Notes: generated by a model not told the origin, from the letters alone. 32,000 bases of DNA from Wallemia ichthyophaga EXF-994 (GCF_000400465.1 NW_008806291.1:90001-122000), one strand, 5' to 3'. Shown: positions 1 through 32,000, counted from the first letter of the stretch. Made by a program: numbers and translations.

Positions 1-228
1 GATCAACTGATTCCAAGTTGATTCAAAAGCGATACAGTGACTGCAAGTTGGCGTATAATGTTCGATTAACCTGCAAATAAGCGTGAGTTTGAGCTCCTAT
101 GACTGTAATGCCGCCAACCAAGTTCCCGATGATATCGATTGGTGGAAATTTGAAGAATCGAGTTGCGCTGATGTCGCAGCCAGAGCAATCGCAGCGAATG
201 AAAATATTGCAGTAATTTTAAGCAACAT
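1..228 (-). CDS. Secreted thioredoxin-domain protein (PDI family, Eps1-like), 5' part only; exons 228-119, 70-<1
   Basis: ATG at 228 gives signal peptide MLLKITAIFSFAAIALA. After a 48-nt GT..AG intron (118-71) it reads GTWLIEHYTPTCSHCIAFESTWNQL, a thioredoxin CxxC (CSHC) motif. Not in the ORF track because it is spliced. Confidence 0.8.
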
Positions 229-302
229 ATTGAAGTGGTTACAGACAACGTCGACGACGATCTTCTAGGCTATAACAAATAAAATAATAAAATAACAAAA
301 AA

Positions 303-2826
303 ATGGATGATCTGCTTAAATCTTTGAACGCTCTTGGTGTAGATCCACCCACGGATTCTCAAATTCCAGATCTACTCAACCCAGAGGAACATGCAACGCT
401 AGCTAAAGTTTTAGCAGGATCTGCAGATGATCTCATTCAAGGTGCTGTATTATCGTTGTTAGAGAATTACTTGAGATCGCTTAAGAAGATTGAAGATGAT
501 CATAACGTGAGTGTTTTCTCCCAGAACACGCATTTCCTTATAAAAAATCCTTCAGAAATCTATTAATGCTCCAGTGAAGAACGTTAAGATTGTTCCTCGC
601 AAAGCTCTTCTCATTCGTGGCGCTAAAGAGCGTGAAAGGGTTCTAAGGGATAGAGAAGCAGGCGTTGGTTTCATCAGACAGAGCCAAGTATTTGATAATA
701 ACGTTATTCCTGCGTCTAAAACTCCAATTGAAGACTTGGAATACATGCAACTCAAAGACCTTCAATTCCCTCACAGACATTCCGGCAAGTTTGTGATTGT
801 CAGAGTCATCAGCAATCCTAACACTTTGTTCGATTTACATGCAATTGTCGATGATAAGGAAGGAAATGGCATTCCTCTCACTTTATCTCACTACACACCT
901 TCTCCTACTGCTCCATCCGATGCTATCTTGCCTTATGGCTCTACACTTTTGATAAAAGAACCATACGTTACCAAAAATGGTATATTCGTTCCAGCTAAAT
1001 CTGATACGCGCCTGTTGTCGGATTCAGACAATCTAATCAATGATGTCCAGTGGTTTTACCCTCTCGAGCAACCCTCTGATAATAAGGAAGTAGATCAACT
1101 GATGGCGCAAGCGAACAATGATGATAATGACTTATGGGACATTATACATGATCTCAATCAAGTGCTTTCTGTGAATCCTTTGTCATATGAGGCTAAAATT
1201 CGCCTCAGTGATGTCTACTTTGGTGTTCATAAACTTGGTTCTGCTTATAGAACTTCAGCTGAGGCGCTAAAACTCGCAAGAGATAATCAGCAAAAGAGCA
1301 GAGCATTTTTAAACCAAGCTAGGGCAGCTTATGATATGCGCTTGTTTAAAGAAGCAGAAAATTTAATTAAAGGAGTTCAAGATCCAGAATTGCAAGGAGA
1401 AGTGAGGAGAGTAAATGAATTAATTAAAAAGAGGCGACTGGAACGTGATGAAGGGGAATTTGACGTGACCGAGCTGTTCAAGGAAAAGCAACGTTATATT
1501 GCTCCAAGACTTGATGTCGCTGATTATATTGGTCCTATTGAAGTAAAGGATATAGATGGTAGAGGTAGAGGGGTCTTGGCTACGCAAGACGTCGAGCCTG
1601 GAACGTTGATGCTCGTAGGAAAGGCAGTAGGCACAGCATATCCATCTGACGCGGATAGAAGAAATTCTAAAGAGCACACGACAATAATGGAGCTTAACTA
1701 CTCTCACAAGACACTTCATGGTACCGCACAAGTGTTAGCTAGAACGCGTATAAGTCATGCCATAGAAGATATGCCATTCTTAGCTAAACGCGTGTTGGGA
1801 TTGTGCGGATCACCAACCGAGCCGCTTTTGACAGAGTATCTTAGAGAAGGATTTCCACTTACAGTTGATGAAGATGAAGCAGTAGAAATGCTCGACAAAG
1901 AAGGAAAATTACCTGTGATTGATGTTGATCCGAGAAGAGTTGGAAGTGTTTTAAAGTATAACGCATTCGGACATGCAAGTATAGCAGGTGCAGAGACACC
2001 ATGTATGCTTCACTCACTTCCTGCTATAATAAATCACTCATGCGTACCCAATGTGGCTTCAATTCACCTTGGTGATGTAATAATGTCTAGAGCATTGACG
2101 CCACTAAGAAAGGGACAAGAGTTACTTCACTCGTATGTTCCTGGAACAGGCGGTGGTAGTTCAGTTCCACCATCACAGCAAGAGAGAAGAGGAGAGCTGA
2201 GAAAGCACGGATTTACATGTCAATGTGAATTATGCTCACTAGATGATATTGATGGTGAAGAGAAATTGAAGGAGCGTGGACTTATGTTAGCTGATGTTTG
2301 GCCTCGTCTTGCTGACAGAGCTAGGGTATTGGAGAGAGCAAAAACGGAAGATGAAAAATTCAACGCGGAATTAGACCGACTTTTGAAAGAATTAGAGGAG
2401 TTTGTGGCAAGTTTGGAAAGTACATTTAGTGATAAGCGCCCTTATGAGTTGAAGCCGGAACTTGCAATTGTAAGGCGTACGCTTGCTCAATTGACATCTA
2501 GAAGAGATGTGCAGAAGGCAATTGAGGTGAGTGATTTGCCATGGGTAATGCGTTTTGCTGACAAGTTGTAGAATGAGCTTTTATCACTTTCAGGACTTGG
2601 AGCAATACTCAACGAGACACACGACAAATCAAGTGATAGAAAGAAGTTCAAGCAATTACCTCGACTTCAACCAGATAGTGCAATACTTTCAATGTTAGAT
2701 ATTGTAGAGTTATTGAAAGGGGTGGATGAAGAAGGTTCTAAGAGTTGGTTTGAAAGTACGAAATGGGCACATGATGTTTTAGTTGGTGGAGGAGAAGCAG
2801 GATTTTATGCGCGTATAAATCAGTAG
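303..2826 (+). CDS. TPR + SET-domain (SMYD/Set5-like) putative lysine methyltransferase; exons 303-506, 556-2526, 2572-2826
   Basis: SET motifs GRGRGVLATQDVEPG, AIINHSCVPN, ELLHSY and post-SET CQCELC, preceded by TPR-like helices. Introns 507-555 and 2527-2571 (GTGAGT..AG) join the ORFs in frame. Confidence 0.85.
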
Positions 2827-2849
2827 ATAATAATATTTTATGAATATAA

Positions 2850-3542
2850 TTAGAAACCAAGTTTATGCTTCTGAATGCCTGACCAGATAGATAAGACAAG
2901 TAGAATAGCAGCAGTGTCTACAAATATCAATCTGACGGGCAAAGGAGCTTGAGTGGATGACCAAGTAGAGTGACCAGCACCTAAAGTAGCAGTTATAGCT
3001 AAGAGAGGGAGCAAGACGAAGTAACCGGACAATCTGTGGTATTTGTATAGGGATTTAGGGAGAATAGGAGAATCTTTTGAGGGGATAGTGAAGGCAATAC
3101 CAACAGAGGCTTGAAGGATCAGGAAAGAGAGAGAGATTAAGCCGAAAGTAGAGTGCCAAGTGGTGAAGTGTGGGGCAGAGTGTGAAAATTTGTTATAAAA
3201 CATAGCGGATGAGCCAATGAGGAAGAAAGGTAAGCTGAAATAGGAGATAAACTTTCTGTGTTTATCGAAAGCTTTTAACTTTGAATTACCAGATGACGTA
3301 GGTTGCAAAGATAGGATTGATAGCACGATTAGAGAAATGGCGATACATTGAAAGATAGGATGGAGGGTGAAGGGCGAGAAAAAGTTACCAGAGTTTAAAA
3401 TCATGAGTATTGGAGTTGATATTAGGCTGAGGAGTGATATAACAGCTACGTGTTTACTGTATTGAGTAAATAAACCATTTTGATTAGATGAATCTGAATT
3501 GGTGTTGTTGAGTAATGGTGAAGTAGCGTCTGAATTTGACAT
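2850..3542 (-). CDS. Cytochrome b561-domain membrane protein
   Basis: Multiple TM helices with heme-ligating His motifs FTLHP, DKHRK, TTWHSTFG, KYHRLSGY. First ATG is at 3542. Confidence 0.8.
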   Translation of the reverse strand: MSNSDATSPLLNNTNSDSSNQNGLFTQYSKHVAVISLLSLISTPILMILNSGNFFSPFTLHPIFQCIAISLIVLSILSLQPTSSGNSKLKAFDKHRKFISYFSLPFFLIGSSAMFYNKFSHSAPHFTTWHSTFGLISLSFLILQASVGIAFTIPSKDSPILPKSLYKYHRLSGYFVLLPLLAITATLGAGHSTWSSTQAPLPVRLIFVDTAAILLVLSIWSGIQKHKLGF

Positions 3543-3562
3543 GGGGATGATTGTACTAAACA

Positions 3563-4102
3563 ATGAAGATATTGTGGCCAATTGGGTTGCTTGGATTAGT
3601 CAGTGCGATTTACATGCCAATAGAGTATAAATTCAGTAGAATATACAATAAACCAATCGAAACAACGAATAAACCAAAGTTGACGGATCTTCTAACATTA
3701 CAACATGGATCTATCTTCTATGATTATATTCGATCAGTTGAGGATATTGTGAGTAAAAAGCGTATTAACAAACGGTTCTAATACGTTAAATAGGATTTAT
3801 TACTTAATAATCCTTCTAGCCATATATTAGTTTTATCACCAACTAATAAGGCTATTATTAATCTAAATCAAAGACCTCACCAGATGGGTTATCCAGGTAA
3901 TTTAGAGAATTGGTTGAAATCTCATTTAATCACTTCAAAGTATTTGGATTTTGATAGCAATTACAAATCAATCAATAATCTAAACGATATCAAGCTGAGT
4001 AAAGTGGGTAATAATTATTACGTTAATGAAATCAAAGTACTTGAAATTGAAAAAGCTGCTAATGGTTTCTTATTGATTATTGATGATTGTATTTCTATTT
4101 GA
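3563..4102 (+). CDS. Small secreted FAS1 (fasciclin)-domain protein; exons 3563-3748, 3794-4102
   Basis: Signal peptide MKILWPIGLLGLVSA. A 45-nt intron (3749-3793) joins two ORFs to give SIFYDYIRSVEDI-DLLLNNPSSHILVLSPTNKAIINLNQRPHQ, matching the fungal FAS1 H1 pattern (xVLAPTNxAxxxLxxKPH). Confidence 0.7.
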
Positions 4103-4105
4103 TAA

Positions 4106-4121
4106 ACGCGTTGTTACGCGT
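4106..4121. promoter_or_regulatory. Tandem MCB-type (ACGCGT) boxes immediately upstream of BRCA2/Brh2
   Basis: ACGCGT at 4106-4111 and 4116-4121, inside the 27-bp gap before the ATG at 4130. MCB is the established G1/S element of fungal DNA replication and repair genes. Confidence 0.5.
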
Positions 4122-4129
4122 GCACGCTC

Positions 4130-6734
4130 ATGTCGAATCAGTTGAATTGTAGGTAAATTGAGAAATTTCAATTTGATTCGTTGGAATTAATATTCCAATA
4201 GATACGAGTACGTTGATAGTCGTGAGCACACTCATACTCACCTACAACCCCCAATAGACTCTGGTATATTTGAAGGTATCAACTTTGATAACGACCTATT
4301 AAGCTCACCTTCACCAACTCTAAAAAGATCAATCTCAAAGATTGATAACGATGACGTAAATCAGTTTAATCCAGACGATATCATTCAAGATACTCCTCCT
4401 CAATCACCTACGACTGATCACTTTGTTGGTTTCACAAGTGGATGTGGAATTCCTATTCAACCTCCTTCAAATGATGGTTTCAAAAGAGCTGCTAAATTGT
4501 TGGACGCTGATGTCTCTGAGGACAATCACCTAACTGAAACTCATAATTCACGCGTTGATGCTTTAAATAATCTATCAAATCATTATAACGATTATAATGA
4601 TGATATTGATCATGTTGATAATAGTGATCCACAACATCTCAATAATCCTGGTTTCATCGGCTTCGTCACTGCTGCAGGTGCACCAATGCCTATTCCTTCT
4701 CAGCACGCAATTGATAACGCTAAATCAAAGTACAACCATAAACCAGTAGATTCTAACAATAACCTTCAATTATCAACACCATATCATTTGGAAAATTCTC
4801 TCGAATCTGATCATTTTACACCTTCTAAGCGAAGCAATACTCCTTTACAACCTCTGCAACCATTACAACTACTCAACAAGCATATTGTCAAAAATCAACA
4901 CTCAACCCCTTTCAAATCACCCTTAATCAACTCTAATAGTCATCTCGATAATAATGTAACTCCCAAATCATCCAAACCTAGACTAAGTCTTGGTATAACA
5001 TCTAACAAACCCCCAAAGAGACAAAAGTTCGTTACTCCATTTAAACAAGGTGTCATCCCTTCGACAAAAATAGGTGCATCTACAAACAAACCTTTCAATA
5101 ACAATCAACCCATCAAACATAAAGCTAAAAATCGCGTATTTAACTTGAAATCTTCTTCTGAGCGAAAGTCTATGTCTGATTACGGTGTTAGACCATGGGG
5201 TTACACCCTAGCTTACCTCAGAGCTGTCAATATGTAAGTCCTCGTCAAACCTCACTTTAAGATTAACAAATCATCAGTCCTCAAATAGTCCTACAAATGA
5301 ATTGTCAATCGGCTCAAGACTTTGCCTTTACATCCAACCATACCTCAACAAATGCATTCCAAGATATGAAGAATCGAGGATGTACATCTATTAATTTGCG
5401 CTGGGTCAAAAATCATTGGAAGTTCATTATTACCAAATTATCTGCAATTATCAGAAGCTGTCCCTCTGAGATGACTAGATGGTCTTACCAAGAGGTTTTG
5501 GGACAACTATTATACAGATACCAACGTGAAATTAATCTTGCTGAGCGTTCTGCTGTTAAGAGAATTCAGGAACATGATTCATCTTCTAGTCGTCCGATGA
5601 TACTTTTTGTTTCACAAATTTTGGACGAAAAGATGATTGAACTTAGTGATGGATGGTATCCAATATATACTCAAATCGATAGCTGCCTTAGCAGAGCTGT
5701 AAAGAGAAATAAAATCAAAGTAGGAGCAAAGATATCAATTATAGGCGCAAAGGTGAGTTGTACTGCGCCATTATATACAACCTTTAACTTACTTGACTGT
5801 TTAGTTAAATAGTGGCTATGAAGGTACTGATGTCCTAGACGCAGTTGGTCTTTCTAATCTTAGTATATCCGGTAATTCAACTTCACTTGCTCGCTGGGAT
5901 GACAAATTAGGGTTTCAACCACCTCTTACAGGCTTTATATCAAACCTTTCCAGTTTATCGCCGGATGGAGGTATTATAGCGTTATTAGACGTTGTTGTTA
6001 CCAGTGTTTTTCCTCTCGCTTATATGGACATGGAACATAATTTTGGTGATAGCGCCTGGAATCAAGTGGAAGAAAATAAACGTTTACAAGATGAACAGGT
6101 AAGATATTTATATATTTTCAATTTATTATTGACCATGGAGATAGAATCGAATTAATATAGATTCTGAGGCTGAATCATACAAGCGTAACAAAGAAATAGA
6201 GTTTATCGAGGACATTTTAATCAGGCTTAACGACGCCACAACCGATGCGACTAAAGACGAGGGTGGAGCTGACGATGGTAGGTGATCGTTGCATAGTCGA
6301 TGATAAGCTCACCGATAAAAGTTGACGTGGACGATGAATTGGATAATATTATTGCAATGACAGAAAGCAAGCATCGCATACAAAAGATAAAATCCTTGAG
6401 TGGATCAGTGGCAGCTAAGTTAGCTCTAGCAGCCAGGGACAGAATGACGAATCTGAGGAAAGAAGCAGGTAATATCAAGGTGGAAAAGCGTAAAATACGA
6501 AACTTTAGAATAATCAGAGTAGAAGATCATAATAGGGGGAGTAAAAAGGATAGAATAAGTGCCCAGTTACACGTCTGGGATGCTATTACGATCAATGAAG
6601 AATTCAAGCAAGGTGATAGGTTCAAGGTAACAAATTGCAATCCGAGTAAGGTCAAGTCATGGCCAACAAAGGGGGAGAATAGGGAAATATATATTTCAAC
6701 AAGGAGGAACAGTAGATTTTATAGTGTAAATTAA
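4130..6734 (+). CDS. BRCA2: BRCA2 orthologue (Brh2-like); exons 4130-4152, 4202-5233, 5278-5752, 5805-6098, 6145-6277, 6322-6734
   Basis: Two BRC-like repeats, helical domain (WVKNHWKFI..; LLYRYQREIN..ERSAVKRI) and OB1 (MILFVS..ELSDGWY..; ISGNSTSLARWDDKLGF), followed by further OB-like folds. Five 44-52 nt introns keep the frame. Confidence 0.9.
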
Positions 6735-6743
6735 GAAGGAAGA

Positions 6744-7250
6744 TCAAGGAGACCAATTAATCTGACCGACTCTAAGCCTTGTATATGGTTGCTTGTAAGG
6801 GATAGCGCGTTTATAACCTTTACGCTTCTTGAATTTGATTTTGTGTTGGAGTTTACCTCTAGTGTGTTCAACGACGGTGAGTGGGATGGATAAGTCGTGA
6901 ATGAAGGGAGCACCGTTTAAAGTGTAGTCTCTACTACCAAGTTGAGAAATCTGGTTAAAGCTTAGTACAGATCCTAGTGGTTGTTGTAGCCTTGGTAGAG
7001 TGAGAAGATCGCCTGGAGTGAGTAGATAAGATCTATCGTAGATTTTACCCATAAAGAAATGCTTTGATTGAGATTTAATCAAAGCTAGAGCATCTCTTGT
7101 AGAATTTGGCTTTATCGATTGAAATGCATCTGTTGCAATTGACCGATTCGAAGGTTTAGCTGGGTGATTATTAGTCTACGCAATCAACGCGGCCAATAAA
7201 AAACACCAATCCTTACAAATTAAATTAAAAATTCTCTTCGAACTCAACAT
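6744..7250 (-). CDS. MRPL49: Mitochondrial ribosomal protein bL21m; exons 7250-7217, 7159-6744
   Basis: L21 motifs (YLLTPGDLLTLPRL, LGSRDYTLNGAP, VVEHTRG, KFKKRKGYKR..KQPYTRLRV) and a presequence-like N-terminus after splicing a 57-nt intron. Confidence 0.85.
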
Positions 7251-7282
7251 GAGATGAATGTTTCTCTTGAAAACATTCGACC

Positions 7283-8117
7283 ATGAGTGAGTCGCGTTTT
7301 TACCTTAAATTATCAAATAAATAATTCTTAGTAGATGATCTAACAACCGGTTCCGAGGATTCTTTCTCAAATAGCTGGATTTCTTGGTTCTTATCGACCA
7401 AGGTTCGTTTCTTTATCTTTATTTTCTATTTCTCCTTATACCCTCTAGGGTAATGAATACTTCTGCGAAGTCGATGAGGAATATATCCTAGATAGATTCA
7501 ACTTGACTGGCTTGAACAATGACGTTCAAAATTATTCTCAGGCTTTGGAATTGATTACTGATAATTTGGATGATGAAGATTTAGATGATGAGCAAAGGGA
7601 TGCTATCGAGAACAGCGCCAGATATCTTTACGGCTTAATTCATGCGAGATACATCATTACCTCTCGCGGTCTAGCTAAAATGTTGGACAAACATAAAAGA
7701 GCCGACTTTGGTAGATGTCCCAGAGTTTTCTGCACATCTCAGTCTTTATTACCCGTCGGTTTAAGTGATGTCCCCTACACCAAAGCTGTTAAACTTTTTT
7801 GTCCAAGATGTGAAGATCTTTACTCACCAAAATCAAGTCGTCATGGATCAATTGATGGTGCTTATTTTGGTACAACATTCCCGCATATGCTATTCCTCGT
7901 TTATCCTCAACAATTACCTTCAAAGACTTCAAATAACCTGCCGACTTCAAAACCTGCTACGTCAACAGATGCTGCTATCGGTGTTGAAAGGTATTTGCCA
8001 AAGATATTCGGTTTCCCCGTACATGAAATGTCTAAGCTCGCGAGATGGCAAGAAGCTCAAAGGGATTTACAGATATCAAGGTTGAAACAAAGTTCCAGTG
8101 ATCCCTCTTATGTTTGA
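7283..8117 (+). CDS. CKB1: Casein kinase II regulatory (beta) subunit; exons 7283-7286, 7332-7402, 7449-8117
   Basis: [47 protein letters not shown]/CPRC zinc finger, IDGAYFGTTFPHM. Confidence 0.95.
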
Positions 8118-8184
8118 ATTGATAATTCTCTGTCAATGTATTATAATAATTTACTTTTTTACATAAATATAACCAATTAAACAA

Positions 8185-8736
8185 TCAAACCTCGTCTGTC
8201 ATAATTGAGAAGAATTCTTGCTGGTTAATGGCACCATCTTGATCTAAATCGAATTCATCAATCATAGCCTGTAATTCCTCTTCATCTAGAGGTTCACCAA
8301 GCTCTTTAGCGACGCGTCTTAATGACGTTAAAGTAATTTTACCCGTGCCATGCTCATCAAACAAACTGAATGCTTTACGTATCTCTTCCGATGGATCTCG
8401 TGAGACGATCTTGTCTGTCATAATTTTAAAAAAGTCTTCGTATTCCATCAAACCGTCTCCCCTTCTATCGTGATCACGTAGTAATTTCAATACTTCAGGT
8501 TTCTTCAAATCGAAACCTAAGGCTCTAAATGAAACTTTTAATTCGTGATAATCGATTGAGCCATCTTTGTCTGTATCGAATAAATCAAAAGCTTCCTTTA
8601 TCTCTTGACGCTGATCATCCGTTAAGCTGTTTACTGGTGAAGGATGTACGTTATTTGAAGGCGTTAAAATTGAGGAAGAGTTTGTTGGATTGTTTGTAGA
8701 TTTTCTCCTCGATTTTGAAGATGCGTATAATGACAT
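8185..8736 (-). CDS. CDC31: Centrin (EF-hand spindle pole body protein)
   Basis: [32 protein letters not shown] ... [18 protein letters not shown]; four EF-hands; intronless. Confidence 0.95.
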
Positions 8737-8751
8737 TTTTTATTTTTTATT

Positions 8752-8757
8752 ACGCGT
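8752..8757. promoter_or_regulatory. Single MCB-type box upstream of centrin
   Basis: ACGCGT 15 bp upstream of the centrin ATG, in the 77-bp divergent spacer. Confidence 0.3.
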
Positions 8758-8813
8758 CTTACTCTCTCACTGTCCTGTGATAAGAGCGACTCGGTTAAAT
8801 TAATTCATTCACC

Positions 8814-10461
8814 ATGAAATTAAAATTATTGTCACTAACGAATCTGGCTTTGTCGGCTTACGCTTTGCCCTCCTACGCTGATGGCTTATCCGCTTTCACC
8901 TCGTTCAACTTGGATAAAGGCATTTCCTCAATCCAATCCTCAATTGAATCATCTTTACAATCGTTTGGTTTAAACTTGTTCAATAACCACGATAAGCCCC
9001 TCGTTCTGTCTCATGATCAGTTCCCAAACCATCAAATTAGGTTGCATCATCCTACCTTGTGCGATTCCGGCGTCAAACAGTATTCTGGTTATATCGATAT
9101 CTCTGATTCAAAATCTTTGTTCTTTTGGTTCTTTGAGTCTCGCGCTGATCCTTCATCTGATCCTTTGGTTATGTGGTTGAACGGTGGCCCTGGTTGCTCC
9201 TCCTCCACTGGTCTTTTGACTGAACTTGGTCCTTGCAACATCGCTAATGACGGTCAATCAACTACTTACAATGACTACTCTTGGAACAACAACGCTAACT
9301 TGCTCTTCCTTGATCAGCCTATCAACGTTGGTTACTCTTATTCCGATTCTGATAATGTTAATACTACTCCTGCCGCCGCTGATGATGTCTACGCCTTCCT
9401 CCAGATCTTCTTTAAACACTATTCTTCATATGCCCACCTTCCTTTCTCTATCGCTGCTGAATCATACGGTGGTCGTTATGCTCCACTTATCGCTGACGTT
9501 ATCAACAATCATAATCAAATTGACAAGAGTCTTTATAGAATCAATGGCTCTTTTGATGACTTTAAACACATCAACTTGAAGTCTATCTTATTGGGTAATG
9601 GTTTAACCAATCCAAAAGTTCAATTCCCTTCTGTTTATGATTACGCCTGTCATGGCCCATATCAAATCTTCGAACCAAACGGATCCGAGTGCGCCAATCT
9701 TAAATCGAAAGCACATACCTGTGAAACTCTGATTGATACTTGCTACAAAACAGATAGTCGCTTTACTTGCTTACCTGCTGCTTTATACTGCTGTCGGTCA
9801 TCTTTTTTATTTTCTTATCTGTCTAATTCTAATCATAGGGTCTGGAATGTACGGCGCTTTCCAACAACTTGGCTTAAATCCTTATGATGTTCGTCAATCT
9901 TGTGATCGTGAGAAAGATGGTGATTTGTGCTACAAAGTTAGTTTCATAATATTCGAATTACTCTCACCCTGACATTTACAGGAAATGGACTGGATTCAAA
10001 CTTATTTAAACAAACCAGAAGTCAAAAAGCAACTTGGCGTTCCAAAATATATCGAGTTTCAGTCCTGCAACTTTGACGTAAACAGATCATTTATGGGCCA
10101 AGGAGATTCAATGCACAATTCAGCTGATCCTGCTATACCAAATCTCTTGGATTCTGGTGTTAGTGTTTTAATCTATGCTGGAAAAGCTGATTTCATGTGT
10201 AATTACATTGGAAACAAGCAATGGGTAGAACAGCTTTCTCATCCGCTTGGAAAAGAGATTGCCCAATCTGATGATAACGAGTGGTATTTCAATGGCAGAA
10301 AGGCCGCTTCGTACAAGTCAGCAAAACAAAGTGAAGCTCATCTTACATTCCTTGAAATTGAAGAAGCAAGCCATATGGTTCCAATGTCACAACCAGAGTT
10401 TTCCATCAATTTCTTCAACCAATGGATATTTGATCAATCTTTCAATAGCACTGGCATTTGA
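8814..10461 (+). CDS. PRC1: Serine carboxypeptidase S10 (carboxypeptidase Y-like); exons 8814-9792, 9839-9936, 9982-10461
   Basis: Signal peptide and propeptide, WLNGGPGCSS, catalytic AESYGG (Ser), GKADFMCN (Asp), ASHMVP (His). Introns 9793-9838 and 9937-9981. Confidence 0.93.
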
Positions 10462-10504
10462 ATTTGTTCACAAACTTGCAATGTATATTAAAGTTTGACC
10501 TTAC

Positions 10505-13071
10505 ATGTGAAGATAGACCGTATGTTCTCAAAGAATTGTAAATATTCACGTCTGTCATTTCGGTTGAGACTTGCTCATGTATTAGTGACGGTCCGAACCG
10601 CACAAGAAGCATATATAGTTTAACGTGCGTTACTGCTTACACTGAATAGTTTAATTCTAGTCCTTACATGAAGGTAACTTTCACTGTTTCGTAAGAGAGA
10701 TCTCGTTGCTATAATAAATTTCGATGGTTGAAATGGGATTGATGACTAGGTAAACGACATTAAGACCTAAAATAAACCAACGATATTACGTAACTTGATT
10801 GGACGCATTTATACGCAGCTTATCGCCGCTGTAGCCATTCTAGTCACATCACAATAAGGATTATGATCAGCAGGACGGTAAAGTTGAAGGACCTAGTCAT
10901 GCCTTTATCTTGACTAAGCTTTTGGATAAAATTCACTTGAAACTTATCAATTTACTGCATAAAAGAAGCACAATGTAACATTTTGCGTTTCAAAACCAGA
11001 CTGTAAATTTGCATACAAAAAAAGTTATGCGAAATCTTGCCTTTAGCTACTTGTATATGTTACATTGAGCTTTGACAACTTATTTACTTATCAGCTCGTA
11101 AGCGATTTTCATTTTTAAGCAAGTGTAGACAGAAAGATTTGGGGAGTTAAAAGATTTAAGAGCCTTGCTGGTAAGTCTAACTCGGGACAACAAATACTAA
11201 AGTTGATAATTGCCCCAAATACTTAAACACCGTGTTTGAGCTGCTAATTCTCAGATTGTTAATTCAAGTCTTACATCGTCGGCAGCATATTTAACAACAG
11301 CGAAACCCAACTTGCCGGAGCATTTTTTACTTGGTCAAAATTATTAAATGAATGATATGAAAGGTGTAATGATTTGATTCGCACTGAGTAAAGTTCGGCT
11401 GAAAACAACAATGAAACCCCATAGAACTCCCTTGAGGGGTAGTTCTACAATGAAAACAGTAAATTGAAAGGAAATCATGAATTAAGACAGGCATAGCGCG
11501 GTGAAACTGACTTAAGGTAACGACGATTCATATGATATGGTCATGAACAACTTAGGAATACGAAAACCGAAGCAGTGAAAGAAGTTTCGTAATGCCATCA
11601 ATGCATGATGATTATGGCAGCACATGGGAGATTTTGAAATCATTTACAAATAAAGATCGCAAAAAATTCAATTTAGTGTGAAATCAAAATTAATTCAGGT
11701 CGAAAATCATGACTTGCGTAATTCAAATAGACGATATCACTGCTACTCCTTAACATCCTAATCGAATAATTGCTACAATTTGCTGCTTGTTCTCACGACC
11801 ATTTCATGTGTGTTGATGTTGATATGTCAAACACGTGAAGGAATTTCACAATTCCTGAAGAACGACCAGTAATGGCATGTGACAAGTCTATTTTAAGCGA
11901 CAATTAGAAGAGAAGTCCTTAAAATCTTATTCAGCAATTTGGATCACTGCTACATCGCAAGGTTGCATACAAAGTGGTCACAAAATAAAAACAACCTAAA
12001 AGTATAGTCAAAAGAATAAAATAATTAATTGTTTAGTTGTAGTCCGAAACTAAAGCATCACGATTGGAAGAAACGTAAATTACACCTGGTTCAAAGCATA
12101 CCTGCTCTATGTTTATCTTTCATTAAGATTACTACTTAACGTTAAACAATTGTAAGTTTCAAGGTTTAGCATTAATTTGATACACCTTTTAATCAGGAAC
12201 ACTGAGGCCAAGGGGAATGCGAAATCTCCTTTCCTTATTGTGAAAGTAGACGTTTAACACAAAACATTTGCGTGAAAGTCTAATATCTGATGTTGTTTAC
12301 AAGTCATACATCATTATAAATGATATCAACTTCACAAGATCTTTGCTCGGATTAGTAGTTTCATTTTAGACATGTTTTGTTTCTTCAAGTCTTTTTCAAG
12401 TTAAATCTTGTTGCTTGTCAATGAAGACGTCTTTCGATGCTCTCTACCTCATTTTCAATACTGTGCGCTCAAAATCGTGATTAAAGACAATGTCTTAAAG
12501 CAGTCTAATGATTTTTATACGGTTAAATTTCAAGGTTTTAAAGCATTTACATTTGTCATGAATGTGATTGAAATTTCATTGCAATATATATACTTATTCA
12601 AGTGCACGACGACATTTCCTTTCCATAAAGTGTGAGTGAAATTGGTCATGAATTTCATATTTCAACGTTTAATCTTCTAAATATTGATTAACAAATTCTG
12701 ATGGACTTTTGTTAGACTTTTTTTCACCTTTACTTGCCGTTATAGCTATATAGGTTGGATGACGTCAATGCTTATTTGACTTGTGGGCTGCCCGTTGCGT
12801 TTTTTAGCTGATCACTTGATTGATATCATTTTCCTTCCAGACAATCTGCGAGTCTTGCTTTCATTTCCTAATTCAAAAGCAATCTCACTTGAGTTCTTAG
12901 ACTTTGATCTTGATTTCCCACTCCCTTGCTTTTCAGCTCAAATACAGGAGATTGGTCTCAATAATGACCTTCAATGTCATACCTTGTCACTTGTGAATCT
13001 GCTCACTTAATATCCCCATTAAGTTTAAAGACATTGAATTTGAGCTTGAAGTTTTTGCCTTTATTTGACAT
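10505..13071 (-). pseudogene. Putative Argonaute pseudogene (N-L1-PAZ-L2-MID-PIWI), many in-frame stops, a few frameshifts, C-terminal end missing
   Basis: Ordered degenerate motifs: GKNFKLKFNVFK..RYDIE (13059-12970), VLNVYFHNKERRFRIPLGLS and KP*NLQLF..KINIEQVCF (PAZ, 12260-12093), CEI..THEMVVRT (11850-11788), YHMNRR..RYACLN (11537-11481), LLLNMLP..DL..KHGV (MID, from 11300), NVTYT (11066; DVTHP), QLYRPADHNPYCDVT (10886-10842; QFYK..P..YRDGVS), FQPSKFII (10733), TRIKLF (10661). By-eye alignment only. Confidence 0.55.
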
Positions 13072-13989
13072 CGTGGAAGTCATTTGAACTTCTTTTCTTT
13101 TTTAGGCAATAGTTGTCACAATCAGATTTCGTCTTTGTCAAAATTCGATGACACCTTCAAATCATGATATCACATCCTTGATTATTATTTCTATTGCACT
13201 ATTTTAACGTATTTCTTATTTCGAGGCTTTTCACTTTGTAAAATTATTCCTTACCTTTGGTGAACAGTACTATGGAGTGAATGACCCTATGACTCGAAGA
13301 CTTCGTCATTACTGTTTATTTCCTTTTATTCAACTTTGTGTGTTGTAGTTATCGATTTTATGGGTGGATTCGGTATTTGATCTTATATGCTCCTACAAGT
13401 CCATCGTTAGAATCCATCGAGATTAGCAGTGAACAATTCTTGATGTACAATCGTTGTCTATATGTGAGTTTCATTAGCCAGTTTTATTAGAAACTCTGAA
13501 ATTTTGCATTGTCATTCATTCTATGTGACGGTTAGAAGACTCCCATGCGCTGGTTGCTACGCAAAACAGCAAAATACGACATGAAGAGTTTCTTTACGCA
13601 AAAGAGACATATACACCGCATCCCACAATGCCTCATTTTTTGAAGTGAGTTTAGTCTAGTGTTTGCTGTGGTCTTATTAGATAGTAAATATGACAATTCA
13701 ATGGAAACTGTCGTGTGTGGGGTTCTATGCGCTATACGGAAAATATTCCTAATTGAAGAATTGGGCTCTTATTGGCCATTCAATTTCCATATACAACTAC
13801 CTTAAGTGAGAAAATGTTTCGTTTTCCGATTGATCCTGAAGTCATCCTGCTAGCTGCAATTAAGACGCTCGCGCAAAGAAGATGTTGTACTTTTGTAGCT
13901 CGAAGGCGATAAAATTGGATTGAGATTGTAATTTATGGGTTTTCGTCACGATAGCACGATTTACACATGTCTTACACTCCTATGAATCT

Positions 13990-16100
13990 TACTTACTTTT
14001 GGCAGGATCACTTAAATTTTGCGCGTCAAACCAGCGACGTGCTACTGATTCATTTTAAGCGGCAATATTTCAGATAAACTAATGACATGCACTTACGGCT
14101 GATCTTCGAAATATCGCTCTACCATCTTTCTATCATGACTTAGCACTTACTAAGCAAACACGCCTATCGTATAAACCTGAATTAGCTCTTTAATTATACG
14201 TACATTGACGAGTCACCACACTGATATCATTGTTTTAACCATGTTAGTGTACGTCTTTTGGCCGATGGATAGATACTTAGTTGCGATCCTGAATAGCACA
14301 AACTATTTTCTGACTTTTTAGACGAGGTATGGACCAATTAGACGCCTTATCTGTCCAGTTTTATAGCTTCCCTTAATTTAAACGTTACCTAGCGCTCCTG
14401 AACGGTAGTATAGTGGGGAAATAGCGTTCCTTATTACTGCATAGTGATCACCGAATCTTTAGAAGACGAATAGACCATTTCAACTGTTGTAATTGGAGTC
14501 TTCAAAGGGTAATACATCTGCTCAATTTGTCACATGCCGGTTTGTTTACATGCTTAGTGTGTTATCGAGCGTGGCGTTGTTTCTCTTTGTGTGACGATTG
14601 TTTTAAGCGTTGTTTGCGGATGAGAGCGATTTTGGGAAAGTCTGTATCATCTCGCCCAAAAGCCATCGATGAACTGCAATCCTTTGTCTGTGGGCAATCC
14701 ATGTGACCGTAACAATTCAGATGTAGATCGGCGTTTGATTTGTACACGATTTTCCTTTATTTTTAAGAATTATATACACAGTGCCCTAATATTCTCCTAC
14801 TTTTCGGTTTTCCGTAGCCTGCAGTGATAAGGGTTTTTTCTAATAAAGTTTTAGTTGTATTGTTCACCGTGCATTCCTCTGTACACACATCTTACAATTC
14901 AAAGTATTTTCTGGGCGCAGTCAATTCATCCTTTCCATTATTTCAGACGATGGAGACCTGTCACTTAAAAGCAATAAGTTGGGGCCATTGGGATATTGCG
15001 TTTATTACGGGATTAATAGTACAGGAAATTAGTATGTGATTAAAGAATTCGATTGACTCATTAGCTTAACAACCAGGACGAGCACATCGAATTTGCTGAT
15101 ATCACATGGAGCGCGAGCTCTCATTTGTTCTGACTTTTTGTTATACAATAGGCTGTATTTGGCGAACCTAAATTGGTTTAAGCGAATTCAACAACCTTCA
15201 CGTTACAAATGAATGTGCTGCACGAACGAGAAATCATTTATGGCAGAATAAAAGGTTGCTAGAAACGTGATTTGCATGTCCGGGAAGTAAACATGTTGTT
15301 GTGCCAAGATATAGTGAAATCAGGAGCCTGTGTCTTAAGTTTTGCTTGTAGCAACAATGCAAGCTCCAAAGCACCCAAAGCCTTAGCTATCCGTTCGAAA
15401 CAATGGTGAAGCGTGCATGTGAGGCTTTTGAAATATGGTAGTGGTGACATCCAGCGGGTATTGGTTGAAGTGGCATGAATGGCGGCAACCACTGTGTCGG
15501 ACAAGACGCCTGAGAGCGGCGACGATGCAGTTAGCCAACTGAAAACTGCTAAAAATTGAGTGGAAGACTATTAAACTATCGTAAAGGTGTTAGCCAGTGA
15601 GCCTTTGTTCGTGCAGAGCTAATGGCGACCGGTCAGTAGAAGACTTGGAAGCCGGACAGTGAGGAATACCGCCAGCCTCATGGAGCCTGCTTTTGCATGC
15701 AAAGGAGGTCTATTTACCTAAGGTAAGGTGATAGCCAATCGCCTCCGGCCGATGTAGCGTCAATGGCGACCAGTAAGTATCCGATAATACACCCGAAAGT
15801 GACATGAGAACTAAACAGGTGAGCCGGGAGTGGGTCATAAAGCGACATATGAAGCGTCATACATTGCTTAATATTGATCCATGTGTCGACGCCGTTGATA
15901 AATGAAATTTGGACAACAACAAATATTGTACAAACTCGATAAGGGGCCTAAGCAGCTTGAAATCCTAACGTTTATTGCGATCAACGTTACGAACTGCGTG
16001 TTATTCATGCAACGAGTGATTTTCTCAGCTGATTGAAGAGGCACAAGAACACCGATTAAGACAATTTTAACGTTCTTAAAGAGTTTGCTACAATTACTTG
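13990..16100 (-). mobile_element. Highly degenerate Ty3/gypsy LTR-retrotransposon pol relic (RT-RNase H-integrase, possible chromodomain); gag and intact LTRs not seen
   Basis: Frameshifted motifs in canonical order: PLQSAEK (16041), VDTW..YDPLP (15890-15825), YWSPLTL (15775; YFSKLDL), TSFACKSRLHEAGGIP (15709; TAFRTKYGLYEYLVMP), CDIS (15106) and AISQW (14999) for RNase H, HGLPTDKGLQFIDGFW (14703-14656; HGLP..SDRGxQFxSxFW), HPQT (14622), WFDAQNL (14033; chromodomain WEPxENL). Confidence 0.75.
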
Positions 16101-16304
16101 AAGCCATTGGGCAGCGTTTACAGTTGATTTCAATAACACGCTCACTCCCTCTAACCAAAACCACAATTATCTCAACATGATACAGAAATACTGCAGTAAA
16201 GAGAGAATAGAGAGTGTTGTAGTTAGTGGTGATAGGCGTGTGGGTCTAGTGTACTTCAATTGTATACACACTCTCTAACAAAAACCTCCAACAGCTACTT
16301 GGTA

Positions 16305-16911
16305 ATGTGGCCGTTCACTACGAATAACAGCGAGCCTCAAAAGGGATGTCCATACAGCGAAGGTCAAGCAGACACCAGCAATCCAATTTTAAACAAAGAA
16401 GTCAGTAGCATACCCAAATCGTCAGGTAGTAATGATAATTGGGTGTATCCATCACAACTACAATTTTTTGAAGCTATGAATCGAAAGGGCCATAAGCCGA
16501 ATCCAAAGGATATGAACACAATTGTTCCCATTCATAATGCCGTTAACGAAAGAGCTTGGATGGAGATAAAGAAATGGGAAGATGGTAAAAGCGACTGTAA
16601 AGTTTATTTGCACAGCTTTAAGGGTCGCCCAAACGATAGATCGCCGAAAGCCTGGCTTAAGACTGCTTTAGGGTACTTGAATTGCTTTTACTCACTCAGA
16701 TATGACTAACGTTTCTCGCAGATACATGCCTCCTTTTGACAGACACGATTGGATCATAGATCGCTGCGGACAGCGTGTACGATACGTTATTGATTTTTAC
16801 GCAGGTTCTAACAAGCTGGGCCTTGATACACCGTCATTCTACTTGGACGTAAGACCAGCTATAGATGATCTTGATAGTATTACAATGCGTTTGTCGAGAT
16901 TTATCATGTAA
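16305..16911 (+). CDS. HCCS: Cytochrome c/c1 heme lyase (holocytochrome c synthase); exons 16305-16672, 16732-16911
   Basis: CP heme-regulatory motif (GCPY), [59 protein letters not shown]. 59-nt intron. CYC3 versus CYT2 not resolved. Confidence 0.92.
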
Positions 16912-16926
16912 GAAATTTATGCAAAG

Positions 16927-18612
16927 TTACTTTTTGATTCGTACATTTTCCGGTGGTTGTGTGATGTATCTTGCGATAACGTTTGGAATACTGAAGCCTG
17001 ATTGCTTGGCGAGATGAAGATAAAGCGAAATATTGTAGTGGAGTAAAGGATAATGCGCTAGACTTGCTGCCCTGGATGTATAAATATATCTGTCGATTCC
17101 GCTTGCAAAGAGATCCTTATGAAGATTTTTGCTAGTTTCTTCACCATCATTGAAACTAGCTGCTGATAATGCATTGATTAAGCTGAAAATAGATGTCAAA
17201 TATCCTATAGCTTCATACTCGACCCCTGCTGTCATTCCTCCTGGTACTCTGAATCGGAGGCGTTCAACTTGCCTCATATCAACAGAGGGATAATACCAAA
17301 TGCCATTATTCTTATGGCCAAAACACCTGTCATCATTTGAATTAGTGTAAGTTGATAAGTTGAAGAAGACGAACCAGAAGAAGTCTCTCTGAACTTCATA
17401 CATCTCACTAAGAAACAATTTGTAAACGCGAGGTCTTTTAGCAATTTTGATAAACTCATGCTGGCTTTCTAGTGCTTGGTTAATAGGATTATGTATTAGC
17501 TGCCGCACCATATCCCCGGCACTTGTGAACGGGGTTGGTACCTTTAGTGGCTGTATTTGAGCAGAGTCTGTTGATCCGTTAACGTTACTCAGATAGCTCT
17601 GAGTTGTTGGAGACTTTATTAGCTGATCACTTGACGACTTTTCACCAAAGATTTCGAATATGAGACTTATCAATTCCATCATCAACTGCCGGGTTGGTAA
17701 ACTTCCAGGCTTCTTGTCTGTGAACAACAAGTCAACCAAGGATTTGTATGGCTCTGGAGCCTTGGAAGACAAAGCGTGTAATCCAATCTTGAGACTGGTT
17801 AGTTACAACCTCTTGCATTAAATATGGACTTACCTCTGAAGTTGAAAGGCCTTTGAAACATCGCATAAGTTCGTGCAATATCTGATCATCGTGTTGCTCT
17901 TCCCTGGTTGCTATAATGAGACACATTGATAGTCTCAAGATAAAGACATACCTCCATTCCACTTTGAGTATTTCACTGAGGCTACTGCAAAGACCTTCGT
18001 ATCCACCAGCATCGAAGAAATCGTACAACCATCCTGATGATTCTGCGCGAATAAGTTGTCTCAAGCGCTTAACTTTATCAATGGATAGAGTTGTGCTGTG
18101 TTCTTTCTCGAGCATTTTTGCAAACAAGATAGGGTTGTCAGCTTTTTCAATGTTACCTGATGCGCCAGTTAGACTATTTGATTGCTTGTTTGACTTTTCG
18201 GGAGATCTATCAGCATTTGTACTTTGTCCAGATTTAGGTTTTAGCTTTGATTGGGAAGGTTCGTTAGTTTTTGTGGTAGGCGCGGCAACCTCGGAAGCCT
18301 TCAAAATGTTCTCCTTTTTACGATTGTCCATTGCGCGTAACTGATGCCTAACGGGCAGTGGTATATCACGAAGTTCAAGCATTCTTTCGAAAGCTTTGCA
18401 GAATTCGTCATTGTTATTTTCATCTTGCTGCTTCTTTTTAGAGTCTTTGAGGGAAGTTAGGATGTTTATAAAGAAGGATATAACTTACTGAACCAAATAC
18501 CGAAAGTTGACTTCTTTGGGGATTCTTGGGAATCTTGTTCGTCAATCATCCTATTATGCATAGATATCTCATTAGAGAAGCCTAAAGGCGGTGTTTTAGG
18601 TGTTTTCTTCAT
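16927..18612 (-). CDS. Formin-type GTPase-binding/FH3 (armadillo) domain protein lacking FH1/FH2; multi-exon
   Basis: ATG 18612 with first intron GTAAGT..AAG. Drf_GBD-like DKVKRLRQLIRAESSGWLYDFFDAGGYEGL..LKVEWREEQHDDQILHELMRCFKGL. Ends at about 500 aa with no polyproline or FH2 region. Confidence 0.72.
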
Positions 18613-18892
18613 AGTCTGAGTTCAAGATAGTCAGATGACCGATTTTGATAAAACTCGCGTAATCTCTTGACGAAATAGGAAGTAAGTAACAAATAATACA
18701 TTAGATCGGAGCTCCACGCATAAATTATAATCTGGATTAAAGGTAATATCACTAGCAGTTGAGCTGCGTAGTTTGTGACGGGAACACGCTTTAATTATAC
18801 GTTTAAAGTGAATAAAACGATTTGTATAAAATAAAATTAAGTTACGTATACAACGTCATTTCTGGGTTGATACTACTTGGATTTCAACAACT

Positions 18893-19966
18893 ATGTCATC
18901 GGATTTAGGTTAGGAATATATCACATGTTTCAACAGCACTAACGGACCACAAGTCACGCGCTTCGTTACACCAACTATTGCCATATTTAGTAGACCATTT
19001 TTACGCTTTCCAGGTGTCCCGATCGGATCAAGATCGACAGCTATCAAGCTAGAACAAGGTGACAATAAGGATAAAGTCTGGGTGTTAGCTAGCTCTCAGT
19101 GTGATGACCAAGTTATCGAGAACATTAACAAGTTAGGACAGGTCAAGTCCGTTTGAATTATTTTAATCTCGTTATACTAACATTCTATAAAAGATACCTC
19201 GTTGCCCCTGACACAGGTTGGTTTCTTTAATTTAATTATCTTTGCCACTCAAAATGACGTAACCAAGCTCATTACCTATATTTGAGTTAGTTTGAACGAA
19301 TAAGATTCCTAGACTCTCTCTAAATATTTCCATAGAGCAGTATATCGACGCATTTCCAGATGCTAAAGTTATAGGTGTCGATGGCGTTCAGACGAAATTA
19401 CAAGACGTAAAATTTGATTACATATATGGCAAGAATAGCAGCGAGGAAAAAGTCGGCTATGAGCCCGAAATGCAAGCTGTTTGGTTTGATAAATACATCA
19501 ATCGCGATCTTGCCTTCTTCCATCAACCCACCAAGACACTAGTTCAAGCCGACCTTCTTATGAACTTGCCAGCCAATGAACAAGTAAGTCCTTCCGGCTA
19601 AGGCCAAATGTTAGACTCGCCAACTCATTAATGTGAAAAGTACTCAAAAAGCGATGCATCATCAGTACCTTGGTTTCCATTTGTCGGAAATATCAGGCCT
19701 GGTACACTTACACATCGTATAGCAGCAATGGCAATGTCAAAAAATGAAGCGTAAGTTTTGAAATGTGCAAAGAAGCTAGCTGATTACCTCGCACAGTGAA
19801 ATCAAACAAGTCTACGATTGGGATTTTAATAGGATAATACCATGTCATGGTGTAAGTCAACAGCAATAACTGAATAACACAACTTAATTGCGTTAAGGAT
19901 GTTATCGAGAATGATGGAAAGAAGGCTTGGTATCAAGTTTTTGAGAAATACCTTCCAAAGTCTTGA
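18893..19966 (+). CDS. DUF4336-like / metallo-beta-lactamase-fold fungal protein, 8 exons
   Basis: Spliced product includes FSRPFLRF..PIGSRSTAIKL, YLVAPDTAHYLYL, FFHQPTKTLVQADLLMNLPANEQY, WDFNRIIPCHGDVIE. Absent from the ORF track because exons are short. Confidence 0.75.
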
Positions 19967-20005
19967 ACATAAGATAAAATATGTATGTCTAATAATATTA
20001 TTAAA

Positions 20006-20548
20006 TTATTCAATTGGAGCTTTCCAGTCATGATTCCAAACTACATTTCGTGGTGTTTCTGTTGGTGCCCTTAAATCTCTTGGAAACAAGCCAGGTATGC
20101 GCATTGTCTGGGCTTTTTTCTTACCAACCTTTGCAGTGCTGATCTTTTGAGGTCGAGCAACAGCTTTTTCCCATAATTCAAAGTGAGTGTCTTCGAGTCG
20201 GCTCAAAGCTTCTCTCAACCTAAGATCACGGTTTTCAAGATCTTTAGTGCGAGCGTCTTGCTCAGCTCTTTGTAAAACATTAAACGCTCTCGTAATAGTA
20301 TCATGTACTTCTTCACCTGGGAAGACAGCGTCTACAGACTTTTGAACATCATCTCTATGAGGAATTGAAGGACTCGTTCTGTTTGTTGGAGGTTGAGGAA
20401 CATTTATGGGATAAAGCATTTGTAGAAGCTGTTCAGACTTATTGTCTGTGATGAGTTCATTATTCCCCTTGAAACCAGAAGGCGGGCCAGAAGCATATGC
20501 TCTTGTTGAAATGATTCTACTGGATGTTTTGAATGAATTTAAGAGCAT
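20006..20548 (-). CDS. MRPL28: Mitochondrial ribosomal protein mL40
   Basis: Presequence-like N-terminus; HDTITRAFNVLQR..LREALSRL and FPRDLRAPTETP..WNHDW resemble the yeast Mrpl28/mL40 family. Confidence 0.75.
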   Translation of the reverse strand: MLLNSFKTSSRIISTRAYASGPPSGFKGNNELITDNKSEQLLQMLYPINVPQPPTNRTSPSIPHRDDVQKSVDAVFPGEEVHDTITRAFNVLQRAEQDARTKDLENRDLRLREALSRLEDTHFELWEKAVARPQKISTAKVGKKKAQTMRIPGLFPRDLRAPTETPRNVVWNHDWKAPIE

Positions 20549-20618
20549 CGCTTGATTTTTAAATTTTAAATTTACTTGAAATCGTTGTCACGGTTCAAAT
20601 CGCACTTTACCAAACGAT

Positions 20619-22617
20619 ATGGACGGCTTATACAATCTAAGCGAATGGCAGAACGTTCATAACGAAAATTTCAGCGATAGGAATGAAGCCATAGAGAAGG
20701 AATTAGACTATGAGGTTGATAGGGATATTGATAACAACAATGAATCTAGCAGGGATTATTAGTAGGTGTGAAATTATAAACGTACTTGAGCTTATTTACA
20801 TCAATAGCTCAATCTTGAATGTTCCACGCTCTGCGTCTAACGATTTGATTAAAGATCGCTACAAGCAGTTGGCAATCATCTTCCACCCAGATAAACAGCG
20901 CACCGATCAACAGAAAGAATCAGCTGCTGCTCAATTCTCTCATATTAAACAAGCTTATGAAGGTTCGTTACTCTTCCAATTGTCAATTTCAGCCTAACAG
21001 CAACTCTAGTCTTGTCAGATCCGTACAAAAGGATGGCCTACGATACATTGGGTGAAGAAGGTCTTAGAAATGACTTACAAGTGGGCCAAAGGTTGAGAAC
21101 TCCAGAAGAGGTGAGCTTATTCACTCTCCTCGTATCGAAACTCACCTGGTCCAGATGAGAGAAGAATTTGAACGCAGACAAAGAGTCAATGAATTAGAAT
21201 CATTGGAATCAGTCCTACGCAGTAAAGGAGATGTCAGTGTTCATTTAGACGCGACATCAGCTGTATCAGATGCTATTGGTATACCTAATTCCCCTCAGAG
21301 GAATATGCTAGGAAATCCCGTATTGGAAAAAACTGGTTTGACCAACTCATTAGCCGGTATAGCTGTACGTAGACTAGTAATGCAGCATTCGTTTGAGGTT
21401 AGTCTTCTCATTCTATCTATATGTCTCAACTCATTTTTTATATATAGTGCCCAATAACCAGACAAACTCAAATTGTCGTACTCGGTCAAATGGTTAGCAA
21501 GGGTAACACAGGTGGCGGTAATGTTATGGGTACAATTCGCCATTTTTATAGCCCAAAGTTAACATTCAACATCACACAAACGTTTCTCAAACCTCAATTT
21601 ACACAAATTGCAGCTATTTATGACATAGATGATGAAACTAACCTACAAATTACTTCAATGCATCCAGATCCTAAGCTTTTTCCACAAATAAATTTAACAT
21701 TGAGTAGGAGAGTGTATGAAACAGTTCAAGCTTTCTTTTCATTAAGACTACCTTCACCTATGGGTCCATCAAGCCTAAGCGTCGGTGCAAATGGTATCAC
21801 ACCAGGAAGGTCATCATCCAGTTGGAATACTTCAGTTGTTTTTGGTCCGGTAGAGAACGGTTTTGGTGTCGAGTGGGGTAGACGTGTGTTGGATAATACG
21901 ATAAGATTTAGATTGGGTACGAGTCTAAGCTTACAAGGTATATTCAACTCATTTGCATGGGCTGAACGCAAAATTACTAGAGCTACCACCATTGGTTTCG
22001 GTGTAACGTGTAGTTTACCTGGCGGGGTTATAGCTAGATTTAGATGGTCGCGACTTGGTCAAAGAATTACTATACCAATTCTATTGTCTCGTGATTTGGA
22101 CTTAGCCGTCGCTGGTTTAGCAGCAACTTTGCCCTCAATTTCAATGATAGTGGTACATTACACATACTTAGCCCCACGTAACAAAAAGCTGAAAGCTAAC
22201 AAGCTCAAGAAATTACGCCAAGATTATAAAGAAAAGACAGAAGAAAAGAGATCAGAGGCGAATGAAGCTGTATCAATTTTGAAAAGTTACTCAGACAGGA
22301 AGGAAGCGGAGGAGATCAAGAATTCTGGTTTAATTATAACAGAGGCAACTTATGGTTCATGCGAAGATATTGGCAGTACTGATCAGGAACGAATAGATGT
22401 TAAAATTCCCCTGACTTCATTAATAAATGATAGTCAACTATATATACCAAAAGGAACATCTAAATCTGGCTTGATTGGCTTTTACGATCCTTGTCTTGGA
22501 GAGAAGAAGAATTTAATCGTAACGTATCAATATCAACTGCGTCAGCATCAAGTGGTCGTTAAGGATAAAGAGGAGATTGCTTTACCACAGCGTGATCATC
22601 TCGTTTTTGTGGAATGA
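20619..22617 (+). CDS. DNAJC11: DnaJ subfamily C member 11-like (J-domain + DUF3395), multi-exon
   Basis: DYYSILNVPRS..FHPDK J-domain, AYDTLGEEGL, and C-terminal GLIITEATYG..DVKIPL..GFYDPCLGEKKNLIVTY. Confidence 0.88.
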
Positions 22618-22628
22618 AAATACATAAA

Positions 22629-24073
22629 TTAGTTGATTTCGCTATCGCTATCTTTACTAAAGTTTACTTTCTTCTTTTTTCTACTCGAGCGTGTCGATCT
22701 TCTTGTCTGAGGCGGTGGTAATTGTGGCGGTGGTAGCGGAGGTGGTGGAGATAGTGACGACTCTCTCGACTGTGCTGATTCAGAAGGGGACTTTTCTTCT
22801 TTGGCAGTCTCCGCCAAACGTTTGGAGGGTACCTTAATTTGTTTATCAGGACTAATAATGGTTGTGACTACTCCTGGTACAACGTCAACTTTCTCTTTAC
22901 TATCCTCAACCTTAATGTTATTAATCTCAGCTGTGCTTTCCTTGTCCTTAGTAGAAGGCGATTGATCTTTGAATGCTTTCAAATCCGCAGCGAAAAGTAC
23001 CTATATTTGATCAGAAAAACACCGGCTAGTCTAAATTTTCAAGAAAATAAATAACCTACAGTATGTGCCCAGCCAGCGTATGGACCCCATAAATCCCTGA
23101 ACATTTTACCAACAGCAGCGTAAATGGAAGGGTTCATAGGAGTAGATTGAGTAACTTTTCTACCTTTGCATAGCTTAACATAAGAGGATTCTAGGAAATT
23201 GTAATCTCTTATTGCAATTTGCCAAACGTGAGTATCAACTGGAATGCTATCAAATTGATCTAGTGACATCAACGCAACGCAATCAGCAACTTTTGGACCA
23301 ACACCCATCAAGCGAGTGAGTTGGGGTATAACAACATCGTAAGGATCTTTTCGAAGTTGACATAAGTAATCGAAAACGCCTTGATCAGTTTTGTGTTCAT
23401 CTAATAAAGTCAAAGCAACATGATGAACATATTTTGCTCTATAACCGAAACCTAATTGGCGTAAATCGTCTTCAACACCATTTTGTGATAATTTAGAAGG
23501 AGGTGGAAAGGGATGTCTATTATAAACTTGATCAACATCCTTCAAAGGTTCAGAGAATTTGAATGATAACTTATTTATCATTTGACTGTTTTAATTTGTT
23601 AATCAGAGCTAAAGAAATGGAGTAAACGGACGAGATACGTGAAATGTTGTTATTTGAAGAGCAAATGAAACTGATAAGACATTCCCAAGGGTCTTGTCTA
23701 AGAATGAGAATGCCATTGAACTTGTTTGTCGTATTGATGAGATTAAAGTGATTATCTCTAGCAGACCAATCTTTATATAAGTGATCCAAATCAATGCCTA
23801 ATTGAAAGTAATCCTTTATAAAGTCAAGATCTTTATCAAAATCCAATGGAAAAGAAGAAAATTCCAAAGCATTTGGGATCGACTGTTTAAGTATGATAGT
23901 TCTATCGCGTAGTGCTAGACTGAATTCATTTGTTGTTGTGTTATGCATCCACTGTATAACATTGATAAGAATTTCGACTGTTGAAGACTCTAAAGACACA
24001 CCCTAAAAGATTGACCACACTTCAATACTATACTGATGTTTATTTTAAAATTGTCTAGCGTCCGCCATTTCAT
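22629..24073 (-). CDS. OGG1: 8-oxoguanine DNA glycosylase/AP lyase with low-complexity C-terminal tail, multi-exon
   Basis: LKCGQSFRW (after splicing), ILRQDPWECLISFICSSNNNISRI, LGFGYRAKY, HhH MGVGPKVADCVALMSL..IPVDTHV, WGPYAGWAH. Confidence 0.95.
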
Positions 24074-24095
24074 GTCTGCGTGTTACTTCTTCACG

Positions 24096-24652
24096 ATGGT
24101 ACGGTTCAAGGTTAGTTTAGATTAATTGGTTAAATTATGAAGCTAATAATTTTACTGCGTAATAGAATAGATGGATAATTGCTGAGTTCATCTTTGAAGA
24201 TAACTTACCTGGCTGTAATCGTACTTCAAAACCAATTTCAACTTCTATAGATTCAAGGCATATATTGCAATCTATTAGAAGAAATATTTCCGTTCACTTT
24301 GGTGATTTAGGTGCTGCATCTGTTGCAAACTCCTTATCGCGTTAGTTGCAAACACTGTTTTATGCTTTGTTGACAAGTTATAGTCAAGTATTACTCTGCT
24401 AATACACGTCTTGGTATATTTAGAGTCGCAAGGAATTGTAAGGATGTTTTACAAGCAACTCTCACCTTAACTACCTCTTTATCTAATCATCCAGTCATTA
24501 TCAGAGTAATTCACGTCAGTGGTACAATTAGGAAGGTACAAGAAGCCGCTATTAAGTATGATAGGCAGATTATACTGAATAGCTTTACTAGTAATGATTT
24601 GGATGAAGAAATGCAGTTATCCAAGAATGGTATCATGTCAATTGAATCTTAA
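24096..24652 (+). CDS. POP5: RNase P/MRP protein subunit Pop5; exons 24096-24110, 24166-24340, 24384-24652
   Basis: MVRFKNRWIIAE.., HFGDLGAASV..SLKYYS, IRVIHVSGTIRKVQEAAIKYDR. Not in the ORF track. Confidence 0.9.
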
Positions 24653-24710
24653 TAGATATATATATATCAAGTAATAAGGATATTTATACAATTACAAAAT
24701 TAAACGATAG

Positions 24711-25864
24711 TTATGATCGATTAGCAGTCGGTGGTGATCTTGATCTATTCCTAACGGAGCCTCTTCCTATAGTTTGTATTACTATTATAAAGATCTAATT
24801 GATATTAAATTAACTCACTCTCTGCGTATCTAGCTTCACGTCTTGCCTCTCTTGAATCAAAATTCCTTGCTCGTGGATCAATCTCGTGACCAGGTGGTGG
24901 ATTGAGGTTTGCGTTTGAAGAATTCGTTGGTTGATTCTCTTCATAAAGACTACTACTTATGTTGATATCGTCGTTAGTTTGAGCGTCAAATTGTTGGTGA
25001 TCATATTTTGAATTAGATTTTCTAATTTCTTCATCTTGTTGCTTTCTACGTTGAATAGAACGATTTTCAGTGATTTCGGAGATAATTCTCCTTAATTCAA
25101 AGTAACCTAAGTGCATCTTTCCACCAAAGTGATCCGCTAATCTTCTATCGCTATCTAAAATGGATAAATAAGCACCACAGATATCGCAAACACGTAATTT
25201 CTGATGACCTGAAGCGCCTGAGGTTTCAGTCAATTCTGTTAATTCTTGTTCTTTATTGACCTTCTCTTCCTTTAAGGCTTCAACTTTTTGTAATTCTTTC
25301 ATAGATTCTTCAACTAAACCTGATTCACCTAACTTTTCCACGTCTATCATAGCTTGATCCATAGCAGCTTGAATTTCACCAACCTCCCTCATCAAAGCTG
25401 TAGTTTTGTTATTTTCTTCAGGAGTTTTCTCTAATCTCTTGTGAGCAGTTCTTATACGCCTATCACATTCGCTAACGAAGTCTCTAATGTTATTTTCATA
25501 TTCTCTGTGAAAATCCGCAAAATCGCTTGGATGAGATTGTTGGTTGCTTAAAAAGTCCACTTTAAGTTTCTCAGCGTGAGATTTTGGACAAGGACCGAGA
25601 TCCATTTTCTGAGGAAGGGGAGTGAGCTGGTTCGATTAAAATGGCTAAAGGTAAAGACTAACAGTATTACTGAATAAGTCATGTGGACAAACGCCGCATA
25701 GGAAATTTCTGCAGACTTGTTGGTCTGTGAAATGCAGTTTGAGTGATTTAAAGCCCATAGCTTCAGCGCCCATCATTTGCTTTTAATATGATGAGTAGAA
25801 TCATAAAATATAAGAACTAAATCACCTCAAGCAATTTACGTTGAATTTCAGCTAATTTACCCAT
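24711..25864 (-). CDS. LUC7: U1 snRNP-associated splicing factor Luc7, multi-exon
   Basis: MGKLAEIQRKLLEQMMG, VCRNFLCGVCPHDLFSNTKMDLGPCPKSH, QKLRVCDICGAYLSILDSDRRLADHFGGKMHLGY, short RS tail. Confidence 0.95.
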
Positions 25865-25876
25865 AATGACTGACGA

Positions 25877-26536
25877 TTAACAAGAGGAATTCGAGAATTC
25901 ATAAGATAACAAAGATTTAAATTCAATAAAATTTAGATTGGTGGACTGCAAGTGATTGTTACATAGTAAGTGTGATAACGCAGCTTTCGAGTGATTGATT
26001 GTGGTATCATAAGATGTTATAATGGATATCAGATACCTTATGATATGTATAGATTGATTGTAATTAGATGATAATGCTAGCAGCAGCTCTGCGTATTGAT
26101 TTAGATTTAGATTTTTACTAAATTTATCACGAAAAGTGTAGTTGAAACCTTTTGTCGAGTAAAGTGAAATGAATTGCTCGTTGAAGTGATTGATAATTGA
26201 GTTGAAATGATTGACAATCTTTGATAAGCCATTCAACTTGAACTTAAACTCATTTATACTTTGCTCAAATTCAATCACTTTGCTTGAGACAAATCTATAA
26301 TCAATATCTTCATCTAACTCCATCAATTCCATCTTTAGAGTTAACGTGTTTACTAATTCCATCTCATTTACTATATCATCATACTTCTCCAGCTTATCCA
26401 CACAATCAAATAACATCTTCTTCACTTGCCTATAGCTTAATTCTCTCTCTCTCTCCTTCCCTTGTTCTTGCTTACTCGGTGAAGTAGCTTTACTCGGCGA
26501 ATTTGCTTTATACGTGTTTGATATTCTTTTGGACAT
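25877..26536 (-). CDS. Hypothetical helical protein (219 aa)
   Basis: Uninterrupted ATG-initiated ORF filling the gap between LUC7 and GAA1; no family recognised. Confidence 0.6.
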   Translation of the reverse strand: MSKRISNTYKANSPSKATSPSKQEQGKERERELSYRQVKKMLFDCVDKLEKYDDIVNEMELVNTLTLKMELMELDEDIDYRFVSSKVIEFEQSINEFKFKLNGLSKIVNHFNSIINHFNEQFISLYSTKGFNYTFRDKFSKNLNLNQYAELLLALSSNYNQSIHIIRYLISIITSYDTTINHSKAALSHLLCNNHLQSTNLNFIEFKSLLSYEFSNSSC

Positions 26537-26542
26537 AATAAA

Positions 26543-27796
26543 ATGAAGCTATTGATTATCAACAAGCTGTTAAATTCCCCTTTATTCCTGATTATTCTTA
26601 AGCTAGTGGTGATCGTTTATTTACTAGTAATTCCTCAGTTAAACCATAAAATTTATATCGACGAAAACGCTTTACAGCCAAACAATTTGATTCCTTTATA
26701 TAATAATCACTTGGTAAAGCTATCCGACAGTTACTCTGACACTTTACAACATTCTTCATTACATCAATATCATCATTTTATTGAGAATACTCTACAATCA
26801 AACGCTTTACAAGCATTGCATCACACAGCATCAAACTCATCTTACTCTCTCTTAAAATCTCCAAGAAGCTCAAACTCTGAATCGATCATCATACACTCAC
26901 CGATACACTCTTCAATTGACTCCATTTACACCCTTAAACACTCAGATAACGTTCCAATTAATGTACGAGGTATATCAACAATCCTTTCTCTATCTAAATT
27001 CTTCAATAACCAATCCATTTGGTCAAAAGATATCTTATTCGTTTTCACTGACCATTTAGACGTCTTTTTACATGACTATATGAATGGTAACATTACAACA
27101 ATACCAAAAAACAATATCTGGTTGGGTTACTCCCTCGACTACTCCTCTGACAGCTTCAATCACTTATCCATTCAATATCAAGCACCCTCTATTTTACCGA
27201 ACTTTGACATTATAGCTACTCTGTATTCCATAGCAAACCTGCATTCCGTTCCAGTTCAATCTCCAACTCTAATAGATACTATTAAGTACGCAATCTTTCA
27301 TCACCCGAATTCATCACATCATTCCTCAATGTTAAGCTATAAGATTGATGCAATCTCAATCATGTGTAATCCAAGTCATGGTCCACATGGTTTTTTGAGT
27401 CTAGGTAGAACGCTTGAGGCCTATACTCGATCTATCAACAATTTAATTGAAAGACTGCACGCTTCTCTTGCTTTCTACTTATTCTTTGACAATAAGCTTA
27501 TCATGCTAACTCATTACATCCCATTGATTGCAATACTATGCTTGATCAATCTCATTAATGCCTTCAAACCCTTCAGTATTTCAGAAAGAGATATACTCGT
27601 GATTCCTTCAGTCATCTACTCCTTCTATCTTCTACCTATCACCAATCAGCTATGGATAATCCTCTCCACTATCTTCTTACGCGCTTTCACTTCAAGGACT
27701 AGTTTTAAACTGACTTCCACTGTGGTAGTCATCTACACCACTTTGTTCAATTTCTATGTCAGTGCGATTGTAGCTCTTATATCAGCATTTGTATAA
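26543..27796 (+). CDS. GAA1: GPI transamidase component Gaa1
   Basis: N-terminal TM followed by IYIDENALQP; IWSKDILFVF; ILPNFDII; LGRTLEAYTRSINNLIERLHASLAFY; C-terminal TM helices. Confidence 0.85.
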   Translation: MKLLIINKLLNSPLFLIILKLVVIVYLLVIPQLNHKIYIDENALQPNNLIPLYNNHLVKLSDSYSDTLQHSSLHQYHHFIENTLQSNALQALHHTASNSSYSLLKSPRSSNSESIIIHSPIHSSIDSIYTLKHSDNVPINVRGISTILSLSKFFNNQSIWSKDILFVFTDHLDVFLHDYMNGNITTIPKNNIWLGYSLDYSSDSFNHLSIQYQAPSILPNFDIIATLYSIANLHSVPVQSPTLIDTIKYAIFHHPNSSHHSSMLSYKIDAISIMCNPSHGPHGFLSLGRTLEAYTRSINNLIERLHASLAFYLFFDNKLIMLTHYIPLIAILCLINLINAFKPFSISERDILVIPSVIYSFYLLPITNQLWIILSTIFLRAFTSRTSFKLTSTVVVIYTTLFNFYVSAIVALISAFV

Positions 27797-27924
27797 CCAA
27801 TTTGTGTTATAGCAACTATAACATTTAAACTTGATTAATAATTTAATAGGAATTGATACGTTTTTTTAGTACGATTACATACAATTACTTCATCTTCGCT
27901 GTTGATTGACTTCAATCATCGGAA

Positions 27925-30725
27925 ATGGCTTCGTTTGAAAGATTACGACAGATTTGGGAAGATCGCACTCCAGGAGAGCTAGAACAATTGCAAAAGCCTA
28001 TTTTGAATGAAGCACCGCCTCGACCGCCAATTTCGACCAAGCCATCAAAGTCCTCTTATTCTTCTGAATCGCTCCCAACATTATCTAAGCATCGAAGAGC
28101 ACCACCTGAACCGCCAACAAGCCGGCTAGCGCCACCAATTCCTCCAAAACATACAAAAGCTAGCTTCAGCTCAGACAATTTACATCAGAGACCTACAGCG
28201 ACCCCATCACCCTCACCTAACCCTTATTTGGTTGAACGAAGTCACACTGCAATTCCTTCAAACTCGAGTGCAACTCTCTCAAATAATGGTTACTCTAGTG
28301 AAAGCGATGAAGATGAATTTTACGTTGATGATAGTTCTGTGGCAGGTCCACAGGCTAGACGTGCGCCAAGCATACTACCCGACGTTTCCCATGCCAATAG
28401 GCGCGCTCCAAAACTAAAGTTGTACCACTCCGTTAGTTCAAAAGGTCACTTCTTTAGTGCGGCTTCGTCAAACAATTTTGTCGTAACTGGTAGTCATCAC
28501 TTACGTATTTATGACGCATCAAATTCAAACAACAGCGATGTACCATTCTTTGAATCTCCAGATAAAGACACAAGAATAACTTCAATAACATTCAAGCAAT
28601 CGAATGGCTCTGTATTTTGGGGCGGAACTAAGGACGGTTCGTTGTTTGAAATGGATGCAATCGATGGGACATGCTTTGATTGGAAGACGTACGAACATTC
28701 AGGTGCAATCATTGGTATATGGAGACTGAACAATCATATGATCTCACTTGATGATGCTGGAGTTCTTAAAGTCTGGTTACCTGTCACGCATTCAGATGGT
28801 AGCGTTATACCCACACTCAAATCACCAACCAAATTATTCCGCATCAACTCTGATATCACATTTGCTAACTTCCTAGGCGACAAACTTTGGCTGGCCTCTT
28901 CTACCAGTCTAAGCGCTGATCCGAATGTTGTAAAGACGATCACTTTAAGGGTTTATGATCCAATAGGTGCTACGTATGGTGGCCAATTAAACCTAACACC
29001 TAATCCTCTTATACCCTCATCAACAGTTCAACAATTAGCAGTCACAAGTGGTACAGTAATACCTTCAGTACCTGATAAAATATACCTTGGACATCAAGGA
29101 GGTTTCGTTAGCGTTTGGAATGGCAAAGACTTCACCTTTTTAGGCGCTCTTAAAGTATCATCCACTCAAGTTGATGCTTTAGCTGGTGTTGGTGGCTATT
29201 TATGGGCTGGTTTCCATAGCGGTAGAATCAACGTCCTAGATACAAACCAGGGCTCAATGACTGACTGGAGAGTGGTACAAACTTGGCAGGCTCATAAAGA
29301 AAAAGTGTTGTCTATACAAGTTGACACTGCTTTATTGGAAACTGGTATGCTGGCTGTGATTACAACAGGCGCAGATTGGAATGTGAACTACTGGGATGGT
29401 ATGTTGAAAACTGCCCATGTCTCTACGGAATTACAAAACAGAGAAAATACGTTCTGCTCGTTTACACCGGTTAATTTGCTAATAGTGTCGTGGAACACTG
29501 ACGCTTCAAAACCTTCCGATTTAATTGATAGTCATAAAAGTGGATTTTTTTCAAAGTCAAGCCATACCAATAACGATAATTCATCATTTCTTCGAAAAGC
29601 ACTATCAAGTACTGAAAGTCCTGATATCATTGTCTTCGGGTTTCAGGAATTGATAGATTTAGAAGATAAGAAGCTCACTGCCAAAACCATGCTGCTACCT
29701 AAGAAGAAAGCTGACAGCGCATTGTCTGAACGCATCTCTCACTCTTATAGGCTGTGGTATGACCATTTGGTCATGGAAGTCGAAAGAAATATGCCAAAAA
29801 GTAGTCCATACGTTGTATTGCATGCTGAAAACTTGGTTGGATTATTTACTTGCATCTTTGTTCGTAAAGAGAACAGGGAAAATTTAGCTGACGTTGCCAT
29901 TACAACTGTTAAAACTGGACTAAAGGGTAGATATGGCAACAAAGTCCGTACTTGCTAAGATATTAGATTAAGCTAACTAGTATTTATAGGGTGCTATTAT
30001 ATCTAGATTCGTCCTCGATGACTCCTCTTTCTGTTTCATTAATTGCCATCTTGCTGCAGGACAGAAGCATACGAAGCAACGTAATCAAGACTTAGTTTCA
30101 ATATTGGAAGAAAAGGTAGCTTTTGCAAACGATCCAGTCAGATCTGAGCTAAGTTATGTTAATGGAGGTGATGGATCCAGTGTCTTTGACCATGAAACAA
30201 CATTCCTCAATGGCGATGTGAGTGATACTGTGCTACATTGGCTACACAATCTGATAATTTCAGCTTAATTATAGAGTTGATCTTCGTCGTGAAGCGGTTT
30301 TACCAGCAATAACAAAATCAAACTTTGAATACCTACTAAATCACGATCAACTTAACAAACAAATGGAAACTAACGCACAATTCAAATTAAGAGACTTTAA
30401 AGAGCCACCAATAACTTATGCACCGACATACAAGTATGACAGAAAGACAAATGTTTATGATACATCGGATAAGAGAAGAACACCTGCCTGGTGTGATCGA
30501 ATACTATCACGTACAGTACACTTGCCAAGAGTTAGCAATTTACATTACAAGAGGTATGAAGTGAACGTCTCAGATCATAGACCGATTTCGGCCGCTTTTC
30601 AAGTACAGACAAAAAAGATTGATCATGCAAAGAGGAGTAATGTCTTGTTAGATGTTGAGAATGAGTTTGGCAGTATATTTGCTGAGACTATAAATGATGA
30701 AAAGAGGTATTATGAATACAAGTAA
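27925..30725 (+). CDS. Inositol polyphosphate 5-phosphatase with Pro-rich N-terminus and WD40-like region; introns near 29944-29989 and 30219-30263
   Basis: IPPc motifs VSWNT, PDIIVFGFQEL, GNKGA..CFINCHLAAGQ, NGDLNYR, PTYKYD..KRRTPAWCDRIL, VSDHRPI. Confidence 0.9.
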
Positions 30726-30790
30726 TTTTATATCAGCTTTGTACATTTAGCTTAATATTTATTGATGCGATTGCGATTGAGGTGAATAGA

Positions 30791-31412
30791 TTACATGTCA
30801 AAACTGTCTTGATTGGGTACATCGTCGTCCAAGTCTTGAACTTCCTCAACGTCAAAATCTCTACTTTGATCGAGATCTGGTGGAGAAGATTGAGGTACAT
30901 CTTCCGGGATATCGTCATCTTCAATTTCGTCATCTAAGTCACCTTCCTCGTATCCATCTTCGATAAGCTCTTCTTCATCATCATCATCCGCATCATCCAT
31001 ATAGTCTTCCTCGATAGATATCTCTGCCTATTTTGGTGTCAAAAAGCAAAGACATGAAAGGAATAAGACCAACATCATGCTCCTCGTCTAATTGAGTCTG
31101 TCTTTTACCGAAAGGAACAATCCAGCTATTGCCCCAATCCTTAATCATCGTAGAGTGCTCTCTCACCAGCGACTCATTTCGTTGAAGTTTATCAATGAAA
31201 GCCTGTGATCCAATTGGTCTACCTGCCATAACATCTTCAAAGGATGCGCTGTTCGTATCTAAGTTCAAATTATTACTATTCGGTATTCGTGACTGTTGTG
31301 TGTTATAAGCCAACGGCTGCTTACGACGCGGCCTTAGATTCATTCTCTGATTTGACAATTCAATATTTTCATTCTTGAAAAGCTGAATGGGAAGTTGCAA
31401 GTTTGGTAACAT
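30791..31412 (-). CDS. Putative APC/C subunit Apc15/Mnd2-like protein, two exons
   Basis: IKDWGNSWIVPFGKRQT resembles the Apc15 GxxWxxPxGxxxT motif, followed by a long acidic tail. One GTTGGT..TAG intron joins the ORFs in frame. Confidence 0.55.
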
Positions 31413-31457
31413 TAATCAAATTTCCTTATTAGAAGATGAAAGTTGATTACAACGTCC

Positions 31458-32000
31458 ATGGCAGATACCAGGTTGTGCGTTAGCGCACCAGGAAAAGTCT
31501 TGATAGCGGGAGGGTATTTGATATTAAGTAAGGAGTACAGTGGTGTAGTACTTAGTACAGAGGCTAGATTCTACACGTATATAGAGAGTTGTGATGATGA
31601 AGATATAAAGGTTATTTCCCCGCAGTTTGGCAGCGAATGGATCTACGATAGCAATATTAAGCAAATAAATACGTAGGCCTGCTATAAATTTCATCTAGAA
31701 ATCCTTAATGTTTCGATCAGTGAACAACAGAATGACTTTGTCCAATTAGCTTTGGAGGAAGTCAGTAAATACATCGAATATAAACATGATAGTTCAATGA
31801 AAGGGCTAAGAATCGTTATAGCTGCTGACAACGACTTCTACTCGCAACGTGCTTACGTTAGTTAATCTTATTGTCACATACCAACCAATGTCTGACTGTT
31901 GAGTACAGCTGAGGAGTAAGCAGCTCGATGCGACATATCGCAACCTTCAAGCAGTACCTAAACTCAATAAAGATCTCAAAAATATAAATAAAACCGGTCT
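31458..32000 (+). CDS. ERG8: Phosphomevalonate kinase, 5' part only
   Basis: VSAPGKVLIAGGYLIL, ISPQFG..W, NPFVQLAL (after splicing), IAADNDFYSQR. Confidence 0.92.

Follow-up and report, generated by a model that had tools for sequence, protein, structure and literature searches.

Why should a compact fungal genome retain 5.8 kb of DNA without any gene between a serine carboxypeptidase gene and a heme lyase gene? The genome of Wallemia ichthyophaga comprises 9.6 Mb and is approximately 72% coding (PMC6738226; PMC3849046), and an empty interval of this size is therefore exceptional. It is located in a stretch of 32,000 nucleotides from strain EXF-994, referred to here as the window, in which the other intergenic gaps are short, as a first-pass annotation of the same DNA had correctly stated; the one apparent exception of 1.1 kb contains an unannotated Rpp14 gene. 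That annotation had also recognised about 5.8 kb without an intact gene and had proposed a short regional centromere. The first of these two statements is confirmed. The gap spans 5,843 bp, exactly from the TGA stop codon of the Peptidase_S10 gene (10459-10461) to the ATG at 16305 (Table 1), contains no ORF of more than 98 amino acids starting with ATG, GTG or TTG, and is also empty, at 5,839-5,844 bp, in the NCBI annotations of nine other W. ichthyophaga strains. An exon-1 query of the S10 gene (326 amino acids) matches P0129 of W. ichthyophaga with 100% identity, and the heme lyase product is 99% identical to P0001.

Table 1. Coordinates of the gene-free interval, its subdivisions and its boundary genes, counted from the first nucleotide of the window.
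Feature	Position	Strand	Details
Left boundary gene, serine carboxypeptidase (Peptidase_S10)	8814-10461	+	Short introns; PF00450 1e-71 and 2e-30
Gene-free interval	10462-16304		Length 5,839-5,844 bp across all 10 W. ichthyophaga sequences
Hyperdiverse core	10553-13302		pi at least 2.7% in each 250-bp window; unique sequence; behaves as one non-recombining block
Diversity summit	11803-12552		pi peak 10.3% at 11803-12052; GC minimum of 31-34% also here
Right shoulder of the gap	13303-16304		Diversity drops to about neutral; same genealogy as the core
Right boundary gene, cytochrome c/c1 heme lyase	16305-16911	+	Exons 16305-16672 and 16722-16911; 49-bp intron

The earlier description of the gap as containing only fossils finds no support in its sequence. 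Searching all six frames with hmmscan, with stops replaced by X, gave no Pfam match at E<=1 and therefore no PAZ/PIWI, reverse transcriptase, integrase or gag domain, and no fossil of the supposedly dead AGO locus is detectable. In each of the six frames about one codon in 16 is a stop, compared with a random expectation of about 1/15 at the GC content of the gap. Direct or inverted repeats of more than 27 nt were not found within the gap, which means that LTRs are absent; tandem repeats, tRNAs and Rfam families were likewise not found there, and no second copy of the gap is present in the window or in the other loci examined. In tblastx comparisons of the gap with the genes around the W. mellicola orthologues, only the two flanking genes themselves matched. 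The minus strand carries a few long open frames at 15.26-16.25 kb, and the longest open frame of the gap, which spans 125 codons at 15871-16245 on this strand, lacks a homologue in a set of 1.84 billion representative proteins. Neither a gene nor an RNA family was found in the right shoulder, which presumably takes in the heme lyase promoter. Centromeres of Cryptococcus and Ustilago, on which the first-pass annotation had modelled the locus, are also ORF-free basidiomycete regions, but they consist of tens of kb of LTR-retrotransposon remnants, whereas none were detected in the 5.8 kb analysed here. A retroelement-rich regional centromere of this type was rejected, since reverse transcriptase, integrase, gag and LTR-like repeats are all missing and the interval is only 5.8 kb long. 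A relic of a telomere-to-telomere fusion was also rejected: the TTAGGG/CCCTAA hexamer occurs not at all in the core and once in the whole gap, which corresponds to the background rate.

A further property of the gap emerged from the comparison of 10 W. ichthyophaga sequences, i.e., the window and nine strains, over 20 kb including 14.7 kb of flanks. Within these 20 kb the gap is the fastest-changing DNA and only its length is stable, which contradicts the idea of old junk preserved under constraint. Diversity (pi) in the flanks is 0-0.5% (mostly about 0.1-0.3%) and is already mildly elevated in the final 0.9 kb of the S10 gene (0.53% at 9553-10052). Inside the gap it follows a bell-shaped profile, and at its peak the largest pairwise difference reaches 18%. 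The core has a pi of 7.8%, compared with 0.28% at third codon positions of the flanking ORFs, which serve as neutral baseline, and the distal gap (14300-16304) has a pi of 0.49%. The differences between strains are nearly all base substitutions, with 488 variable sites versus 21 indels of 1-2 bp each, and the substitutions are evenly spread. None of the ORFs of the core is kept between haplogroups, and a single 51-bp invariant run at the core edge is the only conserved island in it.

The strains carry at least four haplogroups with deep splits of 6-14% between them, and the flanks of these strains differ by 0.1-0.4%. Haplogroups A and C diverge by about 10.5-11% versus 0.13%, and the fourth haplogroup, represented by the independent Logan assembly L027, lies at a distance of 11-14% in the core and of 0.3% in the flanks. 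The excess is also seen within haplogroups (2.9% versus 0.05% in A; 0.7-1.5% versus 0.06-0.08% in C) and even in the near-clonal pair formed by the window and L015, whose three differences fall within the gap, the 14.7 kb of flanks being identical. Because the excess is seen at every divergence depth, the core diversity points to a raised substitution rate and not merely to old alleles. Among 141 polarised changes, T>C (46), C>T (35) and T>A (28) form a broad spectrum that is not RIP-like, and A:T>T:A and A:T>G:C changes are relatively more common in the gap than in the flanks. An AT-rich region mutated by RIP was rejected on account of a ts/tv ratio of about 1.1, the share of C>T (35/141) and the single-copy nature of the sequence; the RIP indices of the gap (TpA/ApT 0.78; (CpA+TpG)/(ApC+GpT) 1.24) equal those of the flanks.

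This variation appears to be inherited as a block. Four-gamete analysis placed 236 of 266 informative sites (89%) on two nested splits, incompatible patterns in the gap comprise 1-3 sites each, and no mosaic haplotype or other trace of recombination inside the gap was seen among the 10 sequences, a sample that gives limited power. Strain L014 belongs to different clades in the gap and in the right flank, and recombination therefore occurs beside the gap. Species-wide, linkage disequilibrium decays to half over about 1.3 kb (PMC6738226).

The base composition agrees in part with the earlier emphasis on AT-richness. The segment 12001-12060 indeed contains 15/60 G+C, and GC drops to a local minimum of 31-34% at 11.8-13.3 kb; overall, however, the AT-richness is mild (37.5% GC in the gap versus 38.1% in the window). 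On the 1-kb scale the minimum is about 32%, and 31% in places, at 12.0-12.5 kb. It is a minimum of the visible 32 kb, and the dip is shallow (4-7 points), with some flanking 250-bp windows being equally low. A GC-rich patch of 48-50% is present at 15.3-15.8 kb in the right shoulder, and over its full 32 kb the window has a lower GC content than the genome (38% versus 45.4%; PMC6738226; PMC3849046). On the plus strand, a purine excess switches to a pyrimidine excess at about position 12079, and the trend-corrected cumulative purine excess has a range of 289, compared with a maximum of 171 in 1000 shuffles. This switch differs from the GC/TA skew pattern expected at a replication origin, and GC3 around the gap shows no V-shape; both observations count against a centromere, as do the shallowness of the dip and the low GC content of the window.

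The gap is furthermore a synteny breakpoint relative to W. mellicola. This species retains the genes on the right side, but ADA2 is located 423 bp upstream of the heme lyase gene and S10 is found elsewhere, adjoining other genes. A gene-free interval is lacking at both orthologous junctions of W. mellicola; the feature is therefore not conserved genus-wide at this position, which also weighs against a centromere. In W. hederae, an 8-bp repeat forms an array after S10 that extends over at least 590 bp up to the contig end, and in a relative of about 82% identity the heme lyase gene is preceded by ORF-poor DNA that continues for at least 2.4 kb to the contig end. The presence of gene-free or satellite DNA at the matching positions of these relatives suggests that the feature has been maintained over time.

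Taken together, the evidence fits a small centromere but falls short of proof. We consider the gap a candidate for the short regional centromere of this chromosome, with a fast-mutating core of unique sequence, and assign this reading a probability of about one half. Short regional centromeres are ORF-free, non-repetitive intervals of a few kb, and the 5,843-bp gap has these properties. Faster change than in neutral DNA at a constant position was found in the 10 strains, although the position is not kept in W. mellicola, and crossing-over appears suppressed within the gap, at the limited power of 10 sequences. The centromere proposed by the first-pass annotation remains a candidate, but its LTR, AGO and old-junk arguments were wrong. 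The candidacy is now stronger than was visible at that time, because a hyperdiverse, apparently non-recombining core of unique sequence coincides with the local GC minimum, the locus is a synteny breakpoint, and satellite or ORF-poor contig ends occur in sister species.

Such a centromere would be specified epigenetically and not by sequence. Its CENP-A-bound core would be the mildly AT-rich unique sequence of 2.5-3 kb located at about 10.55-13.3 kb, and the right 3 kb of the gap would be pericentric or promoter spacer. Centromeric chromatin or the stalling of replication forks may lift the local base-substitution rate roughly 25-30 fold, which would give the diversity profile its bell shape, with the kinetochore site at the centre, while suppressed crossing-over would hold the whole gap as one haplotype block. 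Function would be set by position and size, and for this reason the length of the gap would be kept while its sequence is free to change. We more tentatively suggest, with less confidence than in the centromere itself, that the candidate core gains substitutions at about 25-30 times the neutral rate with almost no indels, at a rearrangement breakpoint of the W. ichthyophaga/W. hederae lineage.

Several known systems share parts of this picture. Candida albicans, C. dubliniensis and C. lusitaniae have CENP-A centromeres of 3-5 kb of unique sequence which, like the gap, are free of ORFs and repeats; they are different on each chromosome, epigenetically defined, and diverge in sequence much faster than their syntenic flanks. 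In contrast to the gap, they belong to ascomycetes, and their rapid evolution has been shown between species and not as a 30-fold polymorphism peak within a species. Yeast centromeres also evolve faster than neutral DNA, with raised mutation and no recombination; in Saccharomyces, an exceptionally high polymorphism is confined to the point centromere and attributed to a general rise in mutation rate, with neither crossing-over nor gene conversion inside and recombination next to it (Bensasson 2011, PMC3155921). These centromeres are, however, genetically defined, about 120 bp long and show a 3-fold excess over neutral DNA (PMC3155921), compared with about 3 kb and about 30 fold here. The tenfold larger excess counts against the centromere reading, and another mutagenic process could therefore be at work. 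Malassezia offers a parallel within the basidiomycetes and in a very compact genome: its centromeres (M. sympodialis CEN1-8) are regions of 3-5 kb centred on an AT-richer intergenic core at GC troughs, consist of unique sequence without transposons, and in some cases mark synteny breakpoints between species (PMC7025860). Different from the gap, the cores are shorter than 1 kb, have marked GC troughs and contain an AT-rich motif of 12 bp, and active genes overlap with the region that the kinetochore binds (PMC7025860). The W. ichthyophaga interval is empty over 5.8 kb and has a GC dip of 4-7 points. To our knowledge, hyperdiversity within a species has not been reported for Malassezia centromeres.

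A raised substitution rate could also reflect a mutation hotspot unrelated to a centromere. A fragile or late-replicating site in a functionless spacer at a rearrangement breakpoint could accumulate substitutions by fork stalling or error-prone repair, and the interval would persist only because deletions have yet to remove it. The synteny breakpoint, the near absence of conserved islands from the core apart from the 51-bp run, the broad mutation spectrum with a base composition near equilibrium and the lack of functional annotation of any kind are all in line with this explanation, which we nevertheless regard as unlikely. The length is held within 5,839-5,844 bp, with indels of only 1-2 bp, although core haplotypes differ by up to 14%, and such constancy would be unexpected of junk DNA where intergenic sequences are kept very short. 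In addition, two relatives have gene-free or satellite-bearing DNA at the matching positions, where their assemblies break, and outside centromeres no fungal hotspot of 3 kb with a 30-fold excess is known to us. Deep coalescence instead of a higher mutation rate would be expected if ancient haplotypes of a non-coding functional element, such as a regulatory region or long non-coding RNA, were balanced, or if centromere-linked haplotypes persisted. The deep haplogroups with nearly uniform flanks, the decay of the peak over about 1 kb, a distance close to that of LD decay in the species, and the divergence of the L027 haplogroup, out of proportion to its flanks, would suit this model. It is nonetheless quite improbable: within-haplogroup diversity is also increased 5-50 fold and scales with between-haplogroup divergence across the gap, near-clonal genomes differ only inside the gap, and no ORF, RNA family or conserved block was found as a target for selection. 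The MAT locus was considered separately and rejected, as SXI1, HMG, STE3, BAP31 and CAF1 are absent from the window; a MAT-type dimorphism was rejected because MAT consists of two classes with an inversion, in contrast to at least four internally diverse haplogroups.

We consider it very improbable that the gap has no centromere function and consists of decayed genes and retroelements, such as a dead Argonaute and LTR remnants, perhaps together with genes or RNAs that escaped annotation. Two convergent former transcription units might leave purine-rich DNA to the left and pyrimidine-rich DNA to the right of about 12.08 kb, a few long minus-strand frames are open at 15.26-16.25 kb, and the genome annotation does miss genes such as Rpp14. 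This is opposed by the random stop density, the absence of Pfam matches, repeats, LTRs and similarity to neighbouring W. mellicola genes, and the lack of homologues of the longest frame; moreover, old gene decay leaves a 30-fold polymorphism peak of the present day unexplained. That the diversity results from misalignment or from a collapsed or chimeric assembly of paralogous copies is hardly credible. Some assemblies do break at or within the interval, as the L005 contig ends at the border between S10 and the gap and contigs from Logan terminate at positions 11253 and 13099 of the window, but ten independent assemblies each place a single copy of constant length between these two genes, with no second copy in the window or the other loci examined. 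The alignments, at 86-99% identity, contain few gaps, the variation has a phylogenetic structure, with 236/266 informative sites on two nested splits, and L015 hardly differs from the window over the length of the gap.

If the more tentative reading of a centromere core with such an accelerated substitution rate is true, no natural example of mutagenesis linked to the kinetochore or to centromeric chromatin would be clearer than this locus. Such mutagenesis would be directly measurable in W. ichthyophaga, a haploid fungus with a 9.6-Mb genome, in which the core can be assembled from short reads.

The interval between the serine carboxypeptidase (Peptidase_S10, hereafter S10) gene and the cytochrome c heme lyase gene runs from the first base past the S10 stop codon (10461) to the last base ahead of the heme lyase ATG (16305). 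Its length is stable across the compared strains (5,839-5,844 bp), and the same interval is empty in the NCBI annotations of nine other W. ichthyophaga strains. The surrounding window genes are fungal and have short introns; the spliced heme lyase shows 99% identity to Wallemia ichthyophaga and 79% to W. mellicola, and the first carboxypeptidase exon matches W. ichthyophaga EXF-994 at 100% identity. The window is virtually the same as assembly GCA_004917865.1 (L015), with 0 differences over 14.7 kb of flanks.

Features of the S10-heme lyase gap, its surroundings and the corresponding loci of related strains and species
Feature	Sequence	Position	Strand	Remarks
Gap	window	10462-16304		5,843 bp
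Hyperdiverse core	window	about 10.55-13.3 kb
Right shoulder	window	13.3-16.3 kb
Diversity maximum	window	11803-12052		pi 10.3%
GC minimum	window	11.8-13.3 kb		31-34% GC
Invariant run	window	10964-11014		51 bp
Inverted repeat	window	10966-10981 / 11057-11072		16 nt, 94% complementary, 75 nt between arms
GC-rich patch	window	15380-15860
Longest open frame	window	15871-16245	-	125 codons
Heme lyase gene	window	16305-16911
OGG1-like DNA glycosylase gene	window	23039-23999	-
Rpp14 gene	window	24163-24583	+	three exons
677-aa ORF	window	27925-29958
Contig end, W. ichthyophaga strain	L005	window 10401
Contig end, Logan contig	L027	window 11253
Contig end, Logan contig	L028	window 13099
Tandem array, W. 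hederae	L016	12090-12679		unit CATAAATG, 72.6 copies up to contig end (at least 72), 84% matches
Inverted repeats, W. mellicola CBS 633.66	L018	11777-12114 / 16268-16604		90-98% identical depending on strain contig
Dimorphic segment, W. mellicola	L006-L011	1-4000		about 6-10 kb upstream of heme lyase

The first-pass annotation had described this region as a gene desert, which is borne out, as ORF, stop-codon, Pfam, Rfam, tRNA and strain-annotation checks were all empty. Among ORFs with a start codon, the longest has 98 aa, and in each of the six frames a stop occurs once per ~16 codons, equal to the random expectation at 37.5% GC. Six-frame translations with X at each stop contained no Pfam domain at E<=1, the tRNA scan was empty, and no Rfam family reached the gathering threshold, the sole match at E<=1 (FTX_3, E 0.93) being attributable to chance. 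The longest open frame has 0 homologues among 1.84 billion proteins, and no ORFs in the gap are common to different haplogroups. The GC-rich patch carries no RNA structure signal, because it folds no better than shuffled sequence on both strands (z-scores +0.4 and +0.9). A telomerase template and telomere repeats were looked for in the gap and not found, nor was a RIP signature, and CpG is without depletion. Searches for direct, inverted and tandem repeats returned nothing above chance. Comparison by tblastx and blastn with the W. mellicola genes beside S10 and heme lyase recovered the boundary genes only, and the tail of the W. hederae locus likewise gave no match besides the boundary genes. 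The same tblastx approach served as its own positive control, since it finds Rpp14, an RNase P/MRP subunit gene that matches its W. mellicola counterpart at E 8e-36, in the one further interval of the window that looked long. Rpp14 is unannotated in the W. ichthyophaga strain records, so that what looked like a 1.1-kb "gap" separating OGG from LUC7 is an annotation miss. A MAT locus was ruled out by gene content and because nothing from the window occurs in the published MAT alignment.

Two further genes of the window were inspected. The OGG1-like DNA glycosylase is annotated with 297 aa in W. ichthyophaga strains versus 437 aa in W. mellicola, which may reflect differing gene models and not a truncation, because OGG_N and HhH-GPD ORFs are both present in the window. 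The 677-aa ORF is not on record by exact-protein look-up because the actual gene is spliced.

Window positions 6303-26911 were aligned with the nine strain loci, and diversity (pi) was determined per 250 bp. It amounts to 0-0.5% in the flanks, and climbs smoothly within the gap to a maximum at which the largest pairwise difference reaches 18%. Towards the left the drop is abrupt and coincides with the S10 gene; towards the right it is complete by about 13.5 kb. In the core (10900-13100), pi is 7.8%, compared with 0.28% at third codon positions of the flanking ORFs, and it is 0.49% in the distal right part of the gap; the core excess over local neutral yardsticks is roughly 16-28 fold. Three clades can be distinguished among the haplotypes: A (window, L015, L002, L014), B (L001) and C (L003, L004, L005, L012, L013). 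A fourth clade is represented by the independent Logan contig L027, whose core differs by 11-14% from all others and whose flanks differ by only 0.3%. Among the gap sequences, 488 variable sites stand against 21 indel events of 1-2 bp, and the differences are evenly scattered rather than arranged in tracts. The polarised changes (T>C 46, C>T 35, T>A 28, T>G 12, C>A 12, C>G 8) correspond to a ts/tv of about 1.1, and AT>GC nearly offsets GC>AT, implying a compositional equilibrium near 35-40% GC. At the available counts, no clear trinucleotide-context signature (WA, CpG, TC) was detected. The invariant run, which lies at the rim of the hypervariable zone and is identical in all 10 sequences, exceeds the 99th percentile of shuffles (47), and no other conserved island stands out in the gap. 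One arm of a short inverted repeat overlaps this run. Several independent assemblies end at the gap border or inside the core, possibly due to mixed strains or low-complexity graph structure.

The 266 informative gap sites are dominated by two splits, A against the rest (178/266) and A+B against C (58/266). Patterns incompatible with both are restricted to 1-3 sites each, in line with recurrent mutation, although the ten to eleven haplotypes give such tests limited power. L014 belongs to clade A in the gap and to clade C in the right flank; thus, exchange occurs beside the gap, yet none is seen within it. The species-wide LD half-decay distance of W. ichthyophaga is about 1.3 kb (PMC6738226). 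The same pattern, with no exchange inside and exchange adjacent, has been described for yeast centromeres (PMC3155921).

The AT-richness noted in the first-pass annotation is real but slight (37.5% GC in the gap versus 38.1% in the window). The window ORFs have a mean GC of 39% and a GC3 of 34%, and W. ichthyophaga is reported to have 45.35% GC genome-wide and 47.5% in coding sequence (PMC3849046). In W. hederae, GC is 49.6% genome-wide and 49% in the orthologous left flank, and the EF-hand gene has a GC3 of 76% versus 33% in the window. In the relative present in sample SRR25399871, the heme lyase side has 36% GC and another locus 49.6%. The window is therefore part of a GC-poor compartment, and Wallemia genomes seem to hold sharply different GC compartments. 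GC3 does not form a V around the gap but is uniformly low over the 32 kb. Because of this flatness, and because the end of the compartment lies outside the view, its fit to a low-recombination pericentric domain is suggestive only.

Gene order is shared with W. mellicola on the right (heme lyase, Drf_GBD, DUF4336, DnaJC11, OGG, Rpp14, LUC7, Gaa1) and on the left (SET, BRCA2, CKII-beta, EF-hand, S10), but the junctions differ. In W. mellicola, ADA2 lies 423 bp upstream of heme lyase, and Ima1 lies 409 bp downstream of S10, with other genes beyond it. Thus, the gap is an evolutionary breakpoint. In the sister species W. hederae, an 8-bp repeat array begins ~400 bp past the S10 stop codon and continues to the contig end; the W. 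ichthyophaga window does not contain its unit. Ahead of heme lyase, the SRR25399871 relative (~82% DNA identity) has DNA that is poor in ORFs and cannot be aligned, over at least 2.4 kb and again up to the contig end. As judged from these sequences, an unusual feature seems to be retained between S10 and heme lyase in the ichthyophaga/hederae lineage, whereas W. mellicola lacks one.

Hyperdiversity beside S10 was also suspected in W. mellicola, where Ima1 proteins on 4.5-kb contigs looked 82-90% identical, and was rejected since the DNA is 99.5% identical. The breaks of these contigs are explained by an inverted repeat pair of ~340 bp, which in CBS 633.66 encloses a 4.1-kb segment directly after S10 with Ima1_N and a 572-aa gene. 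This segment may be invertible, because every W. mellicola assembly from short reads is interrupted at each of the two arms. A further W. mellicola segment, beginning about 6 kb upstream of heme lyase, is strongly dimorphic, with the haplotype classes {L006-L009} and {L010, L011}. Between the classes, the first 1.8 kb show no homology; the difference is 18% at 2-3 kb and 4% at 3-4 kb (inside the Usp gene), and at baseline beyond. Within-class diversity is only mildly raised, and the segment, which runs past the fetched locus, may represent the border of the MAT locus or some other long-standing structural dimorphism.

The diversity peak could in principle result from deep balanced haplotypes with an old coalescence or from a raised substitution rate, and the evidence favours the latter over old alleles alone. 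Divergence in core and flank is 10.5% versus 0.13% between clades A-C, 2.9% versus 0.05% within clade A, and 0.7-1.5% versus about 0.07% within clade C, whereas simple balancing selection predicts low diversity inside each allelic class. The three differences that separate the near-clonal pair of window and L015 all lie in the gap, and the distance matrix of the right shoulder reproduces the same tree at a 5-9 fold smaller scale. Since the four haplogroups are deep and star-like and the divergence of L027 is non-proportional, there is some room for unusually deep coalescence as well, which as a full explanation we regard as rather improbable.

A putative short regional centromere is the reading we prefer, with a probability of about 0.5, because this one idea covers more observations than any other: the interval has no ORFs, lies at the local GC minimum, evolves fastest yet keeps its length, shows no recombination inside, falls on a rearrangement breakpoint, and corresponds in relatives to a site with a satellite or a gap. 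Base substitution might be raised under centromeric chromatin or at stalled forks, and together with suppressed crossing-over this would produce the diversity peak. The main rival, a mutation hotspot in a breakpoint spacer that is not centromeric, would likewise involve the breakpoint and the raised rate, and has a smaller though appreciable chance of being correct. The proposal that the gap contains only fossils (LTR remnants and a dead AGO gene) is unsupported, with neither Pfam domains at E<=1 nor repeats above chance, and a fossil field is accordingly improbable. An artefact is very improbable. As a centromere, the gap would resemble those of Candida albicans. It is unlike the retroelement-rich type of Cryptococcus and Ustilago, to which the first-pass annotation had likened it. 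It also resembles the centromeres of Malassezia (PMC7025860), and the diversity effect documented for yeast point centromeres is about one-tenth of that in the gap. No Wallemia centromere is described in the literature searched, and the population-genomics paper on these strains (PMC6738226) does not mention the locus.

Whether or not the gap is a centromere, the diversity peak is important, as it marks a 3-kb single-copy, non-recombining block that changes by point substitutions only and ~30x faster than synonymous-like sites. Why centromeres evolve fast is an old question which, unlike at satellite centromeres, is directly testable at this region, and searching existing data for the polymorphism signature could reveal where the remaining centromeres of the species lie. 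Should the gap prove to be a centromere, the subphylum Wallemiomycotina would have its first centromere model, and small repeat-free basidiomycete centromeres would reach beyond Malassezia.
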